From positions 20,491 to 84,490 of the forward strand of contig DASTVZ010000227.1 in the NCBI GenBank assembly GCA_035758845.1: a stretch of 64,000 nt of DNA, read 5' to 3'. Position 1 is the stretch's first letter; every line of letters starts with the position of its first letter. Source of the DNA: Vicinamibacterales bacterium (GTDB lineage Bacteria; Acidobacteriota; Vicinamibacteria; Vicinamibacterales; 2-12-FULL-66-21). Below, piece after piece: positions 1-64,000 of the stretch. The notes under the pieces are model-generated. The model made no database searches. It saw only the letters and a program-made list of their open reading frames with translations, and was not told where the DNA came from. The translations under genes and the position numbers were made by a program.

Positions 1-196
1 CGCGAAGGAACTTCGTTTTCGGACCGGCAACGTTGGCGACCGGATGGAGACCAATCGTCTTGGTGACAACGCCACCCCATCCCGCGTCGAAGGCGCGCAG
101 GATGTTGCTGTCGGACTCGGTCGGCGGCGCCGATGACAACAGAAAGGGATTCTGAAACCGCAGCCCTGTAAACGTGACCGACAGGTCGGCTGCCAT
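1..196 (-). CDS. preA: Dihydropyrimidine dehydrogenase PreA-like (DHOD-like flavoenzyme), N-terminal 65 codons; gene runs out of the window
   Basis: Own translation of the minus strand from ATG (196-194): MAADLSVTFTGLRFQNPFLLSSAPPTESDSNILRAFDAGWGGVVTKTIG... This resembles the DLS.TF.G..F.NPF.LSS.P and GWGGVV.KTIG N-terminus of PreA. It is absent from the ORF track because it has no stop in the window. Confidence 0.6.
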   Translation of the reverse strand, partial: MAADLSVTFTGLRFQNPFLLSSAPPTESDSNILRAFDAGWGGVVTKTIGLHPVANVAGPKTKFLR

Positions 197-244
197 GTAG
201 CCTCCGTAAATTTACCGGATTCGGAAACGCGGATTATACGTTTC

Positions 245-273
245 TTGACACACTTTCCGTGCAGAAATACTGT
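245..273 (+). promoter_or_regulatory. Candidate sigma70-type promoter for the beta-ureidopropionase gene
   Basis: TTGACA (245-250), a 17-nt spacer, then TACTGT (268-273), about 25 nt upstream of ATG 299. A 6-bp inverted repeat GACACA...TGTGTC spans the spacer. Sequence match only. Confidence 0.35.
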
Positions 274-298
274 GTCAGGTTCTAAACAGGAGCATCTC

Positions 299-1168
<870 letters not shown>

Positions 1169-1372
1169 AGGCGCCTGCGGCCCGGGGCGAGCGGCCGGCT
1201 TGCCAGCCGGAGCGCCGGGCCCACCGTCGCTAAGGCTCCGGTGGGCAACCTTCGCGAGACCACGGCGCGAAGGTTGGAGGGAAGCGACGCGCAGCGGCGC
1301 CCGCGCGCGAGAGCGCGTGGGGGGCCCCACGCGCAGTAAGAAATGCAGACACGGACAGAGCTAGAAGCAAAG

Positions 1373-2848
1373 ATGCGGAACCTCAAAAATTTCATCGACG
1401 GGAAGTGGCGGGATTCGGCAGGGGCGCGGGTCCATGATCTCAATCCGGCAGACGTGCACGACATCGTCGCCGACGCGCCCTCATCGACGGCCAGGGAAGC
1501 GGCGGATGCGTGTGAGGCCGCGGCACGCGCGTTTCCGGGATGGCGTCAAACCCCGGCTCCGGTTCGCGGCCAGATCCTCTACAAAGTGCAGAGACGCATG
1601 GAGGAGCGCCGGCAGGAGCTGGCCGAGGCGCTGACCCGTGAAGAGGGAAAGACGATCGCCGAATCACGCGGCGAGATTCAGCGGGCGATCAACGTCATCG
1701 AGTTCTTCGCCGGCGAAGCGAGACGAATCACGGGCGAGACGATCCCGTCCGAGTTGTCGAACAATTTCTGCTACACGCTGAAACAGCCGGTTGGCGCCGT
1801 CGGCGTCATCACGCCCTGGAATTTCCCGATCGCCATTCCGATTTGGAAGATCGCGCCAGCGTTGGTGGCCGGCAATACCGTCGTCTTCAAACCCGCCTCG
1901 CTGACGCCGCTGACCGCGGCACTCATCGTCGAGATCTTCGACGAGTGCGGGCTGCCGCCGGGGGTATTGAACCTGGTTTACGGCGGCGGTCGGGAAGTGG
2001 GAGACACCATCGTTCGCCACCCCGCGATCCTCGCGGTGTCCTTTACCGGATCGAACGACGTCGGTGTCGGCCTTTACGGAGCGGCGGCCGCGCGCGGAAT
2101 CAAGTGTCAATGCGAGATGGGCGGCAAGAATCCGATCGTCATCCTGGCAGATGCCGATCTCGATCTGGCGGTCGAAAGCACAGTACAAGGTGCGTTCGGA
2201 TCGACGGGCCAGCGCTGCACCGCCACGAGCCGCGCGGTTATCGTCGAGCCTGTCGCCGACGAATTCGTGGATCGACTTGCCGCGCGAACGGCTTCGCTCG
2301 TCGTCGGCAACGGCTTGAATCCGGCGACGAACGTCGGTCCGTCGGTCGACGAGCGTCAACTCGAGACGGTCCTGAGCTACGTCGAAACCGGCCAACACGA
2401 AGGGGCCAGGCTGGTTCGCGGCGGCGAGCGGATGCGCGACGATGGACGTGACCGCGGGTTCTTCGTCGAGCCCGCGATCTTCGACCACGTTGACGCCAAT
2501 ATGCGCATCGCCCAGGAAGAGATTTTTGGCCCCGTTCTTTCGCTGATCCGTGTGCCCAATAATGAGTCCGCGCTCTCGGTCGCCAATAACGTTCGCTTCG
2601 GACTCTCGGCATCGGTCTACACCAACGACGTGGCAGCGATGTTCAGGTTCGTCGACCGCCTGGATGCCGGTATCCTCCACGTGAACTCGCCAACCGTCGG
2701 CGGCGAAGCGCACGTGCCGTTCGGCGGGATGAAAGCCACCGGTGTAGGGTTGCGGGAAATGGGTCGGGTGGCGATCGATTTTTATACTGAGCTGAAGGTC
2801 GTGTACGTCGATTACACGGGCGGGGCACGAAGGGGGAATCTGTACTAG
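1373..2848 (+). CDS. NAD(P)-dependent aldehyde dehydrogenase family protein
   Basis: ORF 1343..2848. ALDH motifs EMGGKNP (catalytic Glu) and GQRCTATSR (catalytic Cys). [12 protein letters not shown] is a typical ALDH N-terminus, so ATG 1373 is preferred over ATG 1343. Confidence 0.85.
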
Positions 2849-2850
2849 TA

Positions 2851-2934
2851 CTGAAATTGCCGATTGCTGATTTACGATTGCTGATTGACGTCGCGTTCAA
2901 TCAGCATTCAGCAATCAACAATCAGAAATTTCAG
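2851..2934. repeat. AT-rich heptamer hairpin element, full copy (38-nt arms, 8-nt loop)
   Basis: Left arm 2851-2888 is CTGAAATTGCCGATTGCTGATTTACGATTGCTGATTGA, the loop is CGTCGCGT, and the right arm is 2897-2934. 30 of 38 arm positions are complementary. It starts 2 nt after the ALDH stop codon. Confidence 0.8.
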
Positions 2935-2942
2935 AGTTGCTC

Positions 2943-4346
2943 ATGTCTCTGCTCATCACCAACGGCCGAATCATCACCGCTTCTGACGATTACGTCGCCG
3001 ACGTCTATTGCAACGACGGCGTGATCGCGGCAATCGGCAAGAACCTTCCGCCGGATCGTTTCCACGCTGATCGCACCATCGACGCCTCCGGCAAGTACGT
3101 CATCCCGGGCGGCATCGACGTCCACACCCATCTCAACATGCCGTTTGGCGGGACGACGTCCGCCGATGATTTCGAGTCGGGCACCATCGCCGCCGCATTC
3201 GGCGGGACCACCAGCATCGTCGACTTCGCCATTCAGTACCGCGGCAAGACCATGAGGCATGCGCTCGACGACTGGCGGCAGCGGGCTGAGGGAAACGCGG
3301 TGATCGACTACGGGTTCCACATGATCGTCACCGAGCTCGAGGACGCCGGCCTTGGCGACATGGATCGCATGGTTCGCGACGAAGGGATCACGAGCTTCAA
3401 GCTCTTCATGGCCTATCCCGGCGTCTTCATGGTCGACGACCAAACGATCTTTCGCGCGCTCCGGCGAACCGGCGACAACGGCGGCCTCGTCTGCATGCAT
3501 GCCGAGAACGGCGGGGTGATCGACGAACTGGTCAAGGAGGCGCTCCGGAAAGGAGAGACCGCGCCCAAGTATCACGCGCTCACGCGGCCGCCGACGGCGG
3601 AAGGGGAAGCCACCGGCCGCGCCATCGCGTTGGCGGAATTAGCCGGCGTGCCGATTTACATCGTGCACCTCTCGGCGGCGCACGCGCTGGAGAAGATCAA
3701 ACAGGCGAGGGACATGGGGCTCCCCGCCTACGCGGAGACCTGCCCGCAGTACCTGTTTCTGTCGTACGACAACTACGAGGAACCAGGATTCGACGGCGCA
3801 AAGTACGTGATGTCTCCGCCTCTGCGTGAGAAGTGGCATCAGGACGTGCTGTGGAAAGGCCTCGCGAAAAATGATCTGCAGGTGATCTCAACCGACCACT
3901 GCCCGTTCTGCATGGCCGAACAGAAGGAACTCGGGCGCAACGATTTCAGCAAGATTCCAAACGGCGCGCCCGGGATCGAGACGCGCCTCACGCTCGTGCA
4001 CGACGGCGGCGTCAGGTCCGGCCGCATTTCGATGAACCGTTTCGTCGAGCTTTGTTCGACCACGCCGGCGCGAATGTTCGGTCTGTTTCCGCGCAAAGGC
4101 ACGATCGCTGTTGGCAGCGATGCCGACATCGTGGTTTTCGATCCGCATGCGGCGGCGACGCTCAGTGCGAAAACCCTGCACATGAAGGTCGATTACAACC
4201 CGTACGAAGGCCGCATGGTGAAGGGCTCGCCCTCGACCGTCATCAGCAACGGCGAAATCATCATCGACGGCGATCGATTCGTTGGAAAGAAAGGCAGGGG
4301 CCGCTTTTTACGTCGCGGCCCCAGCCAGGCACCTGCCGGTCTTTGA
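2943..4346 (+). CDS. hydA: Dihydropyrimidinase / D-hydantoinase
   Basis: ORF 2937..4346, with ATG at 2943. Cyclic amidohydrolase motifs GGIDVHTHLNMPF and FKLFMAY (carbamylated Lys context). Confidence 0.9.
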   Translation: MSLLITNGRIITASDDYVADVYCNDGVIAAIGKNLPPDRFHADRTIDASGKYVIPGGIDVHTHLNMPFGGTTSADDFESGTIAAAFGGTTSIVDFAIQYRGKTMRHALDDWRQRAEGNAVIDYGFHMIVTELEDAGLGDMDRMVRDEGITSFKLFMAYPGVFMVDDQTIFRALRRTGDNGGLVCMHAENGGVIDELVKEALRKGETAPKYHALTRPPTAEGEATGRAIALAELAGVPIYIVHLSAAHALEKIKQARDMGLPAYAETCPQYLFLSYDNYEEPGFDGAKYVMSPPLREKWHQDVLWKGLAKNDLQVISTDHCPFCMAEQKELGRNDFSKIPNGAPGIETRLTLVHDGGVRSGRISMNRFVELCSTTPARMFGLFPRKGTIAVGSDADIVVFDPHAAATLSAKTLHMKVDYNPYEGRMVKGSPSTVISNGEIIIDGDRFVGKKGRGRFLRRGPSQAPAGL

Positions 4347-4398
4347 TCAGGTTCGGCTGGGTTCGACGAGGTAGAACCCCGAAGAACCTCGTAGAACC

Positions 4399-4917
4399 CT
4401 ATTTCGCCACGCTCAAATTGTTCTTCACATCAAATACACCGTTGATCTCGCGCGCCTTGAGACCCGCCACCGTCTTGTCGCTCTCGCTGTCGACAGCGCC
4501 TTCGAGCGTCACGCGCCCCTGTTTCACGATGATGTGAATCGGCGGCTGGCTCTGGAACCCATACCGATCGAGTGCCGTGCTGTTGTAGATATTCCGTGCC
4601 ACGGCCAACCGAATTGCATCATCCGACGGCGACACCGGCAGCACCTCGATATCGTTGATCACCTGATCGACACCGCCGACCCTCTTCACGCGCCGCTCGG
4701 CGTCGCTCTTGAGCGTCGGCCGGACCACCTGGCCCAAGAGCCTGATTGTTCCGCCGGGTTCGACGCGAAACGCCAAAAAGTCGAACACCGAGTAGTACGG
4801 CAGCAACATCAGCTCGCGCTCCACATCAGCTTCCACACGAAGCGTGCGCGAATCCTTCTGCTGGGCCGGTGCAACTAGCGAGAGCACCGCGGTCAATGCA
4901 ATGGCAACTGGATACAT
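4399..4917 (-). CDS. BON domain-containing secreted protein (OsmY-like)
   Basis: Signal-peptide-like N-terminus MYPVAIALTAVLSLVAPAQQ. Two BON-like segments ending in GRVTLEGAVDSESDKTVAGLKAREINGVFDVKNNL. Confidence 0.7.
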   Translation of the reverse strand: MYPVAIALTAVLSLVAPAQQKDSRTLRVEADVERELMLLPYYSVFDFLAFRVEPGGTIRLLGQVVRPTLKSDAERRVKRVGGVDQVINDIEVLPVSPSDDAIRLAVARNIYNSTALDRYGFQSQPPIHIIVKQGRVTLEGAVDSESDKTVAGLKAREINGVFDVKNNLSVAK

Positions 4918-5024
4918 GACAGAACTCCTGACGCTTCAATTACTCGCTCCAGGATAGCGCTGAACGCTGCTGACGGGTTGTTTGCCCGCACGGTGACTTT
5001 CATGGATCATCTGCTGACCTAGAC

Positions 5025-6503
5025 GTGAGGAAGCGTGTGATCCAGACAACCACTCAGGTTGAGCGTGCCGACGGTCGCGTCGAACTTGTCGATACATCCA
5101 CGGTCGAGCGCAGTGTTTTGTACAACGAGGACCTCGCCCCGGTACCGATTGCACTGCGCACCTGGAGCACGTACAACTTCGCTGCGCTGTGGATCAGCAT
5201 GGCGCACTGCATTCCAACTTACATGCTGTCGGCCGGACTGATGGCGGCTGGCATGAGCTGGTCTCAGGCGCTCTTCACCGTCGGTGTAGGGAACACCATC
5301 GTCCTGATCCCAATTCTTCTCAACTCGCATCCCGGCACACGATACGGGATTCCGTTTCCCGTGTTTGCCCGGGCCGCTTACGGAACGATCGGATCCAATC
5401 TTCCGGCGCTGATGCGCGCAATCGTCGCGTGCGGATGGTTCGGCATCCAGGCGTGGATCGGTGGCGAGGCCGTCAACACGTTCTTCGCCAGCATTATTCC
5501 GGGCTGGCAGGGGTTGCTGGGCAGCGGGTTCGGCGGCCACTCGACGACCGAGTGGCTGTCGTTTCTGATCTTCTGGAGTTTGAACGTCGCGATTGTCTAT
5601 CGCGGCATGGATCTCTTACGGAAGGTCGAGAACTGGGCTGCGCCATTCGTCCTCGTCATGACCGCCCTCCTGCTTGCATGGGCGGTCACGGAGGCGAACG
5701 GCTTCGGCCCGCTGCTGTCGCAGCCTGGCAAGTATTCGTCGCTGCAGGAGTTCCTGCCGGTATTCGTCCCCTCGCTGACGGCGATGATCGGGTTCTGGGC
5801 AACGCTGTCGCTCAACATGCCGGACTTCACGCGCTTCGGCCGAAGCCAGCGCGAGCAGATCATCGGCCAGGTTGTGGCCTTGCCAACCACGATGTTCGTG
5901 TTTGCCGCGATGGGCGTACTGATCACCAGCGCGACGGCGATCATTTACCACGAGGTCATCTGGGATCCGATCAAGCTGATTGGCCGATTCAGCAACCCTC
6001 TGGTGATTGCCGTCTCCATGTTCACCGCCGTGGTCGCAACGCTCGCAGTCAATATCGCGGCGAATGTCGTATCCCCGGCGAACGATTTCGCGAACGCCTT
6101 TCCCCGGGTGATCAAGTTCAAGACCGGCGGACTCATTACCGGGATTCTGGGGATTCTGATTCAGCCCTGGCGGCTGCTCGCCGATCCGTCCGGCTACATC
6201 TACAACTGGCTGCTCGGATATTCGGGCGGTCTGGGATCGATCGCGGGAGTGCTCATCGCCGACTACTGGATCGTCCGCAAGAAACAGCTATCGCTCGAGG
6301 ACTTGTATTTGCCGGACGGTCGGTATGGCCGCTGGAACCCGGCCGGCATTCTCGCGACCGTGATCGGTTGCGCCCTCGCGTGGGGAGGGCTCATCATTCC
6401 GGCGCTGCGGCCGCTCTATGACTACGCCTGGTTTGTCGGGTTCGCGGCCGCTGCGATCGCCTACGTCGCTCTCGCCTCTTTCCGGACTCGGGCCAGTCGA
6501 TAG
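5025..6503 (+). CDS. NCS1 family nucleobase:cation symporter (cytosine/uracil/hydantoin/allantoin permease type)
   Basis: 492-aa polytopic membrane ORF with the typical NCS1 N-terminus NEDLAPVPIALRTWSTYNFAALWISM. Adjacent to dihydropyrimidinase. The start (GTG 5025) is uncertain. Confidence 0.8.
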   Translation: MRKRVIQTTTQVERADGRVELVDTSTVERSVLYNEDLAPVPIALRTWSTYNFAALWISMAHCIPTYMLSAGLMAAGMSWSQALFTVGVGNTIVLIPILLNSHPGTRYGIPFPVFARAAYGTIGSNLPALMRAIVACGWFGIQAWIGGEAVNTFFASIIPGWQGLLGSGFGGHSTTEWLSFLIFWSLNVAIVYRGMDLLRKVENWAAPFVLVMTALLLAWAVTEANGFGPLLSQPGKYSSLQEFLPVFVPSLTAMIGFWATLSLNMPDFTRFGRSQREQIIGQVVALPTTMFVFAAMGVLITSATAIIYHEVIWDPIKLIGRFSNPLVIAVSMFTAVVATLAVNIAANVVSPANDFANAFPRVIKFKTGGLITGILGILIQPWRLLADPSGYIYNWLLGYSGGLGSIAGVLIADYWIVRKKQLSLEDLYLPDGRYGRWNPAGILATVIGCALAWGGLIIPALRPLYDYAWFVGFAAAAIAYVALASFRTRASR

Positions 6504-7027
6504 TGACTCATCGCCAACACCGCGCACGCGAACGCGCCGCCAAGAACGAACGGGCCGGCCGGCGTGAACGCATAGATGAACGCGTAGAGAACTCCGAACT
6601 CGAGGATCTCGAACGCGGACGCGCGAAAAATCACGCCGCGTCGATACTCCAGGTGACCTGTCATGCCGTCGGGTCGCAGCGCGTGCTGAAAGAGCAGCCA
6701 GTTGCGAAGATGCCGGACGTGAACCGTCAGCTGGATGAGCAGCAGCGCACCGAGCATGAACAAGTAGAACCCGTGTAGCTCCGGCTCCGCCACTCTTGCC
6801 GCGACAAATAGTGCGGTCGTGCTAACGATCAACATGGCAATGAAACGCGGGCTGATGCGACGTAACGCATTCACTTCTGCCTCGAACAGTGGATTGAGTT
6901 CGTAACTGCCCTCGAATTTGATCTTGTCCTGCCGCATGTAGAGGCGAGCGCAGGTGATCGTCAGGTAGTAGTCGGAGCAATAAAGTAACGCCCACACGAT
7001 CGGTCCCACCCACACGATATCTCCCAT
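6461..7027 (-). CDS. Hypothetical integral membrane protein
   Basis: ORF 6461..7066 with several hydrophobic helices and no family recognised. ATG 7027 is preferred because the upstream codons lie inside a repeat element. The 3' end overlaps the convergent NCS1 gene by 43 nt. Confidence 0.5.
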   Translation of the reverse strand: MGDIVWVGPIVWALLYCSDYYLTITCARLYMRQDKIKFEGSYELNPLFEAEVNALRRISPRFIAMLIVSTTALFVAARVAEPELHGFYLFMLGALLLIQLTVHVRHLRNWLLFQHALRPDGMTGHLEYRRGVIFRASAFEILEFGVLYAFIYAFTPAGPFVLGGAFACAVLAMSHYRLARVRKEARAT

Positions 7028-7049
7028 GCTCGATTTCCTCACTGACGAA

Positions 7050-7079
7050 CAATCACCAATCAGCAATCAGCAATTTCAG
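7050..7079. repeat. AT-rich heptamer element, single arm
   Basis: CAATCACCAATCAGCAATCAGCAATTTCAG. The TGA stop of the YitT gene (7076-7078, minus strand) is the TGA inside the terminal CTGAAA. Confidence 0.7.
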
Positions 7080-7924
7080 TGCAATCCCCGATGCTTCACC
7101 ATGCCGCCCTGGACGTCGGCAAGCGCATGATATGTAATGAACGCGCTCTCATCGAGGGCCTGAGCGATGTTCTTCACCCGGCCCACTTCCAGTCTCGTAA
7201 CGACGCAGTACAGGATGTCCTGATCCTCGAAGCTGAGACCGCCGCGGCCTTTGTAGACGGTCACGCCTCGCCCGAGATTCGCCATGATCTGCGCCGCGAT
7301 TTCACCGCTGGCGCGGGAAACGATCGTGATGGCCGTGTATTCCTCGATGCCGTGAATGACGAAGTCGAGCGTCCGCGCGGCGGCGACATACGTCAGGATC
7401 GAATACAGCGCCTTATCGACTCCCAGCACCGACATTGCGACGAGAAATAACGCGACGTTAAAGAGCAGGATGACATCGCCGACCTTGAAGAGATGGCTTT
7501 GCCGGCTAATCAACAGCGCGGCGATCTCGGTTCCATCGAGCACGGCCCCGCCGCGCACCGCGAGCCCGATTCCAGCTCCAAGAAAGAACCCGCCGAATAC
7601 CGCCGTGAGCACGAGATCCGGGGTCACGTCCGGAAATGGAATGGTCGCGAGCGCCACCGACAGGCCACCAATAGCGAGCACACTGCGAAACGCGAACGCT
7701 CCGCCGATTTGGCGGTATCCGAGAGCGACAAACGGAAGATTGACGACCACGATCCAGATGGAGAGCGGTGTGCTACTGACCATCGAGATGAGCATGGAAA
7801 TGCCGGTGACACCGCCGTCGATGAAGTGGCTGGAAAGCAGGAAACCCTTGATCCCCATGCAGGCGGAGAGGATCCCGAGCAGGATGAGCAGACCGTTCAG
7901 CGATTCACGCGCGGCGCGATTCAC
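7076..7924 (-). CDS. YitT family membrane protein (C-terminal DUF2179)
   Basis: 282-aa ORF with a polytopic N-terminal part and a C-terminal GVTVYKGRGGLSFEDQDILYCVVTRLEVGRVKNI segment typical of YitT/DUF2179. Confidence 0.75.
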   Translation of the reverse strand: MNRAARESLNGLLILLGILSACMGIKGFLLSSHFIDGGVTGISMLISMVSSTPLSIWIVVVNLPFVALGYRQIGGAFAFRSVLAIGGLSVALATIPFPDVTPDLVLTAVFGGFFLGAGIGLAVRGGAVLDGTEIAALLISRQSHLFKVGDVILLFNVALFLVAMSVLGVDKALYSILTYVAAARTLDFVIHGIEEYTAITIVSRASGEIAAQIMANLGRGVTVYKGRGGLSFEDQDILYCVVTRLEVGRVKNIAQALDESAFITYHALADVQGGMVKHRGLH

Positions 7925-7967
7925 TGAGCAATCTTATGCTTATCCATTGTTCCCGTGGGTTCGGGAT

Positions 7968-7992
7968 CGGGATCCGTTGTCCGGGATCCGGG
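7968..7992. repeat. GGATCC-rich 25-nt intergenic motif, copy 1
   Basis: CGGGATCCGTTGTCCGGGATCCGGG matches CGGGATCCGGTGTCCGGAATCCGGG at 10951-10975 at 23 of 25 positions. It is embedded in a GGGATC(C)-rich stretch at 7957-8003. Confidence 0.6.
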
Positions 7993-8025
7993 ATCCGATC
8001 CGTGTTAATCCATGTTGATCCGTGG

Positions 8026-9783
8026 TTACGCGGCCTGCTTATCGATGCGGGCGCGCAACGAAGCGAGTTCCGCGCCAATCGCCCGAAGCTCCTGCTCGGT
8101 CGTCTGGAGCTTTTCCCCTTCGGCGCGGACGAAGCGGCTATACGGCGCAATGCTCTCGCGGATGCGATCGCCGCTCTTCTGGATTTCCTTGGCAAACTGA
8201 TCGTGCAGGGCATCGGACAGCCGCTGGCGCACGTCGGCGATCTTCCGCCGCATCTGTTCCTTCGCCCGCTCCCGCTTCGCGGGAAGAATGAAGAAGCCGA
8301 GCGCCGCAATGACCGACGCCATGATGATCCCGGTCACGTCGGCCGCGGCGGTCGTCGCGGCAATCGTCACAATCGCGCCGAGACCCACCCCTCCAGCGCT
8401 GATCGCCGCTGCCGCCGCCACGGCATTCCGTGCATCATCTGCAAGTTCGCGCGCTTCTTTACGGCGATCGAAGGAGTCGATGACCTTTTGCGATTCGCGG
8501 CTGACGGCTTCGAGCAAGCGGCTGCGATCGCTCAGAAACCTCGATGAATCCGTATCGCCAACGATCCGGTCGCGGTATTGCCGCCGCCGTTCCGCGAGGT
8601 GTCTCGTGACGTCCTGCCACTGGCGCAAATCCGCGTCGACGAGCCAGTCGACCAGCTCGCTAACCTTGCGCTCGATCTCCCGGGGTGCCTCGCCCACGAC
8701 GCGCTGCTCGAATCCTTGCTGCATGCGGCTGCGGTTCAAGAGATCCATCACTCGGCCGACACGCATCGTGTCGTCGAAGAACTCGTGACCTCGCTTTTCC
8801 ATTTCGAGCAGGATGCGGTCGATATCCGAGATACGGAAGCCAAAGTCGCGCATCAGGTCCGCCTGGTAGACCGAGAGCTGACTCTCCACCTCGTCGAGCG
8901 TCGCAAAGTCTCCCTTCAGGAGCGCCGTGCGCTCCCTGACGGCTGCCGCATGTCGGTCGGTCAATGCCGCGCCCACCCCGAGCGGATTCAACAGCTTCAA
9001 CCGGATCCGGCCAGGTGAATCGAGCGTTTCACGGATATAGCGTTCCAGCGCCTCGAACCGGCTCGCAGCCCACGCCGTCGGATCTCCCTGCTTTGCGCGA
9101 AGCGCCAGCCGCGCGCTGAGGGGAAAAATCTCCGGGCTGAACCCGAGCAGCGCACGCGCGTTGTCTGCGACGAAGGCGCGAACCTCGTCGATCTGTGCGC
9201 TCGTCTCCAGAATGTCGATCTTGTTGATGACCACGACGATTTTCTTGCCCCACCCGCGGACCTGTTCGAGAAACGCACGCTCGGTTTCGGTGAACGGACG
9301 GTCGGCCGAGGTCACGAACAAGACAAGGTCGGATCGCGGAACGAATTCGGCGGTGATCGCTTCATGTTCGCGAATGATCGCGTTGGTCCCTGGCGTGTCG
9401 ACGATGTGGATCTCGCGCAGGATCTCGGCCGGCGCGGTGATGACGTGCAGGTGGGCTTCGCGAACCGTGCGTCCGACCGTGTCGCCGTGCTGGAGAACGT
9501 TGATCTGCGCTGTGGTCGGCGTCACCCCCTCCTGCGCGACCACCGCGCCAACCAACGCATTGATGAACGCGCTCTTGCCTGAATTGAATTCCCCGACTAT
9601 GACCAGCAGAAACAGTTCGTCGAGTTGTTCAATGGAACGATCGAGAGCCTGCTGATGCTCGGGGGCCGCGTCGAAGCGCACGAGGGCGGTGCGCAGGCGT
9701 GCGAGGATCCGACGCTCCTCCTTGACCAGCTCATCCTCTCCGCCTGACAGGATTTTCCCCAGCATCGGCCGACGGAGCTGCAT
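8026..9783 (-). CDS. Dynamin family GTPase (bacterial dynamin-like protein)
   Basis: 585-aa ORF with P-loop GEFNSGKSAFINALVG, a DTPG motif and NKID. It has a long helical stalk and a hydrophobic paddle-like segment (AAAAISAGGVGLGAIVTIAATTAAADVTGIIMASVIAALGFFIL). Confidence 0.8.
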   Translation of the reverse strand: MQLRRPMLGKILSGGEDELVKEERRILARLRTALVRFDAAPEHQQALDRSIEQLDELFLLVIVGEFNSGKSAFINALVGAVVAQEGVTPTTAQINVLQHGDTVGRTVREAHLHVITAPAEILREIHIVDTPGTNAIIREHEAITAEFVPRSDLVLFVTSADRPFTETERAFLEQVRGWGKKIVVVINKIDILETSAQIDEVRAFVADNARALLGFSPEIFPLSARLALRAKQGDPTAWAASRFEALERYIRETLDSPGRIRLKLLNPLGVGAALTDRHAAAVRERTALLKGDFATLDEVESQLSVYQADLMRDFGFRISDIDRILLEMEKRGHEFFDDTMRVGRVMDLLNRSRMQQGFEQRVVGEAPREIERKVSELVDWLVDADLRQWQDVTRHLAERRRQYRDRIVGDTDSSRFLSDRSRLLEAVSRESQKVIDSFDRRKEARELADDARNAVAAAAAISAGGVGLGAIVTIAATTAAADVTGIIMASVIAALGFFILPAKRERAKEQMRRKIADVRQRLSDALHDQFAKEIQKSGDRIRESIAPYSRFVRAEGEKLQTTEQELRAIGAELASLRARIDKQAA

Positions 9784-9794
9784 CTTTTGTTCCC

Positions 9795-9885
9795 GCGGTT
9801 GGCGATTGGCCGTTGCGGTTGGCGGTTGGCGGTTGGCGATTAGCGGTTGGCGGCGATTAGCGGTTGGCGAGTGGCCGATTAGCGG
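9795..9885. repeat. GC-rich tandem heptad/14-17-nt repeat (GGTTGGC / GATTAGCGG units)
   Basis: GCGGTTGGCGATTGGCCGTTGCGGTTGGCGGTTGGCGGTTGGCGATTAGCGGTTGGCGGCGATTAGCGGTTGGCGAGTGGCCGATTAGCGG. It fills the gap between the desaturase stop and the dynamin start. The desaturase TAA stop (9879-9881) lies inside the last GATTAGC unit. Confidence 0.75.
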
Positions 9886-10874
9886 CTCGTCGCGACCGGC
9901 TGCTGGCTTCTCTCAGTGTCGCGACTCCAATCGGTGTGCGGCGCGTGATTCTCGACGAGCCAGCCATAGACGAGGCGCCCGTAACTCTGCCAGCGCATCT
10001 GTTTGCGCTCGAAAAAAGGAGTCAGTGCCCGCTGGAGAGCCGGCAGTCGATAGAAGGGCACGCCGGGGAAGTAGTGATGCTCGAGATGGTAATTGGAGTT
10101 CAGAAACGCGAAGTCCCAGAACCAGTGGCCTTTCATCAACGTGCCCCACTTTGCCGGGTCGTTCGGGTCGATGTCGTAATGCTGCCCGAGACGATTCAGG
10201 GTGAAGGCAATCGGGAAGACGAAAAACACCGGGATGATGCTCGTGCGAAGCGCGGTGTAGAAACCGAAAAAGTACCACAGCAGCGCGAGCGCCGTCAGGT
10301 GCGCCGCGATCGAAACCTTGCGCTCCCACCCGATCCGATGCTGCAGCTCCTCCGGATACGTGGACGATTCCCGCCGCGCCGCGCGGAAGTAGATCGGAAA
10401 CAAGGCAGGTGTGCAGTACAGCAGTTTGAACCAGCGCTTATTGACTTTTGGCGACAGGTGATGGCGCTTGGGATCGTCCTCGTCCGATCCGAGCTCGGCA
10501 TGATGATCCAAATGCCACCTCGTGAACTGGCTGGCCGAGATCCCACTTGGAATCGCATAGAGCAATCCGAGGATCCGCTCGGCCACCGGCCGGCGCCGTG
10601 TGAAGACCGTGTGATGCACGACCTCGTGGAGAAGGATCGTGAAGTCAAAGACCGTGAATCCCTGAACGAACGCCAGCGGTATCCAGATCAGCGGATTCTC
10701 CAACCGAATCAGGCCCCACGTGGCGAGCGCGAGAATGCCGAACTGTCGAGCTGCCACGATGAAATGCCGCCAGGCAGTCTTCTGGTGGAGCTCGCGCAAC
10801 TGGTCGCGCGAGATCGCAGCGCCCAGCTCAGCTCGGAGCGCGACCGCATGCTGCGAGTAGTAGTGGGATTTCAC
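9879..10874 (-). CDS. Fatty acid desaturase family protein
   Basis: Three histidine boxes (HEVVHH, HLDHH, HLEHH) and hydrophobic segments. Confidence 0.85.
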   Translation of the reverse strand: MKSHYYSQHAVALRAELGAAISRDQLRELHQKTAWRHFIVAARQFGILALATWGLIRLENPLIWIPLAFVQGFTVFDFTILLHEVVHHTVFTRRRPVAERILGLLYAIPSGISASQFTRWHLDHHAELGSDEDDPKRHHLSPKVNKRWFKLLYCTPALFPIYFRAARRESSTYPEELQHRIGWERKVSIAAHLTALALLWYFFGFYTALRTSIIPVFFVFPIAFTLNRLGQHYDIDPNDPAKWGTLMKGHWFWDFAFLNSNYHLEHHYFPGVPFYRLPALQRALTPFFERKQMRWQSYGRLVYGWLVENHAPHTDWSRDTERSQQPVATSR

Positions 10875-10950
10875 GGTGTTCTTTCATTTTAGCCGGGATC
10901 CGTCCCTCGACAACGCTCGGGACGCCCTGAGCCTGTCGAAGGGCGGTCTG

Positions 10951-10975
10951 CGGGATCCGGTGTCCGGAATCCGGG
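10951..10975. repeat. GGATCC-rich 25-nt intergenic motif, copy 2
   Basis: CGGGATCCGGTGTCCGGAATCCGGG, 2 nt from the EamA stop. It is preceded by a GCCCTGAGCCTGTCGAAGGGC palindromic stretch. Confidence 0.6.
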
Positions 10976-10977
10976 CG

Positions 10978-11952
10978 TTACTCGGGATTCGGATTCGGCA
11001 CCTTCACGCGCGTCAGGGCGACGCCGACCAGCACCGCAGCCGCTCCGACGATTTTTCGAAAACCCAACGGCTCGTGCAGAAATAGAGTTGCCGTCGCCAT
11101 GGCGACCAGGGGAACCAGATTCGAGTACACCGACGTGCGCGCGCTTCCAATCTGACGAACCGCAGCGTACCAAATCGTGTAGGACAAACAGAGGGCGAAT
11201 AGGGCTGAATACACAATGGCAATCCACGTTCCCGCCGTGACGCGAGCCCACGCGACAGCTCGAATCTGAGGAAACACAGCCGCGATGTATAGCGCCGTCC
11301 CTAGGGCCATCGAGATTCCTGTCACCGCCAGCGGCGAGTGCCGTGTCATCAGCGGCCGCGAGCCGAGCGTATAGATCGCCCAGCAACACACAGCACCAAA
11401 CATCATCAGATCGCCGACCCACGTCGCGCCGCCAAGGTGAACGCCCGCACCGACGACGATATAGATTCCCGCAAGCGACAGGAACACACCAACCCAGTGC
11501 GTCGGAGTGATCCGCTCCTCGCCAAGCGCCGCGCTGATGATTGCGATGAGCACCGGAGCGCCCGCCAGCATCACTGCCGCATTGGCGACGCTCGTCCTGG
11601 CCAGTCCGCCGACAAACCAATACTGGTAAAGACTCTGGCCGACGACGCCGAGCGCGGCGAGGCCGACTACGTCGCGTTTCGACATTCTCGAAGGCGTGTA
11701 AAGAACGCTCGCCAGGGAACCGTCGGCACCCGGTTCGGAAGGCCACCTCCGGATCGCCACCATCGCGGCAACGAATACCGTCGATGCCACGGCCATGCGA
11801 ATGGCATTGAATGCCTGTGGATCGATTTCCAGGAAGGCGCGCTTGACAATGACGTAGTTCGTCCCCCAGATGAGACTCATGAGGAACAGCAGCGCGTCGA
11901 TGCGGCGAATGTGTAGCAACGTCTGGAAGGGAGCGCGGAAAAAAATGGCCAC
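10978..11952 (-). CDS. DMT superfamily transporter (EamA-like, two EamA domains)
   Basis: 324-aa ORF with about 10 hydrophobic helices and the N-terminal motif LIWGTNYVIVK. Confidence 0.8.
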   Translation of the reverse strand: MAIFFRAPFQTLLHIRRIDALLFLMSLIWGTNYVIVKRAFLEIDPQAFNAIRMAVASTVFVAAMVAIRRWPSEPGADGSLASVLYTPSRMSKRDVVGLAALGVVGQSLYQYWFVGGLARTSVANAAVMLAGAPVLIAIISAALGEERITPTHWVGVFLSLAGIYIVVGAGVHLGGATWVGDLMMFGAVCCWAIYTLGSRPLMTRHSPLAVTGISMALGTALYIAAVFPQIRAVAWARVTAGTWIAIVYSALFALCLSYTIWYAAVRQIGSARTSVYSNLVPLVAMATATLFLHEPLGFRKIVGAAAVLVGVALTRVKVPNPNPE

Positions 11953-12029
11953 GCCAGCTCAGGGATACAAGCGGCTGAAGTATCCACTGTGCCCGGCGTG
12001 GCCTGCCCGGACGCGATTTCGATCGCTGG

Positions 12030-12375
12030 TTAGCCGCTGAACGGCTTGAAGAAAAACAGCAGGAACGAAATCAGCAGCACGTAAATGACCAGCGATTCGA
12101 TCAGGACGAGACCAAGGATGAGCGCGCCGCGGATATCGCCGGCCGCCCCCGGGTTGCGCGAGATGGCTTCAGCAGCTGCGCTGACCGCCTTCCCCTGCCC
12201 GAGCGCGGCGAGGCCTGCCGCGATACCCAGCGCAAAGCCGGCCGTGATGATCGACCACTTGGCGATCTCGAGGTTCAAGGAGGAGGCCTCCCCGGCCGGA
12301 ACCTGCGCGAACACGGGCGCAAAGATGCCACCCGCAAGGACCAGTACGACTGTCAGGACGAAACGTTTACTCACG
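12030..12375 (-). CDS. atpE: F0F1 ATP synthase subunit c
   Basis: ORF 12030..12443. GTG 12375 is preferred because GAGGAGG lies 8 nt upstream. Motifs GQGKAVSAAAEAISRNPGAAGDIRG and LIESLVIY (the carboxylate helix). Confidence 0.85.
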
Positions 12376-12446
12376 ACCCAAGCCTCCTCTGAAATCTCTC
12401 TCGTGCAACGGCTTCCAAACTGATGGAAAACGGATGATGCCAACGA

Positions 12447-13259
12447 TTACGCGGCCGCCGGCGCCTGATGCCCGCTCGGCGCGTCGTGACCGTGTTCATC
12501 TTCATGATGCTCGACGGCGACCGCTCCCTGCAGGTAGATGATCGACAGCAGCACGAAGATGAATGCCTGCAACGCTCCCGTAATCAAGCCGAGAAACATC
12601 ATCGGCAACGGAACCAGAAATGGAATGAGCGTAAACAGAATGAGGATGACCATCTCCTCGCCGAAGATGTTGCCGAACAACCGCAGCGACAACGACAGCA
12701 CGCGCGAGAGATGGCTGATGATTTCGATGAAGAACATCAAGGGTGCCATCGCCACGGGCGATCCCGGCGGCATGGCGAAGTGCTTGATGTAATTGAAGAC
12801 ACCCTGCTCTTTGACGCCGTTGAAGTGGTAGTAGACCCAGGTCGTGATCGCGCAGCCGAGCGTCACGTTGATGTTGCTGGTCGGCGCCATCAGACCCGGC
12901 ACGAGTCCCATGTAGTTGCCGAACAAAATGAAGATGCCGAAGGTGGCGATGAGCGGCAGGTAATTGCGCCCCTTCGGCCCAATCCATTCCTCCAGCAGGT
13001 TCAGGACGGCGGTGAGCGCATCTTCGAACACGATCTGCAGCTTGCCGGGGTTCTCGACGCTCAGGCGCGATCGGATGATGATCGAGAGCACGGTGAGCAC
13101 CGCGACAATCAACATCACCATCACGAGGTAGTTGGGAATGACCGCCCCATGCTCCGCCTGGATGTGGAATCCAAGCGCTTCGAGTGCCGCCTTGACCGGC
13201 GGACCCAGAAGGGCATTGACCACATCCACAATCCAGAGCGGGTGTTCCAGCTTCTCCAT
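12447..13259 (-). CDS. atpB: F0F1 ATP synthase subunit a
   Basis: 270-aa polytopic ORF with the conserved LSLSLRLFGNIFGEE (essential Arg helix). Confidence 0.9.
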   Translation of the reverse strand: MEKLEHPLWIVDVVNALLGPPVKAALEALGFHIQAEHGAVIPNYLVMVMLIVAVLTVLSIIIRSRLSVENPGKLQIVFEDALTAVLNLLEEWIGPKGRNYLPLIATFGIFILFGNYMGLVPGLMAPTSNINVTLGCAITTWVYYHFNGVKEQGVFNYIKHFAMPPGSPVAMAPLMFFIEIISHLSRVLSLSLRLFGNIFGEEMVILILFTLIPFLVPLPMMFLGLITGALQAFIFVLLSIIYLQGAVAVEHHEDEHGHDAPSGHQAPAAA

Positions 13260-13288
13260 TCAGCTCGGTCGACAGAGATGCCGCGCGG

Positions 13289-13699
13289 TCACGTGCGCGG
13301 CGACGAATCCTTCATGATGAGGAGACGGACGGCTTCAACCGCCACCGCCGCCACTATCGAGGATGCTCCAGCCAGTAGCCCCAAAGGGGGCAGGCGCAAA
13401 CGAGCAATCATAACGTACGCGCCAAAACCGAGTAAAGCGTACCGCAGGGTCAATTTCGTGACCGCCCAGCGCAGTGCGGGACGGCGCGGCGGCGTATCCG
13501 CGACGACCAACCGATCGACCAGCGCGCTCACGCCGGACTGAATCGCGAGATAACTCGCGCCGGCGATCAGGCCGCCACCAATCACCGCGAGCGCGGACCG
13601 AATAGGCGACGGCGAAAACATCAACGCGACGGCCGCCATCAATGCGCAGACGATCACCGCTGTGCGGCCGACGCGTCGCAGCAGAGGATCGGCTTCCAC
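13289..13699 (-). CDS. ATP synthase subunit I-like small membrane protein
   Basis: 136-aa ORF with 4 hydrophobic segments, positioned between the AtpZ-like gene and atpB. The call rests on position and topology. Confidence 0.5.
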   Translation of the reverse strand: MEADPLLRRVGRTAVIVCALMAAVALMFSPSPIRSALAVIGGGLIAGASYLAIQSGVSALVDRLVVADTPPRRPALRWAVTKLTLRYALLGFGAYVMIARLRLPPLGLLAGASSIVAAVAVEAVRLLIMKDSSPRT

Positions 13700-13705
13700 G
13701 CGCGG

Positions 13706-13948
13706 TTATTTGAGAACGCGTCCGGCGGTGCGATAGACGTTCCGAATCCCCGCCGCAACTCCGATCGCGAAGAACACGAGGAACATCCACGGCGCCGTGC
13801 CAAGGAGTTTGTCCAGATACCATCCCAGTGCCGCACCGATCGCAATCGCCAGCACGAACGAGAAGCCAACGGTGATGAGCGGGCCAATCGTCCGCATCGA
13901 GTCGGCCATGGAGGACGTTGCACGCTTCTGAGGGTGTTGATCGTCCAT
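13706..13948 (-). CDS. AtpZ/AtpI family protein
   Basis: ORF 13706..13954. ATG 13948 is preferred (GGAG 5 nt upstream). GPLITVGFSFVLAIAIGAALGWYLDKLLGTAPWMFLVFFAIGVAAGIRNVYR is typical of the AtpZ/AtpI family. Confidence 0.7.
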   Translation of the reverse strand: MDDQHPQKRATSSMADSMRTIGPLITVGFSFVLAIAIGAALGWYLDKLLGTAPWMFLVFFAIGVAAGIRNVYRTAGRVLK

Positions 13949-13951
13949 TAT

Positions 13952-14065
13952 CACTCCGAGGGGCTTCGCCCCTCGGACTCCCCCACACGCTCTCTCGCGA
14001 GCCGCTTCGCCGGCTCGCTCCGTGCGCGTGGCTCGCTTCGCTCCGCTCGCTCGCGTCGTCCTTTG
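13952..14065. repeat. GC-rich REP-like element, copy A
   Basis: CACTCCGAGGGGCTTCGCCCCTCGGACTCC...ACACGCTC(T/G)CTCGCG is shared with copies at 34261 and 47774. It has a perfect 9-bp stem CCGAGGGGC/GCCCCTCGG. The distal half diverges into GCTCGCT-rich sequence. Confidence 0.75.
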
Positions 14066-14096
14066 CGCCGTCTTGCTTTACGCATCAATGCGGAGA

Positions 14097-14354
14097 TCAT
14101 TTCCCTGGAGATGGCACCGGCTTCACGGGCGCCGATCCGTCTGTGCACGGCGCGTCGACGATCAGCCCGGGAGGTGCCTGGGGAACTTCCACCGGCGCCG
14201 CCGGTTTATTGCAATCGTCAGCGGGCTTGGCCGTCAGCAGCCGAATGGCAAGCACACCAAGAAGGATGACGACGGTAACTGTCGCCGCATACAAGAAGTA
14301 GCGCAGCGCCGGCGAACGCGGCTGCCGCTCGCGCCAGAGATCGATCAGCGTCAT
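14097..14354 (-). CDS. Possible small single-pass membrane protein (85 aa)
   Basis: Internal ATG of ORF 14097..14504: MTLIDLWRERQPRSPALRYFLYAATVTVVILLGVLAIRLLTAKP..., with one clear TM helix and a Pro-rich tail. Third-position GC looks high. No family recognised. Confidence 0.35.
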   Translation of the reverse strand: MTLIDLWRERQPRSPALRYFLYAATVTVVILLGVLAIRLLTAKPADDCNKPAAPVEVPQAPPGLIVDAPCTDGSAPVKPVPSPGK

Positions 14355-14495
14355 ACGTGCCACTGGCCTTATCACACACCTGAATTGTCGTCTCGTCAAG
14401 AAACCACAACTCCCTTTGTACCAATAATTTTGAGCGGACTGGCATTCTTGACGCTCTCCGCGCCCCGTGCCTATACTCGACATGAAGAGGGACAA

Positions 14496-15392
14496 ATGAT
14501 TCATGCGATTCGAGCGCTCGCGCTCGCTGCGCTGGTCGCCTTGGCTCCAGTTTCCCAGCAGCAGGAACCCAGGCCTTCGGCCGCGAGCGATGCTCGCACT
14601 CGCGATGTCTACGTCAGCGTCCTGGACTCGAAAGACGCGCCGATAACGGGACTCACGGCTGCCGACTTCAGCGTCAAGGAGGACGGCGCCCCTCGCGAGG
14701 TGCTCCGCGCCGGCCCTGCAACCGCGCCGCTGCAGCTGATTCTGCTGGTCGACGACAGCGAAGCCATGACGCCTGCGCTACAGCCCATGCGCGAAGGACT
14801 GACGAAGTTCGTCGACAAGATGCAGGGACACGGGGAAATCGGGATTGTCACGGTCGCCGAACGCGCAACCTCGCTCGTGCCGTCCACGACCGACCTCAAC
14901 GCCCTGAAGCGCGGAATCACGCGCATCTTCGCCCGTTCGGGCGCCGGCGCCTACATGCTCGACGGGATCGACGAGGTCAGCAAGGGATTTCAGAAACGGA
15001 AGGCCGAGCGCCCCGTGATTGTCGCGCTCTCGATGGAAGGGATCGAGTTCAGCAACCTGCAGTACGACAACGTTCTAAAGACACTCGCGGCGAGCGGCGC
15101 CGCGCTCCATGTGCTGTCGATCGGCAGCCCGAACCGTTCGATGTCCGACGAATGGCGCAACCTCAATATGGTCATCGCTGAGGGCACCAAGGACAGCGGT
15201 GGACGTCGCGACCAGGTGCTGGCAATTTCCGGTATTCCCGAGGCGCTGCTGCGCGTCGCCAACGAGCTGAATAATCAGTACGTCGTGACCTACGGGCGGC
15301 CGGAGCGACTCGTGCCGCCGGAAAAAATTCAAGTCACGGTGTCACGCCCGGGCGTAACCGTTCGCGCACGCACCAAGGTATCTGGAAAATGA
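14496..15392 (+). CDS. VWA domain-containing secreted protein (acidobacterial VWFA-related type)
   Basis: ORF 14022..15392 trimmed to ATG 14496, giving a signal peptide (MIHAIRALALAALVALAPVSQQ). The upstream part of the ORF runs through the REP-like element. Paralogous to the next gene. Confidence 0.75.
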   Translation: MIHAIRALALAALVALAPVSQQQEPRPSAASDARTRDVYVSVLDSKDAPITGLTAADFSVKEDGAPREVLRAGPATAPLQLILLVDDSEAMTPALQPMREGLTKFVDKMQGHGEIGIVTVAERATSLVPSTTDLNALKRGITRIFARSGAGAYMLDGIDEVSKGFQKRKAERPVIVALSMEGIEFSNLQYDNVLKTLAASGAALHVLSIGSPNRSMSDEWRNLNMVIAEGTKDSGGRRDQVLAISGIPEALLRVANELNNQYVVTYGRPERLVPPEKIQVTVSRPGVTVRARTKVSGK

Positions 15393-16303
15393 CTGTTCGC
15401 CGCCTCCTTGCCGTGGTGTTGGCGATTGCGTCGGCAACGACGATTGGCCTTGGTGCGCAGCAGGGGCGATTCCGATCCGGCATCGAGTTGGTCTCGCTGA
15501 ATGTCACCGTCACCGATGGCCCGAAATACGTGACCGGTCTCACCCAGGAAGAGTTCGAGGTTTTCGAGGACGGCGCCAAGCAAACCCTGAGCTTCTTCTC
15601 GCAGGTTCAGCAGCCGATCGCGCTCGCGATTCTTCTCGACACCAGCAACAGCATGGAAGAGAAGCTGGCGACCGCGCAGGAGGCAGCGATTGGATTCGTG
15701 CGCCGCATGAAAAAAGACGACGTCATCGAGGTCGTCGAATTCAACAGCCAGGTCCGCGTCCCGCAGCCGTTCACCCACGACGTGAGCTTGCTCGAGCGCG
15801 CAATCCGTCAGACCAGCGTCAACGGATCGACGTCGCTCTATAACGCCATCTACGTCTCGCTCCGCGCGCTCAAGGACGAACGCGCGAAAAACGCCGAAGA
15901 GATCCGTCGTCAGGCGATCGTCGTGTTATCCGACGGGGACGACACGTCAAGCGTGATCGAGTATGACGATGTGCTGGATCTGGCAAAGCGATCGGAAACC
16001 GCGATTTACGCGATCGGGCTGCGGCAGCAGGAGGCCGGACGCGGCAAGTTCAAGGAAGCCGAGTTCGTTTTGCGTCAACTCTCGCAGGAAACCGGCGGCC
16101 GCGTGTTTTTTCCGACTTCGGTCGCCGAACTGGCGAAAATCTACGAGCAAATCTCCGACGAGCTGGCCAGCCAGTACACCATGGCGTACTCGTCAAAGAA
16201 CCCGATGCGCAACGGTGCGTGGCGTCGCATCGATGTGCGGGTGAACAAGCCCGGACTCACCGCGCGGACGCGACGCGGCTATTACGGGCCGTCCGGCCAG
16301 TAG
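15389..16303 (+). CDS. VWA domain-containing secreted protein (acidobacterial VWFA-related type)
   Basis: 304 aa with a signal peptide. MIDAS-like LLDTSNSM. Ends ...RIDVRVNKPGLTARTRRGYY, parallel to the previous gene (...IQVTVSRPGVTVRARTKV). 4-nt overlap with the upstream gene. Confidence 0.8.
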   Translation: MTVRRLLAVVLAIASATTIGLGAQQGRFRSGIELVSLNVTVTDGPKYVTGLTQEEFEVFEDGAKQTLSFFSQVQQPIALAILLDTSNSMEEKLATAQEAAIGFVRRMKKDDVIEVVEFNSQVRVPQPFTHDVSLLERAIRQTSVNGSTSLYNAIYVSLRALKDERAKNAEEIRRQAIVVLSDGDDTSSVIEYDDVLDLAKRSETAIYAIGLRQQEAGRGKFKEAEFVLRQLSQETGGRVFFPTSVAELAKIYEQISDELASQYTMAYSSKNPMRNGAWRRIDVRVNKPGLTARTRRGYYGPSGQ

Positions 16304-16306
16304 CCC

Positions 16307-17131
16307 ATGCACCTGCTACCGCTTCTGCTCTATGCCGCCGCTGCCGCCGCCTACATCGCACACTTCGCGTGGCGCGATCCGCGCGTCGGGCGGCTGGCGA
16401 CCGGCCTCCTCGCCGGTGGCGTGCTCGCGCACACGTTTCTCATCGGCATGCAGACCGTGCAAGCGGGTCACGCGCCGCTCGTCGGTACGAGCGCGGCGAT
16501 ATCGGCGTTCGTCTGGTTGCTGGGATTGTCGTATCTCTACATCGAGCTGACCTCCGACGAGCGATCGATGGGTGTGTTCATATCGGTGCTGCTCGTGGGT
16601 CTCGACATCATTCCCGCGCTCGACCCGGCGGTCACGCCGCGACCGCCCGTCCTGCAAAGTCCTCTGTTCACCGTTCACGTCATGTCGCTGTTGTTTGCCT
16701 ACGCGAGCTTCGCGCTCGCATGCGTCCTCGGCGTGATCTATGTGCTGCTCTTCAAGGAGATCAAAGCCAAGCAGCTTGGATTTTTTTATGCGCGGCTGCC
16801 GCCGCTGGCGTCCCTCGATCTGATGAACAGCCGCGCGATCACCGTCGGATGGGCGTTTCTGACCATCGGCGTCCTGGTCGGCCTCATCTGGGCGTGGCAG
16901 GTGAAAGGCTCTCCCGCTCCCGATCCGCGTGTGCAGGCGATGTCGCTTGCCGATCCGAAGATCCTCGTTGCGCTGGTGTCGTGGGGAATTTATTCGTTCG
17001 CGCTCTTCGCGCGCAAAGCGGCTGGCTGGAGCGGACGTCGCGCCGCGTACCTTTCGGGAATCGCGTTCGCAGTCGTGCTCCTCAATTTCGTCCTCGTCGG
17101 ATATTTTCTGACGGCGAGCCACAATTTCTGA
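16307..17131 (+). CDS. ccsA: Cytochrome c assembly protein family (CcsA/HemX-like)
   Basis: 274-aa polytopic ORF with a Trp-rich segment (LIWAWQVKG ... VSWGIYSF). It lies directly upstream of hemA, as hemX does in Firmicutes hem operons. Confidence 0.65.
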   Translation: MHLLPLLLYAAAAAAYIAHFAWRDPRVGRLATGLLAGGVLAHTFLIGMQTVQAGHAPLVGTSAAISAFVWLLGLSYLYIELTSDERSMGVFISVLLVGLDIIPALDPAVTPRPPVLQSPLFTVHVMSLLFAYASFALACVLGVIYVLLFKEIKAKQLGFFYARLPPLASLDLMNSRAITVGWAFLTIGVLVGLIWAWQVKGSPAPDPRVQAMSLADPKILVALVSWGIYSFALFARKAAGWSGRRAAYLSGIAFAVVLLNFVLVGYFLTASHNF

Positions 17132-17143
17132 TCTCATCATCTG

Positions 17144-18457
17144 ATGCGCCTCTTTGCCGTTGGATTGAGTCACCGCACCGCGCCGGTAGAACTCCGCGAG
17201 ACGGTCGACTTTGCGCGCAAAGGACTCGAGAACGCACTCGCCGAACTCTCGGGCCGCGGCGCCGGACGCGAGCTGGTCGTGTTATCCACCTGCAATCGCG
17301 CGGAAATCTATGCGGTCGGAGACACCGACGAGACCGCCGAGCAGGTCGGACGATTTTTCAGTGACTATCACGAAATCCCGCACGACCACGTGCGCGACCA
17401 TCTCTACGTCCACCGTGGACCGGATGCAGCACGGCACCTCTTCCGCGTCGCTGCGGGGCTCGACTCGCTGGTGGTCGGCGAACCGCAGATTCTCGGGCAG
17501 GTCAAGGCCGCGTATGCGATCGCGAGCGACGGTCAATTCACCGCCGCGCTGACCAACCGGCTGTTTCATTCCGCGTTCACCGTCGGCAAACGCGTGCGCT
17601 CCGAGACGGGACTTGGCGAAGGCGCCGTATCCGTGAGTTACGCGGCGATTGCGCTGGCAAAGAAGATCTTCGGCGACCTGAATGGACGAGCGGTCCTGAT
17701 CCTGGGCGCCGGGGAAATGGCGAAGTTGACCGGCATCCACTTGCGGGCACAACACGTCAGGAAAATCACGATTGCGAGCCGGACGCTGTCAACGGCGCAG
17801 AATCTGGCAGCACGGCTCGAGGGTGTCGCGGTCGCGTGGGACAGCATCGATCGGGCCCTGTCATCGGCCGATATCGTGGTCACGGCCACTGGCGCCTCCG
17901 AACCGGTGCTCACGCGGGCGCGGGTGGACGAGGCGATGCGTCATCGGCGCAATCGTCCATTGTTCGTGATCGATATCGCGGTGCCTCGCGATGTGGATCC
18001 GGCCGTGGGCCAGCTCGATCAGGTATTCCTGTACAACATCGACGATCTGCGCACGATCGTGCAGGAGAACCTGGCGCGTCGAGGTGCCGAGCTGGCGCGG
18101 GCGGAAGCCATCGTCGACGAAGAAGTCGCCAGATACGCCGCATGGATGCAGTCGCGCGAGATTGTGCCCACGGTGGTCGCGCTCCGGCAACGGTTCGAGG
18201 CGATTCGGCGCGCCGAGCTTCAGCGGCTGGAACCGAAGCTTTCTGGTTTGCCTCCTGAGGCAAAAGCGCGTGTCGACGAAGTGACACGGCTGATCGTCGA
18301 GAAGCTGCTCCTGACTCCGACCGAGCAACTGAAGGCGGTCAGCGACGAGGCGATGATCGTCGCGTATGCGGACGCGCTGAACAGACTGTTCAGTCTCGCC
18401 CAGGACAAAGATCGAGATCAGGTCGCGCCGGAAGAGGAATCGGAGGTGTCGTCGTGA
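17144..18457 (+). CDS. hemA: Glutamyl-tRNA reductase
   Basis: 437 aa. LSTCNRAEIY active-site motif and the GAGEMA NADPH-binding motif. Confidence 0.92.
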   Translation: MRLFAVGLSHRTAPVELRETVDFARKGLENALAELSGRGAGRELVVLSTCNRAEIYAVGDTDETAEQVGRFFSDYHEIPHDHVRDHLYVHRGPDAARHLFRVAAGLDSLVVGEPQILGQVKAAYAIASDGQFTAALTNRLFHSAFTVGKRVRSETGLGEGAVSVSYAAIALAKKIFGDLNGRAVLILGAGEMAKLTGIHLRAQHVRKITIASRTLSTAQNLAARLEGVAVAWDSIDRALSSADIVVTATGASEPVLTRARVDEAMRHRRNRPLFVIDIAVPRDVDPAVGQLDQVFLYNIDDLRTIVQENLARRGAELARAEAIVDEEVARYAAWMQSREIVPTVVALRQRFEAIRRAELQRLEPKLSGLPPEAKARVDEVTRLIVEKLLLTPTEQLKAVSDEAMIVAYADALNRLFSLAQDKDRDQVAPEEESEVSS

Positions 18458-19401
18458 GGCCGCGACGAATCGGCACTCGCGGCAGCGCTCTCGCGTTGTG
18501 GCAGGCGAAAGCGGTTGCGTCGCGGTTGCAGGAAGGCGGCACACCGACTGAGATCGTCGTGATCAAGACCGGCGGCGATCGTCTGCAGGAGGCGCCGCTG
18601 TCCGAGGCCGGGGGCAAGCGTCTTTTCGTCAAGGAACTCGAGGACGCACTGCTCTCGGGTGACGTCGACCTTGCCGTTCACAGTGCGAAGGACATGTCGG
18701 CAGTGTTGCCCGATGGGCTGACCATCGCGGCCGTTCTTCCACGCGACGATCCGCGCGACGCGCTGGTGCTGACTCGCGACACGAGGGTGGTGGACTTCGA
18801 AGCCGCGCTGGCGCATATCGGCGAGACGCCGTCAATCGCTACCGGCAGCATCCGCCGGATCGCTCAGTTGAGCGCGCTTCTTCCCCAGGCGCGATTCCTG
18901 CCGATTCGCGGCAACGTCGATACGCGGTTGCGGAAACTCGATGCCGGAGAGTACGAAGCCCTGATCCTCGCGGTCGCCGGGCTAAGACGTCTCGGCTTCG
19001 ACGCGCGCATTTCAGCGGCAATTCCAGTGGAAGTGTGCATTCCTGCGCCGGGACAGGGTATTGTGGCGGTAGAGATCCGAGACGGTGACGGCGAGACCCG
19101 GCGTATGGTGACGCCAATCGGGGACGCTGAAGCCGCGGCGTCGCTCGCCGCGGAGCGCGCCGTTGTCACCGCGCTTGGCGGCGGATGTCAACTGCCGCTC
19201 GGCGCGGTAGCCGTGCACGACCGTGATAGCCTCTCGGTTCATGCCGTCGTCGCATCGCCGGATGGCCGTGACGTCATTCGAAGGACGGTCAGCGGTTTAA
19301 CGGGACAGGCCGCCGCGCTCGGCCGCCAAGTTGCGGAGGAGCTGGTGACAGCGGGGGCGACGGAGATCCTGTCTGCCGTCAGAAATGGCGTGATGCCATG
19401 A
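18454..19401 (+). CDS. hemC: Hydroxymethylbilane synthase (porphobilinogen deaminase)
   Basis: 315 aa. IGTRGSALALWQA N-terminus and RGNVDTRL motif. 4-nt overlap with hemA. Confidence 0.92.
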   Translation: MRPRRIGTRGSALALWQAKAVASRLQEGGTPTEIVVIKTGGDRLQEAPLSEAGGKRLFVKELEDALLSGDVDLAVHSAKDMSAVLPDGLTIAAVLPRDDPRDALVLTRDTRVVDFEAALAHIGETPSIATGSIRRIAQLSALLPQARFLPIRGNVDTRLRKLDAGEYEALILAVAGLRRLGFDARISAAIPVEVCIPAPGQGIVAVEIRDGDGETRRMVTPIGDAEAAASLAAERAVVTALGGGCQLPLGAVAVHDRDSLSVHAVVASPDGRDVIRRTVSGLTGQAAALGRQVAEELVTAGATEILSAVRNGVMP

Positions 19402-20930
19402 AACAGCCGTGCGTCTATCTCGTGGGCGCGGGCCCGGGCGACCCCACACTCATCAGCGTTCGCGGTCAGCGCTATCTCGAAGCTGCCGACGTCGTTATCT
19501 ACGATCACCGCGTCCATGCGCGGCTGTTGCGCGGCGCGCGGCCCGACGCCGAACGCATCGATGTTGGTCCGGCAGCGCCAAAACCACTCGAGCAGGATGC
19601 CATCTGTTTTCTTCTCGCCGAGAAAGCGCGCGACGGAAAGACTGTCGTCCGTTTGAAGTGGGGCGATCCGTTCGTCTTCGACAGCGGTGGAAAGGAAGCG
19701 CTGTTTCTTCACGAGCACGGCGTACCGTTCGAAGTGGTTCCGGGTATTCCTGTTTCTATCGGCGGCCCGGCATACGCGGGAATTCCTGTCACCTACCCCG
19801 AAGCGGGTGATGTCCTGACGGTCGTTCGCGGCTACGAAAACGAGTCAAACATCACTTCCAACGAGGAGTGGCGAGGACTTGCAGCGATTGCTGGCTCGAT
19901 CGTGTGCTACGCCGGTAAGCGGCAGGTTCAGGCGATGAGCGAGGCGCTGATCTCGCATGGACGCGCACCTGACGAATCGGCAGCACTGATCTACGACGCC
20001 ACGCTTCCGTCTCAGCGAACGGTCGAGGGGACGCTAGAAACGATTGCCGCTGCCGCCGACGCCGATCGACCCGGCCTCATGGTCATCGGCGCGGTCGCTG
20101 GATTACGTTCACATCTTCGCTGGTTCGACAATCGCCCGCTCTCAGGACGGCGTATCGTCGTGACTCGTTCGCGCGAACAAGCGACCGAGCTGATCGACAT
20201 GCTTGAAGAGCGCGGCGCCGAAGCCATTCCCGCTCACGCGATTCGAATCACGGCGCCCGAGGATTCAGCTCCGCTGGAGAACGCCTGCAGAAACGCCGGT
20301 TCGTTCGACTGGATCATCTTCGCCAGCGCCAACGCGGTCGACTCCTTCATGCGCGGTCTTCTCAGCAGTGGTGACGTGCGCGATCTCCACGGCGTGAAAC
20401 TCTGCACCGTGGGGCCGTCCACGGCGTCACGTCTGCAGCGATACGGCATTCGTGTGGATTTGACACCGGCCGAATTCCGCGCCGATTCGCTGGCCGATAC
20501 GCTGAAGGCATCGGGCAGCCTCACAGGACAACGCATCCTCATTCCGCGTGCGAACATCGCGCGCGACCGGCTCGCGGAGGAATTGCGCGAGGCGGGCGCG
20601 GAGGTCGTCGACGTTGTCGCTTACCGCACGGTACCGGGAGGCACCGAACGCAACGGTGAGTACGACGTGTACCGCATGCTTCTCGATCGTCAGATCGATG
20701 CCGTCACATTTGCCAGCGCATCTGCGGTTCGCAACTTCGTCGGCATGATCGGAGAGGACCAGGCGGCCGATTTGCTGAAAGCCACCGTCGTTGCCTCGAT
20801 CGGACCGGTGACCGCCGAGGCGGCACAGCAACTCGGGCTTCATACGACGGTGATGCCGTCGCGCTATACGATTCCCGATCTCGTCGACGCACTGGTCGAA
20901 CATTTCAGCCTACCCGTTCGCACGTCATGA
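19398..20930 (+). CDS. cobA: Uroporphyrinogen-III C-methyltransferase / uroporphyrinogen-III synthase fusion
   Basis: 510 aa. N-terminal SUMT domain ([11 protein letters not shown]) and a C-terminal HemD-like domain. 4-nt overlaps on both sides. Confidence 0.85.
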
Positions 20931-21961
20931 CAACCAAGACGAATCACACGGATACCTCGCGTTCCCACCTGGGCGGCACACACACGGCGACCGAGATTTT
21001 GCGCCGGCGCCCGAGACGGCTGCGCCGATCGGCCGCGATGCGCTCACTGGTCCGCGAAACACGGTTGTCGCCGGACAACTTCATCTATCCCTTGTTCGTC
21101 TGCCCGGGTGAAGGCCAGCGGCGGGAAGTCGGCTCCATGCCGGGTGTATTTCAGCTCTCGGTCGACGAAGCGGTCAAAGAGGCCACGGCCGCGAAGAACG
21201 ATGGCGTGCCTGGCGTGCTGCTGTTCGGTTTGCCCGATCAAAAGGATGTCGTCGGATCGACGGCCTACGATCCGGAGGGACCGGTACAATCCGCCGTCCG
21301 CGCGATCAAGCAGGAAATCCCCGGGCTGCTGGTGATCACCGACGTCTGCCTCTGTGAATACACGTCACACGGACACTGCGGCATCATAGTCGACGACGAA
21401 ATCGCGAATGACGTGACGGTCGAACAGCTGGCGCGCACGGCGTTGTCGCACGCAGTCGCAGGCGCCGACGTCGTCGCGCCTTCCGACATGATGGACGGCC
21501 GCGTCGGCCGGATTCGCGCGGCGCTGGACGATGCCGGCTTTACCCAGACGGCGATCATGTCCTATGCAGCGAAATACTGTTCGGCATTCTACGGACCGTT
21601 TCGCGAGGCTGCGGACTCGGCCCCGGCATTCGGCGATCGGCGATCGCACCAGATGGATCCGGCGAACATCGAGGAGGCGGTCCGCGAGGTTGCGCTCGAC
21701 ATCGACGAAGGCGCGGACATCGTCATGGTCAAACCGGCGCTGACCTATCTGGACGTGATCGCACGCGTGAAGGCTGAGTTCGGATACCCGACCGCGGCGT
21801 ATCACGTGAGCGGCGAATACGCGATGCTGAAGGCGGCGGCGCGCAACGGCTGGATCGATGAGCCCCGCGCGATGATGGAGACGTTGACCTCGATTCGGCG
21901 GGCGGGCGCCGACATCATCATCACCTATTACGCGCGCGAGGCAGCACGAGTGTTGGGATAA
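20927..21961 (+). CDS. hemB: Porphobilinogen synthase (delta-aminolevulinate dehydratase)
   Basis: 344 aa. [25 protein letters not shown] and the MVKPAL Lys motif. Confidence 0.92.
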
Positions 21962-21971
21962 AGGTGCCTGA

Positions 21972-22292
21972 ATGCATTACCTCCTTATCTACGACGCCGT
22001 TCCGGATTACGTGGAGCGGCGGGCAGCGTTCAGGAATGAGCATCTCTCGCTGGCGTGGGAGGCACACGCGCGTGGAGAACTCGTCCTCGGCGGCGCACTC
22101 GACGATCCGGTCGACGGCGCGGTCCTCCTGTTTCAGGGGGACTCGCCGGCGGCCGCTGAGGCATTCGCGGTCCGGGACCCGTACGTCCGGAACGGGCTCG
22201 TCACCCGCTGGCGCGTGCGGGCGTGGAAGACCGTGGTTGGCGACGATGCCGCCACACCAGTCCGCCCCTCGCCGTCGCGCGCGGGGGCGTGA
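21972..22292 (+). CDS. YciI family protein
   Basis: 106 aa. MHYLLIYD...RNEHL...GELVLGGAL...DPYVRNGLV pattern typical of YciI-like proteins. Confidence 0.7.
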   Translation: MHYLLIYDAVPDYVERRAAFRNEHLSLAWEAHARGELVLGGALDDPVDGAVLLFQGDSPAAAEAFAVRDPYVRNGLVTRWRVRAWKTVVGDDAATPVRPSPSRAGA

Positions 22293-22361
22293 CGGGGTCA
22301 GACGGGGTCAGACGGGGGTCAGACGGGGGTCAGACCGGGGTCAGACCGGGGTCAGACCCGG
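22291..22361. repeat. Tandem 10-11 bp repeat array (G-run + GTCAGAC), 6.5 units, left arm of the inverted pair
   Basis: GACGGGGTCA x2, GACGGGGGTCA x2, GACCGGGGTCA x2, then GACCCGG. It begins on the TGA of the YciI-like gene. 22316-22343 is the perfect reverse complement of 24968-24995. Confidence 0.9.
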
Positions 22362-22365
22362 CAGG

Positions 22366-24780
22366 CTAAAGCGACCGCAGCGCGTCCAGCGGCGCAATCC
22401 GCGAAGCGCGCCGCGCCGGGATGTAGCACGCGACAAGCGCCACGCCAATTAGGGATGCCGGGATTACCATAAACGTCAACGGATCGACGGGGCTGACGTC
22501 GAACAGAAACTGCCGCAGAACACGACCGAGGATTGACGCGCCTGCTAGGCCAAGCACCAGCCCGATTGCGACCAGTCGAACACCATCGACGAGAATCACT
22601 CGAACCACATCGCGACCGGCCGCACCAAGCGCCAGACGCACCCCGATCTCGCGAGTGCGGTGGGTCACGTCATAAGCCATCACGGCATAGAGGCCAAGCG
22701 AGGCGAGCGCCAGAGCAAGCATCCCAAGAATCCCGGCCGCAACGGCGGCGACCCGCGAGGGAAGAATCCACAGCCGAAGCAGGGACTCCAGAGGCGTCGC
22801 GGTGAAGTGCACCGCGGAATCGATCGCATACGCTCGCTGCTTTAGAAGCCCCGCCAACGCCGTGATGTCACCGCTGGTGCGCACGATCACGTGCAGATCG
22901 CGCTCGTCGGCGAATCCTCGCGGCACATACAGCGACATCTCTTTGTCGCGCCAAATGGTCGCACTGGTCGTATCCCGAACGACGCCAACGACGGTCAGTG
23001 GAACCGGCATCGATGTGACATCGAGCTTGCGTCCTATCGGATTGACGCCGGGCCAGAACCGCGCTGCAAGTCTCTCACTGATGATGACGACCGGTGAACC
23101 GTCGCGATCTTCGCGATCGGAGAACGTCCGACCCCTGGTAATCGAGATGTCGAGCGTCTCGAAATAGGTCCGCGACACAGACGTTGTCGTGCAGATCACC
23201 TGTTCGGCATGACCTTCAGGCCACGCCGCCGTCCGTCGAACACCGCCATGCAAAGGCACGTGCGACGTCAGCGAAACGGACCCGCGCGCCGCCGACGCTG
23301 CCGTCTCGGCGATCATCTGGTTGAATTCGCGAGCGCGCTCGACGGTATACCCCTGACGCCGCAAGTCATATTCGGTAAAGACGACGCCGGCGGTTCGAAA
23401 CCCGACATCGAGCGCCTGCACGTGCTGCAGCGCGCGCGTCAGCAGGCCCGCACTAACCAGAAGAATCACGCAAACTGCGACCTGCATGACCACCAGCGCG
23501 CTGCGCAAGCGTCCGGGGCGCAAGCGCAATCCGATCATCGCGCCATCGTCATGCAGCGACGCTGCAATCCGCGGCGACGATGACTGGAGCGCGGGTGCAA
23601 GCCCGAGCAACACGCTGGCGGCAAGCGCCAGACCCAACGTATATGCGAAGACGCGCAGGTCCGGCGAGAGATCGAGCACGACTGCTCCCCACTCGGTTGG
23701 GACGTATGACAGTCCGAGTGGATAGAGCAGTTCCAGCGCCCACATTGCGAGCAGCAAACCGAGGCCACCGCCAGCGAGACCGATAACCGTGCTTTCCGAC
23801 ATGAGATGTCGAACGACGCGCCCTCGCGTCGCGCCGATCGCCAGACGAACCGCGATTTCACGTTGACGACCCGTCGTCCGCGCCAGAACGAGATTGCCGA
23901 CGTTTGCGCATGCAATCGCCAGCACCAGTCCGACGATCGAAAGCACGAGAACGATGACGGGCCAGATTCCCGGATCGAGCGTAAAGAACGTGCCCGGCGC
24001 AACGGTCACCGCCGACGGACGGTCGCGTCCGGGAAAGGCTGCTGCAAGTTGGCGAGCGGTCCCGGACAGCGCCGTCGAGGCGACGGACCGCGACACGCTT
24101 GCCTTGAGTCGACCAACGACGAGCAGCCATTCGTTCGATCGATCGATGAGAAGATCGTCAGGCGGAAGCACCGTGCGCTGCATCGACGTGGTGACCCAGA
24201 CGTCCGGCGACAAGGGTTCGGTCCCGCTGAACCGGGAGGGTCCGACGCCGACGATTGTGAACGACCGACGGTTGATCACGATCGATGAGCCGACGATCGC
24301 CGGGTCCGAGGCGAATCGCCTGCGCCACAACGAGTAACTGATCACCGCGACCGCCGGATCTGCGGCCTTTTCGTCCGCCGGGACCAGGACACGTCCGATG
24401 GATGGTTGGATGCCGACCAGGTTGAGGTAGTTTGGCGTCACGACGTACGCAATCAAGTCTTCCGTTTCGCCGTCCAACTGCGCGGTGACACTCGCGGGGA
24501 TGTAGGCGGAGACATCGTCGAACATCGACGCAGCAGTTCGATAGTCGATGTAGTCCGGGTACGAAAAGAGATTCTGGCGATGTCCCCGAGCATCTACGGG
24601 ATACAGACGGACGACTCGGTCCGCGTCGCGAACCGGCATCGGCCGCAGCACCAATGAGTTCAACAGCGTAAAGACGATCGTGTTGACGGCGATGCCAATG
24701 CCGAGTGTCACGATTGCCGATATCGCAAACAACGGCGATCGCCGTAGCGTCCGAACGGCATAACGGAGGTCTTTAATCAC
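22366..24780 (-). CDS. ABC transporter permease with duplicated MacB-like/FtsX domains (ADOP family type)
   Basis: ORF 22366..24933. GTG 24780 is preferred (GGGAG 8 nt upstream), giving the typical N-terminus (V)IKDLRYAVRTLRRSPLFAISAIVTLGIGI. Two FtsX-type 4-TM modules are separated by periplasmic domains. No ATPase partner is adjacent. Confidence 0.85.
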   Translation of the reverse strand: MIKDLRYAVRTLRRSPLFAISAIVTLGIGIAVNTIVFTLLNSLVLRPMPVRDADRVVRLYPVDARGHRQNLFSYPDYIDYRTAASMFDDVSAYIPASVTAQLDGETEDLIAYVVTPNYLNLVGIQPSIGRVLVPADEKAADPAVAVISYSLWRRRFASDPAIVGSSIVINRRSFTIVGVGPSRFSGTEPLSPDVWVTTSMQRTVLPPDDLLIDRSNEWLLVVGRLKASVSRSVASTALSGTARQLAAAFPGRDRPSAVTVAPGTFFTLDPGIWPVIVLVLSIVGLVLAIACANVGNLVLARTTGRQREIAVRLAIGATRGRVVRHLMSESTVIGLAGGGLGLLLAMWALELLYPLGLSYVPTEWGAVVLDLSPDLRVFAYTLGLALAASVLLGLAPALQSSSPRIAASLHDDGAMIGLRLRPGRLRSALVVMQVAVCVILLVSAGLLTRALQHVQALDVGFRTAGVVFTEYDLRRQGYTVERAREFNQMIAETAASAARGSVSLTSHVPLHGGVRRTAAWPEGHAEQVICTTTSVSRTYFETLDISITRGRTFSDREDRDGSPVVIISERLAARFWPGVNPIGRKLDVTSMPVPLTVVGVVRDTTSATIWRDKEMSLYVPRGFADERDLHVIVRTSGDITALAGLLKQRAYAIDSAVHFTATPLESLLRLWILPSRVAAVAAGILGMLALALASLGLYAVMAYDVTHRTREIGVRLALGAAGRDVVRVILVDGVRLVAIGLVLGLAGASILGRVLRQFLFDVSPVDPLTFMVIPASLIGVALVACYIPARRASRIAPLDALRSL

Positions 24781-24950
24781 GATCGATCTCCCAGTTCTAC
24801 ACGTGTGTCGAGAATGCAAACCCAGCCAGATGCGTGCCGAACTGAGAATTCCCGACGGTTCAATGAGTTGCGCGTCGACAGTGACCGCCACGACTGTCCG
24901 CGCGCGGTCCTGGACGATCCCGAAAACGCACATTCGGTTGCGTCGCGCTT

Positions 24951-24996
24951 AGGGTCTGACCCTGGTTTGACCCCGGTCTGACCCCCGTCTGACCCT
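24951..24996. repeat. Tandem 11-bp repeat array (GTCTGAC + C-run), 4 units, right arm of the inverted pair
   Basis: AGGGTCTGACC CTGGTTTGACC CCGGTCTGACC CCCGTCTGACC. It lies 17 nt upstream of the hemL ATG and about 170 nt upstream of the permease start. It is the reverse-complement orientation of the 22291-22361 array. Confidence 0.9.
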
Positions 24997-25012
24997 GTGT
25001 TATCGTCGCCGG

Positions 25013-26314
25013 ATGGCGCTCAAGAAACGGTTGCGGTCCTCACGGTCTGAGCAGCTCTTCGCTGCCGCATCGCGCATCCTGCCGGGCGGCGTCGACAGTC
25101 CGGTCCGTGCGTTCAAGTCAGTCGGCGCGACTCCTCTCTTTATCATGCGTGGCCGCGGCTCGCAGATCGAAGACGCCGACGGTCAGACTTACGTCGATTA
25201 CGTCATGTCCTGGGGTCCGCTGATTCACGGCCATGCACCACGGGGTCTGCTGAAAGCGCTGGCGGCGGTCGCAGCCCGCGGGACCAGTTTCGGCGCGCCG
25301 ACCGAACTCGAAACACGGCTGGCGCAGCGGGTGGCGATGCTGATGCCGTCGATGGAACGCGTGCGATTCGTCAGCTCAGGCACCGAGGCGACGATGAGCG
25401 CGATTCGCGTGGCGCGCGCGGCAACCACGCGCGACAAAATCATCAAGTTCGCGGGCTGCTATCACGGCCATGCCGATCCATTCCTTGTCGCGGCGGGATC
25501 GGGCGCGACGACGCTCGGAGTGCCGAACAGCCCCGGTGTGCCCGCGGCAGCTGCAGCCGACACCCTGGTGGCCACATACAACGACCTCGATTCAGTCCGC
25601 CAGCTTGCGAGCCAGCACGCCGGGCAGATCGCGGCGGTGATCGTCGAGCCGATCGCGGGAAACATGGGACTCGTACCGCCGGTCGACGGCTTTCTTCAGG
25701 GTTTGCGAAGCCTGTGCGATCGCGAGGGCATGCTGCTCGTGTTCGACGAAGTGATTTCAGGATTTAGAGCGTCGGCAGGAGGAGCGCAGCGATTGTACGA
25801 CGTGCGGCCGGACCTGACGTGCCTGGGAAAGATCATCGGAGGCGGGCTCCCGGTCGGTGCCTACGGCGGCCGCGTCGCCCTCATGGATCTGGTGGCGCCC
25901 GCAGGTCCTGTCTACCAAGCCGGCACGTTGTCAGGCAATCCATTGGCGATGACGGCGGGACTGTGGTCGCTCGAACAACTTTCCCCGCGGCTGTACAAGC
26001 ATCTCGCCAAGGTCGGTGCCCAGTTGGCGCACGGATTGGCCGACGCCGCCCGCGCGGCGGACGTGCCGCTTCAGGTGAATGCGTTTGGATCGCTGCTGAC
26101 GCCGTTTTTTACCGACCGGCCAGTTCGCGACTACGACTCCGCGTTAGCATCGGACACCGCCGCGTACGGACGGTTTTTTCGAGGAATGCTGGCACGGGGG
26201 ATTTATCCGCCCCCGTCACAGTTCGAAGCGTGGTTTCTTTCAGGTGCGCACACCCCGCGCCACGTCGATCAAACGATCAAAGCGGCGCGGGATGCGATGA
26301 AAGAAGTGAAGTGA
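25013..26314 (+). CDS. hemL: Glutamate-1-semialdehyde 2,1-aminomutase
   Basis: 433 aa. Typical LPGGVDSPVRAF, DEVISGFR and CLGKIIGGGLP (PLP Lys) motifs. Confidence 0.93.
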   Translation: MALKKRLRSSRSEQLFAAASRILPGGVDSPVRAFKSVGATPLFIMRGRGSQIEDADGQTYVDYVMSWGPLIHGHAPRGLLKALAAVAARGTSFGAPTELETRLAQRVAMLMPSMERVRFVSSGTEATMSAIRVARAATTRDKIIKFAGCYHGHADPFLVAAGSGATTLGVPNSPGVPAAAAADTLVATYNDLDSVRQLASQHAGQIAAVIVEPIAGNMGLVPPVDGFLQGLRSLCDREGMLLVFDEVISGFRASAGGAQRLYDVRPDLTCLGKIIGGGLPVGAYGGRVALMDLVAPAGPVYQAGTLSGNPLAMTAGLWSLEQLSPRLYKHLAKVGAQLAHGLADAARAADVPLQVNAFGSLLTPFFTDRPVRDYDSALASDTAAYGRFFRGMLARGIYPPPSQFEAWFLSGAHTPRHVDQTIKAARDAMKEVK

Positions 26315-26318
26315 AGCA

Positions 26319-27284
26319 CTATCTGATGTTCGGCGGTGTATCGAGACTAACCCGAAGGATTGTGCCCGCAGGCAGCGATACGTCCTTGCCTTCGGTAGCG
26401 GCAATCGTACCGCCTGCACCGATCAGCACACCGATAAGCGCACCCTTTGCGCCGCCGATGATGCCGCCGATAATTGCGCCGACGCCGGCGCCGGCGCCGA
26501 TCTTCCCGACCTCACCTTTGATGCCTTCACTCTCCAGAGCCTGCGTCACGGTTCCGCGAATGGGATAGTTGCGACCGCGTACCGTAATCTGATCGAACGC
26601 AACCGTGAGACTTCCCTTCCGCTCCGTGCGGGTCGCCTTGGTGACCGAGCTGACGACACCGCGAAGTGTCGACCCGGCCGGGATCAGGACCTCGTTGCCG
26701 CGATACAGATCTGCCACGGTCGTCGCTGCGAAGCGCTGCTCGACCTGCGCCGTCTCGGACGACAGCGCATTTTCAATTCGCGCGTCGATCTCCTGACCGC
26801 TGGGGATCGCACTCGTCCCGCTGCTCTGACCCGATCGCGTGCGGTCGTCCACAACGCCGCCAGTTACCGTCCCAGAGGTGCCAGTTGGTCGCTGCCGTGT
26901 CCCACTCGGATCGCTGTTCGTGCGCCACGTGCCGGCATCCGTACTCGCCGAATCCGGGGCGTTCGCACGCGCCTGAGAACGCACATCCTGGATACGGTCC
27001 TGCAGATCGTTGTACTCGTTTCGGCTGACCGATCCCTCCTTCCGCAGCTTGACCTTCAAATAAACCACTTCGTCGCGAAGATCATCGACCTGAGTCTGCA
27101 ACCGTCCGGACGTGTCCTGACTTCCGCGCATGCGCGACACGTCATTGCTCACGTCGGACAGCAGATCCTGTAGCCGCTGGATGTCAGACGAGGTGACACT
27201 CTGCGCGGCCACAGGTCGCGCGAGCGACAGGCACAACGCCAGGACTGCCAACACGCCTAGTATGTTGAATCTCAATCGGTTCAT
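26319..27284 (-). CDS. Hypothetical secreted protein with a C-terminal glycine-zipper segment
   Basis: Signal peptide MNRLRFNILGVLAVLALCLSLARPVAAQ. A coiled-coil-like N-terminal third, then a Ser/Thr/Gly-rich linker, then GAGAGVGAIIGGIIGGAKGALIGVLIGAGG. No family recognised. Confidence 0.55.
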   Translation of the reverse strand: MNRLRFNILGVLAVLALCLSLARPVAAQSVTSSDIQRLQDLLSDVSNDVSRMRGSQDTSGRLQTQVDDLRDEVVYLKVKLRKEGSVSRNEYNDLQDRIQDVRSQARANAPDSASTDAGTWRTNSDPSGTRQRPTGTSGTVTGGVVDDRTRSGQSSGTSAIPSGQEIDARIENALSSETAQVEQRFAATTVADLYRGNEVLIPAGSTLRGVVSSVTKATRTERKGSLTVAFDQITVRGRNYPIRGTVTQALESEGIKGEVGKIGAGAGVGAIIGGIIGGAKGALIGVLIGAGGTIAATEGKDVSLPAGTILRVSLDTPPNIR

Positions 27285-27421
27285 TACGGTCTCCCTTTGC
27301 CGTTCAGCCGAGCCATACCCCCGCGAGACTCAGCATTCGGCGAACTCCTACCTGCACGACTGCAAAACGAACGCCGGGTGAACTCGACCCCAAAATGCGG
27401 GTGGTATGATCGGGATATCTG

Positions 27422-28648
27422 ATGGCAGTGCTGAAGCTTCACAGAACGGTCGGTGTCCGTGTGGGATCCGTCCAGGTCGGCGGCGGCGCGCCTGTCGTCG
27501 TCCAATCTATGACGATGACGGACACTGCAGATCCGAAGGCGACAGCTCAGCAGTGCGTCGAGTTGGCTGAGGCCGGATCTGAAATGGTGCGCGTGACGGT
27601 GAACGTGCCGGAGGCTGCGCAGGCTGTTCCCGAGATCAAACAGCGCATGCTCGACGCCGGAATTACTGCGCCACTGATCGGCGACTTTCACTACAACGGC
27701 CACCTCCTGTTGACGCGTTACCCGGATTGCGCCGCCGCGCTCGACAAATACCGGATTAATCCGGGAAACGTGGGCACCGGCAAGCGGCGTGATGAGCAGT
27801 TCGCGACGATTTGCGGCGTCGCGCGCGATCGGAACAAGCCGGTGCGAATCGGCGTGAACGGCGGATCGCTCAATCAGGAGCTCGTGCTCGCGAAGATGCA
27901 GGAGAACACCGATCGCGATCGCGGGCTGAGTTCCGAAGAGGTCATCAACGAGTGCATGGTGCTGTCCGCGCTGCAATCGACGGAGCTCGCGCTCGAGAGC
28001 GGGCTCAGAAAAGATCAGATCATCATCTCGTGCAAAACATCGCGCCCGGGCGATCTGATCGCGGTCTACCGCGACCTGGCGGAAAAGACCGATCAGCCGC
28101 TTCACCTCGGCCTGACGGAGGCGGGGATGGGCACCAAGGGCCTCGTCTGGTCCGCGGCGGCGATGGGCGTGTTGCTGAATCAAGGTATTGGCGACACGAT
28201 TCGCGTGTCGCTGACGCCACGCCCTGGCGGCGATCGCCGTGAGGAAGTGTATGCCGCGTGCGAATTGCTACAGGCTTTGGGATTGCGATCCTTCGCGCCA
28301 AGCGTTACCGCCTGTCCAGGCTGCGGGCGCACGACGAGCACGACGTTTCAGGAACTCGCCGAACGGACGCAGGAATACATCCGGCAGCGAATGCCGGAAT
28401 GGAAGGCCAGCTACGAAGGCGTCGAGACGATGACTCTTGCCGTGATGGGTTGTGTCGTGAATGGACCGGGTGAGTCAAAAGCGGCAAACATCGGCATCAG
28501 TTTGCCGGGAACCGGAGAAGCGCCCAACTGTCCCGTGTTCATCGACGGCAAACATCACACGACACTGCGGGGGACATACGACGAACTCGCAGTGGCGTTC
28601 CGCGAGCTCGTGGACGAATACGTCGCGACGAAGTATGCCCGACGCTGA
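27422..28648 (+). CDS. ispG: 4-hydroxy-3-methylbut-2-en-1-yl diphosphate synthase
   Basis: 408 aa. [16 protein letters not shown]-terminal motif and the C-terminal Cys cluster CPGCGRT...GCVVNGPGE. Confidence 0.92.
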
Positions 28649-28669
28649 AACTGCTGATTTTCGATTGCC
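28645..28669. repeat. AT-rich heptamer element, short single arm
   Basis: CTGAAACTGCTGATTTTCGATTGCC. The ispG TGA stop (28646-28648) is the TGA of the terminal CTGAAA. Short and degenerate. Confidence 0.45.
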
Positions 28670-28747
28670 ATGCGGCCGGGGCCGGTCGGGCTGCTCTGCC
28701 ATGGCGCTTCCTCGCTGCAACAGGGGGCAAGCGGAGTGCCAGGGCGG

Positions 28748-30154
28748 CTATGGGTGAAACGATGCGACATGGCGAGACCAGGCCATCAGCAATGCGATGC
28801 CGCAGATGATCAAGCCAGTCGACAACCCCCACCACAATCCGACGACGCCGAGACCCATTACAAAACAGAGCGTGTACCCGAGGGGCAATCCGATGAACCA
28901 GTGCCCGGCGAGATTCCACAACATCGGCGTCCGCGTATCGCCGAGTCCCCGCAGCACTCCGGTCGACACACCCTGAACGCCATCGAACAGCTGAAAGATG
29001 GCACCCACGAAGAGCAGCGAAGCGCCAATTGACAAGACCGCGGGCTCCGACGTGAAGGCGCCGATGAGCGCGCGTGGAATGAGCAGGAACGCGGCCGCTG
29101 CACAGGACATGAACGCCACGCCAAACAGAATTGCCGTCCAGCCGGATCTTGCCGCTCCATCGTAGTCGTGGCGGCCGATCGCATGACCAACGCGCACCGC
29201 TCCCGCGGATGCAATACCGAGCGGAACCATGAACGTGAGGGCGACGAAGTTGACCGCGATCTGATGCGCCGCGAGCGCCGCCGGCGGAAGCCGGCCGGCG
29301 AGCGCCGTTGCCGCCGCAAACACGCCGACTTCGAGCGTCACTTGACTTGCCGCTGGTAAACCGAGAGCAAGCAGTCTTCGCATCGGCTCGAGGCTGAAGC
29401 GACGCGAAGGTGAGCTGAACGGACGGTTACGCTGGAGCCGCGGCAATCGCGATACCACGAGCGATCGCTCGCGGTACACGATGACCGCCAGCAGAACACC
29501 GGCCATGACAACGCGTGCAACGACGGTCCCCCACGCCGATCCGCGAACGCCCAGTGCCGGCGCGCCCCAGTGCCCGAAAATCAACAGCCAGTTGACAAAT
29601 GCGTTCAGGATGTTCGCGACGACGAGCGCGATCATCACCGGACGTACCACGCCCATGCCTTGCAAGTAACGCCGGAAGGATGCGTACAACAGGAGCGGCG
29701 GAATGCTCCACGCCAGGATATCGAGGTAGGGTTGCGTCAGGGCCAACACCGCGGGATGAAGCCCCCAACGTCCCAAGGCCGACGACAAAGCGAGAACGAT
29801 GATGGTGACGGGAATCGAAAGAAGCAGACTGAGCGTCACGCCGTACGCAAGCCAGCGATGGCACTCGTCGATCCGTCCGGCTCCAAACGCATGCGCGACG
29901 AGCGTATCGAGGCCGAGGAGCAAACCCATGGCAAAGATGCAGACGCCTATGAACAGCGAGCTGCCGATGCCGACCGCGCCGATGGCCTCCGGGCCGAGCC
30001 CGCCGACCATCAGCGTATCGACGAGTCCCATCGTCATCCAGCCGAGTTCGGCCATGACCACTGGCACGGCCAGCGTGAACATGGGCCGGAATTCCTGACG
30101 GAGATCTCGGAAGCGGGAAATGCCTACCGCCGACGGCGCTGTGTGGCGTTCCAT
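28748..30154 (-). CDS. MATE family efflux transporter
   Basis: 468 aa, about 12 TM segments. N-terminus ...EFRPMFTLAVPVVMAELGWMTMGLVDTLMVG is typical of NorM/MATE proteins. Confidence 0.85.
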   Translation of the reverse strand: MERHTAPSAVGISRFRDLRQEFRPMFTLAVPVVMAELGWMTMGLVDTLMVGGLGPEAIGAVGIGSSLFIGVCIFAMGLLLGLDTLVAHAFGAGRIDECHRWLAYGVTLSLLLSIPVTIIVLALSSALGRWGLHPAVLALTQPYLDILAWSIPPLLLYASFRRYLQGMGVVRPVMIALVVANILNAFVNWLLIFGHWGAPALGVRGSAWGTVVARVVMAGVLLAVIVYRERSLVVSRLPRLQRNRPFSSPSRRFSLEPMRRLLALGLPAASQVTLEVGVFAAATALAGRLPPAALAAHQIAVNFVALTFMVPLGIASAGAVRVGHAIGRHDYDGAARSGWTAILFGVAFMSCAAAAFLLIPRALIGAFTSEPAVLSIGASLLFVGAIFQLFDGVQGVSTGVLRGLGDTRTPMLWNLAGHWFIGLPLGYTLCFVMGLGVVGLWWGLSTGLIICGIALLMAWSRHVASFHP

Positions 30155-30888
30155 TTCTCGACCACGCGGCGCAACTCCTTGAGGGGTTCCTCACTGTCAT
30201 CGACCTGCAGGCGCAGGACGACATCGTTGTTCAACCAGACGCCGCCGTTCTTCTTCACGATAATCATTGCCGCCGACTGCATGCCGCGTTTGTCGCCCCC
30301 GGCAGCCTGGCCCGCGTCGAGAGCGGCCATCAGCCGCATCGAGAGATGGCCTTCGGTCTTCTCGAAAGCATCGACCATTCCGGCGACGACCCCTTCTCCG
30401 GCCAGAATGTTTCCCTGGGCGGTGCAGTACTTCCCGCCTTTGTTCCCGGCCCACGACGTCGCCTTCGCTCCGGTGTACGCCTCGTAATTCCCCTTCGCGT
30501 CCATCACCGCAAACTGGCGTCCCGCCTTCGTCCAGTCTGACGGTCTCGGATCGGGATCGCTGTCGAGAAGCGCTTTAATGATGGCCGTCGGGGTCATTCC
30601 GGCGCGGAGGAGCGCTAATGCCTTCGGTCCATAACTGACGTCGACGATCGCCTGGGTCGCCGCCACGCCTACGTCCGCCTCGGCCCACAGCACGCCGTTC
30701 CCGACCGAGAACACGCGCGACTGGACCGCACCGCCAACCTCGCCACTCGCCGGATCGAATCCGAGGATTGAGAAGGTGGCGACAGGCGGGTATGGAAGGC
30801 TTGCAGTCTGGTTGGAGTGTGGGTGAACCGACGCGGTCCAAGAAATGAGAAGAACTGCGGCAAGCGCAGGGCGTGGTATCAGCGCCAC
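30124..30888 (-). CDS. DUF1028 domain-containing protein (Ntn-hydrolase-like), secreted
   Basis: ORF 30124..31254 trimmed to GTG 30888. This gives a signal-like N-terminus (V)ALIPRPALAAVLLISWTASV followed by FSILGFDPASGEVGGAVQSRVFSVGNGVLWAEADVGVAATQA, which is typical of DUF1028. The upstream ORF part overlaps rseP out of frame. Confidence 0.7.
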   Translation of the reverse strand: MALIPRPALAAVLLISWTASVHPHSNQTASLPYPPVATFSILGFDPASGEVGGAVQSRVFSVGNGVLWAEADVGVAATQAIVDVSYGPKALALLRAGMTPTAIIKALLDSDPDPRPSDWTKAGRQFAVMDAKGNYEAYTGAKATSWAGNKGGKYCTAQGNILAGEGVVAGMVDAFEKTEGHLSMRLMAALDAGQAAGGDKRGMQSAAMIIVKKNGGVWLNNDVVLRLQVDDSEEPLKELRRVVEKWNATQRRRR

Positions 30889-32207
30889 GGCATCAACCGC
30901 TCGATCCACTGAATGCGCGTCAAGTCGTTGTAGATGACCGTGACCATCAGCATCAGGAGCAGCACGAAGCCAGCGAGCAGCATCTTTTCCTTCACCTTCA
31001 TGCTGAAGTCGCGCCGCGAGACTCCTTCGAGTGCCAGGATCGCGATGTGGCCGCCATCGAGCACGGGGATCGGCATCAGGTTGAGCAGCCCGAGGTTCAA
31101 ACTGATCATCGCCATGAGGCTGAAGAGCTGAATCATCCCCTGCTCGGCCGCCATCCCTGAAAGATCCGCGATTGCAACCGGTCCCATCAATTGTTTCACT
31201 GAGGTGTGCCGCGTAAACAGACCGCCCAGCGTCTGGACGATCATCGTCGCCCACGTCCAGTTCTGATCGAGACTCAGCTTGAGCGCTTCGATAGGACCAG
31301 GTTCAATGGTTCGCATCTCGAAGCCGTTCAACTGGGCGCCAATCATCACCGTGTCGCCGACCTTCCGCGGCCTCACCGGCACCTGGATAATCTGACCGTC
31401 GCGCTTGATTTCGAGTGTGATCTGTTTTCCTTCGTGAGCCTTGATCAATTCAACGAGCGCATTCCGGTTGACGTCACGCTGGCCAGCGGCTGCCAGTACG
31501 ACATCGCCAGGGCGCAATCCCGCCTCGTGTCCCGGAAGGTCAGGCTGGAGCGACGCAACCTGCGGGTGCATGATCGGAAGGATCGCGAGGCTGTCGAGGT
31601 TGACTAGGTCGTACTTGCCGAAGCCAACCGGCACAAACTGTAGATCGCTGTCCTTCCCATCGCGCTCAACATGAATGGATACGGTCTGCTTGGATTTTGC
31701 CGCGACGGCGTTCAGGAAGTCTTCCCAGGTTGGAACCTCATCGCCATCAACGCTGACGATGTGGTCGCCTGGCTTGAGACCGGCGGGTTTGAGAACGGAT
31801 TGATCGAGGACGGTTCCCACAATCGTGGGTTGCCGCATGAACGCAGGAGCCGGCGCGCCCTGGTACAGCACCGCCGCCATCACCACGACCGCGAGGACCA
31901 AGTTCATCACTGGACCCATGATGAGCACCTGGAACCGCTGCCACTTCGACTTCGACAAGAACTCGTCAGAAGCCCCCGTTCGCGCATCGTCCGGGTTCTC
32001 GCCGGCCATTTTGACGTAGCCGCCAAGCGGGATCGCACTGATGCAGTACTCCGTGTCGCCGCGGCGGAAGGCCAGGAGCTTAGGGCCGAACCCGAGCGAG
32101 AACGTGAGCACCCGCACGCCGATGCGACGGGCCATGAGAAAGTGCCCGAGCTCGTGGACGAAGATGAGCACGCCGAGTACGAACACGAAGGCGAGGATAC
32201 TTGTCAC
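30879..32207 (-). CDS. rseP: RIP metalloprotease RseP (site-2 protease)
   Basis: 442 aa. HELGHF zinc motif, PDZ region and a C-terminal NLLPIPVLDGGH-like motif (NLMPIPVLDGGH). Confidence 0.92.
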   Translation of the reverse strand: MTSILAFVFVLGVLIFVHELGHFLMARRIGVRVLTFSLGFGPKLLAFRRGDTEYCISAIPLGGYVKMAGENPDDARTGASDEFLSKSKWQRFQVLIMGPVMNLVLAVVVMAAVLYQGAPAPAFMRQPTIVGTVLDQSVLKPAGLKPGDHIVSVDGDEVPTWEDFLNAVAAKSKQTVSIHVERDGKDSDLQFVPVGFGKYDLVNLDSLAILPIMHPQVASLQPDLPGHEAGLRPGDVVLAAAGQRDVNRNALVELIKAHEGKQITLEIKRDGQIIQVPVRPRKVGDTVMIGAQLNGFEMRTIEPGPIEALKLSLDQNWTWATMIVQTLGGLFTRHTSVKQLMGPVAIADLSGMAAEQGMIQLFSLMAMISLNLGLLNLMPIPVLDGGHIAILALEGVSRRDFSMKVKEKMLLAGFVLLLMLMVTVIYNDLTRIQWIERLMPWR

Positions 32208-32255
32208 TTAAGAGGCCTCTGACCGCAGAATGAAACGCGTGAACAGACGTGACGG

Positions 32256-33473
32256 CTAAACTCTTGATTTTACCGTACCAGCGGCCACTTCGGCGAACTC
32301 CCGTGCCCAGCGATCGACGGCACGCACGTCGGCCAAGCCGTGGACGGCGGTGGGGCTTCCGGCCTCATAAGTGTCCATCGCACGGCCGATTAGCTCGGGA
32401 ATGGCCGTCAATCCAATACGGCGGTCCAGGAAAGCCGAGACCGCAATTTCGTTAGCGGCGTTGAGAACGATTGGAAGCCCGGGATTTCCCGCGAGCGCCC
32501 GAAACGCAAGGGCGAGGCACGGGAACCGCGCCGTGTCCGGAGCAGCAAAATCGAGTCGTCCGGCACGCGCGAGATCGAGAGGCGCAAGCGCCGCGCTCCA
32601 GCGGGCCGGATACGAAAATGCGTACTGAATCGGCAGGCGCATGTCGGTGACCCCGAGTTGCGCGATGATCGAGCCGTCGACGAGTTCGACCATCGAATGG
32701 ACGATTGACTGCGGGTGCACCAGCACCTCGATCCGATCCGGCGCGACGTCGAACAGCCACCGCGCTTCAATGACTTCAAGTCCCTTGTTCATCAGCGTCG
32801 CCGAGTCGATCGTAATCTTCGGCCCCATCGTCCAGGTCGGGTGCCGCAGCGCTTCTTCCGGCGTCACCGACGCGATCTCATGAAGAGGTGTGTCGCGAAA
32901 AGGGCCGCCCGACGCCGTCAGGATCAACCGCCGCACTTCTGCTGACGACCGGCCGTGCAAACACTGATGGATCGCATTGTGCTCGCTGTCGACGGGAAGC
33001 ACCGCGACGCCATGGCGACGCGCCGCTTCCATGACGATGGCCCCCGCCATGACCAGGATTTCCTTGTTGGCCAGTGCTATCGTCTTGCGCGCTTCAATGG
33101 CCGCAAGGACGGCATCGAGCGCCGCCGTGCCAGACGATGCGAAGAGGACAACGTCTGCCGCAGGGTGCGTGGCGACAGCAATGAGCCCCTCCGGCCCGCT
33201 CAATGCTTGCGGCGGATCGACGCCGCCGCGTCGACGGAGTTCGGCACGGGCATCAGCCAACGCACGCGGCGCCGACATCGCGATCGTGTCCGGAACAAAA
33301 CGACCGACCTGCTCGACAAAGCGCGCGATATTTTCACCGGCTGCCATGGCGACGACGCGCAGTCGATCGGAATGCGCGGCAACGACCGAAAGTGCGCTCT
33401 GACCGATTGAACCGGTCGATCCAAGGATTGCGACGTGCCTGATCTCGGTCGTGCTCGTGCTCGCCATGGTCAA
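32256..33473 (-). CDS. dxr: 1-deoxy-D-xylulose 5-phosphate reductoisomerase
   Basis: 405 aa. ILGSTGSIGQSAL NADPH motif, LANKE and DSEH motifs. Confidence 0.93.
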   Translation of the reverse strand: MTMASTSTTEIRHVAILGSTGSIGQSALSVVAAHSDRLRVVAMAAGENIARFVEQVGRFVPDTIAMSAPRALADARAELRRRGGVDPPQALSGPEGLIAVATHPAADVVLFASSGTAALDAVLAAIEARKTIALANKEILVMAGAIVMEAARRHGVAVLPVDSEHNAIHQCLHGRSSAEVRRLILTASGGPFRDTPLHEIASVTPEEALRHPTWTMGPKITIDSATLMNKGLEVIEARWLFDVAPDRIEVLVHPQSIVHSMVELVDGSIIAQLGVTDMRLPIQYAFSYPARWSAALAPLDLARAGRLDFAAPDTARFPCLALAFRALAGNPGLPIVLNAANEIAVSAFLDRRIGLTAIPELIGRAMDTYEAGSPTAVHGLADVRAVDRWAREFAEVAAGTVKSRV

Positions 33474-34258
33474 AAACGGAGATACCGGACAAAGACGTAG
33501 TAAACGGGCGCAGCAAACAGCCAGCTATCGATGCGATCGAGCACGCCGCCATGCCCAGGGATAATGGCACCGGAATCTTTCACACCTGCGCTCCGTTTCA
33601 AGAGCGACTCGAACAAATCGCCGACGATACCCAGCGCGGAGACGCTCGCGCCGACAAGGACGACGAGCAGAACCGGTGCGGTGGGGAATACGAGGCGTGT
33701 CCCAATCGTGAACGCCAGCGTCCCAAAGATGATCCCGCCGATTGCCCCTTCGAGAGTCTTCTTGGGACTGATCGTCGGCGCCAGCGCTCGCTTCCCGAAT
33801 GCGCGGCCGGTGTAATACTGCGCCGAGTCGCTGATGACGATCACGCTCATGATGAGGAGCACGGCTTCGCGTCCGGCCGTCGCTCGGACCGCGGCCAGTG
33901 CACCGAGCGGCAACCCGATGTAGATCGCGGGAAAGATTGCCGCGGCCGAATCACGGAGAACCTCCGGGCCCAGTCGCGCCGTTCCGACTGCGGTCGCCGC
34001 GATCGTAATCAGCGCCGTCATCAGAATCACATCGACCATCGCCCAGCCGCTGCCGAGCGCCGCACACGCGCCGAGCACTGCGCCTCCGGGAATCGCGCGC
34101 GGAACAGTTGCCCCGAGCGCTGACGCGAGCGCCGCGTACTCCACAAACGCGAGTGCGGCCGCGATCAACGCGAGCACCAATGTCGCGATCGGCGGCAGGA
34201 ACCAAACGGCGCCGACCACCATCGGAAGCAGCACGAGCGCGCTCAGGACGCGGATCAT
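33470..34258 (-). CDS. cdsA: Phosphatidate cytidylyltransferase
   Basis: ORF 33470..34345 trimmed to ATG 34258 (MIRVLSALVLLPMV...). The 29 upstream codons are a read-through of the REP-like element. C-terminal signature SLLKRSAGVKDSGAIIPGHGGVLDRIDS. Confidence 0.88.
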   Translation of the reverse strand: MIRVLSALVLLPMVVGAVWFLPPIATLVLALIAAALAFVEYAALASALGATVPRAIPGGAVLGACAALGSGWAMVDVILMTALITIAATAVGTARLGPEVLRDSAAAIFPAIYIGLPLGALAAVRATAGREAVLLIMSVIVISDSAQYYTGRAFGKRALAPTISPKKTLEGAIGGIIFGTLAFTIGTRLVFPTAPVLLVVLVGASVSALGIVGDLFESLLKRSAGVKDSGAIIPGHGGVLDRIDSWLFAAPVYYVFVRYLRF

Positions 34259-34260
34259 GT

Positions 34261-34362
34261 CACTCCGAAGGGCTTCGCCCCTCGGACTCCCTGACACGCT
34301 CGCTCGCGGGGCCCCGCCATCCCCGCTCCGCTCGCGTGGGCTCACTCGCGTACTCGTTCGCC
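34261..34362. repeat. GC-rich REP-like element, copy B
   Basis: About 90 percent identical by eye to copy C (47774-47877) over about 100 nt. The hairpin is CCGAAGGGC-TTC-GCCCCTCGG (one mismatch). The element ends 2 nt from the cdsA ATG. Confidence 0.85.
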
Positions 34363-34414
34363 AAGCATCCGATTCGTTTTAGAACGAGTTCTAGAAATTC
34401 AGAACGTCGACACT

Positions 34415-35200
34415 TCACCGGCCGGCCACCGCCGGCTGTTTGATGCCGCCATAACGACGATCGCGCTTCTGATACGCGAGAATGGCCTCAAGGAGGTGCT
34501 GCTTGCGGAAATCAGGCCACAGCGTGTCGGTCACCCAGATTTCAGCGTAAGCAATCTGCCAGAGGAGGAAGTTGCTGACGCGCATCTCGCCGCTGGTCCG
34601 GATCAGGAGATCGGGGTCGGGCTGACCGGCGGTGTACAACAGATCGCCAAAACGCTGCTCGTCCAGATCCGCCGCACTGATGCCGGAGGCAATCGCACGC
34701 CGCGCCGCCTCCACGATTTCCGCGCGCCCGCCGTAGTTCAGCGCAATGTTGAAGAGCATGCCAGCGTTTTGCGCCGTCTGCTCTTCCGCCATTTTGAGTT
34801 CGCCCTGGACATCCGGTGCAAGTTCGTCTTCGCGGCCAATCACGCGAAAACGGATGTTGTTTTTGAGCAGTGTGTTCAATTCGAGGCGAAGGTATCGCTT
34901 CAAGAGCGACATCAACGTCGACACTTCGGTGACCGGACGTTTCCAGTTCTCGACCGAGAATGCGTACAGCGTCAGGACTTTAATGCCAAGCCGGGCCGAG
35001 GATTCGACAATGTCGCGAACCGAATCGATGCCGGCGCGATGTCCCTCGACCCGCGGGAGGTGGCGCTGCGCGGCCCATCGACCGTTTCCGTCCATGATGA
35101 CCGCGATGTGTTGCGGGAGGCGCGCGAAGTTGACCTGTCGTGCGAGCGCCTCCTCAGGCGAACCGGCCTCGACGACGGAGAGAATTTCCTGAAGCGACAT
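34415..35200 (-). CDS. uppS: Isoprenyl transferase (undecaprenyl diphosphate synthase type)
   Basis: 261 aa. HIAVIMDGNGRWA and RTSGEMRVSNFLLWQIAYAE motifs. Confidence 0.92.
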   Translation of the reverse strand: MSLQEILSVVEAGSPEEALARQVNFARLPQHIAVIMDGNGRWAAQRHLPRVEGHRAGIDSVRDIVESSARLGIKVLTLYAFSVENWKRPVTEVSTLMSLLKRYLRLELNTLLKNNIRFRVIGREDELAPDVQGELKMAEEQTAQNAGMLFNIALNYGGRAEIVEAARRAIASGISAADLDEQRFGDLLYTAGQPDPDLLIRTSGEMRVSNFLLWQIAYAEIWVTDTLWPDFRKQHLLEAILAYQKRDRRYGGIKQPAVAGR

Positions 35201-35262
35201 GGCTGGTGACCGAATTTAAACCTTGATAATACAGTGCGTTACGGGTAACTCACAAGTGGGGT

Positions 35263-36015
35263 TCAATCCGTTGAATATTCCACCCGCACGAGAAACAGAC
35301 CATGTGCCGGCGCCGTCGTGCCAGCCTGCGACCGATCCCGGGACGCCAGGATGTCTAGGATCCTGTCCGGCATCCACCGGCCGCTGCCGATCTCGACGAG
35401 CGTGCCGACGATGTTGCGCACCATGTGTCGCAGAAATCCATCACCGCGGAGCCGTATGACGAGCGGGCTGTCATGTCCACGTCCGTTCTCCCAGTCGATT
35501 GCCTGAATCGTTCGTTGGCTCGAGGCGACATCCGAACCGGCACCCTGAAACCCGGCAAAGTCATGCATGCCGATGAGGTACGCGGACGCGCTCTTCATTG
35601 CGTCAACATCCAAATCGTGGTTGATATGCCACGCGTAACGGACGAGGAACGGAGACACGATCGGTGCATTGACGATCCGGTATTCGTACGTCTTTCCCAC
35701 CGCGCTGAATCGTGCGTGAAAATCGGCAGGCACATCCGCCACTGAGAGCACGCGAACATCAGTCGGAAGCACGGCATTCAACGCTCGCGCCAGCACGGGA
35801 GCATCGTGCGCGCCCGGGAACGAGACGCTGGCGACCTGTGCGAGTGCGTGGACTCCTGCGTCGGTTCGACCGGCACCGTGCACCGTGATTCGAGTTCCTG
35901 CAATCGGTTCGAGTGCGTCTTCAAGAAGCCCCTGGATCGACGTCCCTCTCGCCTGTCGCTGCCAGCCGACGTAGTTGGTGCCGTCGTACTGGAGTGTGAT
36001 CTTGAGGTTTCGCAT
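35263..36015 (-). CDS. truA: tRNA pseudouridine(38-40) synthase
   Basis: 250 aa. YDGTNYVGWQRQ and GAGRTDAGVHA (catalytic Asp) motifs. Confidence 0.92.
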   Translation of the reverse strand: MRNLKITLQYDGTNYVGWQRQARGTSIQGLLEDALEPIAGTRITVHGAGRTDAGVHALAQVASVSFPGAHDAPVLARALNAVLPTDVRVLSVADVPADFHARFSAVGKTYEYRIVNAPIVSPFLVRYAWHINHDLDVDAMKSASAYLIGMHDFAGFQGAGSDVASSQRTIQAIDWENGRGHDSPLVIRLRGDGFLRHMVRNIVGTLVEIGSGRWMPDRILDILASRDRSQAGTTAPAHGLFLVRVEYSTD

Positions 36016-36045
36016 AAAGAGGCAGCCCTAACGGACTGCCAGAAT

Positions 36046-36615
36046 CTACACACGTGAGCCTGGCTTCGTGACAGGGATTCCCTTCGCGCACAACGGACAC
36101 GTCTCCGGGTCGTAGGTCGGAACGTTCATCTGCACGAGGCTGACGAGAGGCACGGGCACGGCGGCAGCGTCACCGCCGCGGTCGACGAGCGCTGCCGCGC
36201 CCGATACGGTCGCGCCCGCCGCGTTCGCCACATCGATGGTTTCACGCGTCGATCCGCCGGTCGTCACCACGTCTTCAACCACGACAACACGATCGGCCGG
36301 CGACAACATGAAGCCTCGCCGGAGCGTGAGCTTTCCGTCCACACGCTCGGCAAACATCGCGCGAATGCCAAGCGCACGTCCCACTTCCTGGCCAATCACG
36401 ATGCCGCCAAGGGCGGGCGAAAGGACGGCAGTGCCCTGAAGGTGTCCGAGACGTGAGCCGAGCGCCGCGCCGAGGGCACTCGCGAACTCGGGATACTGAA
36501 GCACCAGCGCGCTTTGAAAATATCGATCGCTGTGAAGTCCAGACGAGAGCCGGAAATGTCCTTCGAGCAGCGCTCCGGACTTCCGGAACATATCGAGAAC
36601 AGCGTCGGCGTCCAC
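36046..36615 (-). CDS. pyrE: Orotate phosphoribosyltransferase
   Basis: 189 aa. GHFRLSSGLHS, PRPP loop VVVVEDVVTTGGS and a C-terminal CPLC motif. Confidence 0.88.
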   Translation of the reverse strand: MDADAVLDMFRKSGALLEGHFRLSSGLHSDRYFQSALVLQYPEFASALGAALGSRLGHLQGTAVLSPALGGIVIGQEVGRALGIRAMFAERVDGKLTLRRGFMLSPADRVVVVEDVVTTGGSTRETIDVANAAGATVSGAAALVDRGGDAAAVPVPLVSLVQMNVPTYDPETCPLCAKGIPVTKPGSRV

Positions 36616-36830
36616 TACGACGTTGCCTTTCCGTTGTGCGAGGTTCGCAGGTTGTCTTCGAACAGTTCGCAGGAGGTGCTGTCAACCAGAACGATGTCCC
36701 CACCGTCTACAAACAGGATGCGTCGATGCCCTTGGTCCCATCGCCCGTTGGCTGGAGGCGCGGACTTCACTCCATCGTCAGACGGTCCTGCGAGGAGCGC
36801 TGTCGCGAGCGCGAACACGTGTCGTTTCAT
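36615..36830 (-). CDS. Possible small secreted hypothetical protein (71 aa)
   Basis: Internal ATG of ORF 36615..36863: MKRHVFALATALLAGPS... (signal-like). The stop overlaps the pyrE start. No family recognised. Confidence 0.3.
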   Translation of the reverse strand: MKRHVFALATALLAGPSDDGVKSAPPANGRWDQGHRRILFVDGGDIVLVDSTSCELFEDNLRTSHNGKATS

Positions 36831-37005
36831 CAAATGCGTCCCTGGAAGGCGATGAACCGGCAAGAAGCGGCGGGTTGTCGGCCAGTAGTATACATTTTGG
36901 AAACAACCACTCCGCCCGGTCCGTCAAACCGACGACGGTCCGCTCCGTTTCTTGCTATCTCCTGTAGCATCGGGTTCTGAAGTTCTGTCATTGGAGAGTC
37001 CTGCA

Positions 37006-38640
37006 ATGCGTTTCGAGCAACAAATATCGGCTTGTTTGAAGTTTGTGGCCGCCTGTGGCGCCGTTCTCGTACTGTCCGGTTCCGGGCGGATCGTGTTCGC
37101 ATCCGAACAGACGCCCGGCGCACCCGCCCCGGCGCCGCAGACGTCGCCCGCGCCGGCTCAACAGGGCGGCACCCCGGTCCCTGGGCCCGAGCTGCAATTG
37201 AGCGCGGACGACGCGGTCAAGCTGGCACTGGAGAACAACCTCGGCATCCGCGCCGAGCGCCTGAGCCCGCAGGCCCAGGCACTGGCCGTTGCGCAGACCC
37301 GCGCGGCTTTCGCCCCAGTGGTCTTCGGCGGATCGACAAAGAACAGCAACAGCAGTCCGCCGCAGAATTTTCTGGCGGGGAACGATTTCACGACGAATGC
37401 CGGATTTCGATCGAGCGCGGGCGTCGCACAGCAATTGAAATGGTTTGGCGGACGATATCAGGCGTCCCTGGACGGTGCGCGAAACACGACGAGCGATCCG
37501 ACCGACCCGTTCAACCCCCGTCTGTCATCGAACTTCAACTTCAATTTCACGCAGCCGCTCCTGCGCGATTTCATGATCGATTCGACGCGGCAGCAGCTGC
37601 TCATCGGTCAGAAGCAGCAGGAAATCGTCGACCTGCAGCTTCAGCAGCAGGTGACACAGACGTCGCGAACGGTCCGGAACGCGTACTACGATCTCGTCGG
37701 CGCCATTGGACAGCTGAAGGTCTCTCAGCAGTCGCTGGACCTCGCGAAAGAATCGCTCAAGAACAACGAGCGGCGCGCAGAAGTCGGCACCATTCCTCAA
37801 ATCGACATCGTCGAATCGCAGGCGGAGGTATCGCGCAACGAAGAATCGGTGATCATCAGTGAGTCGCAGGTGAGGTCGTTCGAAGATGCGCTGCGCACGC
37901 TGATCATGAATCCGCAACAGCCGGACTTCTGGGCCGTGCACATCGTTCCTTCCGAAGAACCGGTGCTGACACCGCGCGCGTTGGATTTGGACGGCGCGAT
38001 TCAGAACGCGCTCAACCAGCGCACCGACATCGCGCAGGCGCACCGTGAGATGGATCAAACAGACATCACGATGAAGTTCGCGCGCAATCAGAAGCTGCCG
38101 GCGCTCAACGCGATTGTGAATTACGGGCTGGCTGGCGTCGGAGGAACGCGCACGATCTACGACACCTCCGGCGGCTTTCCGGTTCCGACTGGCGTTGCGC
38201 AGCGCAACTTCAGCGACGCGCTGCGGGACATCTTCGGAAACGACTTCAAAACATGGAGCGTCCAGTTTCAGGTGAGCTACCCGATCGGCACGAGTGCTGC
38301 CGACGCGGGCTACGCCCAGGCCAAGGTGCAGCGCGAACAGCAGACCACCACGCTGCGTCAGCTCGAATTGCAGGTGACGCAGCAGGTCCGCGAGGCCGCA
38401 CGGCAGGTCGACACGTCACTGAAACGAGTGGAAGCGACGCGAAAAGCGCGTGAATTCAGCACCAAGCGGTACGAGGCGGAACAGAAGCGGATTGCCGTCG
38501 GGCTCTCCACGACGTTCCAGCTAAACCAGGCGCAGCGCGACCTTTCGAGTGCACAGCTCTCCGAGCTGAACGCGATCATCGCGTACAACCGCGCGCTCAT
38601 TGGATTCGAATCGATTCAGTCGGTTCCGCCGGGGAGATAA
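37006..38640 (+). CDS. TolC family outer membrane efflux protein
   Basis: ORF 36952..38640 trimmed to ATG 37006 (GGAGAG upstream), which gives a signal peptide. Two repeated halves of alpha-helical and beta-barrel segments typical of the OEP/TolC family. Confidence 0.8.
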   Translation: MRFEQQISACLKFVAACGAVLVLSGSGRIVFASEQTPGAPAPAPQTSPAPAQQGGTPVPGPELQLSADDAVKLALENNLGIRAERLSPQAQALAVAQTRAAFAPVVFGGSTKNSNSSPPQNFLAGNDFTTNAGFRSSAGVAQQLKWFGGRYQASLDGARNTTSDPTDPFNPRLSSNFNFNFTQPLLRDFMIDSTRQQLLIGQKQQEIVDLQLQQQVTQTSRTVRNAYYDLVGAIGQLKVSQQSLDLAKESLKNNERRAEVGTIPQIDIVESQAEVSRNEESVIISESQVRSFEDALRTLIMNPQQPDFWAVHIVPSEEPVLTPRALDLDGAIQNALNQRTDIAQAHREMDQTDITMKFARNQKLPALNAIVNYGLAGVGGTRTIYDTSGGFPVPTGVAQRNFSDALRDIFGNDFKTWSVQFQVSYPIGTSAADAGYAQAKVQREQQTTTLRQLELQVTQQVREAARQVDTSLKRVEATRKAREFSTKRYEAEQKRIAVGLSTTFQLNQAQRDLSSAQLSELNAIIAYNRALIGFESIQSVPPGR

Positions 38641-38679
38641 AGGGAAAAGGGAAAAGAGAAAAGCGATACACTGCGGCGC

Positions 38680-39456
38680 GTGAAGCTGACCGTCACGGTC
38701 ATCACGCGCGACGAGGCGGCGAACATCGCCGCCGCTCTTCAATCCGTCTCCTGGGCCGACGAGATCATCGTCGTCGACTCGCAAAGTCGCGACGACACTG
38801 TCGCGCTCGCTCGAAAGCTGGCCACCCGCGTCGAAGTTCGCGAGTGGCCGGGCTACAGCGCACAGAAGAATTACGCGGCGAGCATCGCGTCGAACGATTG
38901 GATCCTCTCACTCGACGCCGACGAGCGCGTCACGCCAGAACTCGCAGCAGAGATCCAGGAACTTCTGCACAAGCAACCCGCGGAGTGCGCCTACCGAATT
39001 CCGCGGGTGACCTGGTATCTCGGACGATGGATCCGATCGACCGATTGGTATCCGGACTATCAGCTTCGTCTCTACGATCGCCGCGCCGCGCGATGGAATG
39101 CGCGACGAGTCCACGAGTCGGTCGAAGCCGATCGACCGCCAGGAGTACTTCGCCACGAACTTCAGCATTACGCGTATCGCGACATCTCCCATCATCTGGC
39201 GACGATTGACAAGTACACGACGCTGGCAGCGGAGCAATGGCTGTCTGAGGGACGTCGCACCAGCGCGCTCGAGATGTTCTTCCACCCGCGATTCGCCTTC
39301 ATCCGGAATTACGTACTCAGAGCCGGATTCAGCGACGGCGCCGTCGGCCTGCTCGTGTCCAGAATGAACGCGTATTACGTGTTCCTGAAACTGGCAAAAC
39401 TGTGGGAATTGCAGTCAGCCAGCCGCCAGCCGCCAGCCGCTCGCCGCAACAACTGA
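38680..39456 (+). CDS. Glycosyltransferase family 2 protein (LPS-core WaaE/KdtX-like)
   Basis: 258 aa with a GTG start. LTVTVITRDEAANI... and LSLDADER (DxD context). Confidence 0.8.
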   Translation: MKLTVTVITRDEAANIAAALQSVSWADEIIVVDSQSRDDTVALARKLATRVEVREWPGYSAQKNYAASIASNDWILSLDADERVTPELAAEIQELLHKQPAECAYRIPRVTWYLGRWIRSTDWYPDYQLRLYDRRAARWNARRVHESVEADRPPGVLRHELQHYAYRDISHHLATIDKYTTLAAEQWLSEGRRTSALEMFFHPRFAFIRNYVLRAGFSDGAVGLLVSRMNAYYVFLKLAKLWELQSASRQPPAARRNN

Positions 39457-40562
39457 TGTTCTCTTTGCACATCGACACGGCGCGCACGTGGCGAGGCGGG
39501 CAGAACCAGGTGCTGACCACGCTGATGGGACTGCGGGCGCTAGGACATCGGACGATGCTGGTTGCGCATTCGGAAGGCGAATTGCGGCAACGGGCCGCTG
39601 AAGGTCTCGATCTCGTGCCGCTCGCGCCAAAGACGGAGCTGGACCTCACCGCGGCATGGCGGTTATCGCGACTTCTAAGACAGCTGAAGCCGGATGTCAT
39701 TCACGCCCACGACCCGCATGGCGTTGCGATGGCGGCTTTGGCGCTTTCGATGAGCACGCAGATTGTGAAACCGCCGCTGGTCGCCTCGCGGCGGGTTGAT
39801 TTTCATCTCCGAGGAAACTCCCTCTCGCGGTGGAAGTATCGCCAGGTCGATTGCTTCATCTGCGCGTCAGAGGCCATCCGCCAGATACTCGTCGGAGACG
39901 GCGTTCCAGAATCGCGTGCCGTGACGGTGCATGAAGGAATCGACATCGAACGAGTCGAGCGCGCGGAACCCGCGAACCTCCATGGAGAGTTCTGGCTTCC
40001 GCATCACGCCCCGATAGTCGGCAACGTCGCCGCACTCGTCCCGCACAAAGGACAGCGTCACCTGATCGATGCGGCAAAGGCGGTCGTGCTCCAGATGCCC
40101 GACACCCGATTCATCATCGCCGGTGAAGGCGAATTGCGGCCGGCGCTCGAGAGGCAGATCAGGGACTACCATCTCGAGAAACACGTCCTGCTCGCGGGTT
40201 TCAGGCCTGACGTGCTCTCGTTGCACAAGGCGTTCGACATCTTCGTGATGAGCTCCGTGACCGAAGGGCTGGGGACGTCATTGTTGGACGCAATGGCGGC
40301 AGGCAAACCGATTGTCGCGACGCGCGCGGGCGGCATCCCGGAGGTCGTTGCACACGAAGAAACCGGTGTTCTGGTTCCTCCTCGCGATCACGACGCGATG
40401 GCCGAAGCCATTGTTCGGCTGCTGAAAGACGCGATGCTGCGAGGCCAGATGGGTGACGCTGGCCGCGCTCGCGCACGGTCACTGTTCAGCGCCGAGCGCA
40501 TGGTCCAGAATACGCTGAACGTCTATCAACGGGTGGCGATGGAGCCGCATCAAGAGAGCTGA
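39456..40562 (+). CDS. Glycosyltransferase family 4 protein
   Basis: ORF 39402..40562 trimmed to ATG 39456, which overlaps the previous stop (TGATG). EGLGTSLLDAMAAGKPIVATRAGGIPEVV (E-x7-E motif). Confidence 0.85.
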   Translation: MFSLHIDTARTWRGGQNQVLTTLMGLRALGHRTMLVAHSEGELRQRAAEGLDLVPLAPKTELDLTAAWRLSRLLRQLKPDVIHAHDPHGVAMAALALSMSTQIVKPPLVASRRVDFHLRGNSLSRWKYRQVDCFICASEAIRQILVGDGVPESRAVTVHEGIDIERVERAEPANLHGEFWLPHHAPIVGNVAALVPHKGQRHLIDAAKAVVLQMPDTRFIIAGEGELRPALERQIRDYHLEKHVLLAGFRPDVLSLHKAFDIFVMSSVTEGLGTSLLDAMAAGKPIVATRAGGIPEVVAHEETGVLVPPRDHDAMAEAIVRLLKDAMLRGQMGDAGRARARSLFSAERMVQNTLNVYQRVAMEPHQES

Positions 40563-40563
40563 G

Positions 40564-41091
40564 CTATCGAACCGCCACCAAACCGGACTTACACCCCGAC
40601 CTTCCCCTGGGACATTCATCGAACGTAACCGCCGCCCCATTCTGCGAAAACGTGACGCCTCGTACGATGTGCGACGAGGGAGTCCCGTCGGGTTCGATCA
40701 GATTCACTCGATTGACCGGCTTTCGCGCGACGCCATCGAAGATGCGCAGCTGATAACCATTGATGACAAACCCCACACGGTAGCCGTCGGACGCCCACGC
40801 GATCTCGTCGCAGTGCTCGGTGCCTGGTGTCAGTTCAGCAACTTTCACGACGTCTGCCCTCGTGGTGCCAAGCCAGAGCGTTTCACACCAGCCTGCGGCA
40901 CAGGGTTGCTTCTTCACCAGCGCGATCTTCTGCGCGTTCGAAGGACTCGCAGCCATGAGTTCCTGCACCGCGCCGACGCGTTTCCCTACTATGTAGACCG
41001 CGACAAACGCCGGCGCAAGCGCGACCAGCAGAAATGCAGCGTTCAACCTCGCCTGGCGCCGCGCGGGTGACACAGTCCTCGAAGCGGACAT
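40564..41091 (-). CDS. Hypothetical membrane-anchored protein
   Basis: 175 aa with one N-terminal TM helix (AAFLLVALAPAFVAVYIV) and 6 Cys in the ectodomain. No family recognised. Confidence 0.5.
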   Translation of the reverse strand: MSASRTVSPARRQARLNAAFLLVALAPAFVAVYIVGKRVGAVQELMAASPSNAQKIALVKKQPCAAGWCETLWLGTTRADVVKVAELTPGTEHCDEIAWASDGYRVGFVINGYQLRIFDGVARKPVNRVNLIEPDGTPSSHIVRGVTFSQNGAAVTFDECPRGRSGCKSGLVAVR

Positions 41092-41921
41092 TGAGAGTCT
41101 CCCTGTTTTCTGCCAAACCCGCAGGCGTTCATCATGCCGACGTGGCAGAGAGAAAAATCAAAGCTCACCGGATCGTTCGCGTTCAAGGCGCGGAGTGACG
41201 CGGTGATGTCAGCAGCCATGCGCCATCCGGGGCTCGTGTAGCGCGTCAGCCGAAGACATCGCCCCAGACGAATCACGTGCGTGTCGAGCGGCACGATAAG
41301 TTTCGACCGCGGCACGTTCGTCCACACTCCAAGATCGACTTCGTCGCGGCGCACCATCCAGCGCAAAAACAAATTGAGCCGTTTGCACGCACTGCCGGCT
41401 GACGGACGCGGAAAGAAGTAGCACACGCCCGGGCGCCTCGGTTGCCGACCGTACGCCCGGCGCATATCCAGCGCAAGCGATCGCTTCGAGAAGCTGTCGA
41501 GCGCCGGACCGATGTCCTCGTCACTGGCATTCAGTCCTTCGAGGAAGAATCGTTCGATCGAACCCGACCGTTCGACCATCTGCCGGAGCATCCACAGGAG
41601 CGCGATGAGATCCTCGCCTCGGATCCAGCGATGCACCATCATGCGCATGATGCGAGGTGCGGCTTCCGGTGTGAAGCTCCGTACAAATTCGGCAGGCTTC
41701 GCCCCGAGCGAGGCAAACAGCGCATCGATTGAATTGAGGACGCTCGCGACGCGGCCGAACGCAAGTGCCGCAGCGCAGAAGCCGGCGATCTCGCGGTCGG
41801 CGGGATCGGCGAACGGCCTCACCTTCTGGATGGGATCGCTGGCGGAGTCCTCGCGGTTGTAATCGTGATAGAGGGCATCGAGTCGGCTGGCAAGCTCGAC
41901 GTCATGAGTGGCACGTCGCAT
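41043..41921 (-). CDS. TIGR02757 family protein (DUF2400)
   Basis: 292 aa. ACKRLNLFLRWMVRRDEVDLGVWTNVPRSKLIVPLDTHVIRLGRCLRL and DPVSFDFSLCHVGM match my recollection of this family. Confidence 0.65.
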   Translation of the reverse strand: MRRATHDVELASRLDALYHDYNREDSASDPIQKVRPFADPADREIAGFCAAALAFGRVASVLNSIDALFASLGAKPAEFVRSFTPEAAPRIMRMMVHRWIRGEDLIALLWMLRQMVERSGSIERFFLEGLNASDEDIGPALDSFSKRSLALDMRRAYGRQPRRPGVCYFFPRPSAGSACKRLNLFLRWMVRRDEVDLGVWTNVPRSKLIVPLDTHVIRLGRCLRLTRYTSPGWRMAADITASLRALNANDPVSFDFSLCHVGMMNACGFGRKQGDSQCPLRGLCHPRGARRG

Positions 41922-41948
41922 CGGACGCGACGATGATAGCTGACACGG

Positions 41949-42087
41949 CAGAAAATGCTGAATGCTGATTGCTGAATGCTGATTGACAGTTTCACATCCA
42001 ATCAGCGTTCAGCCAACCAGCCAGCATCAGAATTCAGCCAAGCAACCAAACAATCACCAATCAGAACTCAGCATTCAGCAATTTCAG
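41949..42087. repeat. AT-rich heptamer hairpin element, largest copy
   Basis: The left arm is CAGAAAATGCTGAATGCTGATTGCTGAATGCTGATTGA. The extended right arm is ...AATCAGCGTTCAGCCAACCAGCCAGCATCAGAATTCAGCC...CAATCACCAATCAGAACTCAGCATTCAGCAATTTCAG. The TGA stop of the CARDB protein (42084-42086) lies in the terminal CTGAAA. Confidence 0.8.
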
Positions 42088-45000
42088 TTAATCCTGATCG
42101 TTACCGGCCGCGTGTTGTTGGTCTCCGATGTCTCAGTCACCGCATTGTCCGCGTCACTGACCGCGATGATGTAATACGTCCCCGCTGCCGTGCCTGGCGG
42201 AATCGTCACGGACGCTGGTCCAGAGTTGGTCAGGCCAGGACCGAGGGCACCGACTGGGCGATTCCCGATCTCCGGATCGGTGGTTTCGAACGTGAAGTTC
42301 ACCGACAGATAGAAGCGCGTCGTCGACGCACCCGCCGCGCCGCCGCCTGCGTTCCTGACCGTGTCGGTCACCTGAATCGTCGCGCCTGCGGTCGCCGATA
42401 TCGGGCCGGTGAGCGCCGACACTGTCAGATCCGGTCCAACGCGCGTGGTCCCGTACGATACGTTGTTCGTCTCAGCCGACTCCTGGACGGCATTGGTGTC
42501 GTCGGCGCTGACCAGGATGAAGTACTGTCCGAGCTCCGTATCGGCCGGAATGGTCACCGGGGTACTCCCCGAGCTGGTCTGGCCGGGTTGGAGCGCCGGG
42601 ACATTCCGGCTGCCCAGGAATTTATCGCCAGCATCCAGCGAGAAGTTCGTCGACAGATAGAACGACGTCGTCGAGCTTCCGGCCATGCTGCTGCCCTGGT
42701 TCTTCACCGTGTCGTTCACCGTCAGCGGGAACCCGGCACCGGCGGCGGTCGGTATGGAAGTGGCCGATTCGATGAGATCAGGACCAATCTTGATCGCGGT
42801 ACTGAACTTGACGTTGTTCGCTTCCGATGTCTCAGTCAGTACACCTGGGCCGTCGGCCTTCGCGATGATGTAGTAGGTGCCGGCCGCAGTGTTCGATGGA
42901 ATGTTGACCATCGTCGACCCCGATTCAGTCAGGCCCGCCGTAAGCGCGCCGACCGAGCGACTTGTGAGTGCCGGGTCAGAACTGTCGAGGGAAATGTTTG
43001 GCGACAGGTAGAAGGTGGTTGACGAGGCGGCCGCGTTACCGCCGCCCTGATTCTTCGTCGTATCGCCGACACTGATGGAACTGCCCGCCGCAGCCGTCGC
43101 CGGAACGGTCAACGTGGTGACCACGAGGTCGGGACCGACTGGAATGATCGATCCCGTCTTCACGTTGTTGTTTTCGTTCGATTCCGAGACCGTCAGGTTG
43201 GCGTCCGCCTTCGCGATCAGATAGTAGTTGCCCACAGCGGCGTTGGATGGAACGGTAAACGTGCTTGCGACTGAGTCCGTTACTCCAGGTGCGAGCGAGC
43301 CAACGTTGCGGGTGCCCAGCGAAATGTCGTTAGCGTCGATGACGGTGTTCGTCGACAGGTAAAACGCGGTCACTGACGTGTCGGAGGCTCCAGTTCCCTG
43401 GTTTTTCGTCGTGTCATTCACGGTAATCGGTAAGCCTGCGCCAGCTGTCGTCGGGCCGGTGACCGCCGTGACGACGAGATCCGACGGAGAATCGTTGCTG
43501 ACGATCGTGACGACGGCGCCAGCCGATGCGATCGCGTAGGCTGGATCAGGTGCGACGCTCGCCACGACCGTTTCATTGGCCTCCACCGCCAGATCGTCAA
43601 TCGGCGTGACGGGAACGACTGCCGTTGCGGAACCCGGATCGATGCTGACAACTCCGGACAGGGCAATGTAATCGCTGCCTGGCGTCGCGGTGCCGCCGAC
43701 CGAGTAATGAACGATCAGGGCCTGGGTCGTGTCGCCAGTACGAGCGAACGTAAATGCGCCGGCGACCGTGCCAGCTTCTGTCGCCGTTGCCGTCGATGCG
43801 GTCACCGTCACGGCCGGCGCGTTCGACGGCGGTGTCGACGAGCTGCAGTTCGGCAGTGAAAAAGCTCCGATGCGCGTCTGCCAACCAGCATCGCTCGTGA
43901 CCGCGTAATACTGCTGCGTATACCAGAAGGTGCAGTCGTCGACGGGATCGACCACCATCGAACTGTAGTCCCCCCATCGACCGCTCGTGTTCGTCTGAGA
44001 ACCAGTGCCGACAATCAGATCGCTTTCACCGAGCGTCATCGAGTTCGGAGGATCGGTCGCGAGACGGCCGGTGTAACGAATCGATGGGAACGTGGAAGGG
44101 CCGGTCACACTGAAGCCGAGCGCAAGATTGCCCGCTGAATCCATCGCGACGCTGCCCATCCAGCGATGATCCGAATCCGGCGCATACGTGCCCTGCTGAT
44201 AAATGGACGGCGACGACCCTGGATTCCGGATTTCGTACCAGCGCAGGCCGGCGTGATCCGCGCCGTCGACATCGACCGTGTGGGTCACGACCAGCGATTC
44301 ATGGTCGCCAAAATTTCGATACTGCAATCGATATAGCAGGCGATCTGACATCGCGTCGACCTTCGTCGTCGTGCCGGGCTGCGGCAAACAGTTTCGGGCG
44401 TTCCCGCACATGTCAGAGTCGAATGGCGCCGTGGGCAGCACCGCAGTGCGCGTGAACGACGATTGCGACGGCGTCGTCCAGTCGGCATGGAATTGCCAGA
44501 GCTGGAGTTGATCCGAAGGCGTGTAGCCCCAGGCATCGTCGTCCATCTCGACCAAGTAGGCCGGCGACCCCGTCGGCGGTGCCGGTCCATCGAGATCGGC
44601 CGGAAGCATGCCGCCGAGATTCATATCGGTCGACGCCAGGTCGTAATAGATCGCCGAGGCCGGCTGGCCGGCGAGCATCTTCGCGCGATCGAATGCCACG
44701 ACGCCCTGTCCTGCCCACTGCAGCGAGATCGCCGTGTACTGGTTGATCGACATGTAATAGCCGTCGGGCCACACCGCCAGCTTGGGATAGTCGTTCAGCT
44801 TGTCGAATGAGTACTGATAGCGATAGTAGGCGCCGAGCGGATCGGGCGTCGCCGAGATGGCGATACATTCGTAGAACGGACCGAACAGAAGAATACCGAA
44901 GAAGTTGTTCGGAACTGCGAGCTGGCTCATCACCCAGCGATCGGCGAGGTGATCGTAGCGAACGATCGGATCGCCGTCGTTGCGCGTTTCGCACGGTCCG

Positions 45001-45488
45001 CCGAACCCACTCCACAGCGTATTCGCCGCCGCCGGACCATACAGCAAGGCTGGCGGCGTGGTTGCGGTCCCTTTGCTGTAGACCGCAAATGAGAGGTTGA
45101 CCCACTGGACAAAATGATTCGGCCCGACATCGCCGTTCGTGTCTGGCGGCAACACGGCGTTCACGTTGCCGATGCCTTCGACATTGCGTGAGGGTCCGGG
45201 AATCGTCGGAAGCTCAGGAGACGTCTGGACAACGGGGTCAGAGAGCAGACCCGACGGATGTCGCGACGCGCGCCGCCATCGCGGCTCGCGTTCCTTCACC
45301 ATCTCGCCAATTGGAGGCGTTCCCGGCGGCAGATCGCGAAGCCTCGGGGATCGATCGAATCGATCCAGCTTGATAACGGCTGTTGGTGAGCCCGCGCGCG
45401 TCGCTGACGGCGCCGGGCGCTGGGCCCTGATGTCAGTCACGGACACCAGCGCGGTGAGAACGGCCACGACAAACAGGCGATGTCTCAT
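42084..45488 (-). CDS. Large secreted protein: unknown N-terminal domain, Calx-beta-like domain, then 4 tandem CARDB-like repeats
   Basis: 1134 aa with a signal peptide ([23 protein letters not shown]). Calx-beta-like segment ...[29 protein letters not shown]... Four repeats of 116-117 aa begin (S/P)DL(V/I/T) and carry TKNQG ... FYLS ... YY(L/I)IA ... E.NN (about 42084-43484). Confidence 0.75.
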
Positions 45489-45742
45489 GCGCGGGGTCCG
45501 CGCAAGGCTTATACCGTCGAGTTGGGCGCCACGAGGTCTTCAGCCATCGCCTAACCCATTAAAATGCAGCATGTTACGGCCTTGGTTCCAGAGCTGTCGA
45601 AACTTGTCAGAGAGCGGCGGCCACACAGATGCGTGGAATCGATGACAAAAGCGTACCGAGTGTCAGCCTTTTATCGGGAACGCAGTTCCCTAAACCCTGC
45701 GTTGGTTCGGATGTGGCGCCAGCCTCTTGCCTCGCGTCACGC

Positions 45743-46417
45743 TCAGAAAGTCGTGATTGGCATGCCCTCGCGGCACATCGGACATGCCTCCGCCGGGTAG
45801 TTCTCGGGCGCGGCATAGTCGGCAAGCGAGTAATTCGGCACCCCAAGATCAACGATCGCTTCCATGCGATCGAATATCTCAACGGTCGCAATCACCTTCC
45901 CGGCTGCTTCAGTGATGAGGCCGGCGCTGCGCTCGAACGTCTTCCCGGTGTTGCGCACGTCGTCGGCGAGCAGCACGCGCTTTCCCGCCAGCTGCTTGCG
46001 GTAGAAACTTCGCAGGACCGATGCCTCCGCTGCGTTCGGGAGCGGAGCAAAACTGCACGGTGGATGTAAGAGCGGCCGACGACCATCGATCAGCCCCGCG
46101 ATCGTGTGCGCGAGCAGCGCGCCACCGGTCGCAGGTCCGGCAACGACATCTGTCTGCGCGATGATTTCGCCTGGCAGGACGTCGAGGAGATCCTGCGCCA
46201 GCCGCCAGATCGTCGACGGGTGGCGAAAGAGCTGATGCGGGTTCAGATAGACGCGACCGTGAAAGCCATTTCCATAGTCGAAGTGTCCGTCGCGCATCAG
46301 TACTTCGAGATCCTGCAGCGTCTTCAGCGCCTGACGGCGCACATCGTTCTGGCGTGTCACGTCGAATGGCCTCTTCTCAGTCAATAGCGGCATTGCGATA
46401 AACGACCTTTCCTCCAA
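45743..46417 (-). CDS. Phosphoribosyltransferase family protein (divergent OPRT-like paralog)
   Basis: 224 aa. PRPP loop VLLADDVRNTGKTF and a C-terminal CPMC like pyrE's CPLC. The start is uncertain (ATG 46417 or 46393), and both overlap the pyrC 3' end. Confidence 0.7.
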   Translation of the reverse strand: MEERSFIAMPLLTEKRPFDVTRQNDVRRQALKTLQDLEVLMRDGHFDYGNGFHGRVYLNPHQLFRHPSTIWRLAQDLLDVLPGEIIAQTDVVAGPATGGALLAHTIAGLIDGRRPLLHPPCSFAPLPNAAEASVLRSFYRKQLAGKRVLLADDVRNTGKTFERSAGLITEAAGKVIATVEIFDRMEAIVDLGVPNYSLADYAAPENYPAEACPMCREGMPITTF

Positions 46418-47675
46418 CGATGGTGGCGATCACAGCGCCGACCATCTGCCAGCGATCGAACGGCGTGTTCTTCGACTTCGAAACGAGCTTCCCGGCATCG
46501 ATCGTCGTCGGCAGATCCGGCGCGAGCACGGTGATGTCGGCGGGCGCCCCTTCGTCGAGTCGTCCGCCGGGCAGGTGCAGCACGCGAGCCGGATTCACCG
46601 ACAGCAGTTCGATCATCCGCGTGAGCGAAATCCGACCGGGATGCAGCAGTCGATCGAAAACGATCGGCACCGCGGTCTCGAGGCCGACAATTCCAAACGG
46701 CGCGTGATCGAATTCGACCATCTTCTCGTCAATGTGATGCGGCGCGTGGTCGGTCGCGATCACGTCGACGCTGCCGTCCGCGATGCCCTCGAGCATGGCA
46801 TCACGGTCGGCGGTCGCGCGAAGCGGCGGATTCATCTTGAAATTGGTGTCGTACTTGACCGCCCCGTCGAGTGAGTCATCAGTCAGGGTGAAATGATGCG
46901 GAGCCACTTCGCAGGTGACCTTGACGCCGCGATCTTTTCCGGCGCGCACAGCGCGGAGCGACTGATGCGCGCTCATATGCGCGATATGCACGTGCGCGCC
47001 GGCAAGCTCGGCGAGCGAGATATCGCGCTCGACCATGATCGATTCGGCTTCGCCCGGGATTCCCCGGAGACCAAGGCGCGCTGCCACGTATCCCTCGTGT
47101 GCGACACCATCGCCTTTGAGCGACGGATCTTCGCAGTGGTTCACGATCGGGACGCCAAGCATTTCGGCGTACTCGAGCGCTCTCCGCATCAGAAGCGCCG
47201 TGGCTACCGGGCGGCCGTCGTCGGTGAACGCCACGCACCCTGCATGCTTTTGTTCACCCAGCTCGGCGAGCTGCTCGCCTTTCGAGCCAATCGAGACAGC
47301 GCCGATTGGATACACGCGAGCGCGTCCCGCTTCTGTTGCCTTCTTCAGAATGAACTCGGTGATGCCGGCGTGATCATTAACCGGCTCGGTGTTGGGCATA
47401 CACGCAACCGCCGTGAAGCCACCCGCGATGGCCGATGCCGTACCCGTCGCGATCGTCTCTTTATGTTCCTGTCCCGGCTCTCGCAAATGGACATGGATGT
47501 CGATCAGTCCGGGCGACACGATCCAGCCGCGCCTGATTTCAAAGACGCTCGCACCCTCGACCGGAAGGTCTTTACCGATACGCGCCACGACGCCGTTGTC
47601 GATGAGGATGTCAAAATCGCCGTCGCGACCGTTGGCGGGGTCGATCACGCGGCCGCCCTTAACAATTAGTTTCAT
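46377..47675 (-). CDS. pyrC: Dihydroorotase
   Basis: 432 aa. GLIDIHVHLREPG metal motif and the DHAPH motif. Confidence 0.92.
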   Translation of the reverse strand: MKLIVKGGRVIDPANGRDGDFDILIDNGVVARIGKDLPVEGASVFEIRRGWIVSPGLIDIHVHLREPGQEHKETIATGTASAIAGGFTAVACMPNTEPVNDHAGITEFILKKATEAGRARVYPIGAVSIGSKGEQLAELGEQKHAGCVAFTDDGRPVATALLMRRALEYAEMLGVPIVNHCEDPSLKGDGVAHEGYVAARLGLRGIPGEAESIMVERDISLAELAGAHVHIAHMSAHQSLRAVRAGKDRGVKVTCEVAPHHFTLTDDSLDGAVKYDTNFKMNPPLRATADRDAMLEGIADGSVDVIATDHAPHHIDEKMVEFDHAPFGIVGLETAVPIVFDRLLHPGRISLTRMIELLSVNPARVLHLPGGRLDEGAPADITVLAPDLPTTIDAGKLVSKSKNTPFDRWQMVGAVIATIVGGKVVYRNAAID

Positions 47676-47678
47676 CGC

Positions 47679-47768
47679 CTAATGCACATCCAGCGGATCC
47701 ATCGAATCGCGCCCCGATAACAAATACAACACGGCCATTCGCACGGCGACACCATTCGAGACCTGCTC
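47679..47768 (-). pseudogene. Displaced duplicate of the pyrB 3' end (last 29 codons plus TAG)
   Basis: Translation [29 protein letters not shown] is identical to the C-terminus of pyrB (47878-47967). The two copies differ at 7 nt, all synonymous. It sits 3 nt upstream of the pyrC ATG. Confidence 0.85.
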
Positions 47769-47773
47769 GTATT

Positions 47774-47877
47774 CACTCCGAGGGGCTTTGCCCCTCGGAC
47801 TCCACTGCACGCTCGCTCGCGGGGCCCCGGGATCCCCGCTCCGCTCGCGTGGGCTCACTCGCGCGCTCGTTCGCCGC
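47774..47877. repeat. GC-rich REP-like element, copy C
   Basis: CACTCCGAGGGGCTTTGCCCCTCGGACTCCACTGCACGCTCGCTCGCGGGGCCCCGGGATCCCCGCTCCGCTCGCGTGGGCTCACTCGCGCGCTCGTTCGCCGCC. It lies exactly between the two pyrB 3'-end copies. Confidence 0.85.
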
Positions 47878-48855
47878 CTAATGCACATCCAGCGGATCCA
47901 TCGAATCGCGGCCGGATAATAGGTACAACACCGCCATTCGCACGGCGACACCATTGGAGACCTGCTCCAGAATCACCGAGAACGGACCGTCGGCAACCGC
48001 CGAATCAATTTCGACGCCACGATTCATGGGACCAGGGTGCATCACGATCGCGTCCGGGGCCGCCCGGCGCATCCGCTCCGGCGTCAGTCCGAACAGCGTG
48101 AAGTATTCACGCACCGACGGAATGTAGTGGCCGTGCATCCGTTCATGCTGGATCCGGAGCATCATCACGACGTCGGCCCCTTCCACCGCCTCGTCGACCG
48201 AGGTCGTCGCGTGGACACCGAACTCGGCGATATGTGACGGCATGAGCGTCGCCGGTGCGCACGCCCACACGTGGGCGCGCATCGTATTCAGCAAGGCGAC
48301 GTTCGACCGGAGAACACGGCTGTGCATCAGGTCGCCTACAATTGCGATCTTCAGGCCGGCCAGACGGCGCTTGTGCTCGCGGATGGTAAAGGCATCGAGC
48401 AGCGCCTGGGTTGGATGCTCGTGCATGCCGTCGCCGGCGTTGATGATCGTCGAGCGACACATCCGCGCCAACAGGTGCGGCGCACCGGATGACGAGTGGC
48501 GCATGACGATCATGTCGGGAGACATGGCCTCGATATTTCGCACCGTGTCGAGCAGCGACTCCCCCTTGGTGACGCTCGAGGTCGCAGTCGCAATGCTCAG
48601 CGTGTCGGCGCTGAGCCGCTTCTCCGCGATCTCGAACGACGTCCGGGTGCGCGTGCTCGGCTCGAAGAACAGGTTGACGACCGTCCGCCCCCGCAACGTC
48701 GGCACCTTCTTGATCGCGCGGCCGCCAATCTCCTTCATCGCTTCAGCGGTGTCGAGGATCAGACTGATTTCATCGGCCTCGAGGCCGTCGATTCCGAGCA
48801 GGTGCCGCGACTTCAACGTGACGGCAGCCGTGGGTGTCTCCGCGCTCGTCGTCAT
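47878..48855 (-). CDS. pyrB: Aspartate carbamoyltransferase catalytic subunit
   Basis: 325 aa. [13 protein letters not shown] and HPGPMNRG motifs. 4-nt overlap with pyrR. Confidence 0.93.
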
Positions 48856-49388
48856 GCTTCCCCCTCGATGAGCACTTCGTCTTTTCCATCGATTTCCTGC
48901 AAGTGCACCTGCACGCTCTGTTTCAACGAGGTCGGCAGGTTCTTCCCGACGTAGTCCGCCTTGATTGGAAGCTCGCGATGACCGCGATCCACCAGCACGA
49001 CCAGCTGAATGGCTTGCGGGCGACCGAAGTCGATCAGGGCGTCAAGCGCGGCCCGAATCGTTCGCCCCGTGTAGAGCACGTCGTCGACCAGCAGGATCTT
49101 CCGAGAGTCAATCGAGAACGGGATCTCGGTTTTACGGACCAGCGGCTGCGGCCCTACGGGATGCCGCATCAGGTCGTCGCGATAGAGCGTGATATCCAGG
49201 GCTCCGGTCGGCACGTCGTCGCCGTTGATTTCATGAAGCGATCGCGAGATGCGTCGCGCCAGCGGCACCCCTCGCGTGCGGATGCCGACGAGCGCAATTT
49301 CATCCAGGCCGCGATTGCGCTCGAGGATCTCGTGAGCCATTCGTGTCAGCGCGCGCGCCATCCGATCGGCATCCATCACGAGCGCCAT
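48852..49388 (-). CDS. pyrR: Bifunctional pyr operon regulator / uracil phosphoribosyltransferase PyrR
   Basis: 178 aa. [11 protein letters not shown] and PRPP loop [13 protein letters not shown]. Confidence 0.9.
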
Positions 49389-49550
49389 CGAGCGCTCCGT
49401 AACGACAACGAGATTCGCGGAAATTGCGGCCGCAGCGGTCGCCGCAGCAGAGTCCAGGCAGGAACGAGCACGTCATCACCTCTTGGCGGCCTCACAGGGC
49501 CGCGTTAAAGAGTTCGCTTGATGGTATCACAAAGCGCTCAGCTGTCAGCT

Positions 49551-51299
49551 TTACCGGCTATAGCTCGGAATAAACGCAATCGGCCTGTCCGCGGTGAAGG
49601 CGCGGCTGAAAAGATCGGCACGGGCAAAGCCGTCCATGTCACGCGCGACCGGCAAGCCGAGAAAATAGAGCACCGTGGGTGTCACGTCGACAATCGATCC
49701 TCGCGGACGACGACCGGGCGCGACGGAGCTGCCATAGGCGATCAGAAACCCGTCCGGCGCTCGCTCGTGCGTTCCGGTGAAATCGGGGTTGCCGAGCATG
49801 CGGCCGACCGCCTGTTTAATCGGATTCAGCGGCTGCATCCCAAACCCTGAAACCACGACGAGGAGATCTCCCGGCGACATCGCATCGAGCGATGAGCCGA
49901 TCTCGGCATCGATGTAGGTGTAATACCTGTCAATCGCCTGGGAGAACCGGCGGCGTTCTTCTTCCGGCACGTCGCGAAAGACTCGCGGCTGGGTGTAGCG
50001 AAGGTAGTAATGACCGACGGTATCGAGCCCCTCGTACCGGAGTGCCGTGAATCGCGGAGCCATTTCTCCAGCGAGATTTCGCATCACGGTGCTGTAGCCG
50101 CGGTCGCGCCGCAGCGCGGATTCTTCCGGCGTTCCGCTCACGGCCGCGCCGAGCTGTGCCGGCTGCACCTCCGGACCCGCCGATGGCTGAGTGAAAGAGG
50201 CTTCCAGCCAAGGAAGCGCATCGCGGGGGGTCGCCGCCCGATCGAATTCCGCGATTGATCCGACAAGCTGATGAAATCGGTCGCTGACGATGAATCCGTC
50301 GACTTCTTCGGCGGGATACGTGAGGGGCCATCGAACAACGCCGACGCGGACGCCGGCGTTGGAAGCGATGGACCAAATCGGGCGCGCGCGCCACGTGTTG
50401 GAGGCATTCGGCTCATCGCGGATGAATCCAAGATGGACGAGCGCGTGGGACAAACAGTGATCCGGCAGGAGATCGACCATGCGATCGTCCCCTCTCGCAA
50501 AGTACGACGCCGCCGACCGCACGCCGTTCTTGGATGGATACATCCCGGTCGCGACGGCCGCCCACACCGGATCGGGCTGCGTCGGCCGGAGGGTTGCGAG
50601 ATCCATCACCGCCCCTTTTTCGTTGAGCCGCGCGAACGCCGGGAGCCGACCCTCGGCCACGCGCGGCAGGACGTACTCCAGCGACGCGCCATCCAGCAGA
50701 ATGATCGTGACTCGCGGCTGCCCTGTGGGACCGGACTGAGGCGGCTGGTGCGGCGCGGTCGATGGAATTGGCGGAGGCAGACTGACTCCTTCTCCGCGCG
50801 CGGCGAGCGGCAACGCCAGCGACGCAAACGTTGCCAGCACAAAGAGTGACGCTCCGACGCGGCTGCCGCGACGGCCGAACGAGTAATGCGCGATCGCAAT
50901 GACCAGCAGCACGGCTGCCGACGCGGTCGTGGCGAGGGCTCCCGCCGTCATTCGCCGCGTCGCGTCTTCAGTCAGCGACAGGTGGAATTCTCCGACGTTC
51001 AACCACATCAAGCTCGACGCGACCGCGGCCGACGCCGCACCCATCCAGGCGAGCACGCGCACGCTCGCCCAGCCCGGCGACAAGACTCTCAGCGCGAAGA
51101 ACTCCCGGAGCACCATGACGAGGTAGAAAATGACGGCGAGATGGAGACCGTACGAAAACGCCATCGTCGCAAACCAGCGCCACGTCGTGCTCGACGTCAG
51201 CGGCACATGCGGATTCAGCTGGAGAATCAGAATCGTGAGGTACGCTGCCCCCAACGCGCCGGCCAGCAGCGAATTGGTGAGCATCCGCAGAAATCGCAT
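49551..51299 (-). CDS. Membrane-anchored alkaline phosphatase / nucleotide pyrophosphatase family protein
   Basis: 582 aa. About 5 N-terminal TM helices, then a type I phosphodiesterase-like domain (ILLDGASLEYV ... ATGMYPSKNGV ... GTHERAPDG). Confidence 0.7.
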   Translation of the reverse strand: MRFLRMLTNSLLAGALGAAYLTILILQLNPHVPLTSSTTWRWFATMAFSYGLHLAVIFYLVMVLREFFALRVLSPGWASVRVLAWMGAASAAVASSLMWLNVGEFHLSLTEDATRRMTAGALATTASAAVLLVIAIAHYSFGRRGSRVGASLFVLATFASLALPLAARGEGVSLPPPIPSTAPHQPPQSGPTGQPRVTIILLDGASLEYVLPRVAEGRLPAFARLNEKGAVMDLATLRPTQPDPVWAAVATGMYPSKNGVRSAASYFARGDDRMVDLLPDHCLSHALVHLGFIRDEPNASNTWRARPIWSIASNAGVRVGVVRWPLTYPAEEVDGFIVSDRFHQLVGSIAEFDRAATPRDALPWLEASFTQPSAGPEVQPAQLGAAVSGTPEESALRRDRGYSTVMRNLAGEMAPRFTALRYEGLDTVGHYYLRYTQPRVFRDVPEEERRRFSQAIDRYYTYIDAEIGSSLDAMSPGDLLVVVSGFGMQPLNPIKQAVGRMLGNPDFTGTHERAPDGFLIAYGSSVAPGRRPRGSIVDVTPTVLYFLGLPVARDMDGFARADLFSRAFTADRPIAFIPSYSR

Positions 51300-51354
51300 A
51301 AGGAAAGTGTAGCGCCGAGGCTTTCGCCTCGGCGAACGGTATACTCGTCACACG

Positions 51355-52179
51355 ATGCCGATCGACATCGACGCCGAGATCATCTCGAATACAAGGCTCT
51401 CACACGACTACAGCGTGCTCGGACTCGCCGCGCCGGAGATTGCATCGCTCGCCGAACCCGGTCAATTCGTCATGATCAAACCAACCGCCGGTGTCGATCC
51501 GCTGTTGCGGCGGCCGTTTTCGATCTTCGAGATTCTGCGCGACTCCGGTGGAACACCGGCCGGCATCTCACTACTGAACAAGCGAATCGGCGCGGGAACG
51601 TCGCTCTTGTATGAAGCGCCGCCCGGCAGCCATGTCGGCTGCCTTGGTCCGCTTGGACGGCCCTTCGAACCGGTGACACCGCCGGCAGAAGCGTGGATGG
51701 TCGCAGGAGGCGTCGGACTGGCGCCGTTTGTCACGCTCGCCGAAGCACTGCGTCTGACGGCGACGAAGGCCCGCCTGTTTTACGGTGCACGAACCGCTTC
51801 CGATCTCACGCACGTCGAGCTTTTCGAGCGACTGAACGTCGAACCTGTTCTTGCCACCGAAGACGGCAGTCGTGGGGCGCGCGGTTTCGTGACTGGTCCA
51901 CTTGACACGGCACTGAGCACGACGCCGCGATCGACCGAGGTGCGCGTGTATGCGTGCGGTCCGACGCCAATGATGCGCGCGGTGGCAAAGCTGGCTGCCA
52001 GCTACGGGCGGCGCTGTGACGTCTCTTTGGAACAGGTCATGGGGTGTGGGCTGGGTGGCTGTTACAGCTGCGTGGTCCTGACGCGAACGTCTTCGGGCCC
52101 TCCGCACTTCGTGCGGTCGTGCCTTGATGGCCCGGTATTCGACGCCACTCGGATCTTGTGGGACGCCCTCGCCCATTGA
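51355..52179 (+). CDS. pyrK: Dihydroorotate dehydrogenase electron transfer subunit
   Basis: 274 aa. RRPFSI FAD motif and C-terminal 2Fe-2S cysteines (CGLGGCYSC ... C). Confidence 0.88.
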   Translation: MPIDIDAEIISNTRLSHDYSVLGLAAPEIASLAEPGQFVMIKPTAGVDPLLRRPFSIFEILRDSGGTPAGISLLNKRIGAGTSLLYEAPPGSHVGCLGPLGRPFEPVTPPAEAWMVAGGVGLAPFVTLAEALRLTATKARLFYGARTASDLTHVELFERLNVEPVLATEDGSRGARGFVTGPLDTALSTTPRSTEVRVYACGPTPMMRAVAKLAASYGRRCDVSLEQVMGCGLGGCYSCVVLTRTSSGPPHFVRSCLDGPVFDATRILWDALAH

Positions 52180-52181
52180 AC

Positions 52182-53120
52182 ATGAATCTTTCCGTTTCAC
52201 TCGGTTCGCTCACGCTTGCCAACCCGCTCATCGCCGCCAGCGGATGCTTCGGTTACGGCGTCGAGTACGCTGACGTCGTCGATCTGTCGACACTCGGCGG
52301 TGTTGCCGTCAAAGGTCTGTTCCTGAGCGAACGCGAAGGACATCCCCCGCCAAGAATCGTCGAAACGCCGGCCGGGATGCTCAACGCGATCGGACTTCAG
52401 GGGATTGGCGTTCATCGGTTCGTCCGCGAGAAACTGCCAGAGCTGCGCGATCGACGCGCGGTCGTATTCGTCAACATTTGCGGGACCACGATCGACGAGT
52501 ACTGCGAAATCGCGCGCATACTCTCCGATCACGAAGGCGTGGCCGCGATTGAGTTGAACATCTCCTGTCCGAACATCAAGCAGGGCGGCATCACATTCGG
52601 GTGCAGCCTGACCGGGACCCACGATGTCGTCAGCGCCGTGCGAAAGGTGACGACGCTGCCAGTCATCCCCAAGCTGACGCCGAACGTCACCGACGTGGCC
52701 TCGTTCGCCCGTGCCGCGCAAGACGCCGGCGCCGACGCAGTGTCCCTGGTGAATACGTTCCTCGCCATGGCGATCGACGTCCATACGCGACGGCCGAAGC
52801 TCACAAATATTGTCGGAGGCCTCAGTGGTCCAGCCATCCGTCCGATTGCCGTGCGAATGGTCTACGAGTGCCGGCGAGCAGTGACGCTGCCGATTATTGG
52901 CATGGGTGGAATCGCGACGGCAGAAGACGTGCTGGAGTTCATGATCGCCGGTGCGACCGCCGTTCAGATCGGGACAGCGAATTTCGTCGATCCATTTCTG
53001 TGGCGCAAGGTCCTGGATGGAATTCGAAGCTACATGGCCGCGCACCGAATTGAGAATCTCGCGTCATTGACGGGCAGCCTCGACGCGTCCCGCCAGGCAA
53101 CGGCGTGGATCAGCTCCTAG
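52182..53120 (+). CDS. pyrD: Dihydroorotate dehydrogenase B catalytic subunit
   Basis: ORF 52158..53120 trimmed to ATG 52182 ([26 protein letters not shown]). NISCPN active-site context. Confidence 0.9.
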
Positions 53121-53845
53121 TCGCGCTGGACGTCGAGAGCGCCGCGAAGGCCCTCGCGCTCGCCGATTCTCTTCGCGGCATCGCCGGCGGATTCAAGATC
53201 GGCAGCCGCCTGTTTACCTCGGAAGGACCGTCGATCGTTCGCGCCCTGGTCGAGAAGCGCGATCGCGTGTTCCTCGATCTCAAATTCCACGACATTCCGA
53301 ACACCGTTGCTCAGGCTGTGTCCGCGGCCGCATCGCTCGGTATCTGGATGCTGAACGTGCACGCGTCGGGTGGCAGAAAAATGATGGAAGCTGCGCGCGA
53401 CGCGGCGAAGGAGGCGGCGACCCGTGCAGGACTGCCACCGCCACTGGTCATCGCGGTAACCGTCCTGACCAGCATGAATGCGCCGGCCCTCGAGGAAACC
53501 GGCTACGCCGCAGCCGGGCAGAAAGACGGCGGCACTGCCGGTGTTCTCGATCAGGTTGTCCGCCTCGCGCGGCTGGCCGAGGCTTCCGGACTCGACGGTG
53601 TCGTCGCATCGGCGCAGGAGACGGCAATCCTCCGGCGACGCTGCGGCCCCCGGTTTTCAATCGTGACGCCCGGCATTCGCGGTGGTGGCGCGGCGGCAGC
53701 GGGCAAAGACGATCAGGAACGCACTATGAGCGCTCGCCAAGCCATCGCAGCGGGTGCCAGCTATATCGTTGTTGGACGGCCGATTATTGCGGCGCCAGAC
53801 CCGCGGGCCGCAGCGGAGGAGATGATAAGAAATGTGGAGTTCTGA
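53105..53845 (+). CDS. pyrF: Orotidine 5'-phosphate decarboxylase
   Basis: 246 aa with a GTG start. LVALDV and [11 protein letters not shown] motifs. Confidence 0.9.
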
Positions 53846-53910
53846 ATGCTGAAGGCTGAATGCTGAATTCAATCAATCAGCATTCAGCCATCAGCATTCA
53901 GAATTTTCAG
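53841..53910. repeat. AT-rich heptamer hairpin element between convergent pyrF and pal
   Basis: TCTGAATGCTGAAGGCTGAATGCTGAATTCAAT / CAATCAGCATTCAGCCATCAGCATTCAGAATTTTCAG form near-complementary arms. The pyrF TGA (53843-53845) is in the first CTGAATG unit. Confidence 0.85.
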
Positions 53911-53920
53911 TGTGCAGCCA

Positions 53921-54502
53921 TCACTTCGCCGTAACGATGAAGTGCCCCCGTCGGTTCTGCTGCCAGCAGGATTCGCTCTCTTCCGAGCAGAACGGCTGCT
54001 CCTCCCCCTTGCTGACAATGGTGATCCGGTCGGTCGGCACGCCAAGACTCACCAGGTAATCGCGGACGGCGTCAGCGCGGCGCTCGCCGAGCGCCAGATT
54101 GTATTCGTTCGTTCCGCGCGAATCCGCATGCCCCTCGACCATGACCTTGGTGGAGGTCCATTTCTTTAACCACTCGACGTCTTTGCCAAGAGTGCCCCGG
54201 CTCTCTTCGGTCAGATCGCTTGCGTCGTAGGCAAAGAACACATCGCCAAGCGGCTTCTCGCTATTGAGCTGCTCGAGCGTCTTGGTACGGAAGGCCTCCT
54301 CCTCGCTGGGCGGCGCAGGCGCTGCCGGCTTCGGCGCAGGTGGTGGCGGTGGCGGTGGTGGTGTCGTTGATGGCGGCGGCGCTGGCGGCGGTGCGGGCGC
54401 CGGAGGTGGCGGCTGCGGTTTGGGATTGCCGTGACAAGCAGTGCCACTCAACGCGGCTATCAGAACGAGGGTGGCGAATAATTCGGATCTGCGAATCATC
54501 AA
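53921..54502 (-). CDS. pal: Peptidoglycan-associated lipoprotein / OmpA-family protein
   Basis: 193 aa. Signal peptide with a possible lipobox (ALSGTAC), a Pro-rich linker, and the OmpA-like GHADSRGTNEYNLALGERRADAV. Confidence 0.85.
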   Translation of the reverse strand: MMIRRSELFATLVLIAALSGTACHGNPKPQPPPPAPAPPPAPPPSTTPPPPPPPPAPKPAAPAPPSEEEAFRTKTLEQLNSEKPLGDVFFAYDASDLTEESRGTLGKDVEWLKKWTSTKVMVEGHADSRGTNEYNLALGERRADAVRDYLVSLGVPTDRITIVSKGEEQPFCSEESESCWQQNRRGHFIVTAK

Positions 54503-54609
54503 CTAATCTCTCCCGTCGGCTCGCTCGCCGCGAGCCGATCGTCACATAGAATTGAACGGACCGGAGCTTACCGGCCCTTCCCCGCGCTGTCAACGATCGT
54601 TTCGGCAAA

Positions 54610-55356
54610 ATGGACCGATTACTACAGGCCACAGCACGAGCCGAACGCGATCATTTCTGGTTCAGAGGGTTCCGCCGCTTCATGACCCCGCTGGTGGCGG
54701 AGGCTGTCCGCGGTCGAACGGGGTCGAGAATTCTCGACTGCGGCTGCGGCACCGGACACAATCTCCGATGGTTGGGAGATTTCGGAGCGGTGTTCGGAAT
54801 CGATCTGAACTGGACCGGTCTGGGCTTCGCCAAGACCCGTGGCAACAACACAATCGCGCAAGCGACCGCCGCGAACCTGCCATTTCGCGATCGGACGTTC
54901 GATCTCGTCACCTCATTTGACGTGATCTATTCTCTCGACGACGAGGTGGAGTCAGCGGCGATCGCTGAAATGTTCCGAGTGCTTCGCCCGGGAGGATTCC
55001 TGGTGGTGAATGCCGCGGCAATGGATCTCTTGAAGGGGAATCATTCGGTGCTGGCGAATGAAGTCCGGCGTTACAGCCGCTCCAGCCTGACCGAGCGACT
55101 GGTGGGAGCAGGGTTTGGGATTCGGCGGATGTCCTATACCAACGCGACGATCATGCCGGTCGTCGCAGCGGTACGCCTCCTGCAGCGCGTCTCAGGACAT
55201 GAAGAGTCGAATCAGGAGATTTCGATACCTCCTGCGCCAGTCAACGCAGCGCTCACCGGGGCGCTCGCACTCGAAGCGGGACTGCTGAAATTCGTGAACA
55301 TGCCATTCGGCAGCTCGATCATGGCGCTGGCGCAAAAGCCAGATCCTTCCGCCTGA
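54610..55356 (+). CDS. Class I SAM-dependent methyltransferase
   Basis: 248 aa. ILDCGCGTGHN motif I and LRPGGFLVV motif. Confidence 0.8.
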   Translation: MDRLLQATARAERDHFWFRGFRRFMTPLVAEAVRGRTGSRILDCGCGTGHNLRWLGDFGAVFGIDLNWTGLGFAKTRGNNTIAQATAANLPFRDRTFDLVTSFDVIYSLDDEVESAAIAEMFRVLRPGGFLVVNAAAMDLLKGNHSVLANEVRRYSRSSLTERLVGAGFGIRRMSYTNATIMPVVAAVRLLQRVSGHEESNQEISIPPAPVNAALTGALALEAGLLKFVNMPFGSSIMALAQKPDPSA

Positions 55357-55425
55357 AGGCGGAAGCCACGAGCAAATCCAGAGCACCCAAAGCCAGCAGC
55401 CAGCAGCGGCTCGGATCCCGGCAAG

Positions 55426-57693
55426 CTATCTCACCAGGTAGGAATAAATGCGCAACGCAAGATGCCGCTGATCCGGTGATCCCTCGCGTTCCGCCGGGAC
55501 GAAGAACTTATCGCTGGTAATCACTACCCGGCCATCCGCGGCGGCAAGCGCATCAGCGGGAAGGACTATCGATTGGGTGAAATCAGACGACGGGGTCAAA
55601 CGAGCGACCTCGCGCTCGCCTGCTGAGATGACTACGGCGGGAGCGGTATCGAAGTACTTGAGCGGTGATTCGCCGGAGATGGTCAACGTCACATTTCGAC
55701 CGATCGGTCGCACCCAGAAGACCGCCTTCTCGGATGTCCATCGCCATGCGCGCGTGGTGCGCGGGTCGTACTCCGGCTCGTACCAGCCTTCATCCACTGC
55801 GATCATCGGCATGCCTGGGCTCTGGACGTCGAACTGCTCGAGGCCGACCGGGATCGTCGACTTCGCCCCGTTTGCCGAGTGCGACGATACGTCCAGCGAC
55901 AGGTAGCCTGTGCCGGTCAGCAAACCCGGCCGCAGAAGAATTCGCCGGCAAAAGAACCCCGGCTTGACCTCGAACGTTTCGAGCGGCTGCCCTCGCAAAG
56001 ACACGTCAATCTGAACCGGCGGATCGTTGGCGGCACCGAGATGTCGCCCGCCAATCAGCAGTGTGGCCTCTTCGGACCGCGCTCGGATCCACGCCACGCT
56101 GGGTTTGCGATGAGGACCGAAGCCATCGCGCGCGGTGACACCGGCAACCTCCGCCGTCAACGCCCAACCGCGATCGAGCATCCATCCAGGCGGTTGCAGC
56201 GAGTAGAGATCCGAATCTCCTGGTCGGGTACCGCCGACAAATGGCGGCTCCAGGAACCCCCACCGGAACTCGAGTGGACGGCGTCTCGAGACCGGATCGA
56301 TAAGTGCCAGATCCGTGCGGCGCGGATCGGCGACGAACATAATCTGGCTCGCCGGGTCCGCACGCCACTGCTCGACGAGCGTGAGCCACTCCTGCCCGTG
56401 CGCCGCCCTCAGGACGCGCTGTGGCGAGAATTCCACACCACTCCCCGCACCGCTCACCTGCAGCCAGTCGACGGCGCGCCGCGCGACCGCGTGCAGGCCG
56501 ATAATCCGCGGTTGGGTCGCCGGACCACCGCCTGCACGCGCCGCTTCGATCAGCGCGCGAAAGGCCGGACTGCTCCGCGTTCCGTACACGTAGGTCGCGG
56601 GAAACGCCAGGGCCACCGACCAGGCCACGAAGGCTGTCGTGCCGAGGACTGTCAAGGTTCCGCGCCCCCAGTCGACCGCGCAGACGGCAAGAAACGCGAC
56701 CGGTACGACGAGCGGCAGGGCGTAGCGGACGGTGACTGTTTCCTGAAACAGGAGATGGAACACGGCGTACGGTGCATAGCCGACGATCAACAACCCGAGC
56801 GCGCGCGGCATCACGCCAAGCGTCCGCAGGATGCCGGCAAAACCCAGGACGATCACGATCGCTCCGGCCACTGGATGTCCCCACGGCCACAGGAACGAAT
56901 ACATCGCCGCGTCGAGCGCTGCCGCCTTCGTTCTCGTCGTCCACAGCATGACGACGCCCGAGAAATCTTCACCGGCTTGCGAGCCGAGCGCTCGCGCATA
57001 TTCGGAGAGACCTCCGCTCGCGACGACGAGCGGTAGCGCCCAGACGAGAACACCAAGTGCCGCGGCACCGACAGCAGCGAGTCGATTGTGCGACCGCAGC
57101 CCACTTCGCGGCAGCAGAAGCGCGAGTCCCAAAAGCGGCAGCGTCAGGAGCCCGGTCTGGGATCGAACGCCGATGCCCACACCCGACAAGAAGGCTCCGC
57201 CAAGGAGCGCCGAAGGGCCGCTCGATCCGGTGAGCACAGACACGATCAGCGACTGCGCCGCGATTGCCGCCGCCAGCCCGGTCGTGTCGCTGAGCGGGCG
57301 AAGCGCGGTGAACCAGTAGAGTGGAGACATCACCACGACAAGCGTGGCGCAGAAAGGCATCCATCGACTCGACAGCCCCGGCGTGACGCTGGCAAGGGCG
57401 CGGAACAAGTCAAAAAGGAAGAATGCGAGCGCGGCGCCGCAAATCGCACTCCAGATGGCGAGCCCCTGTATCTCCGGATGCGGGACATGCATCGACCGCA
57501 GCACCGACGTAGATGCCTTCGACAATCCGACGAATACCGGATACCCAGGGGGATGGGGTTGATGTTTCGCGACGTCGAAGTCGGCGACGCCTAAAGCGAA
57601 ATTGATCGAATCGATGTCTTCGAGCGATGGCGGCAGAACGACGATGTGAGCCGCCAGGAAGACCACCGCGAGCGCCGCAATGGCTTTTCGCAA
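55426..57693 (-). CDS. GT-C fold membrane glycosyltransferase-like protein (DUF2723/PMT-like) with a large C-terminal extracytoplasmic domain
   Basis: 755 aa with more than 10 TM helices. The first loop has DIDSINFALGVADFDVAKHQPHPPGYPVF, which resembles the D..(E/N)F ... HPPGYP signature I associate with DUF2723/GT-C enzymes. The family call is tentative. Confidence 0.55.
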   Translation of the reverse strand: MRKAIAALAVVFLAAHIVVLPPSLEDIDSINFALGVADFDVAKHQPHPPGYPVFVGLSKASTSVLRSMHVPHPEIQGLAIWSAICGAALAFFLFDLFRALASVTPGLSSRWMPFCATLVVVMSPLYWFTALRPLSDTTGLAAAIAAQSLIVSVLTGSSGPSALLGGAFLSGVGIGVRSQTGLLTLPLLGLALLLPRSGLRSHNRLAAVGAAALGVLVWALPLVVASGGLSEYARALGSQAGEDFSGVVMLWTTRTKAAALDAAMYSFLWPWGHPVAGAIVIVLGFAGILRTLGVMPRALGLLIVGYAPYAVFHLLFQETVTVRYALPLVVPVAFLAVCAVDWGRGTLTVLGTTAFVAWSVALAFPATYVYGTRSSPAFRALIEAARAGGGPATQPRIIGLHAVARRAVDWLQVSGAGSGVEFSPQRVLRAAHGQEWLTLVEQWRADPASQIMFVADPRRTDLALIDPVSRRRPLEFRWGFLEPPFVGGTRPGDSDLYSLQPPGWMLDRGWALTAEVAGVTARDGFGPHRKPSVAWIRARSEEATLLIGGRHLGAANDPPVQIDVSLRGQPLETFEVKPGFFCRRILLRPGLLTGTGYLSLDVSSHSANGAKSTIPVGLEQFDVQSPGMPMIAVDEGWYEPEYDPRTTRAWRWTSEKAVFWVRPIGRNVTLTISGESPLKYFDTAPAVVISAGEREVARLTPSSDFTQSIVLPADALAAADGRVVITSDKFFVPAEREGSPDQRHLALRIYSYLVR

Positions 57694-57703
57694 GAGCGTG
57701 AAA

Positions 57704-58537
57704 TCAGACCTGCCGAAGACGAAGCGCCTCGTTGAGGCTTCCCAGGCGGTAACCGCGCAGATCGACCGTCACATGCGCGTAGCCGAGAGCGCGGAGTTGC
57801 GTGTCGATCGCCTCTGCCATGTCGGGCTCCAGCGCGCGCGCGATTTCGTCGCGCCCAAGCTCGAGGCGCGCGATGGTGTCGTGATGACGGACGCGGCAGA
57901 TGCGGAATCCGAGATCGTGCAACACTGCCTCGGCGCGTTCGATCATGCGAAGCTTCTCGTCCGTGACTTCGCTGAAGTACGGAATGCGCGACGACAAGCA
58001 CGCAGACGCCGGCTCGTCCCAGGTTGGAAGATCCGCCCGACGCGACAGCTCGCGGATGTCGTCTTTCGTCAGGCCCGCCTCTTCGAGCGGGCTGCGAACG
58101 CCGAACTCCCGCGCCGCCTGACGGCCGGGACGATAGTCGCCGTGATCGTCGGCGTTACTGCCATCGGCAATGACCGGGATTCCGCGCTCGCGGGCGATTG
58201 ACGAGAGATGCGTGTAGAGCTCGTGCTTACAGAAATAGCACCTGTTCGCGGGATTGGCACGGTACTCCGGACGCGCCATCTCCTCGGTCTGAATGACGAG
58301 GTGATGGAATCCAAACTGCTCGGCGACACGGCGCGCGATCTGGCGATGACGTTCCGGGTAACTGGGACTATCAGCAGTCACGCACAGCACGCTCGAGCCG
58401 AGGGCCCGGTGAGCGGCGTAGGCGAGATAGGCACTGTCGACGCCGCCGCTGTAGGCGACGACGAGCGATGGCAGCTCACGCAGGACCAGATCGAGCGCCG
58501 CCTCTTTCCGTTCGAGCGAGGCGGCAAGACGAGGCAT
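57704..58537 (-). CDS. larE: LarE-type PP-loop ATP pyrophosphatase (ATP-dependent sulfur transferase family)
   Basis: ORF 57704..58675 trimmed to ATG 58537 (GAGGGAAG 8 nt upstream). PP-loop VVAYSGGVDS, RCYFCK, and ACLSSR (the position of the sacrificial or cluster-binding Cys in LarE). Confidence 0.8.
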   Translation of the reverse strand: MPRLAASLERKEAALDLVLRELPSLVVAYSGGVDSAYLAYAAHRALGSSVLCVTADSPSYPERHRQIARRVAEQFGFHHLVIQTEEMARPEYRANPANRCYFCKHELYTHLSSIARERGIPVIADGSNADDHGDYRPGRQAAREFGVRSPLEEAGLTKDDIRELSRRADLPTWDEPASACLSSRIPYFSEVTDEKLRMIERAEAVLHDLGFRICRVRHHDTIARLELGRDEIARALEPDMAEAIDTQLRALGYAHVTVDLRGYRLGSLNEALRLRQV

Positions 58538-58562
58538 CGATGTCGCTTCCCTCACGATACCG

Positions 58563-58820
58563 TTAGTCGAAGTCCTCCCGCTCCGTGTCATCCTCGTCGT
58601 CGAGATCGTCGCCATCCTCATCGAAGTCGTCGTCGTCACCGTTGGTGTCGTCTTCCTCCTCGTCGTCGTCGTCATCTTCCTCGACCGATTCGAGCTCCAC
58701 GGGGGAGGTACTGGTTACTTCGAGGTTAGATCCGCAGTCGGGGCAGCTGATTAGATCGCCCTTGTCGACATCAAACTCGTCGACTTCGATTTCGGCATCA
58801 CATTCCGGACAGGTGGCCAT
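58563..58820 (-). CDS. LysW-like zinc-ribbon protein with a roughly 40-residue polyacidic C-terminal tail
   Basis: ORF 58563..58868 trimmed to ATG 58820 (AGGAG 5 nt upstream). MATCPECDAEIEVDEFDVDKGDLISCPDCGSNLEVTSTSPVELE parallels the LysW CPECGAE...C.DCG..LEV...P..LE pattern. The tail EEDDDDDEEEDDTNGDDDDFDEDGDDLDDEDDTEREDFD ends in EDFD rather than EDWGE. Confidence 0.7.
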   Translation of the reverse strand: MATCPECDAEIEVDEFDVDKGDLISCPDCGSNLEVTSTSPVELESVEEDDDDDEEEDDTNGDDDDFDEDGDDLDDEDDTEREDFD

Positions 58821-58983
58821 ACATGCTCCTGGCGGCGGTCGCTTCCTCCGCGCGGCTGGCGATCGCATCGACGCACGGCGCGCCCATGGCGAATCGCGAT
58901 AACCTTCGGATTATAGCGAGAACCTGATAAATTCTGCAACGAAGCCCTAACGCAGCACACGCACACGTCCGATACGATTTCAC

Positions 58984-59706
58984 GTGACTGCGGCCACCGT
59001 GACCACCACGAAAACCGTCATTGTCGCCGACGACACCGCGTTCGTGCGGGATCGATTCGCCACCGCCCTGCTGGGCGCGGGGCACACGGCGTTAACCGTG
59101 AAGAGCGCGGCGGAGCTTCTCGTGCGAGTGCGCGCCGACCTCCCGCGCATCGATCTGATCGTCCTCGATCTTCGCTTGCCGCACGCCGGCGGCGTCGAGC
59201 TCGTCAGGGCGATTCGCAAACTCGATCAGGGCCGACTGCCGATCCTGGTGTTCAGCGGCACGATTGCGACCGCCGAAGAAGTTCGCGAACTCGCAGCGCT
59301 CGGCGTCTCGGGGTACGTCAACGAGTACAGTGCCGTCCAGCACATTCTGCCTTCGCTCGCGCCGCATCTGTTTCCGGACAATTTCAATCGTCGCGGCAGT
59401 GCGAGAGTGGTTCTCGGCATTCCGGTCGCCTATCGATTCGGCAACACAATCGCCGCCGCGTTGACCTTGAACTTGAGCAAAGGCGGCCTGGCGATCCGCA
59501 CGATGAGCCCGTTGGCACAGTCATCAAAAGTGCGCGCGCGGTTCCGGCTGCCCGGATCCAAGCGCGACATCGAAGGGGAATCACGCGTGGCGTGGAGCGA
59601 TCGCCGGGTAGGAATGGGGCTGCAGTTCGAAAAGGTCGAACCGGCCGATCAGGCGGCGATCGACGAGTTCGTCGATCAGCACTTCTTTACGAACAGGAAA
59701 GCCTGA
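58984..59706 (+). CDS. Response regulator receiver domain fused to a PilZ domain
   Basis: 240 aa with a GTG start. Receiver region (VIVADD ... DLIVLDLRLP ... with a conserved Lys region) and a C-terminal RGSARV...LNLSKGGLAI...GLQF PilZ-like pattern. Confidence 0.8.
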   Translation: MTAATVTTTKTVIVADDTAFVRDRFATALLGAGHTALTVKSAAELLVRVRADLPRIDLIVLDLRLPHAGGVELVRAIRKLDQGRLPILVFSGTIATAEEVRELAALGVSGYVNEYSAVQHILPSLAPHLFPDNFNRRGSARVVLGIPVAYRFGNTIAAALTLNLSKGGLAIRTMSPLAQSSKVRARFRLPGSKRDIEGESRVAWSDRRVGMGLQFEKVEPADQAAIDEFVDQHFFTNRKA

Positions 59707-59794
59707 GAAGAAATGCTGAATGCTGTATTCTGAATGCTGAATTTGTTTGGGCTTGCGTCATTCAGCATTCAGCAATCAGACTTCAGCATTTCAC
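59704..59794. repeat. AT-rich heptamer hairpin element between the convergent RR-PilZ and P-type ATPase genes
   Basis: Arms GAAATGCTGAATGCTGTATTCTGAATGCTGAAT and ATTCAGCATTCAGCAATCAGACTTCAGCATTTC (33 nt, few mismatches), about 17-nt loop. It starts at the TGA of the RR-PilZ gene. Confidence 0.85.
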
Positions 59795-59796
59795 CT

Positions 59797-61920
59797 TCAC
59801 TCGCGCAACAGCCTCAACGCGTTAGCGATCACCACCAGCGACGCTCCCATATCCGCTGCCACCGCCATCCACAGCGTCGCCGTACCGGTCACCGCAAGGA
59901 TCAGGAACGCTCCCTTCAACACGATCGAGAACGCGATGTTCGCTCTGATGTTCCGCATCGTCGCGCGGCTGAGACGCAGGGCGTAGGGAATCTTCAGCAG
60001 TTCGTCGGCCATCAGAGCCACGTCGGCGGTTTCGAGCGCCGCATCGGTGCCGGCGGCGCCCATCGCGATGCCGACGTCGGCAGCGGCGAGTGCCGGAGCA
60101 TCGTTAACGCCATCGCCGATCATCGCCAGTGCCCCGTACTTGTGACGGAGATCTTGTACTGCCGACACTTTATCTTCGGGCAGGAGAGCCGCGCGGTACC
60201 CGTCGAGATCGAGCGACTCGGCGAGCGTCTTTGCCGCGGATTCCTGATCGCCGGTCAGCAGAATCACATGCTGGATGCCCTGATGGCGCAGCAGATCAAC
60301 GGCATCGTGAGCGGCTTCGCGCGGTTCGTCGGCAACGCCAATGACACCGATCGGCGTGCCGGCGCCAGCCACCATCACCGAACCGCAACCGCGCTCGGTG
60401 AATGCGTCGAGCGACTCCTCCATCTGCGGCGAGCACAGCCGACGCTCCTCGAATAGTCGATGGCTACCAACGACGATCGCGTGTCCGGCGACGCGCGCCT
60501 CGGCGCCACGACCGGGAAGCGCCTGAAAAGCGTCGACCGAGATCGGACGTATTCCTGAATCCGTCGCGTATTCGACGATCGCACGTCCGATTGGATGCTC
60601 GGATCGCATTTCCAGGGACGCAGCGAGTCTGACAACTTCGAGAGGATCGACGCCGACCATCGGCTGCACACCCACGACACGAAGGCGTCCGTGGGTCAAG
60701 GTGCCCGTTTTGTCGAAGGCGATACAGCGGATCGACGCCATCTTCTCGAGATGCGCACCACCTTTGATCAGGACGCCCTTGCGTGCGGCGGCGGCGAGCG
60801 CCGAGACAATGGACACAGGCGTCGAGATCACCAGTGCGCATGGACATGAGATCACCAGGAGCACAAGCGATCGGTAGAACCACGTCGACCAGCTGCCAGA
60901 GAGAAAGAGCGGCGGCGCAAGCGCCACGACGACGGCAAGCGTCAGCACGACCGGCGTGTAGACGCGGGCAAAGCGATCGACGAAGGCCTGACTCGGCGCG
61001 CGCTGCGCCTGAGCGCGCTCGACGAGATGAATGATGCGCGCGAGCGTCGAATCACGCCGCAACCGGGTGACGACGACGTCGAGCGCGCCGCGACCGTTGA
61101 TCGTGCCGGCAAACACTTCGTCGCCGGCTGTCTTCTCAATCGGCAGCGATTCGCCGGTGACGGGCGCCTGGTTCACATAGCTGTCGCCGGCCAGTACGCG
61201 GCCATCGAGGGGCAGTTTTTCACCCGGGCCTACCAGGATCGTGTCGCCGACCCGCACATCGTCCACCGGAACACGTTGCTGATGGCCGTCGCGGCGGACG
61301 ATCGCGTCGGCCGGCGCGAGATCCATCAGGGCGCGAATCGCGCCCCGTGCGCGATCCATGGCTCGGGCCTCGAGCAACTGCGCCAGCGCAAACAGGAACA
61401 CCACCGACGCCGCTTCGGTCCATTCGCCGAGCACCATTGCGCCGGCAACTGCAATCACCATCAAGACATTGATGTCGAGATGGCCCGACCGGATTGAGGT
61501 GAGGGCCCGTCGCGCCGTGAAGATGCCTCCGAGCGCGATCGAGACCGTGAACGGTATCCAGAGCCACGACGCGGGGGCGTGGAAAAGAGACGCGATCAGG
61601 CCGAGCGCGAAGGCCACGCCGGACCACACCAGCAGCTGGAGACGACTTCCTGCTGAGGCAGCGACAGGCGCCGGCTCTTCGTGTTCCAACCACGCGCGCA
61701 TACCTGTCTGAGCGACGGCTTCGGCGATTGAACCGGTGGACAGCTTCGCGGCGTCATACTTGATCCGAAGCCGCTGACCGATGACGTCCGCGTCCAGCGA
61801 TTCGAGACCGGACAGCCGTTTCAGCCGCCGCTCGAGGATTGCCACCTCCTCGTGACAGTCCATGCCTTCGACTTTGAACGTGGACTCCGCGTGGAGTTCG
61901 CAGACCTGGCACGTGCTCAT
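59797..61920 (-). CDS. Heavy-metal translocating P1B-type ATPase (Zn/Cd/Pb-type CPC motif)
   Basis: 707 aa. N-terminal HMA-like domain (KVEGMDCHEEV), TM CPC (SCPCALVISTP), DKTGTLT and GDGVNDAPAL. Confidence 0.9.
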   Translation of the reverse strand: MSTCQVCELHAESTFKVEGMDCHEEVAILERRLKRLSGLESLDADVIGQRLRIKYDAAKLSTGSIAEAVAQTGMRAWLEHEEPAPVAASAGSRLQLLVWSGVAFALGLIASLFHAPASWLWIPFTVSIALGGIFTARRALTSIRSGHLDINVLMVIAVAGAMVLGEWTEAASVVFLFALAQLLEARAMDRARGAIRALMDLAPADAIVRRDGHQQRVPVDDVRVGDTILVGPGEKLPLDGRVLAGDSYVNQAPVTGESLPIEKTAGDEVFAGTINGRGALDVVVTRLRRDSTLARIIHLVERAQAQRAPSQAFVDRFARVYTPVVLTLAVVVALAPPLFLSGSWSTWFYRSLVLLVISCPCALVISTPVSIVSALAAAARKGVLIKGGAHLEKMASIRCIAFDKTGTLTHGRLRVVGVQPMVGVDPLEVVRLAASLEMRSEHPIGRAIVEYATDSGIRPISVDAFQALPGRGAEARVAGHAIVVGSHRLFEERRLCSPQMEESLDAFTERGCGSVMVAGAGTPIGVIGVADEPREAAHDAVDLLRHQGIQHVILLTGDQESAAKTLAESLDLDGYRAALLPEDKVSAVQDLRHKYGALAMIGDGVNDAPALAAADVGIAMGAAGTDAALETADVALMADELLKIPYALRLSRATMRNIRANIAFSIVLKGAFLILAVTGTATLWMAVAADMGASLVVIANALRLLRE

Positions 61921-62291
61921 CGAGCCGTCCGCGATTCTTCGACGTGGGTCGACGCTTGTTTGAGCAGTTCGAGAATGTGCTGGTCGTCGACGGCGTAGTA
62001 GACCAGGCGTCCCGCCCGGCGCGGGCGCACGAGCCGCATGCCGCGAAGCAGCCGTAACTGATGCGACACGGCGGACTCACTGATGCCGACCAGCGATGCG
62101 ATGTCACACACGCACAGCTCGCCCGTCGACAACGCATCGAGAATCCGGACCCGTGTGGGATCTCCCAGCACGCGAAAGGTATCGGCCAGCGCTTCCACGG
62201 TTCGCGACCCCATCAGCACAGATTTGCGCTTGTCGGCGAGATGAGGCGCGTCGCACTTCTCGGCAACGTCGATTCGTTCAGCAACTGACAT
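61917..62291 (-). CDS. ArsR/SmtB family metalloregulator
   Basis: ORF 61917..62363. ATG 62291 is preferred because the operator-like palindrome lies upstream of it; ATG 62213 is also possible. ELCVCDIA (alpha3 Cys pair), HTH ISESAVSHQLRLL, and DDQH...H (alpha5-like ligands). 4-nt overlap with the ATPase. Confidence 0.8.
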   Translation of the reverse strand: MSVAERIDVAEKCDAPHLADKRKSVLMGSRTVEALADTFRVLGDPTRVRILDALSTGELCVCDIASLVGISESAVSHQLRLLRGMRLVRPRRAGRLVYYAVDDQHILELLKQASTHVEESRTAR

Positions 62292-62298
62292 CTGAATA

Positions 62299-62316
62299 TA
62301 TGAGCAAGTGCTCATA
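62299..62316. promoter_or_regulatory. Candidate ArsR/SmtB operator (8-2-8 perfect palindrome) overlapping a minus-strand promoter
   Basis: TATGAGCA-AG-TGCTCATA. On the minus strand, TTGATC (62348-62343), 17 nt, then TATTCT (62325-62320) lie immediately upstream, so the palindrome covers the expected transcription start. Confidence 0.6.
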
Positions 62317-62382
62317 CATAGAATAAGCCATTGAGCCGAGGGGATCAAGCGCTCACACGTCATGACGCCACAGCGAGGCGTC

Positions 62383-62412
62383 TTGACACATTTTTGCTGC
62401 TCTCGGTAGTAT
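62383..62412 (+). promoter_or_regulatory. Candidate sigma70-type promoter for the ABC transporter operon
   Basis: TTGACA (62383-62388), an 18-nt spacer, then TAGTAT (62407-62412). It would give a leader of about 130 nt before GTG 62549. Confidence 0.4.
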
Positions 62413-62548
62413 GCGGGATCGGACTGTAATCGGCCTTTTTTCTATACCTTACGCAGTCAGAACGGGAACGGCAAGGTTCGCGCTAGCAAGATCCGGGGAA
62501 CCCCTAGCGGCCACCCTTACCCTGGCGCAAGCAAGACGGAGTACTTGT

Positions 62549-63544
62549 GTGATTGAGGTCCAACACATCACGAAACACTACGGGCGTGTGACTGCCGTCG
62601 ACGACGTCAGTTTTCGCGTTGAACGCGGAGAGATTCTCGGCTTCCTGGGGCCGAACGGCGCCGGAAAAACCACGACGATGCGCATCCTGACCGGCTACAT
62701 GCCGCCGACAGAGGGACGCGCCGTCGTCGCCGGGTACGACGTCTTTACTCACCCCATCGAGGCGAAACAACGCACGGGGTATCTGCCAGAGACGCCGCCG
62801 CTCTATCCCGACATGACGGCGCGCGAGTATCTGGATTTCGTCGCAAAAATCAAAGGCGTCCCGGCCAGCGAACGTAAGCAGCGCGTCGAAACAGTGATGG
62901 AGCGCACGCGGATCACCGACATGGCCAACCGGCACTGCGCGAAGCTGTCGAAGGGCTATCGGCAGCGAGTCGGTCTCGCCCAGGCGCTGATTCACAACCC
63001 GGAAGTGCTCATACTCGACGAACCGACCGCGGGTCTGGACCCAAAACAGATCATCGAGACGAGAGATCTGATTCGAAGTCTGGCGGGCGATCACACGATC
63101 GTTCTGAGCACGCACATCCTCCCCGAGGTCGCGCAAACCTGTCAGCGTGTCGTGATCATCAACAAGGGACGGGTGGTCGCAGTCGACACTCCGGATAACC
63201 TGACGGCTCGATTGAAGGGGGCAGCGACGTTGTATGTCCAGGTCGACGCGCCGGGTGCGGACGCAGGTGCCGCCCTGGCCGCCGTGCGAGGCGTGACGCG
63301 CGTGGCCAGCGCCGATCAGCCACGCACGCCGACCGGCCCCGATGCGATGCCTCCGGTCTCGTCAGGACCACTGGCGTTCGAGGTCGAGAGCGAACCAGAT
63401 GTCGACGTGCGCCGCGATCTGGCGCGCGTGGTTGTCACTCGTGGATGGGGACTGCTGGAGCTTCGTCCGGTTCGAATGAGCCTGGAGGATGTGTTCCTTC
63501 AGGTCACGACTGAGGAAGGTCCGGAGGAGGCGCCGCATGCGTAA
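62549..63544 (+). CDS. ABC transporter ATP-binding protein (ABC-2 / GldA-like subfamily) with a C-terminal extension
   Basis: ORF 62411..63544 trimmed to GTG 62549 (GGAG 7 nt upstream), giving (V)IEVQHITKHYG. Walker A GPNGAGKTT, signature LSKGYRQR and Walker B LILDEPTAGLD. Confidence 0.88.
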   Translation: MIEVQHITKHYGRVTAVDDVSFRVERGEILGFLGPNGAGKTTTMRILTGYMPPTEGRAVVAGYDVFTHPIEAKQRTGYLPETPPLYPDMTAREYLDFVAKIKGVPASERKQRVETVMERTRITDMANRHCAKLSKGYRQRVGLAQALIHNPEVLILDEPTAGLDPKQIIETRDLIRSLAGDHTIVLSTHILPEVAQTCQRVVIINKGRVVAVDTPDNLTARLKGAATLYVQVDAPGADAGAALAAVRGVTRVASADQPRTPTGPDAMPPVSSGPLAFEVESEPDVDVRRDLARVVVTRGWGLLELRPVRMSLEDVFLQVTTEEGPEEAPHA

Positions 63545-64000
63545 CATCCTGGCAATCGCGGAAAAAGAGCTGCGCTCGTATTTTGCCTCTCCAATCGCGT
63601 ACATCCTGATCGGCCTCTTTTCGCTGCTGTTCGGGTGGTTCTTCTACGTCTACCTGATGGCCTTCGTGCAGCAAAGCGAACAGATGATGCAATTTGGCGG
63701 CGGCGCCGGCACGAACGTGAATCAAATGATGATTCGCGGGCTGTTCCAGAACACGGCGGTGATCATCTTGTTCGTCATGCCGATGATCACGATGCGGACC
63801 TACTCGGAAGAAAAACGATCGGGCACGGTGGAGCTCTTGCTGACCTCTCCGGTCACCGATTTGGAGATCATCATCGGCAAGTTCATTGGCGCGCTCGCGC
63901 TCTACGCCGCCATGCTCCTGGTGACGATGCTCTATATCCTCATCCTCTTCAAAATCGGCAACCCTGAATGGCGGCCGATCGTCGCCGGTTATCTCGGCCT
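63537..64000 (+). CDS. ABC-2 type transporter permease (GldF-like), 5' part; continues beyond the window
   Basis: Own translation from ATG 63537: MRNILAIAEKELRSYFASPIAYILIGLFSLLFGWFFY...EEKRSGTVELLLTSPV... This is the typical ABC-2 permease N-terminus. It overlaps the ATPase stop by 8 nt and is not in the ORF track because it has no stop in the window. Confidence 0.8.
   Translation, partial: MRNILAIAEKELRSYFASPIAYILIGLFSLLFGWFFYVYLMAFVQQSEQMMQFGGGAGTNVNQMMIRGLFQNTAVIILFVMPMITMRTYSEEKRSGTVELLLTSPVTDLEIIIGKFIGALALYAAMLLVTMLYILILFKIGNPEWRPIVAGYLG

Follow-up and report, generated by a model that had tools for sequence, protein, structure and literature searches.

The pyrB 3' end is present twice in the pyrR-pyrB-pyrC operon

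The window, as the term is used here, is the whole stretch of 64,000 nucleotides that was analysed. It holds the operon pyrR-pyrB-pyrC, in which pyrB and pyrC are separated by a repeat element, termed E, and by a second copy of the pyrB 3' end. The features of the locus are the following.

48852-49388, minus strand: pyrR, first gene of the operon pyrR-pyrB-pyrC (ORF; Pfam Pribosyltran on orthologues)
47878-48855, minus strand: pyrB, aspartate carbamoyltransferase catalytic chain, 325 amino acids (ORF; PF02729 and PF00185 on homologues)
47876-47967, minus strand: proximal copy of the repeat, the real pyrB 3' end, bearing the 7 variant synonymous sites
47773-47875, minus strand: element E, a 103-nucleotide GC-rich structured interspersed repeat, GGCGAACGAG...GGAGTCCGAGGGGCAAAGCCCCTCGGAGTGA, with three copies in the window
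47777-47799, minus strand: terminal 10-bp hairpin of E, followed by G-TGA (structure prediction and alignment of copies)
47769-47772, minus strand: 4-nucleotide filler, ATAC, between the end of E and the distal copy
47677-47768, minus strand: distal copy, 29 codons with TAG and GC(G), outside pyrB, retaining both the native allele and, toward pyrC, the native TAG-GCG-ATG junction
47679-47888, minus strand: predicted bridging ORF, 69 codons plus stop (ORF listing)
46377-47675, minus strand: pyrC, dihydroorotase, 432 amino acids (ORF; Pfam Amidohydro_1/DHOase on orthologues)

The last 29 codons of pyrB and its TAG (47878-47967) recur as a direct repeat at an offset of 199 nucleotides (47679-47768). 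Both copies translate to the same 29 amino acids and differ at 7 nucleotides in 6 codons (C/G, G/C, C/T, C/T, A/G, C/G and C/G, adenine being involved in one only). All seven differences are synonymous; of the single-base changes that these codons could undergo, 24.5% are synonymous, and a score of 7/7 has P≈5e-5 under neutral decay. The differences are confined to the first 57 nucleotides of the repeat (7/57 versus 0/39, Fisher p=0.039), while the last 33 coding nucleotides and the adjoining TAGGC(G), 36 nucleotides in all, are the same in both copies. Downstream, the pyrC ATG lies 3 nucleotides past the distal TAG. A sequence-only reading of the locus had described this duplication, its purely synonymous differences, the identity of the 33 nucleotides nearest the stop and the native TAG-GCG-ATG junction of the distal copy, and all four descriptions were borne out. 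We first computed the repeat as 98 nucleotides (47671-47768 and 47870-47967); because TTCGCC at 47870-47875 is part of the conserved end of E, CTCGTTCGCC, the duplicated target was corrected to about 92 nucleotides (47677-47768 and 47876-47967).

The bridging ORF starts at an ATG that overlaps the end of pyrB, passes E in the single open frame of the element, continues through the distal copy in frame with PyrB and stops at the native TAG, 3 nucleotides ahead of the pyrC ATG. Exact look-ups of the PyrB and PyrR proteins of the window found no record elsewhere; the PyrC protein has an identical match in a contig from the Logan collection, L211.

The spacer is a complete copy of an abundant repeat

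The 64 kb window contains three copies of E, against a chance expectation of zero, and soil metagenome contigs yielded at least 120 matching stretches. The two other copies in the window are the following.

34260-34362, minus strand: second E copy, 90% identity, between uppS-like and cdsA-like genes
13951-14053, minus strand: third E copy, of the other 5' subtype, with GGAGTGA-TA abutting the downstream ATG and without flanking duplication

The second copy likewise abuts the downstream ATG directly (GGAGTGA-C) and has no flanking duplication. The spacer had earlier been read as a 104-nucleotide REP-like element at 47774-47877. 'REP-like' is a fair description, while the extent needed revision, to a 103-nucleotide element at 47773-47875 and a 4-nucleotide filler.

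On the sense strand, the minimum free energy z-scores of E lie between -2.4 and -4.8. Both hairpins are conserved among 63 aligned copies, the terminal one being invariant and the middle one covarying (GC/AU, GC/CG), and the U.G pairs of the middle hairpin are compatible with the sense strand only. The GGAG directly ahead of the TGA of E resembles a Shine-Dalgarno sequence. The two ends of the element, GGCGAACGAG at the 5' side and CGGAGTGA at the 3' side, are not inverted repeats, and inspection of the consensus by eye revealed no GTAG/CGTC tag. A search of E against Rfam 15 returned nothing at an E-value of 1 or less, and a PyrR-binding attenuator or other known RNA in the spacer was rejected on this ground; the sole match in the Rfam search was a weak PyrR-site upstream of pyrR.

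Copies of E are closely associated with gene boundaries. Among the matches listed, 52 of 115 copies have the start of a long ORF within -3 to +15 nucleotides of the TGA of E, and in 18 of 115 a sense ORF of at least 100 codons runs through E to the terminal TGA (21 before removal of those that also abut the stop of a convergent gene). Pfam identified three of the read-through ORFs as real genes, encoding a GT4 glycosyltransferase, a methyltransferase and a Diphthami_syn_2 protein. E is thus an abundant structured repeat family at Vicinamibacterales gene boundaries, absent from Rfam, that supplies GGAG and TGA just ahead of start codons and can contribute a C-terminal tail to real proteins.

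Long duplications flank few copies of E

The flanks of 81 evaluable E copies were compared by local alignment with mismatched controls. Flanking repeats above control, of 83-92 nucleotides, were found in 2 of the 81 copies among the matches listed, and none in the other 79. The only long-repeat cases in this set are the window and contig L100. Short decayed target duplications at other copies were also considered and rejected, their flank scores being no higher than those of mismatched controls. Long duplication is not the normal insertion mode of E; any mechanism offered for it is a guess.

L100 carries a perfect 83-nucleotide duplication (83/83) of a corC-like 3' end and its TAG around E, just upstream of era, and the same structure was assembled independently in a second sample (L142). 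Because these repeats are identical throughout, the duplication appears to arise in situ from the genome's own sequence. Within the 62 nucleotides upstream of E in L100, 37 are common with the E copy of L091, which has a longer 5' module, and 26 are not accounted for. A further case was found in a distant acidobacterial contig, L025, with a 28-nucleotide duplication at its own pyrB/pyrC overlap. Duplication lengths in the three known cases are therefore 28, 83 and 92 nucleotides. Each has a bridging ORF: 1411-1659 in L100, and in L025 an ORF whose start is the duplicated pyrC ATG and whose stop overlaps the real ATG as ATGA. Three independent cases thus combine tight operon junctions with insertions that carry long copies of the end of the upstream gene, a pattern that gives a testable starting point for asking how mobile repeats are tolerated in operons.

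Relatives have an empty site, and the distal copy carries the native allele

The closest relatives are L081 and L082, assembled independently of each other; PyrB identity is 99% at the amino acid level, and nucleotide identity is about 96.2% on both sides. Their junction reads pyrB..CAC TAA CG ATG..pyrC, with neither E nor repeat, and the pyrB-pyrC junction of other relatives is likewise tight or overlapping. At 7/7 copy-variable sites L081 and L082 agree with the distal copy, the proximal copy being the odd one out; this identifies the distal copy as the native allele, kept as a fossil. It has zero private changes. Sites 47941 and 47929, together with CAT-TAG-GCG, are common to both window copies and differ in L081 (CAC-TAA-CG).

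The pyrB-E-copy arrangement has two junction k-mers, CATTAGGCGGCGAACGAG and GGAGTGAATACGAGCAGG. The pattern GAYGTNCAYTAGGCGGCGAACGAG had 0 matches in metagenome contigs; no second genome with pyrB-E-pyrB' was found there.

A diverged tract extends from the proximal copy into pyrB

Comparison of the whole of pyrB with L081 revealed a cluster of differences that is not limited to the repeat.

47911-48106, minus strand: diverged tract, a putative homologous-recombination import, covering the first 57 nucleotides of the proximal copy and about 140 nucleotides upstream of the repeat

There are 27 differences in the 237 nucleotides of 48147-47911, as against 16 in the remaining 708 nucleotides of pyrB (Fisher p=9e-8), so that the tract is about 11% diverged from L081, 5-fold above the remaining pyrB (2.3%). 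Of these 27 differences, 26 are synonymous. In pyrC, by comparison, differences from L081 are spread evenly at 3-4 per 90 nucleotides, with no cluster. The tract is 11.4-17.7% away from each of L081, L083, L085, L088, L089 and L090, and no donor was found among the sampled lineages (11-18% away). For the part from 48106 to 47968 polarity was assigned by parsimony, with outgroups saturated at those sites.

We consider the tract to be the putative signature of an import by homologous recombination. Gene conversion from a paralogue was rejected, as no second pyrB-like sequence is present in the window. Mutagenic repair synthesis near the rearrangement was also rejected, since 26/27 synonymous differences would be impossible for unselected mutations arising in one event. 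The argument of the sequence-only reading that a synonymous-only pattern implies a diverged functional allele holds, and recombination with a related strain, which it had listed as an alternative, is now favoured as the source of the differences.

The same reading had preferred a different origin, in which an integrative element with a site-specific recombinase brought a replacement 3' end for pyrB, the two copies being attL and attR, and was mostly deleted later. Direct repeats that share a 36-nucleotide 'core' without mismatch at the 3' end of a gene, and an empty site in relatives, are as such a model predicts; neither discriminates between the models. Four observations run against it. The spacer is an intact 103-nucleotide family member with normal ends rather than a deletion remnant. 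Integration would give the order B-O-P' ... P-O-B', with a native proximal and a foreign distal arm, and the reverse is observed. Divergence continues for about 140 nucleotides past the repeat boundary, to 48106. Finally, the same small element and architecture are found at an unrelated target, corC-era, which is unexpected for a site-specific system. We have abandoned this model as very improbable.

An alternative that takes the diverged tract into account is a one-step acquisition of the type of homology-facilitated illegitimate recombination (HFIR). A foreign segment consisting of a diverged pyrB 3' end and E would have joined by homology at its left end, near 48106-48147, and illegitimately at its right end, 92 nucleotides upstream of the recipient stop, the recipient 3' end becoming the distal copy. 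The scheme has the economy of needing one event instead of two, the foreign-looking tract does run from about 48106 toward E with the distal copy native, and microhomology is present at both junctions, between TAGGCG and GGCGAACGAG at the first and between the E end CTCGGAGTGA and pyrB CTCGGTGATTCTG, just upstream of the repeat, at the second. The region beside E is difficult to reconcile with this scheme. There the 33 nucleotides and TAGGC(G) are identical in both copies and include the lineage-specific CAT-TAG-GCG (CAC-TAA-CG in L081). Conservation in PyrB is lowest in this tail, where nucleotide divergence among relatives is 6-21%, and a donor about 12% diverged should differ within it (P≈0.006 for 0/39 at the observed rate). 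Moreover, a switch at the microhomology would have left a sequence unlike the ATAC filler, and the 83/83 identity in L100 demonstrates that the architecture is possible without a foreign allele. We therefore regard a one-step acquisition as unlikely.

It is also possible to suppose that metagenome assembly merged two co-occurring strains into a chimera, which would explain the mosaic tract, the tandem arrangement, or the two together. The PyrB and PyrR of the window are without a record elsewhere, no second contig has the junction, and related soil strains do co-occur (L082 and L088, for example, come from one JGI sample). In addition, L211 (SRR26663189), which has 1 mismatch in 1629 nucleotides to window positions 47711-46083, breaks at the repeat: its first base is the first base of the 36-nucleotide exact repeat. 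The contig comes from an independent read set, and a k-mer graph breaks in this way where one stretch has two left contexts, which counts in favour of the duplicated arrangement; the break could equally reflect two co-occurring strains. The joint between the end of E and the pyrB interior, GGAGTGA-ATAC-GAGCAGG, on the other hand, shares no k-mer with any single-copy arrangement, and mis-traversal of a graph therefore cannot make it unless some genome has it. A chimeric patch of 200 nucleotides would further need long exact matches on both sides to a strain about 12% diverged, and the analogous structure of L100 was assembled independently twice (L100 and L142). An artefact thus seems improbable, more so than a one-step acquisition.

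A proposed history of the locus

On balance, we favour a history in which E inserted with an in situ long target duplication and the working pyrB later received an import. The ancestral state would have been pyrB-TAG-GCG-ATG-pyrC in a Vicinamibacterales (Acidobacteriota) genome, with both events following the split from the closest sampled relative. In the first, a single non-canonical insertion or repair event would have placed E 2-3 nucleotides past the pyrB stop and also copied the last ~92 nucleotides of the target, giving A-E-A': an intact pyrB end, E, and a non-coding second end with the native upstream context of pyrC, the two copies being identical at the outset. Candidate routes to the 92-nucleotide duplication are template switching or microhomology-mediated repair, or aberrant transposition with widely staggered joints. 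The filler ATAC is unlike both the consensus flank of E (T-N-A) and the native pyrB TTCTG.

In the second event, homologous import of about 200 nucleotides from a donor allele roughly 11-13% diverged would have replaced ~48106-47911 of the functional pyrB. The right end of the import would lie inside the proximal repeat copy, and the poorly conserved tail, outside the import, would have stayed identical. Both alleles would have evolved as working genes, which would account for the wholly synonymous nature of the seven copy differences. We infer the order of the two events, as well as the in situ origin of the duplication. This explanation requires two independent events at one spot. The locus would then be a case in which a 'suspiciously synonymous' duplicate arose without any integrative element, the dead copy being the native fossil and the live copy having been overwritten. 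Such a case is instructive yet largely ordinary, and known biology is not overturned by it.

A separate question, compatible with this two-event history, is whether the distal copy is kept as a functional adaptor. The bridging ORF might couple pyrC to upstream translation by termination and re-initiation, with melting of the E hairpins. A bridging ORF is present in 3/3 duplication cases (47888-47679 in the window, 1411-1659 in L100, and that of L025), many E copies resemble a coupling device in having GGAG, TGA and a start codon within a few nucleotides, and some real genes extend through E as far as its TGA. Against this, the chance of each bridging ORF arising by accident in GC-rich DNA is roughly 0.1-0.3, and the proposal was made after the fact; elsewhere E also abuts start codons without a duplicated target; and the distal copy, with no private changes, is too young to reveal selective constraint. 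A retained adaptor is thus a tentative suggestion, to which we give a low probability.

A broader proposal is speculative, and we doubt it to a similar degree. In Vicinamibacterales, E might represent a mobile repeat of a kind not yet described, 'operon-compatible' in that it brings its own Shine-Dalgarno sequence and stop and can be read through by ribosomes. Insertion at tight or overlapping junctions would proceed, or survive, only by way of 28-92 nucleotide duplications of the end of the upstream gene, and the bridging ORF would keep the downstream essential gene translationally coupled, making pyrB-E-pyrB'-pyrC a functional adaptor rather than neutral debris. The long duplication would then reflect a new mode of insertion, such as the use of a nascent 3' end at the replication fork by a strand-transfer enzyme.

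Comparison with known systems

REP-type repeats carry a GTAG/CGTC tag and are paired with a cognate RAYT (Y1 HUH) transposase. E resembles REP/BIME sequences and MIRUs in being about 100 nucleotides long, GC-rich, hairpin-forming, high in copy number and dispersed at intergenic or intercistronic operon positions. It differs from REP in having no such tag by eye, and it lies outside Rfam 15. A 92-nucleotide target duplication is not among the described features of REP or MIRU insertion. According to PMC3184786 (after Supply et al. 1997), MIRUs are co-oriented with the operon and their ORF ends meet neighbouring stop and start codons; their filled sites are reported to have tetranucleotide direct repeats (PMC3184786). 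E shares the co-orientation with MIRUs and, in a subset of its copies, the meeting of ORF ends with flanking stop and start codons. Like Rickettsia palindromic elements (PMC3184786), E can be fused in-frame to protein genes (18/115 copies among the matches listed). At pyrB it is unlike them, since the stop lies upstream of E and PyrB is not extended, and E is found at gene ends rather than in domains.

Two other classes were considered and set aside. E has no terminal inverted repeats and 79/81 listed copies lack a flanking repeat above the control level, unlike a MITE dependent on a DDE transposase. The differences between the copies are synonymous and not adenine-specific, and the neighbouring ORFs are pyrR, pyrB and pyrC, unlike a diversity-generating retroelement. 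The locus resembles attL/attR duplications in that 3'-end direct repeats flank an insert, the gene is intact and the site is empty in relatives; it differs in having no recombinase or cargo between the repeats, which enclose only 4 nucleotides and one complete E.

Tandem duplications with templated insertions, homology-facilitated illegitimate recombination and flap-derived duplications form a further set of comparison classes. The E cases may be likened to these in their variable length, in the few-base microhomology or filler at the junctions and in an insert copied from a genomic repeat, a likeness by architecture drawn from three cases. A literature search for long target duplications at REP or MITE insertions, or for bacterial HFIR-type duplications, found no direct precedent.

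In bacterial population genetics, imports by homologous recombination make mosaic genes. The tract in pyrB is like such imports in being sharply bounded at about 200 nucleotides, 5-fold elevated in divergence and almost purely synonymous. It differs in that the donor lineage is unsampled and in that the pre-import allele is preserved next to it as a non-coding duplicate, which gives polarity directly. The locus would thus document, with unusual directness and with its own internal polarity, how an uncultured acidobacterium from soil received a short homologous import.

Duplication of the pyrB 3' end around a structured repeat

The last 29 codons of pyrB together with its TAG stop codon (47878-47967) are present again at 47679-47768, and between the copies lies a structured GC-rich repeat, which we call E.

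Features of the pyr genes and of repeat E (window positions)
48852-49388, minus strand, pyrR
47878-48855, minus strand, pyrB (325 aa)
47876-47967, proximal copy, the true pyrB 3' end
47773-47875, minus strand, E copy 1 (103 nt), between the pyrB-end copies
47677-47768, distal copy, next to pyrC
47888-47679, minus strand, bridging ORF
46377-47675, minus strand, pyrC
34260-34362, minus strand, E copy 2 (90% identity), ending GGAGTGA-C-ATG and abutting the next gene start
13951-14053, minus strand, E copy 3, ending GGAGTGA-TA-ATG and abutting the next gene start

Both copies encode the same 29 residues; their 7 nucleotide differences fall in 6 codons and are all synonymous, as a sequence-only reading had described. 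That reading held a synonymous-only pattern to be unexpected from neutral decay, and the calculation agrees: of all single-base changes possible in the duplicated codons, 24.5% are synonymous, and decay would yield 7/7 synonymous with P≈5e-5. Identity near the stop codon, also remarked on there, extends over the last 36 nt, all seven differences lying within the first 57 nt (Fisher p = 0.039). The repeat finder returned a slightly over-long repeat of 98 nt, in which TTCGCC at 47870-47875 is the conserved end of E; the duplicated target is ~92 nt (47677-47768 and 47876-47967). Just upstream of pyrR, at 49460-49515 (minus strand), a weak Rfam match to the PyrR-binding site (RF00515, 31 bits against a gathering threshold of 54, E = 0.14) would be consistent with attenuation of the operon leader by PyrR.

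Over 1629 nt, Logan contig L211 (SRR26663189) and window 47711-46083 show a single mismatch; this read set contains a near-identical strain. L211 starts precisely where the 36-nt exact repeat starts, a position that fits two left contexts for the 36-nt stretch in an independent read set, and that a strain mixture could equally produce. No second assembly of the full pyrB–E–copy–pyrC arrangement was found among metagenome contigs or by exact-protein look-ups, which would favour a chimeric assembly. Such a chimera is nevertheless very improbable, since graph mis-traversal could not create the joint between E and the pyrB interior unless that joint is real in some genome.

Polarity of the two copies

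The pyrB–pyrC junction is tight or overlapping in most acidobacterial relatives of the window's source, a Vicinamibacterales genome. The closest PyrB (P0001, 99% amino acid identity) comes from L081 and L082, contigs independent of each other, with ~96.2% identity to the window on either side of the junction. The comparison of relatives' junctions proposed earlier found an empty site there (..CAC TAA CG ATG..), with neither E nor repeat. As to which copy better matches another lineage, a question raised by the same reading, it is the distal one. Because this copy has the L081 state at all 7 sites where the window copies differ, carries zero private changes, and has its three coding differences from L081 in common with the proximal copy, sequence comparison identifies it as this lineage's native allele and the functional proximal copy as the altered one. 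Both window copies end in TAG, L081 in TAA. The comparison also shows that E was inserted after this lineage had separated from that of L081.

A relative with PyrB at 97% amino acid identity (L083/L084, 3979-4048; GCA_046734955.1 and GCA_046724295.1) has another kind of insert, of 67 nt, at its pyrB–pyrC junction, without duplication and ending ..TAACTGA-ATG; its 5' module, GACGACGCGAGCGAGCG.AGCGAAGCGAG, is in common with the window E copy at 13951-14053. These repeats seem to have landed at this junction repeatedly. Another acidobacterial relative (L008, ~4900-4990) has GGGCTGAG repeats on both sides of the pyrB stop codon, in the pyrB end and in the spacer before pyrC.

A diverged tract in pyrB

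Differences from L081 are clustered within pyrB, with 27/237 (11.4%) at 48147-47911 versus 16/708 (2.3%) at 48855-48148 (p = 9e-8); pyrC is flat, at 3-4 differences per 90 nt. The cluster spans 48106-47911: its upstream end lies ~140 nt beyond the repeat boundary, farther into pyrB, and its other end falls within the proximal copy. All but one of its 27 differences are synonymous (26; the exception is P267A), which rules out mutagenic repair as their source. No paralogous source of the tract was found within the window, and the tract is 11-18% distant from every sampled lineage; the donor is therefore unsampled. Judged by these substitutions, the tract has the hallmarks of a short segment imported by homologous recombination, its source being an allele that had diverged yet was functional, and it overlaps the proximal copy. 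Such an import would explain why differences in the highly conserved 19-residue segment are synonymous only; the poorly conserved tail would be identical in both copies because it lies outside the import. The sequence-only interpretation was thus right that diverged functional alleles were involved, and recombination with a relative, which it listed as an alternative, is what 48106-47911 points to; its preferred integrative element did not hold.

Formation of the arrangement

That preferred explanation was an element that integrated with a replacement 3' end and was mostly lost later. In att-type integration, crossover in the core O gives B-O-P' ... P-O-B', with the proximal arm native and the distal arm element-borne. 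The observed polarity is the reverse (proximal diverged, distal native), the divergence reaches outside the repeat, and the insert is one intact copy of E whose ends are those usual for the family. An unrelated target, a corC/hlyC-like gene–era junction on contig L100, shows this architecture too.

We propose instead that the insertion of E between pyrB and pyrC duplicated an unusually long stretch of its target, and that a later recombination import overwrote part of functional pyrB, ending inside the proximal copy. We infer this order, duplication first and import second. A single step, in which foreign DNA brought both the pyrB 3' end and E and was joined illegitimately, is disfavoured: the 36 nt adjoining E are identical in both copies, with lineage-specific states, and are the gene's least conserved part, where finding no difference at the observed rate has P≈0.006. 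Given a 4-nt junction microhomology (TAGGCG meets GGCGAAC), the similarity of the E end (CTCGGAGTGA) to the stretch of pyrB that immediately precedes the repeat (CTCGGTGA), and a 4-base filler (ATAC), template switching or microhomology-mediated repair may fit the 92-nt duplication of the proposed insertion better than a fixed-stagger transposase.

Duplications at other gene junctions

Metagenome contigs scanned with the E 3' hairpin gave at least 120 matching stretches, representing 115 distinct copies among the matches listed. In a screen of 81 evaluable E copies, flanking repeats stand out only at the window and at L100 (L142 is the L100 sequence assembled from another sample); the window copies at 34260-34362 and 13951-14053 have no flanking duplication. 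At L100 1328-1661, a perfect 83-nt duplication (the last 79 coding nt, TAG and A of the corC/hlyC-like gene) flanks 62 nt, E and TA directly upstream of era, and the distal copy retains the native TAG-AGCGCC-ATG junction with era. Because these repeats are identical, the architecture probably forms in situ, with the genome itself supplying the duplicated sequence. For 26 of the 62 nt upstream of E no source was found.

An independent 28-nt duplication with period 83 covers the pyrB/pyrC overlap in a distant Acidobacteria MAG, RA.bin138 (L025, 4918-5030), flanking a different GC-rich insert of 53 nt. Proximal GAA TAG and distal GAG TGA both encode Glu and stop, and an ORF from the duplicated pyrC ATG ends by overlapping the real pyrC start codon in ATGA.

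E at gene boundaries

A 30-nt E probe finds exactly three sites in the window (none expected by chance), each oriented as its flanking minus-strand genes. Among the 115 listed copies (L091-L210), the triplet after GGAGTGA is stop-like in 85 (TTA 48, TGA 13, TCA 10, TAA 8, CTA 4, TAG 2), E abuts the stop codon of a convergent ORF in 29, a long ORF starts at -3 to +15 nt from the E TGA in 52, and about one-third have ATG 0-6 nt after E. This placement points either to gene boundaries as preferred targets or to selection favouring these sites. Sense ORFs of at least 100 codons run through E to its terminal TGA in 18 of the 115 (21 if copies also abutting the stop of a convergent gene are counted), with E-encoded tails like ..ANERASEPTRAE.G..GPASERVGESEGRSPSE*; L125, L170 and L115 are among these loci. 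Pfam identifies three of these ORFs as real genes, one each for a GT4 glycosyltransferase, a methyltransferase and a Diphthami_syn_2 protein. E follows the window's pyrB TAG in the same phase.

In all three duplication cases (window, L100, L025) a bridging ORF leads out of the upstream gene's stop region, crosses the insert and ends at the native stop or overlap beside the downstream start. A putative role in preserving translational coupling would suit the GGAG-TGA-start design of E and the real genes that read through it, but we consider it unlikely: each bridging ORF has a chance origin of ~0.1-0.3, and many E copies abut start codons without duplication.

E as a member of a repeat family

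E folds into a 10-bp terminal hairpin and a longer middle hairpin, the latter covarying across 63 aligned copies (one pair is GC or AU, another GC or CG) and containing U.G pairs workable on the gene-sense strand only. A search of Rfam 15 with E gave no match. E is a REP/MIRU-like structured repeat of gene boundaries and not a deletion scar; 'REP-like', the earlier description, suits this multicopy, hairpin-forming 103-nt element.

The window also holds an AT-richer interspersed repeat of heptamer-like units (AATGCTGA / CAGCATTCAGCAATCAG...TTTCAG) in at least five places (2855-2937, 7042-7082, 41953-42090, 53823-53913 and 59711-59798). Three diverged 87-nt direct repeats at 42286-43071 (61-74% identity, spacing 348-351 nt) resemble repeats within a coding sequence.

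A second conserved module with the palindrome GGTTTCAAAACC (e.g. ..GGTTTCAAAACCGAGTACGGGCC..) lies 10-30 nt upstream of many E copies (L109, L133, L135, L140, L150, L164, L172, L176, L204 and others); the pyrB copy is without it. The finding at pyrB combines known processes, repeat insertion with a long target duplication and then recombination import, and the E family, of REP/MIRU kind, is apparently undescribed. E seems to be one module within a mosaic, BIME-like repeat system, and at L186 1-210 E plus TGATGGAGCAGC is duplicated in tandem with a period of 116 nt, right at the downstream gene's start, an arrangement that resembles MIRU/VNTR loci.
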